Positions 1 through 32,000 of a DNA stretch of 32,000 nt are shown here, one piece after another. A model generated the notes under the pieces. That model was not told the DNA's origin. It worked only from the letters and a program-made list of their open reading frames with translations, and ran no database searches. Source of the stretch: Candidatus Heimdallarchaeota archaeon (lineage in GTDB: Archaea; Asgardarchaeota; Heimdallarchaeia; Heimdallarchaeales; Heimdallarchaeaceae); contig DAOVER010000011.1 of assembly GCA_030668875.1 (NCBI GenBank), positions 30,001-62,000 of the forward strand. The letters are read 5' to 3'. Numbering within the stretch: position 1 is the stretch's first letter; each line of letters begins with the position of its first letter. A program made the translations under genes and the position numbers.

Positions 1-726
1 ATTATTGAACTGGTTAGACTAGAAAATGAATGGGTTCCAAAATCACCTGGAACGACATTATACGTTAGACCAACAATGATTGCAACTGAAGTAGCATTGG
101 GAGTTCATCCTAGTGACAAATATCTTTTTTACATCATTTTATCGCCAGTAGGTCCTTACTTCACAACAGGATTCAAACCTACAAAGGTTTATGTTGCAAG
201 CACACATATCAGAGCTGCACCAGGTGGTACTGGAGAAGCTAAAACTGGTGGAAACTACTCTCCTACTCTCTTGTCACAACAAAAAGCTAAATCACTAGGT
301 TATCCTCAAGTCTTATGGTTAGACGCCATTGAAAGAAGATATATCGAAGAAGCAGGAGCTATGAACATAATGTTCGTAATCGACGGAGAAATTTACACAC
401 CTCCTCTTGATGGTACTATTCTTCGTGGAATTACAAGAGCATCAGTACTCGAATTAGCTCAAGATTTGGGATATACTATACATGAAGAACCTATTGAAAT
501 ATTTAATCTTATTGAGAAAATACAAAATGGCTCTTGTAGTGAAATATTTTGTGTTGGAACAGCTGCTTCTATAACTCCTTTAGGAGAAATATTTTACAAA
601 GGTGAATCTCACATAGTTAATGGTTATGAGGTTGGGAAAATCACAAAACATCTCTATGATGAGTTAGTAGGCATTCAATTTGGTAAAATTCCTGATAGGT
701 TCAATTGGATGTATAAAGTATATTGA
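1..726 (+). CDS. ilvE: Branched-chain amino acid aminotransferase (class IV PLP), 5' truncated by window edge
   Basis: Frame 1 is open from base 1 (IIELVRLENEWVPKSPGTTLYVRPTMIATE). Motifs AKTGGNY (PLP Lys), EEAGAMN, ILRGITRASV and GTAASITP. Confidence 0.95.
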   Translation: MIELVRLENEWVPKSPGTTLYVRPTMIATEVALGVHPSDKYLFYIILSPVGPYFTTGFKPTKVYVASTHIRAAPGGTGEAKTGGNYSPTLLSQQKAKSLGYPQVLWLDAIERRYIEEAGAMNIMFVIDGEIYTPPLDGTILRGITRASVLELAQDLGYTIHEEPIEIFNLIEKIQNGSCSEIFCVGTAASITPLGEIFYKGESHIVNGYEVGKITKHLYDELVGIQFGKIPDRFNWMYKVY

Positions 727-769
727 ATTAAGGAAAAAGTTCTTAATTCTCCCCTTTTCTTACTTTTTA

Positions 770-1105
770 ATGAGTTCTATAGATTCCTTAACCACAAAGA
801 TAATCGAATTTAGAGATGCTAGAAAATGGAAAAAGTTTCACACACCAAGAAATCTAGCTCTTTCATTAGTAATTGAGACAGGAGAGCTTTTCGAAATTAT
901 GCAATGGAAAGAAGATCACGAGATTCTATCTGATCTCAATCGATTAAAACCACAGCTCGAAGATGAAATAGCAGATATAGCAATTTATCTTTTCTTACTA
1001 GCACATGAATTTGGTATAAATTTAGCTGATGCAATACCACAGAAGATAGTAAAAAACTGTAAGAAATATCCTCTAGAAGAAAAAGCTAAATTTGAAGAAG
1101 ATTAA
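770..1105 (+). CDS. MazG-like / dCTP pyrophosphatase family nucleotide pyrophosphohydrolase
   Basis: EFRDARKWKKFHTPRNLALSLVIETGELFEIMQW ... EDEIADIAIYL. The ATG at 770 is preferred over the track start at 680, which overlaps ilvE. Confidence 0.88.
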   Translation: MSSIDSLTTKIIEFRDARKWKKFHTPRNLALSLVIETGELFEIMQWKEDHEILSDLNRLKPQLEDEIADIAIYLFLLAHEFGINLADAIPQKIVKNCKKYPLEEKAKFEED

Positions 1106-1109
1106 TATC

Positions 1110-1817
1110 CTAGCGGATTAAGGCACCCCATCTTTTTGTGAGAACGTATGTTCTTATTCTTCCATTGGCATCATATTTCACATCAAAAAACTTTAACTCA
1201 GTTTTGTTTGCAAGTTTCTCAAAGTTCCTTAAAGGTTTTTTAGTTCTACGTTTGAAGACTTTTGCATTAATTAGATTAATAAATCCTCTAATCAAGGAAA
1301 TAGGGTACAATAAAAGTGACTTTGGAAAATATTCTCCGACTATTATAAGTTGTCCTTCTTTAGCCATTAGTCTTTTACATTCATTTAACAACTCTAGTTT
1401 TTGACTTTTTGTAAGTTTTTCAAGAGCAAATATTAAAATTATATTGAGGTTATATCTTGAAAGTGCACTCATTTTACTTAACGAAAATGGCTTCAGGTCC
1501 ATCTTTTCGAGAATTTTCTCATCATTAACTTCAGATTTTGGGCTTACATAAGATGAAGTCATTTCCCTCGCAATTACAGAGATATCTTGGTTTGCTATTT
1601 CCTCACTGAATTTCCCTATTTTTTCTCCTATTACAATTGTTGGACCATTTTTGAGCTTTTCAAATATCCATTCATGGATTTCAGGAAGAAAAAGCTCCAA
1701 ATTTACAGTTTTTTTCAATTTTGTTGTAACAGATTTGATTGCAGAAATGCTTTCATCTGGTTGGTCTTCTTCTTTCTTCTCTACTTGTGGAATATCTGGA
1801 ACTTCAACATCGGACAT
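1110..1817 (-). CDS. Hypothetical protein with probable degenerate class I SAM-methyltransferase fold
   Basis: LEKLTKSQKLELLNECKRLMAKEGQLIIVGE resembles the post-motif-II l..l..vLkpgG.l pattern. Motif I is degenerate (IVIGEKIG). ATG at 1817; the track GTG at 1826 overlaps the upstream stop. Confidence 0.45.
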   Translation of the reverse strand: MSDVEVPDIPQVEKKEEDQPDESISAIKSVTTKLKKTVNLELFLPEIHEWIFEKLKNGPTIVIGEKIGKFSEEIANQDISVIAREMTSSYVSPKSEVNDEKILEKMDLKPFSLSKMSALSRYNLNIILIFALEKLTKSQKLELLNECKRLMAKEGQLIIVGEYFPKSLLLYPISLIRGFINLINAKVFKRRTKKPLRNFEKLANKTELKFFDVKYDANGRIRTYVLTKRWGALIR

Positions 1818-1822
1818 TGTTA

Positions 1823-2503
1823 TCACTTTTGGATCTTTAATTGCCAGTCATAAATAGCTTCGACAATATCAGCTTTGTTCGGTAAATCTTCTTGATTTGT
1901 TTTCTTAAGCAACTTGCAGAATTTGTCTATTTCATAGAAAACCGAGCCTGATATGCCTATATTCATAAGATTATCCTTAGTTTTTTGCAAAACATCTATT
2001 ATGTCCTTTGCATTCTCTAAGTTTATTCTTGAGATTGTTCCTACCATCTCTTTTAGTTTGGTTAGTTCTTCTTCTGGATTCAAACTTACAGTGACATTTG
2101 TTGAAAATCCTTGTTCAATAACTTCTAAAACTTTCTTTTCTCCTTCTTCCAGAGATCCAACAACATTATTTGAGTAATAATAATTTACTAATCTAACGGC
2201 TAACTGGCTTAATCCTTGTTCAAGATCTTTTTCATCTAAATCAGGGATATTATGTAATAAGCCCATTCTTATCAGAATAAGGTCTCTATTCTTCTTTGCA
2301 TATATCATTTCTTGTTCTGTAAGTTCTTTAATTTCAAAAAGACGCTTAACCAAAGAGGAGAATTTATCGAGATCCATGTGTAAAATGTCGTCACGTGTGA
2401 GAAAAGGCTTAATTTTTTCTATTGTAAGTTTCCAAAGAGGGTCTTTTTCTTCCTCTTTCTCATCCTCAAAAACGTCTATCTCTTCACTGTTACTATTATC
2501 CAT
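1823..2503 (-). CDS. Hypothetical soluble, mostly helical acidic protein
   Basis: 226-aa ORF with typical composition, GGAG-free start but stop overlapping the next gene (GTGA). No recognised motif. Confidence 0.75.
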   Translation of the reverse strand: MDNSNSEEIDVFEDEKEEEKDPLWKLTIEKIKPFLTRDDILHMDLDKFSSLVKRLFEIKELTEQEMIYAKKNRDLILIRMGLLHNIPDLDEKDLEQGLSQLAVRLVNYYYSNNVVGSLEEGEKKVLEVIEQGFSTNVTVSLNPEEELTKLKEMVGTISRINLENAKDIIDVLQKTKDNLMNIGISGSVFYEIDKFCKLLKKTNQEDLPNKADIVEAIYDWQLKIQK

Positions 2504-2602
2504 AGGGAGAATATATTCAAAAACATATTAAAGTTTTGCGAGATTTCCAATAATCAATAAGAATAACATAAATTTTTTAATCTAATTGTACTATCCTATC
2601 CT

Positions 2603-3217
2603 ATGAATGTTTATCAAGTTGTTAGAAAAAGATTGAAACAAGTTAAAGAACCTTACAAATTTCTTAACGGTGACGTTTATCTTGTCGTAACACCATTACA
2701 TATTTGGATATGGTTAGGATCAAAATCATTCTGTGATGATAAAGCAGTTGGAGCATGGACAGCGAAGGTAATTGAAGAAGAAAACAAAGATATTGAAATA
2801 GATACAGTGATGGAAGGCGATGAACCTCAAGAATTCAAAGATCTTATCACAATCGAAGTTGTAGAAGGAGACACTCCTGGTTTTCTAAAACACTTTGAAA
2901 AGAAAGTAGATATAGATTACAAATTGCTAAAAATCCAACAAGATTCTGATGGTTTGATCAAAACTTCAGAAGTCTCCATAAAGAAGAAATCCTTCAAATC
3001 AGGAGATAGTTTTGTTTTAGACGCCTGGGATGAGCTTTATGTTTGGATAGGCAAGAAATCACAAGTTAAAGAAAAGTATGAAGCAGGTAGAATTTCAAGA
3101 GCACTTGATGTTGAAAGGAAACGTACTCCTGTTATCTACACGATGGATGAAGGTCAAGAACCAAAAGGTTTCTGGGATATTGTCGAAAGGATCCAAAAAG
3201 AAGATCCAAAACAGTAA
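2603..3217 (+). CDS. Two-domain gelsolin-family protein (Asgard 2DGel-like)
   Basis: Two gelsolin repeats: GDVYLV..IWIWLGSKS..DDK...EGDEPQEF and SGDSFVLD..LYVWIGKKS..EK...EGQEPKGFW. The linker GDTPGFLKHF resembles the gelsolin G1-G2 SGFKHV linker. Confidence 0.9.
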   Translation: MNVYQVVRKRLKQVKEPYKFLNGDVYLVVTPLHIWIWLGSKSFCDDKAVGAWTAKVIEEENKDIEIDTVMEGDEPQEFKDLITIEVVEGDTPGFLKHFEKKVDIDYKLLKIQQDSDGLIKTSEVSIKKKSFKSGDSFVLDAWDELYVWIGKKSQVKEKYEAGRISRALDVERKRTPVIYTMDEGQEPKGFWDIVERIQKEDPKQ

Positions 3218-3242
3218 TTTCATCCTTTCTCTTTTTATTTTT
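3218..3242 (+). terminator. Pyrimidine/T-tract, putative archaeal intrinsic terminator
   Basis: tttcatcctttctctttttatttt directly follows the gelsolin stop codon. Confidence 0.5.
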
Positions 3243-3294
3243 ATGTATTTCGAACGCGAAAGATTAAAATACTTTGAATTGTTTTTTCTGGAGT

Positions 3295-3930
3295 ATGTCT
3301 TTTGAAGATAAAACTCCTGAATCATCAAAAGTAGAAACTTTTGAATCTCTAACAAGAGACCAACAACTCCTTCTATATACCATAGACTACTTAACAAAGT
3401 GGATGGTAAGTGATGAACACTTCGTGAGAAATGAAGGAGACAAAGTTTGGATTAAAGAGCTACCATTGTGGGCTATTATGTACTATCAAATCACTCACGG
3501 ATCATATGAGACTTATGATTACGCCCCTATACCAATTCAATTCTTTGGGAGAAGCAGTTTTACTGTAAATCTTTCATATGAAGGTGTTGATGATGTTGAA
3601 GATTTACGTGAATTAGATGTCCTAGAAAAGATTCGTCTCAGTACATCTCAACACGGTTTTGTTACTGCTTATAGGATTACAGAAATAGGGGACAAATATC
3701 TATTAAAAATTCCTAAGGATGTCATAGATGAAGTTGAAAAACTCTTTTTCTGTGAAAGTTGTCAAAAACGAATGCATTTCTACATGAATATGGGTGATAA
3801 TCCATCAGTTTTAATGGATTGCCCTGATTGTGATGAATCTGATGTTCATTTAGATTTTCTTGAGAGTGAAGATGTAAGTTATGTGTCAAAACCTTACTTT
3901 TTGAAAATAAGTGATATGCTGAAAAGGTGA
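3295..3930 (+). CDS. Winged-helix protein with C-terminal Zn ribbon, function unknown
   Basis: GGAG precedes ATG 3295. The wing-type ending AYRITEIGDKYL follows a YDYAP...SYEGVDDVEDLRE segment; CESC and CPDC pairs lie at the C-terminus. Confidence 0.7.
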   Translation: MSFEDKTPESSKVETFESLTRDQQLLLYTIDYLTKWMVSDEHFVRNEGDKVWIKELPLWAIMYYQITHGSYETYDYAPIPIQFFGRSSFTVNLSYEGVDDVEDLRELDVLEKIRLSTSQHGFVTAYRITEIGDKYLLKIPKDVIDEVEKLFFCESCQKRMHFYMNMGDNPSVLMDCPDCDESDVHLDFLESEDVSYVSKPYFLKISDMLKR

Positions 3931-3934
3931 TTAT

Positions 3935-5713
3935 ATGAGTGATGATAATGATTTAGCAGGAAACATAAAAGATGAATTAACAGAAGTTATCCATATTAAA
4001 GATCCCAAAATCTTTGTTATAGAATGGCTTCCTTTTGACTCTAATCAACTAAGAGAGCTTAACAAAAAAATGGACATTGAAAAAGGAGCACATAAAACTC
4101 TCCTTACAGGTTTAATTGATAAGCAACCAAATGTACCAATTTTTCAATCAAAAGGTGCTCATACAAAAGTATTCGTTGAGGATTATGAACTTGATAGTTT
4201 TGTTAATCTTCAAGCAATTATCGATTTACCTGAAGAAGAAGGTATAGCGCAAGTTGAAGAAATGGCTATTTTTGTCTCAAGAGATGGTTTCATCATTTAT
4301 TCATTAGAGTTGGCTGAAATTGAAAATCTGAATACCTACATGTCAATAGATAAAATAACTCGAGTTGTTGCAGATTTATGTCAAGATAGTTCTGTAGTGA
4401 TTGATAGTCTTTTGACTGAATTCCAAAGGAATTTTATCGAAATTATTTTTGGAGATCCTATCCATCGTCCAAAAACTATCTGTTATGTTGGTGATGATAT
4501 TAAAATCCGACATGAAGACATAAAAGATTACTATGATGGGGAGGAATTTGAGATTGAACTAAGCCAACTATTGGGTGAAGGACATGAACCTTTCCAAGTG
4601 GGTAATAATCTCTTCTTTAAAGGTTCAAGAGGAACATGTGCTATTGTAGATAAGTTTGATAAGGAAACAGAATACCAAATAGTTTTCTGGGGTATTCAGC
4701 ATGCAATGAACAATTTTGTAGATAATTTCATGTCTAGAATTTGGGAATTATATGATCAAACCAAGCAAGTGAAAAAAATCGTTGATGAAGCTGTTGCAGG
4801 CAATACTGATGCTTTAAATACCGTTACAGAAGAAATTACGGTAATTACTAGTACAATTAGTCTAGTTGGACAGATTAAAGAATTTCTTAAAGATTCTAGT
4901 AAAGATTTGTTAGAAATCTATGGAAAAAATGAAAAATGTAATCTTGATGGTTTCTATGAGGTTGAAAATTCCTTAAAATCTTCACAAAGAAGAATTCTCG
5001 AATCTGAAAAAATCATTTCTGGCTTATTAACAGAGCTTGATGGGTTACGAAATTACGTAGCAACTCTTTCAGAATTACAAATGAGAAAGATGTCTAAAGT
5101 AATGACAAAAAACACAAAAAGTATGAATGAAGTACTTCAAGCAAATACTAGAACAAGTGAAGCAATCGATATGATTGAATTGATTTTGGCAGGTAGTATC
5201 ATCTTAGAGATTTTTGCTTTTGCGGTGGGTGAAATTACGACTGAGCAGACATTCTTTGGTTCAATATTAGGGGGAGAAGGTTTTGGGAAGGATCAGTGGA
5301 TCACTCTAGCACTTTTAGTGATTAGTGTTTTCGCTTGGATAACTATAGTTATTCTATTAAGAAGAAGCAAGAAGAAAATGGAGATAGAAGCTTTGCAAGA
5401 TTTCTTTGTAACACTGTCTGTGAATAGAAAAATAGATACGGCTAAAATGGAAGAATATATCTCAGTAAGAACTGTTCAAATAAAAAATGTGGAAAATGAT
5501 AAGGACAATACAATCATCTCATATGTGTGGGATGGTAAAGATGATCCAAATCTGCTAGGAAAAGAAATAGAGAAAGTAAGTCTGAGTTATAACGCGACTA
5601 ACTGTTTATTACTCTCTATAGAAATTGAAACATCTGTGCTAGATATTCCACAGGATGAGCTTCTGGGTTATTTAATGGAAGATCTTGAAGCAAAGGAGAT
5701 ATTTATTAAATAA
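3935..5713 (+). CDS. CorA-like architecture membrane protein lacking the GMN motif
   Basis: AGGTGA SD overlaps the upstream stop. Large soluble N-domain, long stalk helix (~aa 343-410), two hydrophobic helices (~411-432, ~455-475), basic RRSKKK, then a ~110-aa soluble C-domain. Confidence 0.55.
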   Translation: MSDDNDLAGNIKDELTEVIHIKDPKIFVIEWLPFDSNQLRELNKKMDIEKGAHKTLLTGLIDKQPNVPIFQSKGAHTKVFVEDYELDSFVNLQAIIDLPEEEGIAQVEEMAIFVSRDGFIIYSLELAEIENLNTYMSIDKITRVVADLCQDSSVVIDSLLTEFQRNFIEIIFGDPIHRPKTICYVGDDIKIRHEDIKDYYDGEEFEIELSQLLGEGHEPFQVGNNLFFKGSRGTCAIVDKFDKETEYQIVFWGIQHAMNNFVDNFMSRIWELYDQTKQVKKIVDEAVAGNTDALNTVTEEITVITSTISLVGQIKEFLKDSSKDLLEIYGKNEKCNLDGFYEVENSLKSSQRRILESEKIISGLLTELDGLRNYVATLSELQMRKMSKVMTKNTKSMNEVLQANTRTSEAIDMIELILAGSIILEIFAFAVGEITTEQTFFGSILGGEGFGKDQWITLALLVISVFAWITIVILLRRSKKKMEIEALQDFFVTLSVNRKIDTAKMEEYISVRTVQIKNVENDKDNTIISYVWDGKDDPNLLGKEIEKVSLSYNATNCLLLSIEIETSVLDIPQDELLGYLMEDLEAKEIFIK

Positions 5714-5720
5714 CTTGTAA

Positions 5721-5745
5721 CCTCTTTTCTTCTCTTTTTTCATTT
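5721..5745 (+). terminator. T-tract putative terminator
   Basis: cctcttttcttctcttttttcattt after the stop at 5713. Confidence 0.5.
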
Positions 5746-5785
5746 AGATAGTTTTAATTACTACTTCTTAAATTATGATGATGAT

Positions 5786-6532
5786 ATGCCTAAAAATAAA
5801 AAAGCTTTATCGATTCAAACCACTGAATTGATTAAGGATTTTGAGTTACAGGGAGAGGAAATTGTTCATGTACTGACAGGTGTAAATATGAAGGTAAAAC
5901 CTGGAGAGTTTTTGGCATGCATGGGGCCTTCGGGCAGTGGAAAGTCCACTCTTCTAAACATATTAGCCACTTTAGAACCAATTACTGATGGAAAAGTGCT
6001 AATTAGTGGAGTTAATCTTCATGACACTTCCTACAAAGATCAATTAGAAATTAGACGAAATACAACAGCATTAGTTTTCCAAAACTTTGCATTAATTCCA
6101 TATCTTACTGCTAAAGAAAATGTCAAACTTCCTATGAAATTAAGAGGGGTTCCAGAGTCGGAGGCAGAAGAAAAAGCGATTAGTTTTCTAGAACAAGTTG
6201 GTCTTTACGCTCGTTTAGACCACTTACCTGAAGAACTAAGTGGTGGTGAGCAACAAAGGGTTGCAATTGCAAGAGCGCTTGCACATGAACCTGATATAAT
6301 TTACGCTGATGAACCTACTGGGAATCTTGACACAAGTATTGGAAAAGAAATTATTCAATTGTTTAAGACATTAGCAAAAGAGAAGAAGATTACTATTATT
6401 ATGGTTACACATGATCCAGATTGTGCAATTGAAACAGACCGTATATACATCCTTCAAGAAGGGAAAGTTCTCGAAGAAAGAGTCACGTCTATAAAGAAAC
6501 GCAGTAGTAAAATGGGGGATAAAAAGAAATGA
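5786..6532 (+). CDS. ABC transporter ATP-binding protein, LolD/MacB family
   Basis: Walker A GPSGSGKST, signature LSGGEQQRVAIARAL, ADEPTGNLD, VTHD. Confidence 0.93.
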   Translation: MPKNKKALSIQTTELIKDFELQGEEIVHVLTGVNMKVKPGEFLACMGPSGSGKSTLLNILATLEPITDGKVLISGVNLHDTSYKDQLEIRRNTTALVFQNFALIPYLTAKENVKLPMKLRGVPESEAEEKAISFLEQVGLYARLDHLPEELSGGEQQRVAIARALAHEPDIIYADEPTGNLDTSIGKEIIQLFKTLAKEKKITIIMVTHDPDCAIETDRIYILQEGKVLEERVTSIKKRSSKMGDKKK

Positions 6533-9303
6533 AGATTACAAATATTTTTTCAACATTAGGTTTATCCTTTAGAAGTATTTTTTCTAATAAAAGAAGAAGC
6601 ATTTCGATAGGTGCAGGAATGGTTCTAGGAGCAGCAATCTTCTCAAGTATCTTCTTCTATGGGTCCATGATAAACTCAATTACAGTTCAAGATATAGTTA
6701 ATAATACCGAAGCAGAGATAGCTTTTTCTCCAATCAGTGCTGTTTCAGAATATACTCCAGAACAATTTGCATATAAGATTACAGAAGAAGTAGAAATAGA
6801 GGATAGTATTGTAATGTACGGTGGGATGCAAGAACTGGATGACCATTTCGAGGTATTCTATGATTCTCAGATTACACCAGAGGTTAATTTCACCGAATAT
6901 AGTGGTGTTCAATATGCTAATCCTTTCTATATGCCATTTATCATAGACGATGATTTCATTAACAGCAGTATAGTTAATTCTGTAAATATGGTTGCTGGAG
7001 ATAATGATTTGAGTGGAAATAATTGCTTATTATCTATCGATCAGTACAAAACCTTAGGAATACAACTTGATGACACATTACCATTCAATTTTACACTCTA
7101 TAAACGGGATTATAGCGGAGGTTTTGATAATACAGAAATATTGGAAACTTATTCACTTAATCTAACTATCAAGGGTTTCTTTAGAAATAGCCTTCTTTTA
7201 GAAGATCATTATCTACTAATGGGGAGTCACAATCTCCCCAGTGGTATTATTACCAATATGACTTCATATCAAATGTTTAGAATTGCTTCCAAGCTTAACT
7301 TGGAGGAATTCCCTTTAAGTGATTTAATGGATCTTAATAATGCTATTGAACAAGTCATCAGAAGGATAGAACAAAATTATGATTTAGAAGGGAATAATCT
7401 TATTTCAGGGCAGTTATTTGCTTTTATAGGTATGATAACTATAATGCAATTGCTTGATACAATATTATACATACCTGCAATAGTACTATCTATCATTCTA
7501 ATTAATCTTGGAGCAGAACTTGCTCTGCAAGAAAGAAAATTTGAGGTTTCCGTACTTAAAGCTCAAGGAGCTAGCCCGAAACAGATACGGCGTATGATAT
7601 TTACAGAAGTATTTTTGATTGCAATTATTGGTGAAATTATTGGATTATTCTTGGGGATGTTAGGCGCAGCGATGGTGCTTTCAACATATCGTTTCATGGT
7701 GATAGATTTCCAAACTTTTGCATTAGCATTAACATCACTGAATATTACCACGTGGAGTATAATAGTAACGGTGATAATAACGTTTGGAATACTTTTTATT
7801 ACTACCAGAAAGAAAACAAACGCTTTCATAAAACAAGAAGTAGCTGTTGCTAAGACTATTGAGAAACAGAAAAAAGGTTGGTTTAAAACCATCTATGGTG
7901 ACGTAATATTCTTTGTCCTAGGACTAATCGGTGTCATTTTAACAGTTGTTGAAGACACAAACCCCGCAGTATCTTATAGTTTTGTTGTAGAATTATTACA
8001 ATTCTTTACACCTATTTTATTATGGTATGGTGGAGCAGCTGTAGTTAGTCGATTATCAACAAAGGTACCTGAAAAACTTGACAAAGTATTAGTTAAAGTA
8101 TTCAAAGACATAGGAAGTTTACTCAAAGGGAGCCTTTCAAGAAGACATCAGAACTTCCCAAGGATGACAGTCCTAATATGCTTATCAGTCTCTTTGAGCG
8201 TTTTTGCAGCAATACAAGGTGAAACTGGTACTGCAGAAATACCAAGACATGCAGATTATTACATTGGAGGCGATATGAGAATAGATGTGCTAGGTTATTA
8301 TCAAGATCTATCTATAACAAACTTCACTGGCTTCGAAGACAAAATAGAATCAGTTATACCTATATACTACACACCACTCCAATCAGGAGCAGATATGGTT
8401 CATTGTTATGGTGCTAATCTCACGCAGTATGGAGAAGAAGCTTTGTGGCATCGCGATTCGATTATTGATTATCCTAATTGGGAAAAAGGATTAGATACCA
8501 TACAAGCTAATCCATTGAGAAATGTAGGAATTGGTCTTGAATCAGCTCGATATCTAGAAATTGATGAAGATCCGGTGTTTAAACTAGACATTTTCAATAG
8601 CTCAGAAATAGAAGTTGAAGCAACAATTGTGATTGATCATGCCCCTGGAGGTGTTAAAGACGAATTTGCAGGTTTTGCAGGATATGCCATTTTAGTTGAT
8701 AGAGAATTCATCTTGAATTATGCACCGTTTACACATACTATAGTACGAGCTATAATAAATTTGAAACCAGGTGTTGATTCAATTGAAGAAAACCTTTCAT
8801 TCCAATTCAATACGAAATTTGATTGGATTGTTGATGCTCAATCTTATGAAGAAGAAATAGAGTTTATTGAAGGTAGAGAGGGATTGAGATTTGGTTTTCC
8901 AGGTTTACTGACAATCAACTTCATAATCGCTATAGTTGCAATTGTTATGGGTATAACTATATTCATGTTCATGATCATAAATCAGAGAAAGAAAGAATTT
9001 GCAATACTGATTGCTGAAGGAGCGTCAAAGAAACAGTTAGTTAAACTGGTTTTAACTGAAGTACTATCTATGGCTATTTTCGCAACGGGATTTGGAACAC
9101 TAATTGGATTCTTATTTGGTTATCAGATAAATTCCTTCTTTGACACGTTTAGTGTGACGACCTTTGATAGATACCTCATCATTCCGCCAATATTGCTCAC
9201 AACAACGATAGTAGGTGCATTTCTTGTCATCTTATTAGCTACTCTAGTGCCAGCTCTGATAGCTGCAAAAACAAATGTAGTGGAGGAAATGAGAACAGTT
9301 TAG
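6529..9303 (+). CDS. FtsX/MacB-like ABC permease, duplicated (two extracellular domains)
   Basis: N-terminal TM after KRRSISIG; two FtsX-type motifs (QERKFEVSVLKAQGASPKQIRRMIFTE and NQRKKEFAILIAEGASKKQLVKLVLTE); ends PALIAAKTNVVEEMR. ATGA overlap with the upstream ATPase. Confidence 0.9.
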   Translation: MKITNIFSTLGLSFRSIFSNKRRSISIGAGMVLGAAIFSSIFFYGSMINSITVQDIVNNTEAEIAFSPISAVSEYTPEQFAYKITEEVEIEDSIVMYGGMQELDDHFEVFYDSQITPEVNFTEYSGVQYANPFYMPFIIDDDFINSSIVNSVNMVAGDNDLSGNNCLLSIDQYKTLGIQLDDTLPFNFTLYKRDYSGGFDNTEILETYSLNLTIKGFFRNSLLLEDHYLLMGSHNLPSGIITNMTSYQMFRIASKLNLEEFPLSDLMDLNNAIEQVIRRIEQNYDLEGNNLISGQLFAFIGMITIMQLLDTILYIPAIVLSIILINLGAELALQERKFEVSVLKAQGASPKQIRRMIFTEVFLIAIIGEIIGLFLGMLGAAMVLSTYRFMVIDFQTFALALTSLNITTWSIIVTVIITFGILFITTRKKTNAFIKQEVAVAKTIEKQKKGWFKTIYGDVIFFVLGLIGVILTVVEDTNPAVSYSFVVELLQFFTPILLWYGGAAVVSRLSTKVPEKLDKVLVKVFKDIGSLLKGSLSRRHQNFPRMTVLICLSVSLSVFAAIQGETGTAEIPRHADYYIGGDMRIDVLGYYQDLSITNFTGFEDKIESVIPIYYTPLQSGADMVHCYGANLTQYGEEALWHRDSIIDYPNWEKGLDTIQANPLRNVGIGLESARYLEIDEDPVFKLDIFNSSEIEVEATIVIDHAPGGVKDEFAGFAGYAILVDREFILNYAPFTHTIVRAIINLKPGVDSIEENLSFQFNTKFDWIVDAQSYEEEIEFIEGREGLRFGFPGLLTINFIIAIVAIVMGITIFMFMIINQRKKEFAILIAEGASKKQLVKLVLTEVLSMAIFATGFGTLIGFLFGYQINSFFDTFSVTTFDRYLIIPPILLTTTIVGAFLVILLATLVPALIAAKTNVVEEMRTV

Positions 9304-10323
9304 GTGATAAATATGTATGGAGATCAAAGACAAAAAATAAGGATTCAACCTCTGCCTGAGCATATGGCATTACAGGCATTAGATATTTATCATGTATATG
9401 GAATGGAACATCAGAACAAGGTTGTAGCTCTGAAAGGAGTTAGTTTTGATATTAAAAAAGGAGAGATATTAGGTATTATTGGTCCATCAGGAAGCGGTAA
9501 ATCAACTCTTTTACTATCTATGGGTGGAATGTTGAAACCAAGCGCTGGACAAATAATATTCAATGATGGTACGGACATCACTAAGTTACCTGAGGAGGAA
9601 CAATTCTCATTTAGACGACACAATATTGGCTATGTCTTTCAAGAGCAGAATCTAATTCCTTTCTTAACCGCTGAACAAAACATCGAGATGCCTATGAAAC
9701 TTATTGACATTCCAAGAGCCAAACGTAAAGTTAGAGTAAAAGAACTCATGGAAAGATTAGGTATCTGGCATAGACGAACACACACACCAACACGTGTCTC
9801 AGGTGGAGAAAGACAAAGGGTTGCAATAGCTAGAGCACTAGCAAATAACCCTCATCTTATACTGGCAGATGAACCAACTGGGTCTGTTGATTCAGATACT
9901 TCAACACAAATACTGAATCTTTTTCAGGAATTGAAGGATGAAACTGAAACCAGCTTTCTTATCTGCAGTCATGATCCAATTGTTGGTGAGTTTTCTGATA
10001 GAACTCTAGAAATCCGCGATGGTATAATTATTGGAGAACACGGTTTAGGTGTTGATTTATCGAATTTAGATAGTTCTAGATTATTAGTAATTGACAACCA
10101 AAACAGAATAACCTTACCCGAAAAAGCTTTAGTTAGATTAAAAGGTTCTTTGCTTTATACTTGGGAATTGAAAGATGAAGGCATCATGTTAAAACCTTTA
10201 GCTAAAAAGGATGAAAAACTTGAACGAAAAATCAAGTTTTGTACATCTTGCGGGGCTGAAATACAACCTGGAACATACAGTTGTACTAGATGTGGAGCAA
10301 AGTTAACTAGGATAGTGAGATAA
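9304..10323 (+). CDS. LolD-family ABC ATPase with C-terminal AbrB/SpoVT-like domain and Zn ribbon
   Basis: GPSGSGKST, VSGGERQRVAIARAL, ADEPTG, SHD. Then LLVIDNQNRITLP (AbrB-like) and FCTSCGAEIQPGTYSCTRCGAKL. The true start may be ATG 9313 (AGGTGA SD). Confidence 0.88.
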   Translation: MINMYGDQRQKIRIQPLPEHMALQALDIYHVYGMEHQNKVVALKGVSFDIKKGEILGIIGPSGSGKSTLLLSMGGMLKPSAGQIIFNDGTDITKLPEEEQFSFRRHNIGYVFQEQNLIPFLTAEQNIEMPMKLIDIPRAKRKVRVKELMERLGIWHRRTHTPTRVSGGERQRVAIARALANNPHLILADEPTGSVDSDTSTQILNLFQELKDETETSFLICSHDPIVGEFSDRTLEIRDGIIIGEHGLGVDLSNLDSSRLLVIDNQNRITLPEKALVRLKGSLLYTWELKDEGIMLKPLAKKDEKLERKIKFCTSCGAEIQPGTYSCTRCGAKLTRIVR

Positions 10324-10363
10324 ATCTCTCTAATCCCTAATCTTTTTTAATCAAAACATTTCT

Positions 10364-10975
10364 ATGATTTTGATGAATATTTATCTGGTTAGACATGGAG
10401 AAACTGATTACAATAAAGAACGCTTGCTAATGGGACAGCTAGATATCCCTTTGAATGAACTGGGTATATCTCAATCTGAAAAAGTTAGTAGGGTCTTAGA
10501 AAACAAAAATATATCGAAAATTTATTCTTCTGATCTCCAGCGAGCTTCAAAAACAGCTGAAATCATTAAAAATACACAAAGCATTCCATTAGAGTTAATT
10601 CCAAATTTCAGAGAGCACACTCTTGGGAAAATGGACGGGATAAAATGGTCACAAGAATGGGATGAAATTGAAAAGAATGAATTTGAGGAGATAATATTAA
10701 TGGAAAACGGGGAGTCATTTGCTCATTTTGAAAATAGAATTTGGGATACATTCGTCAAAATTACAGAGAACCACTCAATTGATGAAAATTTGTTAATTAT
10801 CACACATGGTGGATGTATTAGGATGATAGTCATGAAAATTCTTCGTGCAACTGAAGACATTTTTAGCAACTTAAGTATTGATAACTGTAGTATAACACAA
10901 ATAATTTATCTTCCACAACGAAAAATACACAAATACCGTATTATTAGCATCAACTCAAATTGTTATATGGAATAA
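10364..10975 (+). CDS. Histidine phosphatase (phosphoglycerate mutase-like) family protein
   Basis: LVRHGETDYN, SSDLQRASKTA, FREHTLG, LIITHGGCIR. Confidence 0.92.
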   Translation: MILMNIYLVRHGETDYNKERLLMGQLDIPLNELGISQSEKVSRVLENKNISKIYSSDLQRASKTAEIIKNTQSIPLELIPNFREHTLGKMDGIKWSQEWDEIEKNEFEEIILMENGESFAHFENRIWDTFVKITENHSIDENLLIITHGGCIRMIVMKILRATEDIFSNLSIDNCSITQIIYLPQRKIHKYRIISINSNCYME

Positions 10976-11026
10976 ATATTAATCACAAGCCCAAAATTAA
11001 TAAACAAAAAGCATAATTTTATCTCA

Positions 11027-12820
11027 ATGAGTGATAATATTATTCCTCCTATTGGAAAAGGTCCTTCTCGAAAGGAAAAAACTAAACTTCAAGAAATCAG
11101 AACTAAAGCTGATGCTGAAGAAGAGAATTTTTATGCTCTTGAAGTTGAAGATTTCGAGAAAGTAGAATATAGACCTTATGATACAGAAGAAGAAAAGAAG
11201 GACGATTTACCAAAAATTGATTTCTTTGTAGATAAAATTTACATGCAAAAGATAGTAAATGACCCTTCAAAGGTTCTAATAACAGCATACATAGATTATG
11301 GTTTTCTTAAACCAAACAAGGTCAATCTATTAGTTGATGTTGATAAGAAACATCCATTCAAAAGCAAAGCAAAAGGAAGTTGTATGATTCATCTCTTTAA
11401 TGATGATTTATGCGAAATTGCTGAAATTCCAATGAAGCATTCATCTGAATTCAAATATCATCCTATAGCTTCAGCACCTGAGTTATTCTTAGGATTGATT
11501 GAAAACTTAGAGGAAAAAAAGAGCTACTATTATAGAATTGAATGTTTTGATGAAAATCAGAAAATTATTGGTGCTTCCCGAATAAAGCAATTCAACGCTA
11601 GTGTTCGTAATGTAAAAAGCCCCACTTTCTATGTTTCTGTTTCAGATATCCACGCGGGGAACAAAGCAAAATTCAGGAGAGGTAGAGTACGAGGATGTAA
11701 GCCTAGAACTACTGAAAAACTTGACATACTGATGAGTCACATACACCTAAACGAACTGGATTATACATTCAATAAAGGGTATCAAGCTTTTACAACCAGT
11801 GGAGATAATGTAGAAAATGGTTCTTATCATGAATATTGGGCTGATCTTTTTGCATGTGGGAGTGATAATTTAGCAAGAATACCTTTTTTGCCGACAATTG
11901 GTAACCACGATTATTTTTTTGGCGGAATTGGCAGAGGATCTTGGTTTGGTACCAAAACACCTACCCAAAAGAATTTTCATATGTTTGTTCAAACACCCAA
12001 AAAGCAAGGCGGAGCTTACTATTCTCATGTAGAAGGGAATGTTCTAATGATACATTTAGATTCCATTGGATTGAATTGGGGAAATGAACGAATTGATTGT
12101 GAGAGTAGACAATGGAAATGGTTGTACAGTGTTCTTAAAGAATGGAGAGACAAGAGAGCAAAGGGTAAAGGACCACAATTTTGTATTGTTTATCTTCATT
12201 CTGCAATTCTTTCATTAGGTATGTATGGAATAACAAAAAATAACTCTGATGACTTTGCTCAAAAAACACTAATGCCTCTTTTTGATGCTTTTGGAGTAAA
12301 TGCTGCCGTATTTGGTCATGACCATGTATACCAACGTTCTCAACACAAAAAAACCTCCTACATCTGTATAGGGGTTTCTAGTAAAGGTACTAGAAATTTA
12401 TTTGATAGTGAAATTGCGGATGCAGGATACAAAATAGAAAGTTGGAATGAAGGAGATAAATCTAGAGGATATGCGGTTACTTATGTTCCTCCAAATATGA
12501 ACTTGATGTCAAGTAGTGAAAAACAAGAATTCGAACAATGGTTAGGGAGAATTAAACAAACTATTCTTGACGGAGATTTAGCAAAATATTACCTTTTTGA
12601 GCAAGGTAGAGAATCACCTAAATACAAGGAACTTATGTCTAATAGCATAAAGAAGCTCGAATTCATTCAAAAAGAAATCATTGAGAAGATGAAAAACCAG
12701 ATGTGGTTTAGATTCTATAATGTGAAAGGTGTTCTAAACGATCAAACATTTTTAAGTCCCATTACTTTAGCTAAAGAAGTTACAGAACCACCAAAATGTC
12801 CTAATGAAATTGTTAGATAA
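11027..12820 (+). CDS. Calcineurin-like metallophosphoesterase with purple-acid-phosphatase-like N-terminal domain
   Basis: SDIH, GDNV, GNHDY, VYLH, FGHDHVYQRS; upstream LEEKKSYYYRI (FN3-like PAP N-domain pattern). No signal peptide. Confidence 0.85.
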   Translation: MSDNIIPPIGKGPSRKEKTKLQEIRTKADAEEENFYALEVEDFEKVEYRPYDTEEEKKDDLPKIDFFVDKIYMQKIVNDPSKVLITAYIDYGFLKPNKVNLLVDVDKKHPFKSKAKGSCMIHLFNDDLCEIAEIPMKHSSEFKYHPIASAPELFLGLIENLEEKKSYYYRIECFDENQKIIGASRIKQFNASVRNVKSPTFYVSVSDIHAGNKAKFRRGRVRGCKPRTTEKLDILMSHIHLNELDYTFNKGYQAFTTSGDNVENGSYHEYWADLFACGSDNLARIPFLPTIGNHDYFFGGIGRGSWFGTKTPTQKNFHMFVQTPKKQGGAYYSHVEGNVLMIHLDSIGLNWGNERIDCESRQWKWLYSVLKEWRDKRAKGKGPQFCIVYLHSAILSLGMYGITKNNSDDFAQKTLMPLFDAFGVNAAVFGHDHVYQRSQHKKTSYICIGVSSKGTRNLFDSEIADAGYKIESWNEGDKSRGYAVTYVPPNMNLMSSSEKQEFEQWLGRIKQTILDGDLAKYYLFEQGRESPKYKELMSNSIKKLEFIQKEIIEKMKNQMWFRFYNVKGVLNDQTFLSPITLAKEVTEPPKCPNEIVR

Positions 12821-12894
12821 CTAACTTTTTCTTCTTAATTTTATTTTTTCTAAAAAATTATTAATAAAAGAAGAAAAGAAAAAAGAGAGTGGGA
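12821..12894. terminator. Bidirectional T-tract terminator region between convergent genes
   Basis: T-rich on + (ctaactttttcttcttaattttattttttc) and A-rich on +, i.e. T-rich on - (aaaagaagaaaagaaaaaagagag). Confidence 0.55.
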
Positions 12895-14280
12895 TTATTT
12901 TGCTGGTTTTAAAGATGCACCACATTTGATACAGAAGAGGGAATCAGGAGGGTTGTCACCGTCACAGAAGGGGCATTTGATTTCATTAGAAGAAACAACT
13001 TTGACCCCCTGTTTCTCCTCTGTTTTGTCTACTTCAGCTACTAACTGTTGATGAATAGTTTCAGCAGCTGGGGAAAGTTTTTCTTTCTTGGAGGGGTCAA
13101 CTTTGGTGATATCGAAGAGAATACCGTTTTCAACATCAAAACCAATTTGAGCAATTCCAAGTTTAAGAATTTTCCATGTGTTCATCTTTAGTAAGTCTGA
13201 AGAAGTGTTAAGTATTCTAGCAGCATCACGAATGTAGATTGCTTGATAGCTTTCTACTACTCGAATCAGTTTTTCTGTTGTATTTTTGTTAGCAAAGAAT
13301 ACTATTGATGCTATACCTAGTAAGATAACAGGCATGACTACTATAAGGAACCAGGAATTGGTTACTATACCTAGAACGAAGAAGAAGATAGCTATCAGCC
13401 CTAATACTCGTTCTGGAATGCTTGTGTAATCCCAATATCTATTGATCTTATTGAGAATGTCGCTTTTATTATCATATCTCTTAGTTTGACCTGCAACAAT
13501 ATAGTTGCCAATTGCATTTGCAGCTGGAACTTTAGCCCTTGGTGCAGAGATTCGAGTAGGTGTAACAGTTTTTGTTACGGCAGCAGTTGTGGCTTTGGTG
13601 GTAGTCTTTGTACCTGAGGAAGCTGGTTGAACAGCTGTAATATATTGATAATCATATCTATCTTTCTTCCTCTCATAGCTATTGAGTTTCCTTGAACTAG
13701 AACCGTTTGAAGGATATCTACCTGCACCAGTGATGGGCCAAATTATTAGATATTTGATGAAATAACCTATTGTATTGAGAACCAGTATCACTATAAAGAA
13801 TGCGAATATGACCGCTAAAATACTCCCAGCAATAAATAATCCTATTTTTGCAGAAGCATAGTGAGATGTGTAATATAATTCTGAAGCACCATTATTAACG
13901 ATGTAAATATAATGATCACCATCACTGTCTAGCATTCTATACATATCATCACTAGTAGAACTAAATTGGATATTAGTTGGAGGAATGCTATCATTTGTAT
14001 TATGCCAAATACTGTTCTCAACATCAGTCATTAAGTATACTTTGAAATTCGAAGTGTCGCCTGATATCCAATAAACAAGAAATATCCTTGTGTCGTAATC
14101 TGCATCTAACATCAGAATTGCATCAGAACCTGCAGAAACAGTAATATCTTGGTCGGAATATGTTCCACCAGTTGTAATCGCTATACTAGTTAAAACCCCT
14201 AATGGAATTCCTGTTAATATTACAAAGATTATTGAGGTTATTGCCAGTCCATTAAGATATCTTACGCCTTTACTTGCCAT
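12895..14280 (-). CDS. Four-TM membrane protein with extracellular beta domain, PCI/winged-helix-like domain and C-terminal Zn ribbon
   Basis: Four hydrophobic segments; T/A/P-rich low-complexity linker; IYIRDAARILNTSSDLLKMNTWKILKLGIAQIGFDVENG; KCPFCDGDNPPDSLFCIKCGASL. AGGTGA SD precedes ATG 14280. Confidence 0.7.
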   Translation of the reverse strand: MASKGVRYLNGLAITSIIFVILTGIPLGVLTSIAITTGGTYSDQDITVSAGSDAILMLDADYDTRIFLVYWISGDTSNFKVYLMTDVENSIWHNTNDSIPPTNIQFSSTSDDMYRMLDSDGDHYIYIVNNGASELYYTSHYASAKIGLFIAGSILAVIFAFFIVILVLNTIGYFIKYLIIWPITGAGRYPSNGSSSRKLNSYERKKDRYDYQYITAVQPASSGTKTTTKATTAAVTKTVTPTRISAPRAKVPAANAIGNYIVAGQTKRYDNKSDILNKINRYWDYTSIPERVLGLIAIFFFVLGIVTNSWFLIVVMPVILLGIASIVFFANKNTTEKLIRVVESYQAIYIRDAARILNTSSDLLKMNTWKILKLGIAQIGFDVENGILFDITKVDPSKKEKLSPAAETIHQQLVAEVDKTEEKQGVKVVSSNEIKCPFCDGDNPPDSLFCIKCGASLKPAK

Positions 14281-14299
14281 ATTTTTCACCTATTTGTTA

Positions 14300-14315
14300 T
14301 ACCACCACAGTGGTA
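14300..14315. promoter_or_regulatory. Palindromic operator candidate 1 (TACCAC-N4-GTGGTA)
   Basis: Perfect 6-bp arms: taccac-caca-gtggta. Confidence 0.65.
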
Positions 14316-14326
14316 ACTTGTCTATT

Positions 14327-14342
14327 TACTACTGGAGTGGTA
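14327..14342. promoter_or_regulatory. Palindromic operator candidate 2 (TACTAC-N4-GTGGTA)
   Basis: tactac-tgga-gtggta, 5/6 arm match, same spacing as site 1, 27 bp downstream of it. Confidence 0.6.
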
Positions 14343-14345
14343 ACC

Positions 14346-14353
14346 TTTATAAA
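14346..14353 (+). promoter_or_regulatory. TATA box of the TrmB-family gene (probably leaderless transcript)
   Basis: tttataaa ends 27 bp before ATG 14380. Confidence 0.6.
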
Positions 14354-14379
14354 TGTTGCCTTTCACTATAATATTGACG

Positions 14380-15366
14380 ATGAGTAAGACTCCACATATC
14401 CTCGATAAGCTAAAGTTGATAGGATTTACAGAATATACATCAAGAGCATATTTAGCATTAGTAAAACTTGGTGAAGCAACTGCCCCAGATATTGCTAGGG
14501 AATCTAATATACCTCAATCAAAAATCTATGGAGTTCTAGATGACTTGTATGATAAAGGATTTGTAGGAAAGGCAGGAGAGAAAGATAAGAAGAAAGATCA
14601 AAGTAAGAAAAAAACTACCTCACCTACAATTTACTTTGCACATCAACCACAGGAAAAGCTGTCATCATGGTTAGATCAATTCAAAGATTTAGCTAAATCA
14701 CTGGAAAAAATATATGATTCAGCTGGTCCTAGCTCTGAGTATGGGTATTCTTCTATTGGTAATTATACTATTAAGGGTGAATCAGATAAATTTGAAGCTG
14801 GTGACTTCATCTATATTTTTGAGCAACCAGGTGACGAAGATACTAATCTGTATGCTAGATTCTTCAAAGGACGAATAAATAATCATATTATCGTAGGTGG
14901 AGAAGATAATATTGTGTTAGGTATAACCAATAGAAACACTATCCTTCTAATTGAAAAAGAATCAAGAGTACAATATTTAGCAATTGAAGAACCAATATTC
15001 TCAAGTATAATTGATGTTCTTTTCGCAATTACACCAATTAATAGATCTATTACACAGGATATGTCTGAATTATCCAAAGAAGAGAAGATTTTATACATAG
15101 ACAATGTTCCTTCTGCTTCTGGAGTGGCATATGGTAATGATGGTATTTTATGGATAACTGAGGAAAGATTCTTTGTTCAAATGCCAGGAAAGCAGATTTA
15201 TGCTAGACCTATATTTACTATAGATTCCTACTATGTAAATGAAAATAATATATTAACTATAATAATTAAAAGCAAAGATGGAATTGCAGAAGAAAATGAA
15301 TTTAACACATCGTCAGATCCTTCCATTATTGTTAACGTAATTGACTTTATTAAGCGTTGTAAATAA
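14380..15366 (+). CDS. TrmB-family transcriptional regulator with atypical C-terminal (PH/GRAM-like) domain
   Basis: LKLIGFTEYTSRAYLALVKLGEATAPDIARESNIPQSKIYGVLDDLYDKGFV is a TrmB HTH. The C-terminal EEKILY...GILWITEERFF...PIFTI pattern resembles PH-like folds. ATG 14380 is preferred because of TATA spacing. Confidence 0.85.
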   Translation: MSKTPHILDKLKLIGFTEYTSRAYLALVKLGEATAPDIARESNIPQSKIYGVLDDLYDKGFVGKAGEKDKKKDQSKKKTTSPTIYFAHQPQEKLSSWLDQFKDLAKSLEKIYDSAGPSSEYGYSSIGNYTIKGESDKFEAGDFIYIFEQPGDEDTNLYARFFKGRINNHIIVGGEDNIVLGITNRNTILLIEKESRVQYLAIEEPIFSSIIDVLFAITPINRSITQDMSELSKEEKILYIDNVPSASGVAYGNDGILWITEERFFVQMPGKQIYARPIFTIDSYYVNENNILTIIIKSKDGIAEENEFNTSSDPSIIVNVIDFIKRCK

Positions 15367-15382
15367 GGGGGACAAGTGAAAA

Positions 15383-16273
15383 CTATTTTTCACCCCAAAT
15401 TTTTACTTTTGGTTCCGGTCTAGGAACATATCGTTTGAATTTATTCTTTGGATAGCCAATAGCTAAACAAGCGTATAACCCATGAGTATTTGGAAGATTT
15501 AACATATCTTTAATCTTCTTGGAACGTTTCCAACTATGAACTAAATAGCCTATAAACGTTCCCCCTAAGCCTAAACTTGGAGCTCCAAGCAATATATTCT
15601 GAGCAGCAATGTTACAATCTTCTACAGGGGCTGCAGTTTTCTTTGTAACATGAATTAGAATTAAAGTTGACGCATTATGAAAAACTTTGTCAATCCCTTT
15701 ATCACAATGATTAACATGACTATTAATTCTATACATGTTCTTTTTAGCCTGATTAAATGATTTTCTTTTACCAGCAAGTACTGCTAGAATAGTCCATAAA
15801 GGGTTACTAACTTTCTTTTGTAATTCCTTAAAGAACAAAATCATTTCATTTAATATGTCTTCAATTTGTTCTCGTTCTTTAACAATAGTATAAGCTACTT
15901 TGCGAGCATTATGACCAGTAGGTGCAAATCTACCTAAATTTATTAATTGTCTAATCTGTTCATCAGAAACCTTCTTTTCAGTGAAATATCTTATTGATCT
16001 CCTCTGTCTAATTATGGTTAAAGTATTTTGATAATTCAATCCCTTTTCAACTGTTGGAAAATCAACCTCGAGTGATGTTGTGATGAGTCTTTTATGATTT
16101 ATTGCATCAACAGGACATACTGCTACACAATGACCACAATCATGGCAAGGATCAAAATTAATTATAACAGCTTTGTTATCTTTTAGTGAGAAAAGATAAC
16201 GTGGACAAACTTCTACACAACTATTACACCCAATACAAGTATCCAAAACTTCGATGAAAGCTTTAGTTGACAT
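15383..16273 (-). CDS. Nitroreductase-family flavoprotein with N-terminal 2x[4Fe-4S] ferredoxin domain
   Basis: CIGCNSCVEVCP and CHDCGHCVAVCP; RQRRSIRYF, FAPTGHN, LGLGGTFIG, LAIGYP. Confidence 0.93.
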   Translation of the reverse strand: MSTKAFIEVLDTCIGCNSCVEVCPRYLFSLKDNKAVIINFDPCHDCGHCVAVCPVDAINHKRLITTSLEVDFPTVEKGLNYQNTLTIIRQRRSIRYFTEKKVSDEQIRQLINLGRFAPTGHNARKVAYTIVKEREQIEDILNEMILFFKELQKKVSNPLWTILAVLAGKRKSFNQAKKNMYRINSHVNHCDKGIDKVFHNASTLILIHVTKKTAAPVEDCNIAAQNILLGAPSLGLGGTFIGYLVHSWKRSKKIKDMLNLPNTHGLYACLAIGYPKNKFKRYVPRPEPKVKIWGEK

Positions 16274-16316
16274 TAGAGAAGTTAATTGCTAGTACTAAAA
16301 AAAGATTGTCTGTCAT

Positions 16317-17333
16317 TTAAATTAACTTGGATATAGTTTCTACTTTAGATAATGGTACTGGAATGGGATCAGGATACATCATATCTTGGAATATCTTCTC
16401 TTGATTCATAAGAGGGGTATACCCCAAACCTTTCAATTTATCCACATTCATCTTGCATTCTTTCCCAATAATTTGTGCATACTCTCTATTAAAGACTGGA
16501 TCCTTTCTTGGAGTGAGGATATGTGTAAACATCTCAAGCACCCATGCACCAAAGTATACAAGTGGATAAGGTAGGTAATATTTGAATCTGTTTTTTCCTT
16601 TCAAATGCATCTCAATATCCATTATCAAATCCTTCAAAGAAATATCACAAGATGTAGCATTAAATGACTCAATTATTGATCTATTTGCAATGAGTATTGA
16701 TTCAAGAGCTCTTCCAATATCGTATGGGTGTATAATAGAAAAATTATGATTAGGGTTCCCCATAATTGGAAAAATATTTGCATTAACAAGTTTTCTAACT
16801 ATTGGATAGAAATGTCTATCATCTTTACCAAGAACAACAGGTAAACGAACAATTCCTCCTTTCATTCCAACTTCTTCTGATAGTGTCTTAACGTTTTTTT
16901 CAGCTTCAACCTTTGATTGTGCATAATTTCCAAGTGGCTTAACGTTGTGTTCTTCACATATCGGTGTTTCTTCTATTTTTCCGTATACTGCAATTGAACT
17001 AGTAAAAAGAAACGATTTAACATCTGATTCTATAGCAGCTTCAAGAACGTTTTTAGTCCCTTCAACATTGATTTTATGAAATAATTCTTTCTTTGTATGA
17101 GGATGAACTGCTCCAGCTAAGTGCCAAACTGAGTCAAACTGACCTTCTTTGAACTCTTTAGCAAGTACATCCTTGTTTGTTATATCTCCCTTGATGTACC
17201 CAACATCAGAAAAATGGTCCACAGGTATTTCCCTTACTAAACCTGTTAAATCAGAATAACCTTGACTAAGAAGATAATGTAAAACTCCTTGACCAGAACA
17301 TCCTGTTGCTCCAGTCACTAATATCTTAGTCAT
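16317..17333 (-). CDS. NAD-dependent epimerase/dehydratase (extended SDR)
   Basis: ILVTGATGCSG, HLAG, NVEGTKNVL, TSSIAVYG, YAQSK. Confidence 0.92.
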   Translation of the reverse strand: MTKILVTGATGCSGQGVLHYLLSQGYSDLTGLVREIPVDHFSDVGYIKGDITNKDVLAKEFKEGQFDSVWHLAGAVHPHTKKELFHKINVEGTKNVLEAAIESDVKSFLFTSSIAVYGKIEETPICEEHNVKPLGNYAQSKVEAEKNVKTLSEEVGMKGGIVRLPVVLGKDDRHFYPIVRKLVNANIFPIMGNPNHNFSIIHPYDIGRALESILIANRSIIESFNATSCDISLKDLIMDIEMHLKGKNRFKYYLPYPLVYFGAWVLEMFTHILTPRKDPVFNREYAQIIGKECKMNVDKLKGLGYTPLMNQEKIFQDMMYPDPIPVPLSKVETISKLI

Positions 17334-17573
17334 ATTGATTTAAATGAAATTAGCTCATTCAAAAATATTATCCTTCATACTGACACTTAAAGAGAATCAA
17401 GTTATTCTCCAATATGTAAGAGGTGTATCCTAATGAATAGATTATAACTATAAGCTAATTGAGATTCAAATAAGCATTTTATTATTTATATAACCATGGT
17501 CAGACAGTTAGCTTTTAAACATTTGTCCAAACATTCTCCAAGAATTTAGCTCATATTAAAGGTGTAAACTTAA

Positions 17574-19286
17574 ATGGTACAAAAAGTTGTAATTGTTGGT
17601 GGTGTTGCCGGTGGTGCATCTACAGCCACCAGATTGAGAAGATTGGATGAATTTGCAGAGATAATAATCTTGGAACGAGGACCGTATGTTAGTTTTGCTA
17701 ATTGTGGTCTTCCGTACTATGTTGGAAGAATTATCAAGACACAAGATGCTTTAGTTCTTCAAACCCCAGCAGATTTTCTGAACAAATTTAATATTGATGT
17801 TAGGGTCAATAATGAGGCTATATCAATAGATCGAAATAAAAAAGAAGTTCTTGTAAAGAATCTTCAAGATGGCGAGGAATACAAACTTCCCTATGATAAA
17901 CTGGTTCTGTCTCCAGGAGCAGAACCAATAAGACCAGGATTTGAAGGAATAGATACAATACCTGTTTTTACTTTAAGGAATATTCCTGATACTAAGAAAA
18001 TCGAGGAATTTATCAGCACTAAAAATCCAACATCAGCTGTTGTAATAGGTGGAGGTTATATTGGTTTAGAAATGGCTGAAAATCTATCTCATAGAGGAAT
18101 CAGGGTTACAGTTGTTGAGTTATTAGATCAGGTTCTACCTACTTTTGATAAAGAAATGGCTCAGTTCATAAATAATGAAATTATTCTAAACAGGATTAAA
18201 CTTGTTCTTGCTGATGGAGTGAAATCATTCTGTGAAAATCCAAAAGGAAGTGTAGGACAATATAATGTTTGTACACAGAGTGGACAAAACCTCGAAGCTG
18301 ATCTTATTATTCTCTCTATAGGAGTCAGACCAGAGTCTCAGTTAGCAAAAGATGCTGGTTTAGAGTTAACAGATAGAGGTTTCATAGTTGTGGATAAACA
18401 CATGCAAACTTCTGATGAAGATATTTATGCTGTTGGTGATGTAATTCAAATAACCAATTATATTACTAATGAATTTACTGTTGCTCCTCTTGCTGGTCCA
18501 GCAAATAGGCAAGGAAGAATAGCAGCTGATAATCTCGCAGGTAGAGATTCAGAATACAAAGGAGTTTTAGGCACAGCAGTTTTACAATTGTTCAGTCAAA
18601 CAGCAGCTCAAACAGGACTTACAGAGAAACAATTAGTTAAAACAGACATCAAATTTGAAAAAATGTATGTACATCCAAAAAACCATGCAGGATATTACCC
18701 CGAAGCTTTTCCAATTCACATGAAGCTATTATATAATATAGATGATGGAAAAATTCTTGGAGCTCAAGCAATTGGTGGAGCAGGTACAGAGAAAAGAATA
18801 GATGTCATTGCAACAGTTATTTACTACGGTGGAACTATTTATGATCTTCAAGATTTAGAACTTAGTTATGCTCCTCCATTCGGAAGTGCAAGAGATGCTG
18901 TAAATATGGTAGGATTTGCTGCTTCAAATGTGCATATGGGTGATGTTAAATTATGGCATTGGCATGATGCAGAGAAAATCTCTAAAGAAGATTGTACTAT
19001 CATAGATGTTCGTCCTCCTGAAGATCATGAAGCTGGTACTTTACCTGGTGCAATTAATATCCCACTAGGACAGATACGGTCAAGGTTAAATGAGATACCA
19101 AAAGATAAGCCAGTTTATGTCCATTGTATGGTCGGTTTCTCCTCATATATAGCCTACAGAATTCTTCAAGCTAATGGATATAATGTTAGAAACCTAGCTG
19201 GTGGCTATCAAACATATCAAATGGCTAATTTACCACCTGGTGGTCATGTCGGCGAACTAAAGCCATACGATCCACAAAGACACTAA
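17574..19286 (+). CDS. cdr: CoA-disulfide reductase-like flavoprotein with C-terminal rhodanese domain (Cdr/Npsr type)
   Basis: IVGGVAGG, SFANCGLPY (redox Cys), VIGGGYIGLEMAE, YAVGD, SYAPPF; rhodanese part IIDVR...GAINIP...VHCMVG...NLAGGY. Confidence 0.92.
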   Translation: MVQKVVIVGGVAGGASTATRLRRLDEFAEIIILERGPYVSFANCGLPYYVGRIIKTQDALVLQTPADFLNKFNIDVRVNNEAISIDRNKKEVLVKNLQDGEEYKLPYDKLVLSPGAEPIRPGFEGIDTIPVFTLRNIPDTKKIEEFISTKNPTSAVVIGGGYIGLEMAENLSHRGIRVTVVELLDQVLPTFDKEMAQFINNEIILNRIKLVLADGVKSFCENPKGSVGQYNVCTQSGQNLEADLIILSIGVRPESQLAKDAGLELTDRGFIVVDKHMQTSDEDIYAVGDVIQITNYITNEFTVAPLAGPANRQGRIAADNLAGRDSEYKGVLGTAVLQLFSQTAAQTGLTEKQLVKTDIKFEKMYVHPKNHAGYYPEAFPIHMKLLYNIDDGKILGAQAIGGAGTEKRIDVIATVIYYGGTIYDLQDLELSYAPPFGSARDAVNMVGFAASNVHMGDVKLWHWHDAEKISKEDCTIIDVRPPEDHEAGTLPGAINIPLGQIRSRLNEIPKDKPVYVHCMVGFSSYIAYRILQANGYNVRNLAGGYQTYQMANLPPGGHVGELKPYDPQRH

Positions 19287-19315
19287 CCTTCTCTTTTTCT
19301 TCCTTTTTTCTTTCT
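19287..19315 (+). terminator. Pyrimidine/T-tract putative terminator
   Basis: ccttctctttttcttccttttttctttct after the cdr stop. Confidence 0.55.
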
Positions 19316-19466
19316 GTTAATAACCGGTAATAATACTCAGTCTATGTTAATTGTTTTAGTTATTCATTATATTTAATAGGAATAAGATAATTATTATAGC
19401 TATTCATTATTTTAAACAAAACAGTGTTATATTAATAGTTTTTATTTCCATGTTATCTACAAATAC

Positions 19467-19474
19467 TTTATATA
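19467..19474 (+). promoter_or_regulatory. TATA box of the hydrogenase operon (probably leaderless)
   Basis: tttatata ends 25 bp before ATG 19499. Confidence 0.55.
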
Positions 19475-19498
19475 TTCTACAATATTTTCAAAATTATA

Positions 19499-20542
19499 AT
19501 GAAGACTTATAAAATGCCAAAAAATGTGTTTCCTGACTTCATTGAGTTAATCAAAACAAAAGGGAAACTGTTTGGACCAGTTAAGCAAAAGAGTAAATAT
19601 TCTTTTGAAGAAATCAGTGATGTGCAAGATCTTGATTTTGACTACCAACGAACAGTTTTAGGAGTGAAAAAATTCTTAACTCCTCCAAGATACAAGACCT
19701 TAAGCTTCGACAAAGAAGGTACAAAGGACATTATTGACGAGCCTGAAACAAATATCGTTATAGGGGTACATCCTTGTGATATTCATGCCATTAAAATCTT
19801 GGATAGACTTTTCCTGGGTAATATAATAGATCCATACTATGCAAGTAAAAGAGAGAATTTGACAATTATCGGTCATTCTTGTCTTCCAGATGACAAGTGT
19901 TTGTGCCAATCAACTGGAACAGATATGGTTGAGGATGGATTTGATCTCTTCTTAACAGAGTTAGAAGAATATTATTTAGTTTGGGTTGGTTCCGATAAAG
20001 GACTTGCTCTTACAATAGCAGCTGGTGATTTACTTTCTGAAGATATTTCAGACGAAAGTATAAGGGAATATGTTAGATGGCAACAAAAGCGTTCATCAAT
20101 GTTCAAAGCTGTTATGCCTTCATTCAAGTATATGGCAGACATTATTACTTTAAACTATGACAGTGAAATATGGGAGCAATTTGGAGAAAAATGTTTGTCT
20201 TGCGGGACTTGCAGTTTAGTATGTCCTACATGCAATTGTTTCAATGTCGATGACAAAATTCTAATGAATGCAGAGGAAGGGTTCCGTGAAAGAATGTTAG
20301 ATAGCTGTACTTTACCATATTATTCAATGGTAGCAGGAGATCATGACTTTAGACCAGATAGAACAACAAGGTTGAAATTATATTATACTCATAAACTCAA
20401 AGAATACATTGGACGATGGGGTCAACCTGGTTGTGTCGGGTGCGGACGATGTGTAACATATTGTCCCGTTGATATTAACGTAATAACTGTCTCTGAAGCA
20501 CTGTTTGGAGAAGTTTGTGATACCAAAGAGGTGTGTGAATAA
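19499..20542 (+). CDS. hydB: Group 3b [NiFe] sulfhydrogenase beta subunit (Fe-S, AsrA-like)
   Basis: GVHPCD, CLSCGTCSLVCPTCNCF, CVGCGRCVTYCP; first gene of the operon. Confidence 0.9.
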   Translation: MKTYKMPKNVFPDFIELIKTKGKLFGPVKQKSKYSFEEISDVQDLDFDYQRTVLGVKKFLTPPRYKTLSFDKEGTKDIIDEPETNIVIGVHPCDIHAIKILDRLFLGNIIDPYYASKRENLTIIGHSCLPDDKCLCQSTGTDMVEDGFDLFLTELEEYYLVWVGSDKGLALTIAAGDLLSEDISDESIREYVRWQQKRSSMFKAVMPSFKYMADIITLNYDSEIWEQFGEKCLSCGTCSLVCPTCNCFNVDDKILMNAEEGFRERMLDSCTLPYYSMVAGDHDFRPDRTTRLKLYYTHKLKEYIGRWGQPGCVGCGRCVTYCPVDINVITVSEALFGEVCDTKEVCE

Positions 20543-21402
20543 TGATTGATGGAAAGAAATCAAAAATCGAAAATACATATAAATCACATCCTGTAGAAAT
20601 ATTAGGAATTAAGGATTTAACCAGTGATACTCGATACTTCAAAGTCAGATTTATGGATGAAGAAATGAAAAAACAATTTGTATACAAACCAGGTCAGTTT
20701 GTTATATTTTCAATCCCAGGACTTGGAGAAGCAACATTTTCTATATCTTCTCCACCTACAAGAAGGGATTTCATAGAGTTTGGTATTAGACGAGTAGGAT
20801 CATTTACTGAAGCGTATTTCAAACTTAAAGAAGGAGATACTTTTGAGATGAGAGGACCTTATGGTAATGGTTTTGATATGGAGAGCTTACAAGGAAGAGA
20901 CCTTATTATTATAGCTGGTGGGTTAGGAGCAGTTCCATTAAGATCTGCATTGTTATATGCTGAAGATAGACGAGAAGATTTCAATCAAGTATTCTTCTTA
21001 AATGGTGCTCGTTCTCCAGAGGATATGCTCTTCAGAGAGGATTTCAAGGCGATGGCAGCAAGAGGTATTCTTGACACAAGACTTTCAGTTGATGAAGATC
21101 CTACAGGAGAATGGCCTTATGAAGTAGGTTTTGTAACAGCTTTGATTCCTAAATTAGCAGAAAAAATCAATCCTGAAAACACTACAGCTTTAATATGCGG
21201 ACCTCCTATAATGTATAAGTTTGTTATTCAAGAATTATTAAAAATAAATGTTCCTAAAGACCAAATCCTGATGACTTTAGAAAGAAGAATGAAATGTGGT
21301 CAAGGACATTGTGGTCATTGTGCAATAGGTGGGAGATATACCTGTTTAGATGGGCCAATCTTTACGTATTATGATGTACAACATATAAAGGAGTTAATCT
21401 AA
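20542..21402 (+). CDS. hydG: Group 3b sulfhydrogenase gamma subunit (FAD/NAD(P), 2Fe-2S)
   Basis: PGQFV, FSISS, RGPYGNGF, IAGGLG, ICGPPIM, LERRMKCGQGHCGHC, TCLDGP. Confidence 0.92.
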   Translation: MIDGKKSKIENTYKSHPVEILGIKDLTSDTRYFKVRFMDEEMKKQFVYKPGQFVIFSIPGLGEATFSISSPPTRRDFIEFGIRRVGSFTEAYFKLKEGDTFEMRGPYGNGFDMESLQGRDLIIIAGGLGAVPLRSALLYAEDRREDFNQVFFLNGARSPEDMLFREDFKAMAARGILDTRLSVDEDPTGEWPYEVGFVTALIPKLAEKINPENTTALICGPPIMYKFVIQELLKINVPKDQILMTLERRMKCGQGHCGHCAIGGRYTCLDGPIFTYYDVQHIKELI

Positions 21403-21403
21403 A

Positions 21404-22195
21404 ATGTGGAAAAGAGAAAAGAAGCCTATTGTTGGTGTTTTTGGTTTTTCTGGGTGTGCTGGTGATCAATTAGCTATACTTCACATGGAAGACAGTACAA
21501 TTGATTTCTTTACAAGCGCAGATATCAAATTCTTCCATATGGCTCAATCTCATCAAGAAGTTCCAAAAATGGATATTGCCCTTGTTGAAGGAAGTATAAA
21601 CACTCAAAGGCAACTAAGAGAATTAAAAGAAATTCGCGAAATGGCAGATATTGTTGTAGCACTAGGCACATGTGCTTGTTATGGTGGAATACAATATCTC
21701 GGAGAAGATGAAGAAACATTCAAAGAAAGAATGAAGTATGTTTACGGTAAAAGCGGAGAAGTTCCAGAATTTTTAGATCTTGTAGGAAAACCCAAGCCGG
21801 CTCAACCAATCAGTGATTTCATTGATGTTGATATCATGATTCCAGGCTGTCCTATTTCTGCAGAAAACTTTGTGCCAATTTATACAAAATTGATCAGTGG
21901 GTTATTACCTCAGAAGTATCCTATGCCAGTTTGTGTTGAATGTAAATATGAAGGAAACGATTGTTTCTTACTCCATGGAAAGTACTGTTTAGGACCAGTA
22001 ACCTCAGCAGGTTGTAATGCTATCTGTCCCAGCATGGATATTTCCTGTGTTGGATGTTTTGGTACATATGAAGGTGCAAATTATCCTTCCATGATTAGCA
22101 AACTGAAGGAAATTGGTTTAACTGAAGAAGAAGCAATAAGAAAATTGAAGCTGTTTGGCGGTAATAAAGTCGAACAAGCGTTAAAAGGTGATTGA
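21404..22195 (+). CDS. hydD: Group 3b [NiFe] hydrogenase small (delta) subunit
   Basis: GCAGDQ, VEGS, ALGTCACYGG, IPGCP, VCVEC, CLGPVT.AGCNAICP, CVGCFG. Confidence 0.92.
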   Translation: MWKREKKPIVGVFGFSGCAGDQLAILHMEDSTIDFFTSADIKFFHMAQSHQEVPKMDIALVEGSINTQRQLRELKEIREMADIVVALGTCACYGGIQYLGEDEETFKERMKYVYGKSGEVPEFLDLVGKPKPAQPISDFIDVDIMIPGCPISAENFVPIYTKLISGLLPQKYPMPVCVECKYEGNDCFLLHGKYCLGPVTSAGCNAICPSMDISCVGCFGTYEGANYPSMISKLKEIGLTEEEAIRKLKLFGGNKVEQALKGD

Positions 22196-22197
22196 AA

Positions 22198-23484
22198 ATG
22201 GCTGAAAAAACAATAAGTGTCGATGTTATTTCCAGGGTAGAAGGAGACGGTGGAATTCAAGTCTTTACCAAAGATGGCAAAGTGGATAAAGTCCTAGTTG
22301 ATATTTTTGAAGGACCACGTATGATTGAAGCTCTTGTAAGAGGAAAAACATACCAAGAAAATCTTTCCTTAGTCTCACGTATCTGTGCAATATGTACAGT
22401 TTCTCATCGAAATGTTTCAATTAAAGCAATTGAAAAAGCTCTAAAGGTAAAGGTTCCTGAGAAGGTTAAACTACTTAGAGAACTTATGCATCTTGCTGAA
22501 TATGTAGAATCACACATTTTACATGTTTATTATCTTGCTATACCTGATTTCTTCAAGCAACCATCTGCAATAGCATTAATACCAACTCATGGTGAAACTG
22601 TTATCCAAGCAGTTACAATGAAAAAGTATGGTACAGAATTAATGCAACTTCTTATGGGTAGAAAGATACATGGAGAGAATCCTCAAATTGGTGGATTTGG
22701 ACGAATACCAACAAACGAAGAATTAGACAAATTCCTTGAAAACGCTGCTGAGTATCAATCCTGGGTATCAGCTATTATTGATCTAATGGCAACATTACCC
22801 ATACCAGAATATGGTGTTAGAGATACTACATTCATGTGTTGTAATCCTGCAGATGGTAAATTTGGTTTTGAGGGTGACACAATTCTTATCTCTACAGGAG
22901 AAGAATATCCAGTAGAAGATTATAAGAATATGACAAATGAAAGAGTTGTTTCTCATAGCTATGCTAAACGTTCAAAATATCAAGACAAATCATTTTCAGT
23001 TAGTGCTCTTGCAAGACTTGCGCTAATTGGTGATAGATTAACAGGTGAAGCAAAAGAGAAGTATGATAAATATTTCAACGAAAGCTGGAAGTCAAATCCG
23101 ATATATAATAACTTGTGTCAGGCAATTGAAGCGCTCTGGGCTTTTGAACAGATACCAATCCTCATCGAAAAAATCAAAGTTTTGCCCGATCAAGAAATGG
23201 CTGTTCCTGAGGTATTAGATGGTACTGCAACAGCTGCAGTTGAAGCTCCACGAGGTACTTTATATCATACATATGAAATCAAGGATGGAATAATTGTCAA
23301 TGCAGATATCATTACACCTACAGCTCAATTCCTTGATGATATTGAAAAATACATTTGGGTAGCAGCAGAGAAATTATTAGCAGAAGACAATCCTGATACT
23401 GAACTTCATTTGGAAATGATTGCTAGGTCATATGACCCTTGCATATCATGTAGTTGTCATATGGTAAAACTGGTGAAAGAGTAA
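22198..23484 (+). CDS. hydA: Group 3b [NiFe] hydrogenase large (alpha) subunit
   Basis: RVEG, L1 RICAIC, EAPRG, L2 DPCISCSCH followed by a 7-aa cleavable tail (MVKLVKE). AGGTGA SD precedes ATG 22198. Confidence 0.95.
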   Translation: MAEKTISVDVISRVEGDGGIQVFTKDGKVDKVLVDIFEGPRMIEALVRGKTYQENLSLVSRICAICTVSHRNVSIKAIEKALKVKVPEKVKLLRELMHLAEYVESHILHVYYLAIPDFFKQPSAIALIPTHGETVIQAVTMKKYGTELMQLLMGRKIHGENPQIGGFGRIPTNEELDKFLENAAEYQSWVSAIIDLMATLPIPEYGVRDTTFMCCNPADGKFGFEGDTILISTGEEYPVEDYKNMTNERVVSHSYAKRSKYQDKSFSVSALARLALIGDRLTGEAKEKYDKYFNESWKSNPIYNNLCQAIEALWAFEQIPILIEKIKVLPDQEMAVPEVLDGTATAAVEAPRGTLYHTYEIKDGIIVNADIITPTAQFLDDIEKYIWVAAEKLLAEDNPDTELHLEMIARSYDPCISCSCHMVKLVKE

Positions 23485-23949
23485 TTGTCTATCTCCCTTC
23501 CTTTTTTTAATTCATCTGAAATCGAAAAATACGCCTTCATTTGTTTAGGTAATATTGATAGAGCAGATGATGCATTTGGCATATTAGTAGGTGAAAAACT
23601 TAAAGGAAAATACCCAGAAAATGTTTTCTCTGAGCTAGATAACGATTTGTCTGTTTTTCTTTTTGATTTGATTGAAAATAAGCAAGTACAGCATGTTTTT
23701 CTCATTGATGCTGTAGATTTCAATGGTGAACATGGTGAAATCATCGTAAAAGAAGATTTTGACACAAAAATAACACAAATATCAACTCATACTATCCCCT
23801 ATAAACAAATCAAGAACATTATTGAAGTGAAAGGTAAGAAATTTCAACTTATCGGAGCCCAAGTAAAGGATTTAACTTTTTTGGGAGAAGTTTCAACAGA
23901 GATTCTGGACGCAGTTGAAAAAGTAGTCGAGTTTTTCATTAAAGATTAA
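23485..23949 (+). CDS. hycI: Hydrogenase maturation endopeptidase (HycI/HybD family)
   Basis: CLGNIDRADDAFG, LIDAVDF, STHTIP; directly after hydA. TTG start uncertain. Confidence 0.88.
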   Translation: MSISLPFFNSSEIEKYAFICLGNIDRADDAFGILVGEKLKGKYPENVFSELDNDLSVFLFDLIENKQVQHVFLIDAVDFNGEHGEIIVKEDFDTKITQISTHTIPYKQIKNIIEVKGKKFQLIGAQVKDLTFLGEVSTEILDAVEKVVEFFIKD

Positions 23950-23983
23950 ACATTTTTATATTACTAACGATTTTTTTATTAAT

Positions 23984-25348
23984 TTGCAATCAGATAAAAA
24001 AAAACGAACTTTCAACGTTTTATCATATGTTTCATTAGCAGTTTCAGGTGCTATACTCATTAATTTCTTTAATACGAGAATTTACAATTTTTATACTGAT
24101 GAAGTAAAACTAAATATTTTCTATATTCCGATTGTTATGACCATTTATGCTATATGGAATGCTGTTAATGACCCACTATTTGGTTGGCTATCAGATAAAA
24201 CACGATCTAGATTTGGAAGGAGATTCCCCTATATTTTATTTGGGTTTATACCCCTAACAATAGCTTTTGTAGCTATTTGGTTTATACCAATATCCTTAGT
24301 AGAAAGTCTAAATCAGGTAAAGATCTTTCTCTATATGCTTACAACTCTACTTATCTTTGATACATTATACACAATTGTAATACTTAACTGGCAGACATTA
24401 TATGCGGAGAAATTTAAAACAACAAAAGAGAGAAACTTTGTTGCTGCATTGAGACAACTGATAGCTGTTATTGGTGTAGTAATATCAGTTGTTGTTAGCC
24501 CGTTGATTTTTGAATACAACAATCTTGAATCCTATCGTAAAGCCATTTTAATTATCGCAGGTTTTGTTCTATTAGGTTTTATTTTATCTCTATATGGATG
24601 TAGGGATAAAGAAATAATGAAAACCATTAAACCTCAAAGTGAATCATATTTAACTGAATTGAAGGAAGTTCTGAAAAACAAGAATTATATTGCTTTCCTT
24701 TTTGCTTTTTGTTTTGCAAATATTGCTTATCTGACTCTTCTAGCCATGGTTCCTTATTATAATAAATGGATACTAAATCAACCAGCAAAATTCGAAAGCT
24801 ACATCTATGGAGCTGGAGTTGTAACTACTGCAATTTTCTTCATTGTTTGGGCAAGAGTGTCATTTAAAAAGGGTCCAAAGTTTGTTTTTATTACTAGTGC
24901 TTTACTCTTTTCGTTATTATTAATACCATTGTTCTTCTTTACTAGTGATGTAAGCACTATTGTCCTTATGGGGATAATTGGTGCTCCTTTAGCTGGAATG
25001 ATGCTCATTCCAGAGGTTCTGATAGGAGAAATCATCGATGAAGACTATCATAAATATGGCAAAAACAGAGAAGGTATTTTCTTCGGTTTTTATGGTTTTG
25101 CTGTACGAATTGCAATGATCTTGGAATCTTCAGTGATTTCTTTGATACTTGGATTGACAGATTACAATTCAAATGCATACAAACAAACTGAAACTGCAAT
25201 AATTGGAATTAAACTGCTTATCGTAGTTGTACCAATAATTTGTTTTGTTATTGGTATCATTCTACTGGCAAGTTTCTATGATCTTTCAAAAAAGAAAATC
25301 GTGAGGGAAAGAGCGAAGCAATCAGATATGGATTTAGAAATAGACTGA
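23984..25348 (+). CDS. MFS transporter, GPH (Na+/melibiose symporter-like) family
   Basis: IWNAVNDPLFGWLSDKTRSRFGRRFPYILFG, EIIDED...REGIFFG, about 12 TM segments. Confidence 0.9.
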   Translation: MQSDKKKRTFNVLSYVSLAVSGAILINFFNTRIYNFYTDEVKLNIFYIPIVMTIYAIWNAVNDPLFGWLSDKTRSRFGRRFPYILFGFIPLTIAFVAIWFIPISLVESLNQVKIFLYMLTTLLIFDTLYTIVILNWQTLYAEKFKTTKERNFVAALRQLIAVIGVVISVVVSPLIFEYNNLESYRKAILIIAGFVLLGFILSLYGCRDKEIMKTIKPQSESYLTELKEVLKNKNYIAFLFAFCFANIAYLTLLAMVPYYNKWILNQPAKFESYIYGAGVVTTAIFFIVWARVSFKKGPKFVFITSALLFSLLLIPLFFFTSDVSTIVLMGIIGAPLAGMMLIPEVLIGEIIDEDYHKYGKNREGIFFGFYGFAVRIAMILESSVISLILGLTDYNSNAYKQTETAIIGIKLLIVVVPIICFVIGIILLASFYDLSKKKIVRERAKQSDMDLEID

Positions 25349-25373
25349 TTTCAGTTGATTCAATAGTAATCAA

Positions 25374-26099
25374 TTAAACAAAGAAATTAAGAGTCCCATA
25401 ATAATTGAAGATAATGAATAAAGTAAGGAAAGTTACCCAAATGACCAATCTACTTACATCCATCCAAGTAATCTTTATTTTTCTGTAATGAGTTCTTTTT
25501 TGAATACCAAATCCTCTGAAATAAAGTGATTGAGCTAAGAACTCTGATCTATAAATTACAGAAGCAATGAGTATAGCTAATGTTTTTGGTAACCAACGGT
25601 AAAACCCTCCTTGAATTTCGCCTCTTAAACGTAAAGCAGTGAATGTATCTTCTGAATCTTTTGCAATTCGAGGAATTATTACTAGAGCTAATGAAGGTAT
25701 TAGAGCAGCCTTTGAACTAATGTACAGTTTTTCCAACGATCTAGTTAGATCTGATGGATTGGTTGAAGTAAAGAAAAATGAAAAACCTATTGCTCCAATA
25801 AAGAATCTAGATAGTACTCGAAAACATAAAATCCATCCACCAAAAAGAAAGGTTAAACCACCAAGAATTATGATCACAGGTAGGAGTGACCATAGAATGC
25901 TAAGTGATCCCCTGATATTTCTAAAGATTACACTCTCAAAAATAACAAATGTTAGGAGAAGAGCAAGAGACCAATTGATATTAGGTATTAGAAAACCAAA
26001 TTGGAGTAGAATGATTGTTAAGCCAAGTAAAGGATGGATTTGAAATCGGTCGGGCTTAAACAGAAATCCATCATATATTCTTCTCAACATAAAAGACAT
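25374..26099 (-). CDS. ecfT: ECF transporter transmembrane T component
   Basis: TNPSDLTRSLEKL, ALRLRG, SLYFRGFG (the two Arg motifs); downstream of the ECF ATPase. Confidence 0.88.
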   Translation of the reverse strand: MSFMLRRIYDGFLFKPDRFQIHPLLGLTIILLQFGFLIPNINWSLALLLTFVIFESVIFRNIRGSLSILWSLLPVIIILGGLTFLFGGWILCFRVLSRFFIGAIGFSFFFTSTNPSDLTRSLEKLYISSKAALIPSLALVIIPRIAKDSEDTFTALRLRGEIQGGFYRWLPKTLAILIASVIYRSEFLAQSLYFRGFGIQKRTHYRKIKITWMDVSRLVIWVTFLTLFIIFNYYGTLNFFV

Positions 26100-27740
26100 C
26101 TATCTAACACCCCCTAAAAATTCATTTACTTCATTCGAATTTACGAAATGTGGTAATTTCATTTGGAATTGTTCTTCCATCTTTTGTATGAAACGAACAA
26201 TTTGATTTGGAATTAAGTCAGTCTTATTTTCTATTTTATATAGAACTTCTCTTGGTTCACCATCTAGACATATTTTACCATCTTGAATGACAATTAATCT
26301 GTCAAGATCAACAAAAATCCTAGGGTCATTGGAAGCTATAATGACTGTCTTATTTCTAGATGTTGCTCTGTTAATGAGATTAGAAAGAACCTTTCTTCCC
26401 CGTTTATCTAAACCTATGGTTGGTTCATCTATTAGGATTATATCATCAGAGAATTGGAAAGCGTTTATAATAGCAAACAACCTTCTTTCTCCTTCACTTA
26501 AATGATACAGTTTCTTATTCATAAGGTGAGTTAATGCTGTTTCCTTATACAATGAGTGAATTGTTCTAGGTTCTTTGATAACCCGAGATAAATCAAGGAA
26601 AGGCGTTGGACCAATCAAAAACAGTTTGGCATTTTCAGGAACTAAAATCACGTGATTTTTACTTTTCCTTATGCTTTTAACTCTTGAATTATTAAGATAA
26701 ATCTCACCACTTGCAGTTTTATTAATTCCTGAAATGACTTTTAGAAGAGTAGATTTTCCACTACCATTAATACCCATTAATCCAATAGACTGACCTGCAT
26801 AAAGAGATAAATCTATATCTTTCAGAACCATATCAGTTTTGGAATTATATCGAAAACTAATGTTGTTTAGTTTAACTGAAACATCATTTTCATCATCTAC
26901 AATCTTCAGGTCGTTAAGTTTGTATTGCCTATCAGGTAAGTTTGTAAAAAAAGTTCCGCATTTATCAACTGCTTCATTAACTGTTAGTATTTGTTCTTTT
27001 GATGAACATTCGAGCGTATATATTTCTGGAGGATCAATGTTCTTCAATAAATCTACTGTTTTTTTTGGTAGTCCATCTGAAATTATTTTACCTTCATCTA
27101 ATATGATAAGCCTATCAGCTTTTTGTAATATGTAATCTAATCGGTGTTCAAAAGCTATAACTAAGTGACCTTTGTCTGCAATATCTCTTAATAGCTCAGT
27201 TAACATAACTTCAGAGTTTGAATCAATTCTTGCGATAGGTTCATCGAGTATTATCAGGGGGGCTTCTGTTATAATTGCAACAGCCAAAGCCACTCTTTGT
27301 AATTCTCCAGAACTTAATTCAGTGATCAATCGTTTTTTCAGGTGTTTTATCTTTAATAAATCAAGAATATAATCAAGCTTCATTTTAATTTCATTTGCTT
27401 CAATTGCAAGATTTTCCAAAACAAATGCAATCTCCTCTTCAACCAATAACGATGTTGTGAAATCACTAGGATACTGAGGTACATATCCTAACAGTTTAAT
27501 CAGTTTTTTTCTTTCCAAACCAAATATGGATTCATTGTTGTATTCAATTACACCTTCTATATCTGCTTTGATGAAATTAGGTATTAAACTCATCAAAACT
27601 TTTGCTAGAGTGCTTTTTCCACTCCCACTCGGTCCGGCAATTACAATGAACTCACCAGCTTTTGCTTTAATATTTACAGAATTAAGAGCCTGTCTTTTCT
27701 CTGTTTCATATTTAACTGATAAATCCCTTATATGGAGCAT
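26100..27740 (-). CDS. ecfA: ECF transporter fused double ATPase (A-A')
   Basis: Two NBDs: GPSGSGKST/LSSGELQR/LDEP/EHRL and GINGSGKST/LSEGERR/IDEPT/SND. Confidence 0.9.
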   Translation of the reverse strand: MLHIRDLSVKYETEKRQALNSVNIKAKAGEFIVIAGPSGSGKSTLAKVLMSLIPNFIKADIEGVIEYNNESIFGLERKKLIKLLGYVPQYPSDFTTSLLVEEEIAFVLENLAIEANEIKMKLDYILDLLKIKHLKKRLITELSSGELQRVALAVAIITEAPLIILDEPIARIDSNSEVMLTELLRDIADKGHLVIAFEHRLDYILQKADRLIILDEGKIISDGLPKKTVDLLKNIDPPEIYTLECSSKEQILTVNEAVDKCGTFFTNLPDRQYKLNDLKIVDDENDVSVKLNNISFRYNSKTDMVLKDIDLSLYAGQSIGLMGINGSGKSTLLKVISGINKTASGEIYLNNSRVKSIRKSKNHVILVPENAKLFLIGPTPFLDLSRVIKEPRTIHSLYKETALTHLMNKKLYHLSEGERRLFAIINAFQFSDDIILIDEPTIGLDKRGRKVLSNLINRATSRNKTVIIASNDPRIFVDLDRLIVIQDGKICLDGEPREVLYKIENKTDLIPNQIVRFIQKMEEQFQMKLPHFVNSNEVNEFLGGVR

Positions 27741-27772
27741 TTTAATCCTCAGTAATTAGTAAATTTTGAAAT

Positions 27773-28621
27773 TTAACATAATATTTCTTTTTGTTCTTTT
27801 TCCTCTGTAGTAATTTCATCATTAATAATATCTGAGTGAATTACACCTAATTCTCGTAAATAAGATACTATAGGAATTGCAATTGCAGCACCAAATATGA
27901 CTTGTGCAATATTGAAAGGAATTTCAAGAGCAACTAAAGTAGCATCATAACTGAGAATATAAATTTCATATAGATAGTAGCCAATTACAATAATAATTCC
28001 ACCTATACTGCATGAAAGAGCCATTTCCCCTTTTTCTTTGAGCAGGATAAGTACAAGTATAATTAGAGCACTGAGAATAACAGAAATGATCAAAAATACA
28101 TATCCTGGAATGTCAACTGAAAATTCTCCAGCTCCGTAAAATGAAAGACCAACATTAAAAGTTTGATTAGTTAGAAATGCAGAAAAACCAATTAGGAATG
28201 AGCATATGATTCCTATAAACACGTATTTTAGCCAACCATACACTCTTCTGCTATAATGGAATAAAAGCCCGACAACAAAACCTTCAGCTGCCTTCAATAT
28301 TGCTGTTGCTGGTGCAAAATGACCAAAACCTAAAGCTAAATCTGCCATTGATGCACCTAATCCACCTGCAATTGCTCCAGTTATTGGACCACCAATTAAA
28401 GCTGCTAAGTAAACGAAAGCCTCTCCTATGTTAAAGAAACCATTTGAAGCTGGAATATAAATGAAGAATATTGATGTTGATAGAAACACTAAAGCTGTAA
28501 AAGATACAATTAACGCAATCCCACGTATAGAAGAGACTTCTTTTAGAATTTTATTTTTCAATAAATTTTCTTGATCTGATAGATTTGTTTCTCGACTTAA
28601 GTTATCTTTATCTGTACTCAT
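27773..28621 (-). CDS. ECF transporter substrate-specific S component (enlarged)
   Basis: IYIPASNGFFNIGEAFVYLAALIGGPITGAIAGGLGASMADL..LKAAEG; C-terminal EIPFNIAQVIFG. GGTGA SD. Confidence 0.85.
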   Translation of the reverse strand: MSTDKDNLSRETNLSDQENLLKNKILKEVSSIRGIALIVSFTALVFLSTSIFFIYIPASNGFFNIGEAFVYLAALIGGPITGAIAGGLGASMADLALGFGHFAPATAILKAAEGFVVGLLFHYSRRVYGWLKYVFIGIICSFLIGFSAFLTNQTFNVGLSFYGAGEFSVDIPGYVFLIISVILSALIILVLILLKEKGEMALSCSIGGIIIVIGYYLYEIYILSYDATLVALEIPFNIAQVIFGAAIAIPIVSYLRELGVIHSDIINDEITTEEKEQKEILC

Positions 28622-28640
28622 ATTCTCACCAACAAAAAGA

Positions 28641-28662
28641 TATTCAAGTTACAACTTGTATA
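28641..28662. promoter_or_regulatory. Palindromic operator candidate of the ECF operon
   Basis: tattcaagtt-ac-aacttgtata (9/10 arm pairs), between a minus-strand TATA (28664-28673, ttttatatta) and the SD/ATG at 28621. Confidence 0.55.
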
Positions 28663-28824
28663 GTAATATAAAATCTTTTAGGTGGATATCTGAAGCAAGG
28701 AAGGAAGATGAGTAACCATTTATTTTTCAATTGAAGTTTCATCTTTTCAAAATATATCAATCCTACTTTAATTTTTTAAAGGATAACCTATTCATATATC
28801 TGAAAAAAAAGGAAATTGATTATT

Positions 28825-29184
28825 ATGAAAAATAAGAAATTACTAACTGGCATAAGTTTTCTAGCTCTACTAGTTTTAGCTACACAGCTTTCAATGATTG
28901 GATATGCTGATGAGACAGTAATTGTAAGAGATTTCGACAGAGATCGAGACCAATATCAAGATGGTACATGTGAAGATCCAAATGAAAATAATTACAATAG
29001 TACAATTGTTCCCCCCGAAACAAATAACGGAAATGATACATGTATCCCCCCTGGAGATGGAGATCAGATAAGAGAAAGAGATCGTATTAGAGATCAAATT
29101 CAAGATGGAACATGTAATTGTACTTGTATTTGTGAACAAGATGGAATTCAAGAACAACTTCAATTACAAGATGGAAATTGCTAA
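28825..29184 (+). CDS. Small secreted/membrane-anchored protein with QDGxC repeats, Cys-rich
   Basis: Signal-like MKNKKLLTGISFLALLVLATQLSMIGYA; RDFDRDRDQYQDGTC, RERDRIRDQIQDGTCNCTCIC, QEQLQLQDGNC. Confidence 0.75.
   Translation: MKNKKLLTGISFLALLVLATQLSMIGYADETVIVRDFDRDRDQYQDGTCEDPNENNYNSTIVPPETNNGNDTCIPPGDGDQIRERDRIRDQIQDGTCNCTCICEQDGIQEQLQLQDGNC
28957..29181 (+). repeat. Intragenic coding repeat (caagatgg x4, encoding QDG)
   Basis: caagatgg at 28957, 29101, 29137 and 29167, all in frame. Confidence 0.7.
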
Positions 29185-29202
29185 CTGTAGACAAATAATC
29201 CA

Positions 29203-29227
29203 ACTATTTTTTTTCTTTTTTAATTTT
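29203..29227 (+). terminator. T-tract putative terminator
   Basis: ctattttttttctttttttaatttt-like run after the stop at 29184. Confidence 0.5.
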
Positions 29228-29232
29228 AGAAA

Positions 29233-30576
29233 TCAGAGATAATCTATCAAGTTTCTCATGTTATCCAAAGTTTCCAGGCCTTTTGTTGTCAGTTCATAGT
29301 GTTTTCTTGTAACTTCCATCTCACTAGGTACAATCATTCCTTTTTCTTCTAATTCTGTTAAATGCTGATAAATTGATTGAAGAGATTGATTTTTACCTAA
29401 AGAAATCCAAATTGAATAACCATAATCAGCTTTCTTTCCAGCAATGAGATTGAGGATTTCAAACTTTGTAGTAGAGCTTTCTGATAATCCCCAAACAACT
29501 TTCTTCTTTCCTCTTAATCTAGCTGCGTAAACGTTAAGTGTACTTAATCCAGAACCAGACAGGATAGCAACACTAGATTTTGAATCTATTATTCCTTCTT
29601 GAATGAGATTTTTAGCAGCAACTAATACTGATGCTGAGGCTGGTTCAATAAACAGTCCTTCATTTTTAGCTAAAATTAAAGCTTCATCTAACATAGACTC
29701 GGCGTCGATTTCTATTTCATTCCCATTTGTTTTTTGAATTATCTTTTTCACTTCTTCCAGAAGAAATACCTTTGTAATCTCTAATGATTCTGCTAAATGA
29801 GCTACTTTTGTTTTTTCTAATGAAACAGCATAAATCTTTGGATATTCTTCAATCCATCCTGAGGCAATAGCATCTTCTAAACCTCGAAAAATGGAATAGA
29901 TTAAAGATCCTGACCCTCTTGGCACTATTATGCTGTCTATAGTGTCTTTCTGTAAAACTATTTCTAGACCAATTGTTTTCTGACCTTCAATAGTTAGAAG
30001 ATTATTATCTGGAGATGCGTGATATACTTTGTTATCTTGTGCTAGTGTGGAAGAATATTCAATTGCTTCGTCAACTGATTCACCTTTTTCAATAATCTGA
30101 CTGCCATATATTTTGATTTGTTCAATTTTGGAAAGTTCAAGATTTTGTGGGATAACACTTATAGAATCGATTTTAGCTTTTGCAGCATAAGCTGCTAAAC
30201 TAATACTAAAAGCCCCAGTACTTGCACCAACAATAGTTTGTGATTTGTTTTGATATGCATCTGAAACTAATAAAGAACTTGCTCTATCTCGAAAAGAACC
30301 AGTAGGATTCCTGAAATCGAGTTTCAAGCTTAAATCTTGATAATCAGCTATGTTCTTGACAGGCAATAGTGGAGTATTGCCCTCAAAAAGTGAAATTGGT
30401 TTGGAAAAATCAGGAAGAAAAGAATGTAAAGACCACATTGAGGATAGTTTGACATCACTAAATGATGGTCCACTAATTGGAGGAATGGCAACTAACCCTT
30501 TGCAGTTTGAACACCTTAGTTGTGGACCTTTGAAAGTTTTTCTACAATCATTACAAGTCGGTTGATTCTTCCACAT
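29233..30576 (-). CDS. Threonine-synthase-like (fold-type II PLP) protein with N-terminal Zn ribbon, PLP Lys replaced by Arg, fused to a C-terminal PadR-like winged helix
   Basis: CNDC/CSNC; SLFEGNTPL, NPTGSFRDR (normally SFKDR), ASTGA (normally ASTGN), EGQKT, VPRGSG, EPASA; tail KFEILNLI...YGYSIW...LQSIYQHLTELEEKGMI...RKHYELTTKG. Confidence 0.85.
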   Translation of the reverse strand: MWKNQPTCNDCRKTFKGPQLRCSNCKGLVAIPPISGPSFSDVKLSSMWSLHSFLPDFSKPISLFEGNTPLLPVKNIADYQDLSLKLDFRNPTGSFRDRASSLLVSDAYQNKSQTIVGASTGAFSISLAAYAAKAKIDSISVIPQNLELSKIEQIKIYGSQIIEKGESVDEAIEYSSTLAQDNKVYHASPDNNLLTIEGQKTIGLEIVLQKDTIDSIIVPRGSGSLIYSIFRGLEDAIASGWIEEYPKIYAVSLEKTKVAHLAESLEITKVFLLEEVKKIIQKTNGNEIEIDAESMLDEALILAKNEGLFIEPASASVLVAAKNLIQEGIIDSKSSVAILSGSGLSTLNVYAARLRGKKKVVWGLSESSTTKFEILNLIAGKKADYGYSIWISLGKNQSLQSIYQHLTELEEKGMIVPSEMEVTRKHYELTTKGLETLDNMRNLIDYL

Positions 30577-30615
30577 TATTACCAACGATTAGCACGATAA
30601 AATATAATGTTATTG

Positions 30616-30813
30616 CTATACAGACAGTGCCATAGGTTCCTCATTTTTATCAATTTCAATATCGCAAGAACATAATTCATCCATAACTTCTTCAATTTGG
30701 AAGGAAAGAGGATCCTTGAATTCAAGAAAGTAATTCATATTCTGTTTTGATAAGAAATCAACCAGCTTAACCAACAATTGCTTTTCTTTTGGAGATTGAA
30801 CAACTATCCGCAT
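30616..30813 (-). CDS. Small hypothetical protein
   Basis: 65-aa ATG ORF filling the gap, co-oriented with the ThrC-like gene, protein-like composition. Confidence 0.55.
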   Translation of the reverse strand: MRIVVQSPKEKQLLVKLVDFLSKQNMNYFLEFKDPLSFQIEEVMDELCSCDIEIDKNEEPMALSV

Positions 30814-30830
30814 GAAATAACAGTTTCATG
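30811..30830. promoter_or_regulatory. Palindrome CATGAAA-N6-TTTCATG over the start of the small ORF
   Basis: catgaaa-taacag-tttcatg, perfect 7-bp arms. Confidence 0.45.
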
Positions 30831-30886
30831 AATATACAAAAAGATTACCGAAGAGCATATTGCCATTTACTTCACACTTATTAACC

Positions 30887-31354
30887 ATGAAGAAGAAACA
30901 ATCATCGATGATTCAAGCTATTTACATTATCTCAAGAAATGGTGTTCCTATTCACTTCAAGGAACTTCTGGAAGAAGAAGATAATGTAACTAAAGCTACA
31001 CTATTTACAGGAATTATATCAGCAATTCAAACTGTTTTAAGAGAGATTGATGCAGGTGATGCGAATTACTTCACAACAGCAACTCATGAAATCTTTCTTG
31101 AAGTAACAAATGATTTTGCAGTTGCTCTTGTCACAGAAGTTGATGAAGACTCTGATAAACAGTCAATGAATACTTTGATGTCAGAAATTATAACAGAAAT
31201 AACTTTTCAATTTGAAGAAATACCCGAGATTGGTTTCTTAATTCAGGAAGATCAAAGTAAAATTGAGGGAATTGTTGATAGAAATTTAGCTAAATGGGAG
31301 AGCAGAAAAGAAGAGGGAAGTGCAACAAAGAAATTAAAAGATGCCTTATGGTGA
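30887..31354 (+). CDS. Longin-like domain protein (Asgard type)
   Basis: MIQAIYIISRNGVPIHF...LFTGIISAIQTVLREI...HEIFLEVTNDFAVALVT pattern. Start is ATG 30887 or 30908. Confidence 0.75.
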   Translation: MKKKQSSMIQAIYIISRNGVPIHFKELLEEEDNVTKATLFTGIISAIQTVLREIDAGDANYFTTATHEIFLEVTNDFAVALVTEVDEDSDKQSMNTLMSEIITEITFQFEEIPEIGFLIQEDQSKIEGIVDRNLAKWESRKEEGSATKKLKDALW

Positions 31355-31358
31355 TAAT

Positions 31359-32000
31359 ATGTTTGAACAGAATGGAATTCCAGTTTTAGCCTTGATAATT
31401 GAACCACTAGTTGCAGTAGGTATGCTAATACTAGCAGTAAGTGGTTTTATGAAATATAGAGAGAAAAAGAGACAACCAACATTATTCCTCACTCTTAGCT
31501 TTGTTTTCTACGCATTAGCAATTGCAAGTAGTGGAATAGGAAAATGGTTACAGTTCTTTGTAAATGTACCTTCAGAGGATATATTCTTCGCAGATGGAAC
31601 TATTCTAATAGCATATTGTTTGACTGCAATAGCAACAGTTTTTCTTATGATATTTGTGGATTTAGTATTCTTAGAAGTAGGACCCTGGTTTGTTGCTTTA
31701 GTTGGCATAATAAATGGTATCACAGTAGGAATGATGATCACTAAATTAAACTTCTCAAGTGAAGCTTATGATGAAGCACTAAATATTGTTATATTTCATG
31801 CACTAGTCACACTAGCTTTGGTTTTACTTCTAGCTATTTTATCTTTTAGAGAAGCTCAACAGAATAAAGAGAGATTACCTAAAATGGGCTTTACATTCAT
31901 AGGACTCTATGGTTTATTCGTGAGCATGGTATTTGTGCTATTTGCAGTGGATATTGCCTTAGGAGGCGGATATTCAGCGTTTTATTATCTTGCATGGGTA
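31359..32000 (+). CDS. Multi-pass (probably 7TM) membrane protein, 3' truncated, absent from the ORF track
   Basis: ATG 31359 after a GGTGA SD overlapping the longin stop. Open to the window end (214 codons): MFEQNGIPVLALIIEPLVAVGMLILAVSGFMKYREKKRQPTLFLTLSFVFYALAIASSGIGKWL...; six hydrophobic helices plus the start of a seventh. Confidence 0.85.
   Translation, partial: MFEQNGIPVLALIIEPLVAVGMLILAVSGFMKYREKKRQPTLFLTLSFVFYALAIASSGIGKWLQFFVNVPSEDIFFADGTILIAYCLTAIATVFLMIFVDLVFLEVGPWFVALVGIINGITVGMMITKLNFSSEAYDEALNIVIFHALVTLALVLLLAILSFREAQQNKERLPKMGFTFIGLYGLFVSMVFVLFAVDIALGGGYSAFYYLAWV

Follow-up and report, generated by a model that had tools for sequence, protein, structure and literature searches.

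A two-gene module in a Heimdallarchaeota genome probably encodes a CorA-superfamily channel that lacks GMN and has its own cytosolic subunit

What is encoded by two closely spaced genes, one for a soluble winged-helix-like protein and one for a membrane protein that has the topology of CorA and no GMN motif? This question is raised by positions 3295 to 5713 of a stretch of 32,000 nucleotides from a Candidatus Heimdallarchaeota archaeon, which was analysed as a whole and is here called the window. The initial annotation had proposed an undescribed regulated-pore module, serving either in toxin-antitoxin or antiviral defence or as a non-Mg2+ ion channel with a dedicated regulator. Both genes could be read directly from the sequence, and the locus is laid out as follows.

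3256..3271, plus strand: putative archaeal promoter, in which the TATA-like ATTAAAATA comes after a BRE-like, purine-rich CGAAAG
3295..3930, plus strand: gene 1, 211 aa, with ATG at 3295 and TGA at 3928-3930
3925..3934, plus strand: coupling region, a Shine-Dalgarno-like AGGTGA (3925-3930) over the gene 1 TGA, then the 4-nt spacer TTAT before the gene 2 ATG
3935..5713, plus strand: gene 2, 592 aa, with ATG at 3935 and TAA at 5711-5713
5723..5745, plus strand: T-rich tract 3′ of the gene 2 stop, a likely archaeal terminator

The start of gene 1 was set at 3295 rather than at the TTG at 3274, because the homologues in the alignment begin at the same MSFED. As judged from the sequence, the centre of the putative TATA element lies about 28 nt upstream of this ATG, which would imply a leaderless or near-leaderless mRNA. 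Both the 4-nt gap and the Shine-Dalgarno-like sequence over the first stop, which the initial annotation had pointed out, are present, and so are the T-tracts said to bracket the pair, the upstream one being a T-rich run at about 3227-3246, 3′ of a gelsolin gene. A bacterial-type scan of the locus found no hairpin terminators, its sigma-70 and hairpin models being poorly suited to an archaeal host, and T-rich runs without a hairpin are consistent with archaeal oligo-T termination. Since the pair recurs in 37 other Asgard genomes, genes 1 and 2 are a real pair and not chance ORFs. They probably form one bicistronic cassette with translational coupling that encodes a two-subunit membrane complex.

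CorA-type channels, of which the GMN filter is the defining feature, are regarded as single-gene homopentamers; CorA forms a funnel with a central pore and transports divalent cations. The product of gene 2 was divided into the following parts.

3935..4660, plus strand: N-terminal alpha/beta cytosolic domain, residues 1-242, bearing most of the predicted gene 1 interface
4661..5155, plus strand: long helices and stalk, residues 243-407, aligned to the CorA stalk through the bridging relative P0138
5156..5227, plus strand: TM1, residues 408-431, with D412, E415, a conserved ILAGS (G420 nearly invariant) and E425
5297..5377, plus strand: TM2, residues 455-475 (W468 invariant), then the basic belt RRSKKK, residues 476-481
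5393..5710, plus strand: cytosolic C-terminal alpha/beta domain, residues 487-592, from the structure model

The residues of the N-domain that are invariant family-wide include P33, G118, D139, D147, D151, R178, K180, Q211 and G233. In the AlphaFold model of gene 2 (pLDDT 75), residues 343-431 form one helix that continues into TM1, after which G432-E433 stands at the position of the CorA GMN. We found no GMN or GxN in the TM region of gene 2, where the only G.N strings of the protein (residues 223 and 330) lie outside the membrane, and GMN was missing from all long forms aligned. The belt after TM2 is comparable to the C-terminus of CorA, which is basic and ends in KKKKWL. The acidic TM1 residues D412, E415 and E425 and the extra C-terminal domain, both described in the initial annotation, were recovered in the sequence and the model. 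Across domains of life, the polar, acidic and small residues of TM1 are conserved (E/Q415, G420, E/D425 and G-E). Long forms from archaea, bacteria and eukaryotes have the C-terminal domain, which short forms (460-540 aa) lack; searched on its own, the domain gave no usable match in the Atlas feature search. The GMN filter has probably given way to a TM1 with a conserved ring of polar residues (E/Q415), small residues at 419-421 (AGS), the acidic E425 and G-E at the outer end.

The relationship of gene 2 to CorA was examined at the level of both fold and sequence. In the Foldseek comparison with the PDB, a check named beforehand, the best 50 matches were all CorA, ZntB or Mrs2 (best E 5e-4), with low TM-scores of 0.2-0.4. 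Comparison with the cytosolic domain of E. coli CorA (5n77_A) using VIA gave an rmsd of 2.2 A over 136 residues and a Z of 12.3, a value within the range reachable by chance for helical proteins, and the Atlas CorA cluster compared with gene 2 gave a TM of 0.54. The Pfam CorA HMM (PF01544) matched neither gene 2 nor any module copy in the genomes of the family, and PDB sequence searches with gene 1 and gene 2 singly and with the family profile returned no solved relative. A sequence link was found in P0138, a protein labelled as coming from an Acidobacteriota MAG. This protein matches the gene 2 family profile with 100% probability over residues 13-386 and Pfam CorA with 74.6 bits (cut-off 27; E 1e-20) over residues 286-454, and it has YGMNF...MPEL. 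Its upstream neighbour, overlapping by 4 nt, is a gene of PF27231, the family of gene 1. The second GMN-bearing cluster, P0174, likewise combines the same N-domain with a canonical YGMNF...MPEL pore. These relatives link the gene 2 family to CorA, and together with the fold likeness they support the assignment of gene 2 to the CorA (MIT) superfamily as a divergent member without GMN, in line with the CorA-like topology first noted. The profile alignment to the GMN-bearing relative ends before the TM hairpin, so that pore homology lies outside the aligned region and it is the architecture that suggests ion conduction.

The same fold and the same GMN-bearing relatives could also point to sequence drift in a common Mg2+/Co2+ CorA transporter to which gene 1 is an optional extra, and the genome indeed has no canonical CorA match of its own (Pfam HMM). 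We consider this very improbable. The GMN of the Mg2+ filter is missing in all long forms examined, the genome has MgtE, and gene 1 was not found apart from gene 2 except in one of 300 Asgard genomes, as a partial 118-aa copy. Nor does the module stand in for canonical CorA: among 30 genomes of the family, no complementary distribution was observed, since G127, G282 and G273 have both and many others have neither. In view of this missing anticorrelation, the distribution points to no particular ion.

The second component, gene 1, would consist of a winged-helix-like core, a putative C4 zinc ribbon and a conserved C-terminal tail. Three of its regions are listed here.

3514..3591, plus strand: conserved motif 1, residues 74-99, YDYAP..IQFFGRS..N.SYEG, with invariant alignment columns and predicted contact to gene 2
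3751..3831, plus strand: zinc ribbon, CESC 153-156 and CPDC 176-179, with weak Zn_ribbon Pfam matches
3865..3927, plus strand: C-terminal tail, residues 191-211, EDVSYVSKPYF..., kept from archaea to eukaryotes and predicted to dock on gene 2

The motifs YDYAP (residues 74-78), SYEGVDDVEDLRE (94-106) and AYRITEIG (125-132) as well as the two CxxC pairs, all noted in the initial annotation, are present. The structure model of gene 1 is poor (pLDDT 59), and the Foldseek matches of this low-confidence model were to the winged helices of PadR, RTP, Rio2 and ORC, with a best E of only 4e-3. Zn_ribbon matches were weak and occurred in several members of the gene 1 family. The proposed winged-helix and zinc-ribbon character fits both sets of weak matches. 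Heimdall and Hermod copies retain the zinc ribbon, several other lineages have a degenerate one, and so do the fused forms that we examined (0-1 CxxC pair); its cysteines are not kept family-wide. Weak matches to Rab-1B and to nucleoprotein TPR in the PDB sequence search were set aside as noise, with no P-loop and a coiled-coil bias.

When genes 1 and 2 were predicted together as a complex, an ipSAE of 0.71 was obtained, compared to 0.01 for the best control; among reference cases, 58 of 80 solved complexes and 2 of 110 mismatched pairs attain this mark. At least 62% of the contacts agreed between runs, and the partner pLDDT was at least 70. As PDB sequence searches returned no solved relative, the prediction does not simply reproduce a known structure. 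The predicted contacts run through the two most conserved motifs of gene 1, residues 74-99 and 191-211, and the tail would sit against the beta-sheet and the stalk helices of gene 2. Gene 1 would then be an obligate cytosolic subunit, its two motifs packing onto the N-domain sheet and the stalk, while its winged-helix and zinc-ribbon parts would face outward, likely as a sensor or gating module. We rejected a role of gene 1 as a free transcription factor, autoregulator or DNA-binding factor: the protein is acidic (pI 4.6), other lineages have it in one chain with the membrane protein, and the motifs that it conserves make up the predicted interface.

Next to the predicted interface stands the evidence from other genomes. 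A Pfam search of both proteins with models that did not include PF27230 and PF27231 gave no family and only the weak Zn-ribbon matches. Membership of the pair in these two families was read indirectly, from precomputed labels on homologues and on the neighbours of related loci: all listed gene 1 homologues, including one that is 91% identical, carry PF27231 (MJ1567), and 33 of the 34 listed gene 2 homologues, including one that is 93% identical, carry PF27230 (MJ1566_N), the exception being a 355-aa fragment. Both families, named after the adjacent Methanocaldococcus jannaschii genes MJ1566 and MJ1567, are uncharacterised. The module can therefore be called undescribed as far as function is concerned, none being attached in Pfam, but not as far as the families go, since both are already catalogued there. 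We found no literature on MJ1566/MJ1567, on PF27230/PF27231, on the eukaryotic forms or on CorA with GMN in Asgard archaea.

Among 300 Asgard genomes, gene 2 was present in 40 and gene 1 in 38, and at every locus where the contig reaches far enough, gene 1 is directly upstream of gene 2 on the same strand. The co-occurrence that the initial annotation had asked after is thus found in this set. The pair is also adjacent in an archaeon beside SecY, and in one Thermoplasmata and one Methanobacteriota MAG the gene order is reversed with the genes still adjacent. Searching more widely, the gene 2 profile matched 668 clusters at 50% identity (E<=1e-3). In most of the long relatives (790-1200 aa), a gene 1 domain is located about 25 residues ahead of the gene 2 domain in a single polypeptide. 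Such fused forms were found in bacteria (Wallbacteria, Myxococcota, Planctomycetota and Muiribacteriota) and in protists, namely oomycetes, cryptophytes, dinoflagellates, chrysophytes, green algae and Parvularia; the named eukaryotes are Phytophthora, Pythium, Aphanomyces, Guillardia, Baffinella, Symbiodinium, Prasinoderma and Parvularia. In the tree, the eukaryotic form nests among the archaeal split forms. Accessory domains of the eukaryotic proteins include a cNMP-binding domain (P0263, one marine eukaryote transcript) and, in some forms, ubiquitin-like inserts. Some oomycete gene models join the fused gene to the neighbouring WDR35, and these merged models probably seeded the wrong name 'WD repeat-containing protein 35'. 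Strict co-occurrence, fusion elsewhere and the predicted interface all agree with gene 1 being a dedicated partner of gene 2. Since the two are a single protein in some bacteria and many protists, they are most likely parts of one machine and not a toxin-antitoxin pair.

The latter reading, in which gene 2 is a membrane-depolarising pore of a toxin-antitoxin or abortive-infection module and gene 1 a Panacea-like antitoxin that holds the pore shut until infection or stress, nevertheless finds some echo in the data. The small partner comes first in a tightly coupled two-gene layout. Membrane-targeting toxins are among the known partners of PanA antitoxins, and one of these toxins has a coiled coil with C-terminal TM helices (PMC8832971), and CorA effectors activated by SAM-AMP are known in type III CRISPR systems (PMC10600005). 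When 20 diverse gene 1 domains were compared to 5 genuine Asgard Panacea proteins by hhalign, a likeness was detected over 83 columns (46% probability, E 2e-4), with YDYAP paired to Y.[FY]GP and AY.IT..G to the wing, exactly the motifs named beforehand; single-sequence comparisons gave probabilities of 3% and 55%. The nearest Atlas cluster by language-model features (score 0.89) has SocA_Panacea on 16% of its members. However, the Pfam SocA_Panacea HMM (PF13274, DUF4065) had no match to gene 1 or 19 diverse relatives at E<=1, and it missed every gene 1 copy in the genome itself and in the 38 carriers among the 300 Asgard genomes. Scanning these 300 genomes with the same HMM, we found 4 Panacea genes, none of them at a module locus.

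The neighbours in the window are metabolic and transport genes. PADLOC reported only a weak generic TM match to gene 2 (tm_4, E 0.006) and generic ABC-ATPase matches for the neighbours, and neither the 32-kb window nor the related loci examined contained cas or defence genes, which does not bear out a proximity to defence islands. Within the genus, 7 of 21 genomes have the module, and in the relatives G198 and G045 the same flanking genes are present with no trace of it between them, which makes it dispensable, or accessory. Presence and absence at a conserved site that varies otherwise too would suit a toxin-antitoxin module, and at one syntenic site in close relatives it offers natural with/without comparisons. 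On the other hand, there is one copy of the module, its surroundings remain syntenic across the genus, and the divergence of the module there is about equal to that of its flanking genes. Moreover, the GMN-bearing relatives, which resemble ordinary Mg2+ channels, retain the same partner, and several bacterial phyla and many eukaryotes make both parts as a single chain. Panacea is reported to be absent from eukaryotes (PMC8832971). All of this speaks against the defence option of the initial annotation, and we regard a toxin-antitoxin function as quite improbable.

The complex might also be no channel at all but a membrane-anchored sensor or scaffold, with the CorA-like body as an oligomeric platform and the winged-helix/zinc-ribbon subunit and the C-terminal domain as the working parts. 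Such a scaffold could, for example, sequester and release a nucleic-acid- or protein-binding module at the membrane. The loss of GMN and a TM hairpin that cannot be aligned to GMN-type relatives would agree with this, as would the retention of the extra cytosolic domain from archaea to eukaryotes, the frequent use of the winged-helix fold in protein or nucleic-acid binding and the ubiquitin-like inserts. Conservation of the TM1 residues across domains of life would, however, be needless in a mere anchor. In addition, gene 1 is strongly acidic, unlike DNA-binding wHTH proteins, its zinc ribbon is lost in part of the family, and the cNMP-binding domain fused in the marine eukaryote transcript recalls gated channels. 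We therefore hold the scaffold to be unlikely.

All the data considered, the module is probably a two-subunit, GMN-less channel of the CorA superfamily with a dedicated cytosolic subunit and an accessory function. If it works as CorA does, the complex would conduct cations through a gated, oligomeric pore whose selectivity differs from the classical Mg2+ one, and gene 1 may take part in its gating. The family is sizeable, and in it the CorA body has been kept, the filter dropped and a C-terminal domain added, with a second protein always needed, which archaea encode in the adjacent gene and bacteria and protists carry as a fusion. Two catalogued Pfam families without a function thereby gain a concrete, testable role, and a spreading mis-annotation as 'WD repeat-containing protein 35' is corrected. 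The nesting of the eukaryotic form among archaeal split forms may interest the field of eukaryote origins, with the bacterial fused forms blurring the route. A broader claim, that archaea, bacteria and protists share a so far unrecognised class of gated cation pores, derived from CorA, devoid of GMN and held or gated by a built-in winged-helix subunit distantly related to Panacea, with a eukaryotic single chain that arose by fusion from an Asgard-type split pair, is rather unlikely to hold in full.

Compared to known systems, the module recalls PanA/PanT in that the gene of a small helical protein resembling a winged helix directly precedes that of a protein with a coiled coil and TM segments (PMC8832971), but gene 1 has no Panacea HMM match, the partner is fused in eukaryotes, and the context is neither mobile nor TA-like. 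Like the CorA effectors of type III CRISPR systems, it combines a membrane protein of CorA fold with a cytosolic partner or signal that is separate from it (PMC10600005). In contrast to these, it has no cas10, NrN or SAM-AMP lyase genes nearby and no CRISPR context, and its partner is a predicted structural subunit, not a signalling enzyme.

Gene 2 has in common with CorA, ZntB and Mrs2 the cytosolic alpha/beta domain, stalk helices continuous with TM1, a TM hairpin towards the C-terminal side and a basic belt after TM2. It differs from CorA by the missing GMN/GxN and Pfam CorA match, by a larger N-domain and by an added cytosolic C-terminal domain of 105 aa, and its family has an obligate second subunit, separate or fused to the N-terminus, without counterpart in canonical CorA. 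The fused proteins of bacteria and protists contain the same two modules in the same order as the pair of the window, and the match is full-length, including the C-terminal domain. They differ in being one chain of about 790-1200 aa in which the zinc-ribbon cysteines are mostly lost, whereas the YDYAP and EDVSYVS.PY motifs are kept as in the window's pair.

The pair and the predicted C-terminal domain of its second gene are laid out as follows:

3295-3930, plus strand: gene 1, 211 aa (read from the sequence)
3935-5713, plus strand: gene 2, 592 aa (read from the sequence)
gene 2 residues 487-592: C-terminal alpha/beta domain (from the model)

A 4-nt spacer separates the genes, the TGA that ends gene 1 falls within an AGGTGA and T-rich tracts lie on both sides of the pair. 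All this was read directly, and the coordinates and features that the initial annotation gave for both genes hold. The start of gene 1 was placed at the ATG at 3295 and not at the TTG at 3274, because homologues share the beginning MSFED. A TATA-like ATTAAAATA is centred ~28 nt ahead of this ATG, and its position suggests a putative promoter of the pair's own and a near-leaderless transcript. Direct reading also recovered the motifs quoted for gene 1 and its two CxxC pairs. Gene 2 has two hydrophobic segments (~408-431 and ~455-475), the second followed by a basic belt, RRSKKK. As had been described, sequence and model give a protein without the CorA filter motif GMN, with D412, E415 and E425 all within the first segment (TM1) and with an extra C-terminal domain.

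Close homologues of the pair come from Candidatus Heimdallarchaeaceae MAGs, and neither gene has a second copy in the genome, which is 92% complete. Directly upstream lies a gelsolin gene, syntenic across the genus; gelsolin-repeat proteins are eukaryote-like cytoskeletal proteins typical of Asgard archaea. The remaining window holds metabolic and transport genes, also including an aminotransferase, a MazG-like gene, phosphatases, an MFS transporter and an ECF transporter:

2603-3217, plus strand: gelsolin-repeat gene, 204 aa, two gelsolin repeats (Pfam Gelsolin, E 2e-23)
5786-10323, plus strand: MacB-like system of an ABC ATPase, a 924-aa FtsX-type permease and a second ABC ATPase ending in a zinc ribbon (Zn_Ribbon_1)
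19499-23949, plus strand: cytosolic [NiFe]-hydrogenase-type cluster with 4Fe-4S subunit, FAD/NAD-binding subunit, small and large subunits and HycI-like maturation protease
29233-30585, minus strand: PLP-dependent (PALP) enzyme with a C-terminal PadR-like winged-helix segment, the latter a weak match at about the cut-off

A Pfam scan of gene 1 and gene 2 themselves found no family. Precomputed labels on their homologues are PF27231 'MJ1567' and PF27230 'MJ1566_N', respectively, names that derive from neighbouring M. jannaschii genes, which makes both genes members of catalogued families without assigned function. The module is therefore not undescribed, as had been proposed, in that both families are already in Pfam; it is so in that no function is assigned there, and a literature search for the two families found no paper. 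JGI/IMG and some NCBI records (P0055, P0059, P0070, P0242 and others) name family proteins 'WD repeat-containing protein 35'. Some oomycete gene models (Globisporangium splendens, Phytophthora cinnamomi; records P0183, P0265) merge the family gene with an adjoining true WDR35/IFT121 gene, and the name probably spread by similarity from such models.

The genes co-occur, as their treatment as a module implied: of 300 Asgard genomes, 40 carry gene 2 and 38 carry gene 1, with gene 1 directly upstream on the same strand wherever the contig allows. The exceptions are truncated or partial copies, mostly at contig ends. Named records of the split pair include Heimdallarchaeum aukensis, Heimdallarchaeum endolithica and Hermod-, Hel- and Borrarchaeota; one Thermoplasmata and one Methanobacteriota MAG have the reverse order, still adjoining. 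Searched with a profile, 1.84 billion representatives yielded 668 matching clusters, and in most long matches a gene-1-like domain lies ~25 residues ahead of the gene-2-like domain in one polypeptide. This fused form occurs in bacteria (Wallbacteria, Myxococcota, Planctomycetota, Muiribacteriota), where neighbouring genes confirm it in Myxococcota and one further contig. It is widespread in eukaryotes (oomycetes, Guillardia, Baffinella, Symbiodinium, Mallomonas, Prasinoderma, Chlorophyta, Parvularia), several of the genes lying on Mb-scale scaffolds. Co-occurrence, adjacency and fusion agree that gene 1 and gene 2 are one unit.

Some individual loci deserve mention. In the complete genome of Ca. 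Heimdallarchaeum endolithica PR6, gene 2 (L040 2977-4728) has one in-frame TAG after codon 104 (104 + 479 aa). A pseudogene, an error in sequencing and read-through are all candidate explanations; the protein as deposited (P0029, 476 aa) begins after this stop. One Asgard genome (L026, G084:C74, 1-3500) has two tandem gene-1-like ORFs upstream of a gene 2 short form, which lacks the C-terminal domain. On the archaeal contig of P0326 the pair is inserted in a conserved ribosomal-protein/SecY/adenylate-kinase cluster, beside an EMC3/TMCO1-family gene. The NCBI labels of L044/L001 (Bathyarchaeia), L049 (Deferrimicrobium) and P0034 (Zixibacteria) conflict with their placement among Asgard genomes of the window's class or phylum; these records are probably mislabelled bins.

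A maximum-likelihood tree was built from 59 sequences, with the short forms as a weak root (59/91). In it the fused forms are a single clade (98/97). Its sister is the split archaeal form beside SecY and ribosomal protein genes (100/99), and the next sister is a group including an Asgard lineage (99/97). On this tree, the fusion seems to have arisen from a split pair of archaeal origin. The Myxococcota forms nest inside a eukaryote polytomy, and the route into eukaryotes may have been direct or through bacteria.

Within the genus, the module is present in only 7 of 21 genomes, where it sits between the gelsolin and ABC/FtsX genes and has diverged much like its flanks. What lies between these flanks differs from one genome of the genus to another:

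window 3218-5785: the module
L070 5332-6276: in this locus, module plus an AttH-domain gene and an unknown gene
L080 346-1590: the site in a further related locus

In G198 and G045 the module is absent and the gelsolin gene abuts the ABC gene (~170 bp between), while G183 has ~1.2 kb of other sequence. The module is accessory, not essential. Its presence and that of canonical CorA showed no complementary distribution, and the window's own genome encodes MgtE.

The initial annotation had offered toxin-antitoxin or antiviral defence as one function, with gene 1 akin to the Panacea antitoxin domain. Aligned by hhalign with five genuine Asgard Panacea proteins, the gene 1 family reached 46% probability, on the very motifs named there, and an Atlas lead also points toward Panacea. 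The SocA_Panacea HMM detected no gene 1 copy in the own genome, diverse relatives or the 300 Asgard genomes. The 32-kb window has no cas or defence genes, and PADLOC gave nothing meaningful for the pair. We consider a toxin-antitoxin or defence role improbable. Gene 1 was modelled poorly (pLDDT 59); Foldseek matched the model weakly, and only to winged helices (PadR, RTP, Rio2, ORC), and zinc-ribbon Pfam families match the family weakly. A DNA-binding role was rejected: with a pI of 4.6 gene 1 is an acidic protein, and several lineages as well as fused forms have lost its cysteines. Our reading is therefore a subunit that binds protein or acts as a sensor.

Complex prediction of gene 1 with gene 2 residues 1-400 gave an ipSAE of 0.71 (best control 0.01). 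Among solved complexes 58 of 80 score this high, against 2 of 110 among mismatched pairs. Runs agreed in 62% or more of their contacts, and partner pLDDT was at least 70. PDB sequence searches found no solved relative of either protein, so that the prediction is unlikely to reproduce a known structure. The predicted interface comprises gene 1 residues 75-99 and 191-211, which hold its most conserved motifs (YDYAP..QFFGRS and EDVSYVS.PYF), kept in eukaryotes too. As the genes are halves of a gene fused elsewhere, predicted binding is expected, and the main value lies in locating the interface.

The pair is a predicted two-subunit, GMN-less CorA-superfamily membrane complex and, by analogy, most likely a regulated cation pore. 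The CorA-like fold noted for gene 2 was borne out: the best 50 Foldseek PDB matches of its model (pLDDT 75) were only CorA, ZntB or Mrs2, with a best E of 5e-4 and low TM-scores. VIA gave Z 12.3 and rmsd 2.2 A over 136 residues against the E. coli CorA cytosolic domain, a Z that helical proteins can attain by chance. Rows 4-7 of an Atlas fold search show the gene 2 body fold in other unannotated families (CPR-bacterial proteins of 375-395 aa and PF27233 MJ0711_N), so GMN-less CorA-like proteins may form a wider set. Decisive support for the kinship comes from the sequence link through two GMN-bearing relatives. P0138 (463 aa) has a member recorded as an Acidobacteriota MAG protein and lies on contigs of up to 8 Mb. 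It matches the family profile with 100% probability over residues 13-386. Its residues 286-454 match Pfam CorA (E 1e-20), and its pore sequence is canonical, YGMNF...MPEL; a PF27231 gene lies directly upstream with a 4-nt overlap. P0174 is a second cluster joining the family body to a GMN pore. This bridge shows body and stalk of MJ1566_N to be of CorA type, and the MJ1567 partner to accompany the N-domain whatever the pore. As the profile alignment ends before the TM hairpin, the demonstrated homology does not extend to the GMN-less pore of gene 2. In that pore, alignments across archaea, bacteria and eukaryotes show that TM1 keeps E/Q415, an AG[ST] patch, acidic 425 and G-E, which argues that TM1 is more than an anchor.

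Follow-up and report, generated by a model that had tools for sequence, protein, structure and literature searches.

Two near-identical palindromes stand side by side in the short gap between a TrmB-like regulator gene and a divergent membrane-protein gene of a heimdallarchaeon, raising the question of which protein reads them and what they control. Most Asgard archaea are known from metagenomes only, and their regulation therefore has to be read from sequence. Our literature search found no paper on a regulator-operator pair in these organisms. The original prediction, made from the letters of the DNA, saw here a new TrmB-family operator through which the adjacent regulator controls itself and the membrane protein. 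It compared the palindromes with TATCAC-N5-GTGATA (TGM) and TACT-N3-AGTA, both of which stand in this form in the TrmB review (PMC4158304). The window, that is, the whole stretch of 32,000 nucleotides analyzed here, is C23:30001-62000 of a 3.23-Mb host genome (99 contigs, 33.8% GC). The sequencing runs listed as containing this stretch are all DNA runs, from marine sediment and cold seeps; no RNA run is among them.

Results

Layout of the divergent intergenic region

The intergenic region holds two copies of one palindrome. It spans 14281-14379 (99 bp) between the regulator gene on the plus strand (14380..15366, 328 aa; recognized by PF01978, a structural model, and fold matches) and the membrane-protein gene on the minus strand (12895..14280, 461 aa; from translation, with weak Pfam zinc-ribbon matches). 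Copy 1 occupies 14299..14316 as an 18-mer (ATACCAC-CACA-GTGGTAA) with a 16-mer core at 14300-14315 (TACCAC-CACA-GTGGTA). Copy 2 occupies 14326..14343 (TTACTAC-TGGA-GTGGTAA) with its core at 14327-14342 (TACTAC-TGGA-GTGGTA). Neither copy is assigned a strand. They are 27 bp apart from start to start, and within each palindrome the half-site centers are 10 bp apart. The tandem pair in a gap of about 100 bp is thus present as predicted. So is its isolation: no further copy occurs in the window, where the nearest match (at 28650) has two mismatches.

Both copies sit between a TATA box and a Shine-Dalgarno sequence. The core of copy 2 is followed by ACC and then by the TATA box TTTATAAA (14346..14353, no strand assigned), a perfect palindrome that starts 34 nt 5' of the regulator ATG at 14380 and is kept in all orthologues. 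In the window, copy 2 adjoins this box and covers the expected BRE. On the other side, 9 bp separate copy 1 from the Shine-Dalgarno sequence GGTGA of the membrane-protein gene (14286..14290, minus strand), which starts 10 nt before the ATG at 14280. The distances first read by eye, 3 bp from the end of copy 2 to the regulator's TATA box and 20 bp from copy 1 to the divergent ATG (14280, minus strand), are borne out by the sequence.

The start of the regulator gene was revised. The ORF finder placed it at the ATG at 14353, inside the TATA box. We moved it to 14380 because all orthologues begin with MSK in the alignment. Automatic gene calls likewise extend the regulator 5' to ATGs inside or before the TATA box (14353-14379 in the window, 1826-1900 in locus L047), giving lengths of 337 aa in the window and 357 aa for protein P0005. 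With such N-terminal extensions, database entries of this family carry false N-termini.

Occurrence of the motif in the host genome

The strict motif is confined to this gap. TACYAC-N4-GTRGTA occurs exactly twice in the 3.23-Mb genome, both times here. By our own estimate, base composition alone would give about 0.9 sites per genome, and a second site within 27 bp would be a roughly 5e-5 event. An 18-bp weight matrix built from the orthologous sites and scanned over the host genome ranks the two copies first and second genome-wide (copy 2, 25.9 bits; copy 1, 22.8 bits). The next matches reach at most 19.1 bits, and all four that were inspected fall within ORFs of more than 400 codons. Because these runners-up lie inside long ORFs, no regulon extends past the local pair in the host genome. 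A genome-wide scan had been proposed as a means of defining a regulon; once run, it returned the local gene pair only.

Related patterns are also scarce. Spacer variants from N2 to N6 gave 0-3 sites each in the host genome. Contig C14 carries, at position 5671, a perfect TACTAC-CTTTA-GTAGTA with a TGM-like 5-bp spacer, 12 bp from a copy of TTTATAAA. This palindrome lies near the contig end, about 2 kb from a TrmB-like paralogue. Upstream of the other TrmB-like paralogues in the host genome (contigs C12 and C14), no similar palindrome was found.

Conservation upstream of orthologous regulators

The palindrome accompanies the regulator across the genus. Regulator orthologues were found in 19 of the 23 other genus genomes, with identities from 95% down to about 40%. 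The 24 genus genomes together hold 23 strict sites, 19 of them just upstream of an orthologous regulator; these genomes are kin and the counts overstate independence, so independent support comes mainly from three to four deep clades and locus L056. Strict sites are absent from the four genomes (76-88% complete) that yielded no orthologue. Away from the locus, three other genus genomes contain four strict sites, all of the AT-richer TACTAC...GTAGTA form; about one site per genome is expected by chance. Compared with 46 sites for a reversed control pattern, these four might suggest depletion outside the locus. We rejected this comparison, as the control pattern includes ATG and CAT, and coding sequence may have raised its count.

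Conservation upstream of orthologues, on which the original prediction had staked itself, is clear. The footprint pattern was fixed beforehand from the window and applied to 15 upstream regions whose orthologues are at most 51% identical. We found 26 sites with no more than one mismatch, spread over 13 of the 15 loci; shuffled sequences gave 0.02. Every orthologue upstream region with enough DNA contains the palindrome, mostly twice, and both operator copies are kept at all orthologous loci of the window's clade. Even where the proteins are only 40% identical the sites persist, in a spacer that has otherwise diverged.

Constancy of the half-sites defines the motif more sharply. Among 29 unique sites there are 17 different spacer tetranucleotides, and the half-sites stay constant. 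In the columns left free by the search, C6, G11, A17, and R10 are each found in 29/29 sites and Y7 in 28/29. The refined motif is TTACYACY-N2-RGTRGTAA, 18 bp long. At least three deep clades carry the signal (clade A, which includes the window; clade B; and L044/L008), with variants in L016 and L063. Where a lineage departs from the motif, the change strikes both sites of one genome: GTGGGG in L044, and GTAGTT or GTAGTC in L010 and L012. L016 has C at position 1 in both sites, together with an altered recognition helix. The L016, L044, and P0017/P0104 lineages give a hint that residues of the recognition helix or wing covary with site positions 1-2 and 15-16.

Spacing and arrangement of the sites among lineages

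Spacing between the two sites varies in helical steps. The five classes (26/27, 38, 48/49, 69, and 88 bp) all fall in the same helical phase (R 0.95; p about 0.007 when periods from 10 to 11 are scanned). Since the spacing changes in steps of about 10 bp, helical phase is kept. This fits either one protein assembly on both sites or a register with TATA complexes.

The order of elements differs among clades. In the window's clade the sites lie at -80 and -53 from the regulator ATG and the TATA box at -34. Clade B and L044 have a site, TATATAAA or TTTATAAA, a second site, and a second TATA box, with the sites 48-49 bp apart; clade B alone adds a degenerate third copy over the partner's Shine-Dalgarno sequence. 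L063 has two palindrome-CC-TATA units 88 bp apart. The junction GTRGTRA-CC-TATA is common to the window (as ACC), L063, and L056. A MAFFT alignment makes it possible that copy 1 corresponds to the degenerate third site of clade B. We prefer to regard the two palindrome-TATA units as topologically equivalent. The position over the BRE, originally noted for copy 2, holds in the window's clade, L063, and L056. Clade B, which is larger, is the exception: there the regulator's TATA box begins 14 bp downstream of the proximal site.

Clade B (L013, L014, L015, L017, L030, and L009) also has a GC-richer palindrome between the degenerate third site and the distal palindrome. Its symmetry is kept while its sequence changes (GTCCC-GA-GGGAC versus GCCCT-TAG-AGGGC), and a conserved CTCTCGA follows. 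The window's clade lacks it; it could represent a hairpin in a leader RNA or a further protein-binding site.

Domain structure of the regulator

The N-terminal part of the regulator resembles TrmB proteins. Pfam assigns residues 11-90 to the TrmB winged helix (PF01978; E 4.9e-18; 65.2 bits against a cut-off of 25.6) and finds no domain besides it. In the structural model (mean pLDDT 74.7), the winged helix (11-90) is followed by a coiled-coil helix (90-114), a beta-rich middle domain that may be a second PH-like unit, and a PH/GRAM-like C-terminal domain (about 220-328). Residues 2-117 match the TrmBL2 fold, including the helix after the wing (Z 12.3, 24% identity). This helix aligns with TrmBL2 up to about residue 104, and is predicted to form a dimer coiled coil as in TrmB and TrmBL2. 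Searched against the PDB, a profile of 17 orthologues matched TrmBL2 (E 3.9e-10) and TrmB (E 6.3e-8), with coverage of residues 6-102 only. The NCBIfam equivalog models for TrmBL1, TrmB, and TrmBL2 match the winged helix only and far below their cut-offs, the best partial match being TrmBL1. The recognition helix IPQ(S/A)KIYGVL is nearly invariant among orthologues (P45, K48, I49, and Y50 are invariant), matching the conserved half-site.

The C-terminal part is of a different kind. PF11495 (Regulator_TrmB, sugar-binding) gave no match to residues 95-328 even at E up to 5. Residues from about 220 to 328 (window 15037-15366) fold like PH/PTB/GRAM/GLUE domains (Z 11-12). ESM Atlas matches to the C-terminal part include a cluster of eukaryotic GRAM domains and a stand-alone family of 122 aa (TM 0.70), whose members come mainly from Promethearchaeota. 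A feature-based protein atlas search with the same part returned no usable match. Remote fold kinship to the beta-barrel subdomain of TrmB is possible. The original assignment of the adjacent protein to the TrmB family therefore stands for the winged helix and the coiled coil and not for the C-terminus, which is PH/GRAM-like and where the sugar-binding domain went undetected. On sequence and model, the regulator is predicted to be TrmB-like in DNA binding and dimerization, with no detectable sugar-sensing domain. Foldseek matches to tandem-PH proteins such as Rtt106 and Pob3 are the ground for the possible second PH-like unit in the middle domain.

Remote relatives of the regulator

The regulator family is narrow. 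A profile search of 1.84 billion representatives gave few remote near-full-length relatives and just five proteins at E <1e-30, from which this narrowness follows.

Some remote relatives keep the palindrome. P0014, encoded at locus L056, has a winged helix 48% identical to that of the regulator, and its remainder is detectable by profile alone. Its 116-bp divergent gap contains a single TTACTAC-TTAA-GTAGTGA, 2 bp before TTTATATA. At 17.4 bits, this site stands above both the runner-up within 3.3 kb (1.2) and the 99th percentile of shuffled maxima (12.3). The divergent gene encodes a TM/zinc-ribbon protein of 259 aa, shorter than the window's partner; alignment between the two covers the zinc-ribbon tail and, weakly, the outer domain, but not residues 347-390. 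A second relative, P0037 (L058), has TTACCAC-TTAT-GGAGTAA at -65 from its start and no divergent partner gene. At 11 bits this site is the top match of its locus, weak and not significant alone. In the scanned upstream regions of the P0017/P0104 subgroup, the motif is absent. Because some remote relatives keep the palindrome, the motif goes with the regulator subfamily rather than with mere local synteny.

Promoters of the two genes

Promoter signals in this genome have preferred positions. TATA-like hexamers peak 36-27 nt before ATGs, and Shine-Dalgarno-like motifs (GGTG/GGAG) 15-9 nt before them. Start-codon statistics over the whole genome separate two gene classes, one with a TATA box about 30 nt upstream (leaderless) and one with a Shine-Dalgarno sequence about 12 nt upstream. 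The regulator fits the leaderless class, as its TATA box starts 34 nt before the ATG and it has no Shine-Dalgarno sequence. The membrane-protein gene fits the leadered class, as its GGTGA starts 10 nt before the ATG.

The membrane-protein promoter should lie at or beyond the palindromes, since only 9 bp separate copy 1 from the Shine-Dalgarno sequence. It would be either the weak TATA-like TAAATAGA on the minus strand (14321..14329, read from 14329 to 14321), recognized by sequence only and poorly conserved in the clade, or the palindromic TTTATAAA firing leftward. At L056, both start codons are about 58 bp from one TATA box, which suggests that a shared TTTATAAA fires leftward for the membrane-protein gene. 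In TrmBL1 and Tgr systems, sites downstream of the TATA box repress, and at the malE promoter TrmB over the BRE/TATA blocks TBP and TFB (PMC4158304). Under either promoter, the sites would lie between TATA box and coding region, and thus in the repressing geometry known for TrmBL1/Tgr. Copy 2 over the BRE resembles TrmB at malE.

The membrane protein and neighboring genes

The membrane-protein gene is the divergent neighbor of the regulator at every orthologous locus with enough flank. Its 461-aa product has, in order, a TM helix, a beta-rich outer domain, a second TM helix, a low-complexity linker, two further TM helices, a cytosolic domain, and a zinc ribbon. From about residue 333 onward, the cytosolic part shows much stronger conservation than the outer domain. 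The terminal zinc ribbon KCPFC..NPPDS.FCI.CGASLKPAK (window 12895-13000) is almost invariant in orthologues otherwise about 40% identical. The structural model is poor (mean pLDDT 51.5, about 40 in the cytosolic domain), and it is in this low-confidence model that residues 347-390 show a beta-alpha-alpha-beta-beta pattern, the secondary-structure ground for calling this region winged-helix-like. A complex prediction for regulator residues 118-328 and partner residues 333-461 scored 0.23 (mark, 0.32), which weighs neither for nor against their binding.

Two further genes occur nearby. A 597-aa calcineurin-like phosphoesterase (Metallophos; window 11027-12820) is a conserved convergent neighbor of the membrane-protein gene in all clades, with 56-60% identity across clades, above that of the membrane protein. 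At L044 (clade at 49% identity), an Arf/Rag-family small GTPase is encoded just downstream of the regulator (3456-4052). Arf/Rag-family small GTPases are Asgard signature proteins.

Discussion

A proposed local switch

The palindromes are very probably the regulator's own binding sites, to judge by their uniqueness in the genome and their conservation beside distant relatives of the regulator. Each 18-bp palindrome would be bound by one dimer of the adjacent regulator, which, with half-sites 10 bp apart, could reach two successive major grooves on one DNA face. Dimers on the sites would cover the only stretch open to the membrane-protein promoter and transcription start, and the regulator would thereby repress the membrane-protein gene. 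Because copy 2 overlaps the BRE of the regulator's leaderless promoter in the window, the regulator probably represses itself as well. A signal read by the C-terminal domains, possibly coming from the membrane protein, would release it. The regulon would be the local divergent pair alone, a TetR/TetA-style autoregulated logic made of archaeal parts. We give a probability of about 0.75 to this reading, in which the palindromes are operators of the adjacent regulator, which represses the membrane-protein gene and probably its own gene until a signal releases it. Its two regulatory parts differ in strength. If binding holds, repression of the membrane-protein gene is likely by position and by analogy with known regulators; negative autoregulation, argued in the same way, has somewhat better than even odds.

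The same regulator might instead activate from these sites, or act both ways, for example by activating its own gene and repressing the membrane-protein gene. Such behavior is known: when their sites lie upstream of the BRE/TATA, TrmBL1/Tgr, Halobacterium TrmB, and OxsR are activators, and the proximal site of clade B, 14 bp upstream of its TATA box, is in an activating position for TrmBL1. However, only 2-3 bp lie between site and TATA box in the window, L063, and L056, so that the site overlaps the BRE in the repressing geometry of TrmB at malE, and no membrane-protein promoter fits downstream of the sites. Activation or a dual role is accordingly possible but rather unlikely.

The locus could also be a self-contained transmembrane signaling module of Heimdallarchaeia, in which a receptor-like membrane protein would control the regulator through its PH/GRAM-like domains. 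The membrane protein would tether the regulator at the membrane or hand a ligand to it, and the twin phased operators would be the read-out, with feedback on both genes. We consider this doubtful.

Another protein could read the palindromes, either an unlinked factor or the partner itself, whose cytosolic winged-helix-like/zinc-ribbon part would then be a membrane-tethered DNA-binding domain. The partner gene is co-conserved with the sites at every genus locus and at L056, and its cytosolic part and zinc ribbon, with the beta-alpha-alpha-beta-beta pattern at 347-390, are its best-conserved regions. Several observations nevertheless point back to the regulator as the reader. One base separates the half-site from that of TGM, the motif bound by TrmBL1, whose winged helix is the closest known. 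L058 keeps a similar, if weak, palindrome 5' of the regulator gene with no divergent partner, and the short partner at L056 has no alignment to the winged-helix-like residues 347-390. At a pLDDT of 51, the partner model is too poor for calling a DNA-binding fold. A different reader is thus improbable.

A role in RNA rather than as DNA sites is very improbable, be it as hairpins, for example in the 5' leader of the membrane-protein mRNA, or as something like a terminator. Each palindrome could fold into a stem of 6 bp closed by a loop of 4 nt, leftward firing of the shared TATA box could bring copy 1 into a transcript, and a simple scan flagged copy 1 as terminator-like, although that scan is for bacterial promoters and terminators and is inapplicable to an archaeon. 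However, the predicted fold (-6.8 kcal/mol, z -0.16) is no better than that of shuffles, and there is no Rfam match. What is conserved is the half-site sequence, not pairing alone: Y4 and R13 show no covariation (counts 13, 7, 5, and 4, near independence), and 17-24% of sites are mismatched on either strand. Moreover, no gene ends at the palindromes, and copy 2 lies upstream of the regulator's TATA box. That the palindromes are functionless chance features of an AT-rich spacer has a negligible probability: about one such site per genome is expected and the reversed control pattern gives its 46 sites in 24 genomes, but two sites stand 27 bp apart, 19 of the 23 strict genus sites are at this locus, and they are kept at 40% protein identity while the remaining spacer diverges.

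Relation to known systems

The motif is related to published TrmB-family motifs and distinct from them, as originally proposed. TACCAC differs from the TATCAC of TGM at one position, and the spacer is 4 rather than 5 bp. The published motifs are TACT-N3-AGTA, TATCAC-N5-GTGATA, TACT-N7-8-GAGTA, ATAATACT repeats, and CGGnCGnGCG (PMC4158304, PMC9426492); compared as sequences, none of these is the window motif. A search of indexed DNA gave no similar stretch elsewhere. All 29 unique sites depart from the TGM consensus by C3 and the 4-bp spacer, both preset by the collecting pattern.

The closest parallel is TGM, the Thermococcales glycolytic motif, used by TrmBL1 of Pyrococcus furiosus and Tgr of Thermococcus kodakarensis and likewise a palindromic operator of a TrmB-type winged-helix dimer. 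The half-sites agree at 5/6 positions, and the TrmBL1 ChIP-seq logo has the same Y...R at the inner edges of its spacer. Both motifs are placed at or beside the BRE/TATA or transcription start, and the window's winged helix is closest to the TrmBL1 model. TrmBL1, in contrast, binds at about 28 or more places by ChIP-seq, and its motif occurs 70 times genome-wide, whereas the window motif is found at the regulator's own locus only. The window sites differ further in being paired and phased, in a regulator with no detectable sugar-binding domain, and in an Asgard rather than Thermococcales host.

TrmB of Thermococcus litoralis and P. furiosus, at malE, shares the outer TAC...GTA and an operator that overlaps the BRE/TATA, and its gene is beside a target that encodes a membrane-associated system, as in the window. 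The window half-sites are longer, their spacing differs, the effector domain is another one, and there are two operators. OxsR of Haloferax volcanii is a single-domain PF01978 protein that binds sequence-specifically and activates or represses according to site position relative to the BRE/TATA (PMC9426492). It resembles the window's regulator in being a PF01978 protein with no sugar-binding domain, but has a CG-rich semipalindrome, a broad regulon, thiol-oxidation sensing, and no C-terminal domains.

In predicted function, the nearest likeness is to Tn10. There, tetR and tetA diverge from a region with two palindromic operators, TetR acts on both genes, and its inducer is known. Common to both loci are a regulator with a divergent membrane-protein gene, a short shared control region, tandem operators, and a local regulon. 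The TetR HTH and the TrmB winged helix are unrelated, however, and the promoters are bacterial in the one case and archaeal TATA/BRE promoters in the other. The operator principle is well known; what is new is the motif, its phased twin layout, the PH/GRAM-like sensor, and the host, an Asgard archaeon.

Implications for Asgard gene regulation

The locus yields a sharply defined 18-bp motif and its predicted cognate regulator of 328 aa. It makes a clear prediction, namely that the regulator would bind specifically at two sites and repress the divergent membrane-protein gene. In the ~10-bp steps between operator spacings, nature offers a compact experiment on helical phasing at archaeal promoters. 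TrmB-type DNA reading, here of TACYAC with a spacer of 4, would be extended to a sensor part that is PH/GRAM-like and not sugar-binding. A bacterial-style one-component switch would thus be joined to a fold typical of eukaryotic membrane signaling, in the archaea closest to eukaryotes. Should the locus prove to be a transmembrane signaling module, it would be a prokaryotic counterpart of membrane-controlled transcription factors, built with a fold best known from eukaryotic membrane signaling.

Follow-up and report, generated by a model that had tools for sequence, protein, structure and literature searches.

A lysine-less threonine synthase-like protein with a C-terminal winged helix is a candidate vitamin B6-responsive transcription regulator of archaea

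The closest described counterparts of the protein discussed here are the bacterial regulators PdxR, MocR, and GabR, which are one-component regulators in which a sensor with a PLP-enzyme fold is fused to a winged helix. In MocR proteins the winged helix is N-terminal and of the GntR type, and the fold-type I aminotransferase-like domain has retained its PLP lysine. PadR regulators are typically small stand-alone proteins (about 110-200 amino acids) that sense phenolic acids or drugs via a C-terminal helix. In archaea, ThiR is reported to be a thiamine repressor with a ThiN domain (Hwang et al. 2017, J Bacteriol 199:e00810-16, listed among the references of PMC8305020). Threonine synthase (ThrC) is the enzyme that the protein resembles in its fold. 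Among the bacterial regulators, PdxR controls pdxST and B6 homeostasis (PMC5320631; PMC9997740, refs 21-25), and a 2025 preprint (10.1101/2025.11.07.685452) considers the regulation of the PdxS/PdxT pathway still poorly characterised. Our literature search found neither a description of the regulator family presented here nor a B6-responsive regulator described for archaea, although most subscription journals were outside its scope and absence is not proven. If the family fills this gap, it would do so independently of bacterial PdxR, from which it differs in both its PLP fold and its DNA-binding domain.

In this report we examine a 32,000-nucleotide stretch of DNA (the window) from a Candidatus Heimdallarchaeota archaeon. 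A first-pass annotation had read one of its genes as a threonine synthase pseudoenzyme fused to a PadR-like DNA-binding domain and had inferred that the enzyme fold was repurposed as a ligand sensor controlling transcription. We propose that the protein is a one-component transcription regulator of vitamin B6 homeostasis that acts as a B6-liganded repressor of the adjacent importer operon. We assign this reading a probability of roughly 0.7; that the protein binds DNA, which ligand it senses, and in which direction it controls its target are all inferred. The domain architecture, the family-wide loss of the lysine, the linkage of the genes, the occurrence and distribution of the operator, and the complementary phyletic pattern are computational observations. 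The regulator and its immediate upstream neighbour comprise the following features.

29233..30576, minus strand: regulator gene, encoding a zinc ribbon, a Lys-less ThrC-fold domain, and a C-terminal winged helix (ORF, Pfam, AlphaFold, Foldseek)
30502..30555, minus strand: zinc ribbon, N-terminal CxxC...CxxC (C11, C14, C25, C28), Cys columns at least 90% conserved
29554..30396, minus strand: fold-type II PLP-enzyme (PALP) domain, residues 64-344 (Pfam PF00291, E 3e-54)
30289..30291, minus strand: CGA codon, Arg99 at the Schiff-base Lys position of the SFKDR motif (codon read; Arg in 84/84 close orthologues)
29239..29481, minus strand: PadR-like winged helix-turn-helix, residues 369-449 (Pfam, AlphaFold model)
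30616..30813, minus strand: conserved gene for a 65-amino-acid acidic protein, directly upstream of the regulator in the same orientation, no Pfam match

The minus-strand open reading frame can begin at a TTG at 30585 (29233..30585, 450 amino acids) or at an ATG at 30576 (447 amino acids), and the ATG is likely the true start because this length and start match those of the orthologues. Residue numbers throughout refer to the 450-amino-acid frame from the TTG. The zinc ribbon is also present in the genuine ThrC paralogues of the same genome, and the PALP domain has conserved cofactor-site residues, as judged from column statistics, together with a conserved dimer interface. The AlphaFold model has a mean pLDDT of 91.9 and matches solved threonine synthases, including 1uin, 6nmx, and 2d1f, in Foldseek with a target-normalised TM-score of about 0.80. 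A homodimer model with an interface through the ThrC-like domain gave an ipSAE of 0.87 compared with 0.00 for the best control; among proteins with solved structures, 20 of 30 homomeric pairs attain this mark, as does 1 of 23 single chains. Three runs share at least 49% of the contacts, with a partner pLDDT of at least 84. This pass may merely mirror the resemblance to ThrC, since ThrC dimers have already been solved.

The assignment of the last ~80 residues to a PadR-like winged helix was borne out by the topology of the model, with a borderline profile score. Following a disordered basic linker (360-365), the AlphaFold model contains helices at 369-382, 389-395, and 402-414, a wing at 418-432 (strands 418-420 and 430-432), and a C-terminal helix at 434-449, which corresponds to the PadR-type layout. 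The Pfam PadR family (PF03551) matches residues 377-440 with 26.9 bits against a cut-off of 27, HTH_45 is matched as well, and a precomputed PF03551 match is present in many orthologues. The helix at 402-414 is predicted to be the recognition helix, and it carries a YQH motif that is invariant or nearly so.

The reverse strand from 30312 to 30271 translates to R-N-P-T-G-S-F-R-D-R-A-S-S-L with the CGA codon at 30291-30289, confirming that the Schiff-base Lys is replaced by Arg. A sequencing error can be ruled out because Arg is found in all 84 close Asgard orthologues and the stretch is present in four metagenome runs; no RNA run is listed for it. The retained and altered motifs were also located as first described: EGNTPL (68-73), ASTGA (121-125), EGQKT (200-204), VPRGSG (221-226), EPASA (314-318), and SGSGLS (343-348). 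The reported change of the Asn of ASTGN to Ala holds for the window protein but not for the family, as its own clade has Ser in 97% and most other fusions have Asn (78%) or Asp (20%).

Column statistics across the fusions gave 100% conservation for K88, N93, P94, D100, and R101, with T/S343 and G346 also conserved. The phosphate-loop residue G224 is conserved at 95-100% versus 93% in ThrC and G226 at 100% versus 73%. The conservation of the PLP-pocket residues thus equals or exceeds that in true ThrC. In the clade of the window protein, Ser or Ala replaces the Asn that contacts PLP O3', and Asn replaces the Lys that follows the TGxGL motif. The pocket has thus been remodelled and could favour a vitamer other than PLP or some other ligand, a point against the B6 reading. 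In place of the Arg of the NPxR-EGQKT motif the window protein has Thr198; the aligned column has Arg in 2d1f and 6cgq and is variable across the fusions. In the T. thermophilus ThrC structures, this Arg binds the substrate phosphate.

The first-pass annotation had asked whether the Lys-to-Arg change is conserved in such fusions. The loss of Lys is: among 267 relatives, 189 of the 192 proteins with the DNA-binding tail lack the Lys and 3 have it, and 65 of the 71 proteins without the tail have it and 6 do not. The Arg itself is confined to one subclade, and the other has Ile, Leu, Val, Met, or Thr. All of the fusions form one clade with a support of 99, as determined from a FastTree tree only. 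Position 99 undergoes 35 state changes on this tree, and there is therefore no conserved catalytic residue at that site. Some fusion proteins keep the Lys, and the tree does not resolve reversion from retention of the ancestral state; loss of the Lys is therefore not strictly needed for a regulator role.

The window protein falls under every curated ThrC cut-off (TIGR00260, 105.8 vs 167.1 bits; PRK05638, 287.7 vs 421; PRK08197, 129.6 vs 303). A search for a separate intact thrC in the genome, as had been suggested, found two intact Lys-bearing paralogues of the thrC type. The protein could be thought of as an enzyme that is still active without the Schiff-base Lys, given that the fold and most of the pocket residues are intact, but the changing identity of position 99, the scores, and the two paralogues all speak against this, and the idea can be practically dismissed. 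The pseudoenzyme reading is upheld by the same scores and paralogues together with the family-wide association of Lys loss with the winged-helix fusion.

At least 598 stretches match the family in a collection with one genome per species, and the family is widespread in archaea. Its members are named 'threonine synthase' or 'pyridoxal-phosphate dependent enzyme' in databases. The NCBI model PRK05638 ('threonine synthase') covers the full length of the regulator, winged helix included (model positions 43-441 of 442), and matches to true ThrC stop near position 360, which is why the name probably mislabels the regulator family. None of the 14 control genomes had a PRK05638 match over the cut-off. 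If the family members are regulators, any metabolic reconstruction in which they are counted as ThrC is wrong.

The regulator is encoded next to a predicted vitamin importer operon and its putative promoter, which have the following layout.

28816..29184, plus strand: gene for a small secreted Cys-rich protein, divergent from the S-component promoter
28666..28673, minus strand: TATA-box-like element TTTTATAT of the S-component/ECF operon (sequence reading)
28641..28660, no strand assigned: predicted operator, palindrome TATTCAAGTTACAACTTGTA on the plus strand, core CAAGTTNNAACTTG at 28645-28658, about 20 bp upstream of the S-component start codon
27773..28621, minus strand: ECF transporter S-component, PF07155, PdxU2/HmpT-like (Pfam 72.9 bits vs cut-off 26.7)
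26100..27740, minus strand: fused EcfA-EcfA' ATPase with two ABC_tran domains, S-component operon (Pfam)
25374..26099, minus strand: EcfT transmembrane component (CbiQ family), S-component operon (Pfam)

The S-component is the sole PF07155 gene in the genome, and the EcfA-EcfA' and CbiQ genes lie directly downstream, which gives the PF07155 gene an adjacent EcfA/A'/T module. PF07155/COG4720 is the family of PdxU and PdxU2 (PMC9997740), and the only PDB sequence match of the S-component (E 1.4e-7) is 4hzu_S, which is HmpT/PdxU2, a protein with demonstrated pyridoxamine transport (PMC4860826). Of the HmpT residues, Glu41 is conserved, but His84 aligns with a conserved Lys. From sequence, the S-component is a candidate B6-vitamer importer and the predicted target of the regulator, with transport inferred.

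The contexts of the first three relatives examined had no shared operon, and the linkage emerged only by systematic clustering. Unbiased clustering of the neighbours at 81 loci across archaeal phyla ranked the PF07155 S-component first (60/81 loci), with a median gap of 71 bp; in 48 loci it lies downstream on the same strand. The search profile was built from mainly Arg-type sequences, which biased the about 80 loci to the R/K subclade, and the context is not kept in some relatives. In four other Asgard genomes (G087 and G148 from the window's genus, G007, and G020) the regulator adjoins pdxS-pdxT, and a further genome, G047, has an S-component-pdxS-pdxT operon. The gene for the 65-residue acidic protein precedes the regulator in 11 of the 13 Heimdall loci examined, the window among them, and it may be co-transcribed with the regulator; in the remaining two loci a contig end interrupts the region. 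In one relative, the Cys-rich protein gene is found between the regulator and pdxS. A separate palindrome, CTTTAAAAAATTAAAG, is located at 28766-28781 upstream of the Cys-rich protein gene in the window.

The predicted operator has the form TTCAAGTT-NN-AACTTGAA and is flanked by the TATA box on one side and the S-component start codon on the other. The TATA-like element is preceded by an A-rich BRE-like stretch and is 5 bp upstream of the operator, and this layout is repeated in relatives. Apart from the site at 28641-28660, the 3.2 Mb genome has no perfect copy. Operator variants are clade-specific, with a common core AGTTNNAACT and flanks that differ by clade. There are 40 copies of the core in the 6.6 kb that precede S-component genes and 27 in 1.24 Mb elsewhere, an enrichment of 278-fold. 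The same element precedes pdxS in G087 and G148, where one half-site is degenerate. In two Thermococci genomes, S-component genes unlinked to the regulator have the operator upstream as well. No exact AGTTNNAACT core, degenerate sites being left out, was found within 200 bp upstream of any regulator gene, giving no sign of autoregulation, and in the Ile/Leu-type relatives that adjoin pdxS (G007, G020) the AGTT-NN-AACT core is absent from the intergenic regions. The G020 intergenic region contains a different palindrome, TATAGG-N6-CCTATA. Allowing one mismatch in the window's own genome returned 15 further sites, which is no excess over a reversed-pattern control (16 in total versus 13), and the best of these was rejected as a regulon member as it is inside a coding region.

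The claim that the protein controls transcription is supported by this conserved palindrome in the promoter of its neighbour and at unlinked S-component genes, and the sequence evidence supports its designation as a transcription factor with DNA binding inferred. Winged helices can mediate protein-protein contacts, and it could be argued that the protein does not bind DNA and instead carries, stores, or chaperones PLP, or assists the ECF importer. There are no DNA-binding data for the regulator and its PadR match is just under the Pfam cut-off. We nevertheless regard this as very unlikely, as a dyad-symmetric DNA element tracks the target genes across phyla while its flanks vary by clade, the element occurs before pdxS as well as S-component genes, and the predicted recognition helix carries the YQH motif.

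The distribution of the importer was compared with that of PdxS in 150 Asgard genomes, 122 of which show no PdxS. The S-component is present in 8 and absent from 20 of the genomes with PdxS, and it is present in 114 and absent from 8 of those without, an anti-correlation. ThiC served as a control, and no association was found in the same genomes (with ThiC, 46 with and 11 without the S-component; without ThiC, 76 with and 17 without). In seven genera, PdxS is found in every genome and the S-component in none; in the window's genus, the three genomes with PdxS all lack the S-component. PdxS, PdxT, and PdxJ were not found in the window's own genome (92% completeness). This replacement of transporter and PdxS by each other suggests that B6 dependence is widespread among Asgard archaea, with implications for their syntrophy and cultivation. 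No PdxK/ThiD-type kinase was found in the genome at the same completeness, so the route from imported unphosphorylated vitamers to PLP is unclear, and this counts against the B6 reading.

The ligands suggested initially were phosphohomoserine, Thr, Ser, or Cys, and PLP or PMP. The evidence now favours the B6 vitamers (PLP/PMP), with binding inferred, because the targets are a PdxU2-like importer or pdxST and the substrate-phosphate Arg of ThrC is missing. A regulator of the same architecture could instead sense metabolites of the threonine pathway (O-phosphohomoserine, Thr, Ser, Cys) with an S-component that imports a substrate other than B6. The sensor domain is of ThrC descent, the S-component substrate is inferred without any measurement, and a genuine thrC (TIGR00260, 367 bits) is divergently upstream of the regulator in 11 Bathyarchaeia loci, which could hint at a link to threonine. 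This explanation seems quite improbable to us: the presumed phosphate-binding Arg is Thr in the window protein and variable in the fusions, the region lacking an operator core upstream of regulator genes includes the intergenic region facing thrC, the targets are pdxS-pdxT or a PdxU2-like S-component, and the anti-correlation of the S-component is specific to PdxS and does not extend to ThiC.

In the proposed B6 mechanism, a duplicated threonine synthase would have lost its Schiff-base Lys and substrate-phosphate Arg while keeping the PLP-pocket residues and dimer interface, and would later have acquired a C-terminal PadR-like winged helix. The regulator would dimerise via its ThrC-like domains, and the two winged helices would bind the palindrome, which closely follows the TATA box and spans the expected transcription start of the operon encoding the S-component, EcfAA', and EcfT. 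The importer operon would be repressed when a B6 vitamer fills the pocket. This vitamer is most likely PLP, which in the absence of the Lys would be bound non-covalently. When B6 is scarce, the regulator would leave the DNA and the importer would be made. Relatives capable of PLP synthesis have this regulator and operator at pdxS-pdxT.

It is also possible to read the protein as a B6-responsive activator that switches on the importer or pdxST at low PLP instead of repressing them at high PLP. Bacterial PdxR activates pdxST (refs 21-25 of PMC9997740). The degenerate half-site in the pdxS operators of G087 and G148 means that binding there may differ. In archaea, repressor sites are usually downstream of the TATA box or across the transcription start and activator sites are upstream of the BRE/TATA. 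The palindrome immediately follows the TATA-like box, is ~20 bp from the start codon, and spans the expected transcription start, the usual position of a repressor site, and we consider activation unlikely, though not to be set aside lightly.

A broader form of the repressor hypothesis, to which we give an even chance, is that of an ancient archaea-wide B6 regulon in which a Lys-less ThrC on a winged helix serves as a reversible PLP sensor that controls PdxU2-like uptake or pdxST via the AGTT-NN-AACT core in Asgard archaea, Bathyarchaeia, Desulfurococcales, and Thermococci. Loss of the Lys would have turned a covalent cofactor site into a reversible sensor, and an unknown kinase would complete B6 salvage; an AIRS-family gene that adjoins the importer in Bathyarchaeia is one candidate. 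If this is true, most of the sampled Asgard archaea, namely those without PdxS, are B6 auxotrophs that rely on partners for the vitamin. With an operator and a regulon predicted, the hypothesis can be tested in cultured members of the Thermococcales and in those cultured Asgard archaea whose genomes include the family.

The archaeal regulator can be compared with each of the known systems. Like PdxR, MocR, and GabR, it would be expected to bind repeat-type operators as a dimer, but it is not homologous to them: it has a C-terminal PadR/HTH_45-like winged helix, a fold-type II Lys-less ThrC-like domain (PF00291), and an N-terminal zinc ribbon, and repression is predicted in place of the activation by PdxR. 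In relatives, the adjoining pdxS-pdxT genes and the operator before pdxS suggest a PdxR-like control of B6 genes, which would be a functional likeness and is without expression data. With ThrC (TIGR00260, PRK08197; PDB 1uim, 6cgq, 2d1f) it shares the fold (target-normalised TM-score 0.80), 26-29% identity, the zinc ribbon of archaeal ThrC, the dimer interface, and the NPTGSF-DR, EGQKT, and EPASA motifs; unlike ThrC, it lacks the Schiff-base Lys and the substrate-phosphate Arg, has an extra domain of ~80 residues, and scores below the curated cut-offs. ThiR is likewise reported to be an archaeal vitamin regulator with an enzyme-derived domain fused to a DNA-binding domain; it differs in its ThiN fold, its vitamin, and its DNA-binding family. 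The regulator shares with PadR proteins the winged-helix topology with a C-terminal helix, and its GY-IW and YQHL-LE-GLI motifs resemble the PadR profile; unlike in PadR proteins, the winged helix, with its borderline Pfam score, is joined to a sensor domain of 350 amino acids.

The regulator gene is a real open reading frame that occupies 29233..30585 on the minus strand when read from a TTG. Translation probably begins at the ATG at 30576, because the orthologues are 447 amino acids long and begin with MW(K/R)xQ; residues are numbered here in a 450-residue frame. The first-pass annotation described the product as a threonine synthase (ThrC) pseudoenzyme fused to a PadR-like domain, and both halves of this description were borne out. 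Positions 30312-30271 read RNPTGSFRDRASSL on the reverse strand; the CGA codon at 30291-30289 places Arg at position 99, the site of the Schiff-base Lys in ThrC, and the motifs quoted in that annotation are all found in the translation. Residues 64-344 match Pfam PALP (E 3e-54). The C-terminal winged helix is matched by HTH_45 and by Pfam PadR at residues 377-440, just under the cut-off (26.9 bits, cut-off 27). An AlphaFold model built with 134 relatives (mean pLDDT 91.9) contains a ThrC-like body, a disordered basic linker (residues 360-365) and a winged helix-turn-helix (helices 369-382, 389-395 and 402-414, wing 418-432, helix 434-449). The best PDB matches in Foldseek are threonine synthases (target-normalised TM-score ~0.80, 26-29% identity), and no solved structure of such a fusion protein was found.

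Database names for proteins of this family are threonine synthase or "pyridoxal-phosphate dependent enzyme". The regulator scores 105.8 bits on TIGR00260 (thrC), whose cut-off is 167.1, and its best NCBIfam model is PRK05638 (287.7 bits, cut-off 421), aligned over model positions 43-441 of 442 with the winged helix covered. PRK05638 (NF004170) is a "threonine synthase" equivalog model of 442 positions on which genuine ThrC proteins leave off near position 360; judged from these alignments, it seems to be a model of the regulator family that bears the name of an enzyme.

The closest relatives are from Asgard archaea (Heimdallarchaeaceae, Promethearchaeota/Loki, Thor), with Thermococcales more distant. 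Position 99 was tallied in 267 sequences pooled from a word-indexed search and an exhaustive representative search, and a protein was considered tailed when at least 70 residues extended beyond the PALP domain. Lys is absent from 189 of the 192 tailed proteins, where Arg (119), Ile (28), Leu (17), Val (8) and others replace it. Of the untailed proteins, 65 keep Lys and six, which resemble fragments, do not. Loss of the Schiff-base Lys is thus a property of the fusion family. The fusions all fall in a single clade (support 99) of a FastTree phylogeny; this clade divides into a hydrophobic-99 subclade (Ile/Leu/Val/Met/Thr) and an Arg/Lys subclade, with 35 state changes at position 99. The few fusions that keep Lys come from Bathyarchaeia and some Asgard lineages, branch among the Arg forms and could be reversions (AGR and AAR are one base apart) or retained ancestral states.

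Full-length fusions with Lys (NPTNSFKDR) occur at L035, L036, L038, L041, L044, L051, L067, L070, L087 and L090-L093 among the relatives' loci and in the relatives' proteins P0129 and P0130. Most Lys-keeping fusions still adjoin the importer gene and operator described below, and they are a weak point of any proposal for a Lys-less vitamin B6 sensor.

The genome encodes two separate Lys-bearing ThrC-type paralogues, answering the first-pass question about an intact thrC: one on contig C85 (581.6 bits on PRK08197, cut-off 303) and one on contig C7 that is over the TIGR00260 cut-off. Catalysis by the fusion is therefore implausible and unnecessary. The rest of the pocket has been retained. K88, N93, P94, D100 and R101 are 100% conserved in fusions, T/S343 and G346 are kept, and the phosphate-loop glycines are at least as constant as in ThrC (G224, 95-100% vs 93%; G226, 100% vs 73%). 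Residue conservation thus points to selection on the remaining pocket equal to or above that in real ThrC. The arginine of NPxR-EGQKT, which holds the substrate phosphate in ThrC structures, is Thr in the regulator. Two pocket positions are remodelled in the regulator's clade (Asn125 to Ser or Ala, Lys348 to Asn), which is a further weak point of the B6 proposal.

Downstream of the regulator, on the same strand, is a complete ECF importer:

27773-28621, minus strand: S-component (PF07155)
26100-27740, minus strand: fused EcfA-A'
25374-26099, minus strand: EcfT

Linkage was examined in 80 loci from a one-genome-per-species collection with at least 598 matching stretches, spanning Asgard archaea, Bathyarchaeia, Desulfurococcales, Thermococci and others, and every open reading frame within 6 kb of the regulator was clustered without use of annotation. 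The top neighbour cluster is the PF07155 S-component, found in 60 of 81 loci (median gap 71 bp) and lying downstream on the regulator's strand in 48; of the 21 loci that lack it, six have less than 400 bp of downstream sequence. The sole match of the S-component among PDB sequences is 4hzu chain S (E 1.4e-7), which is Lactobacillus brevis HmpT, with pyridoxamine as the preferred substrate (PMC4860826). The B6 importers PdxU and PdxU2/HmpT belong to PF07155/COG4720 (PMC9997740). The pocket is similar to that of HmpT, not identical: Glu41 is conserved and the His84 column holds a conserved Lys.

At L030:4488-5720 and at 10 other Bathyarchaeia loci, the regulator has a genuine thrC (367 bits on TIGR00260) on its upstream side, divergent in 10 of the 11. 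This gene may be a remnant of the duplication from which the family arose, and its position beside the regulator is a weak point of the B6 proposal.

A predicted operator was found by aligning target-gene promoter regions from ten genomes of the window's genus. The palindrome, (A/T)T(T/A)CAAGTT-NN-AACTTGAAT, lies 5-10 bp 3' of an A-rich BRE/TATA-like element and ~20 bp ahead of the start codon:

28641-28660: predicted operator, upstream of the S-component
28666-28673: TATA-like element TTTTATAT, read from the window sequence

The core, CAAGTTNNAACTTG, has a single perfect copy in the 3.2 Mb genome, in which one-mismatch sites are no commoner than those of a reversed control pattern; the best of them lies within a coding region and was rejected. 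Across phyla the core is kept and the flanks vary, as in the variants of Bathyarchaeia (TAGTATAGTT-NN-AACTATACTA), Lys-type Asgard lineages (ATATAAGTT-NN-AACTTATAT) and Desulfurococcales (TATAAAGTT-NN-AACTTTATA). Upstream of S-component genes, 6.6 kb of sequence contains 40 copies of the exact core AGTTNNAACT (in 37 of 60 loci), compared with 27 in the remaining 1.24 Mb, a 278-fold enrichment. In two Thermococci genomes the regulator has no S-component neighbour, and the unlinked S-component gene carries the palindrome between TATA box and start codon.

Other genes and sites surround the locus:

28766-28781: second conserved palindrome, CTTTA(A/G)AAAA(T/C)TAAAG, upstream of the Cys-rich gene
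28816-29184, plus strand: small secreted Cys-rich protein, divergent from the S-component promoter
30616-30813, minus strand: 65-residue acidic protein, directly 5' of the regulator and co-oriented with it
30860-31354, plus strand: Roadblock/LC7-like protein, divergently upstream of the small gene and regulator

The second palindrome is missing wherever the Cys-rich gene is missing; at locus L095 that gene lies between the regulator and pdxS. The acidic protein has the conserved pattern DPxSF...LCxC...DKxEEP and no Pfam match, and its gene was seen in 11 of the 13 Heimdall loci inspected, the window included, the other two ending at a contig edge. It may be co-transcribed with the regulator, and its product could be a partner. 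The Roadblock/LC7-like domain is under the Pfam cut-off (E 1.7e-4), and same-genus relatives have the same neighbour (N-terminus MIQAVYIISRTG).

The link to B6 was followed in 150 Asgard genomes, each at least 80% complete; the counts are tallies without a P-value because relatedness makes the genomes non-independent. The fusion was found in most of them with a profile that covers linker and winged helix. PdxS was found in 28 genomes and the S-component in 122. The S-component is present in eight PdxS-positive genomes and missing from 20, vs 114 and eight for genomes without PdxS. In seven genera, drawn from five families, every genome has PdxS and none has the S-component, and in the window's genus the S-component is missing from all three PdxS-positive genomes and present in seven of the eight others. 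ThiC shows no association with the S-component (46 with and 11 without in ThiC-positive genomes, 76 and 17 in the others), which speaks against the older "hydroxymethylpyrimidine" interpretation of HmpT. In 122 of the 150 genomes no PdxS was found; most of these carry a PdxU2-like S-component instead, and this suggests widespread B6 auxotrophy in the Asgard phylum.

In several of these genomes pdxS-pdxT adjoins the regulator or an S-component (all pdxS and pdxT identities confirmed by Pfam). In G087 and G148, of the window's genus, the regulator adjoins pdxS-pdxT, which takes the place of the ECF operon, and pdxS is preceded by the same palindrome, one half-site of which is weaker. In G007 the regulator, pdxS and pdxT form an operon (Leu-type protein), in G020 the regulator is divergent from pdxS-pdxT (Ile-type protein), and G047 has an S-component-pdxS-pdxT operon. 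No PdxS, PdxT or PdxJ was found in the window's own genome (92% complete), which has a single PF07155 gene. The lack of any detectable PdxK/ThiD-type kinase (PF08543) in this genome is a weak point of the B6 proposal. Directly 3' of the S-component in 21 Bathyarchaeia loci (L047:12177-13196 and 20 others) is an AIRS-family protein of ~340 residues, with best matches to HypE, ThiL and SelD, each under cut-off, and homologues at 30-31% identity in the window's genome. This AIRS-family protein is a candidate for the missing kinase of B6 vitamers.

Because the predicted operator is a dyad, the regulator is expected to bind it as a dimer. The regulator is predicted to form a homodimer with an ipSAE of 0.87 (best control 0.00), a value that 20 of 30 proteins solved as homomeric pairs attain, as does one of 23 solved as single chains. 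Agreement between the three runs is at least 49% of contacts (partner pLDDT at least 84), and the modelled interface passes through the ThrC-like domain. ThrC dimers have already been solved, so this result may only reflect resemblance to ThrC. We propose that the regulator is a dimeric B6-sensing repressor in which PLP or another B6 vitamer would occupy the Lys-less pocket without a covalent bond. The ligand-bound dimer would clamp the palindrome over the transcription start with its winged helices and turn the importer off, the same mechanism would shut off PLP synthase in PLP-synthesising relatives, and low B6 would derepress the target genes. What was computed is the architecture, the linkage, the operator and the phyletic pattern; that the protein binds DNA, which ligand it recognises and in which direction it regulates are all inferred. 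The case for repression rests on the place of the operator relative to the TATA box, read in the light of general features of archaeal promoters, and that for co-repression on end-product logic.

As proposed, the family would be an enzyme-derived, vitamin-sensing one-component regulator, a kind already known, and no description of the family itself was found in the literature searched. Among archaea, ThiR/ThiN, reportedly described by Hwang et al. in 2017 (as cited in PMC8305020), is a precedent for deriving a vitamin repressor from an enzyme domain. In a survey of the B6 pathway the only regulators named are of the PdxR type (PMC9997740). The bacterial PdxR/MocR regulators (PMC5320631) are functionally the closest system, but their parts are not homologous to those of the regulator family. 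MocR/PdxR proteins combine a type I fold with a GntR winged helix and have the PLP lysine, whereas the archaeal family combines a type II fold with a PadR-like winged helix in the opposite domain order and lacks this lysine.
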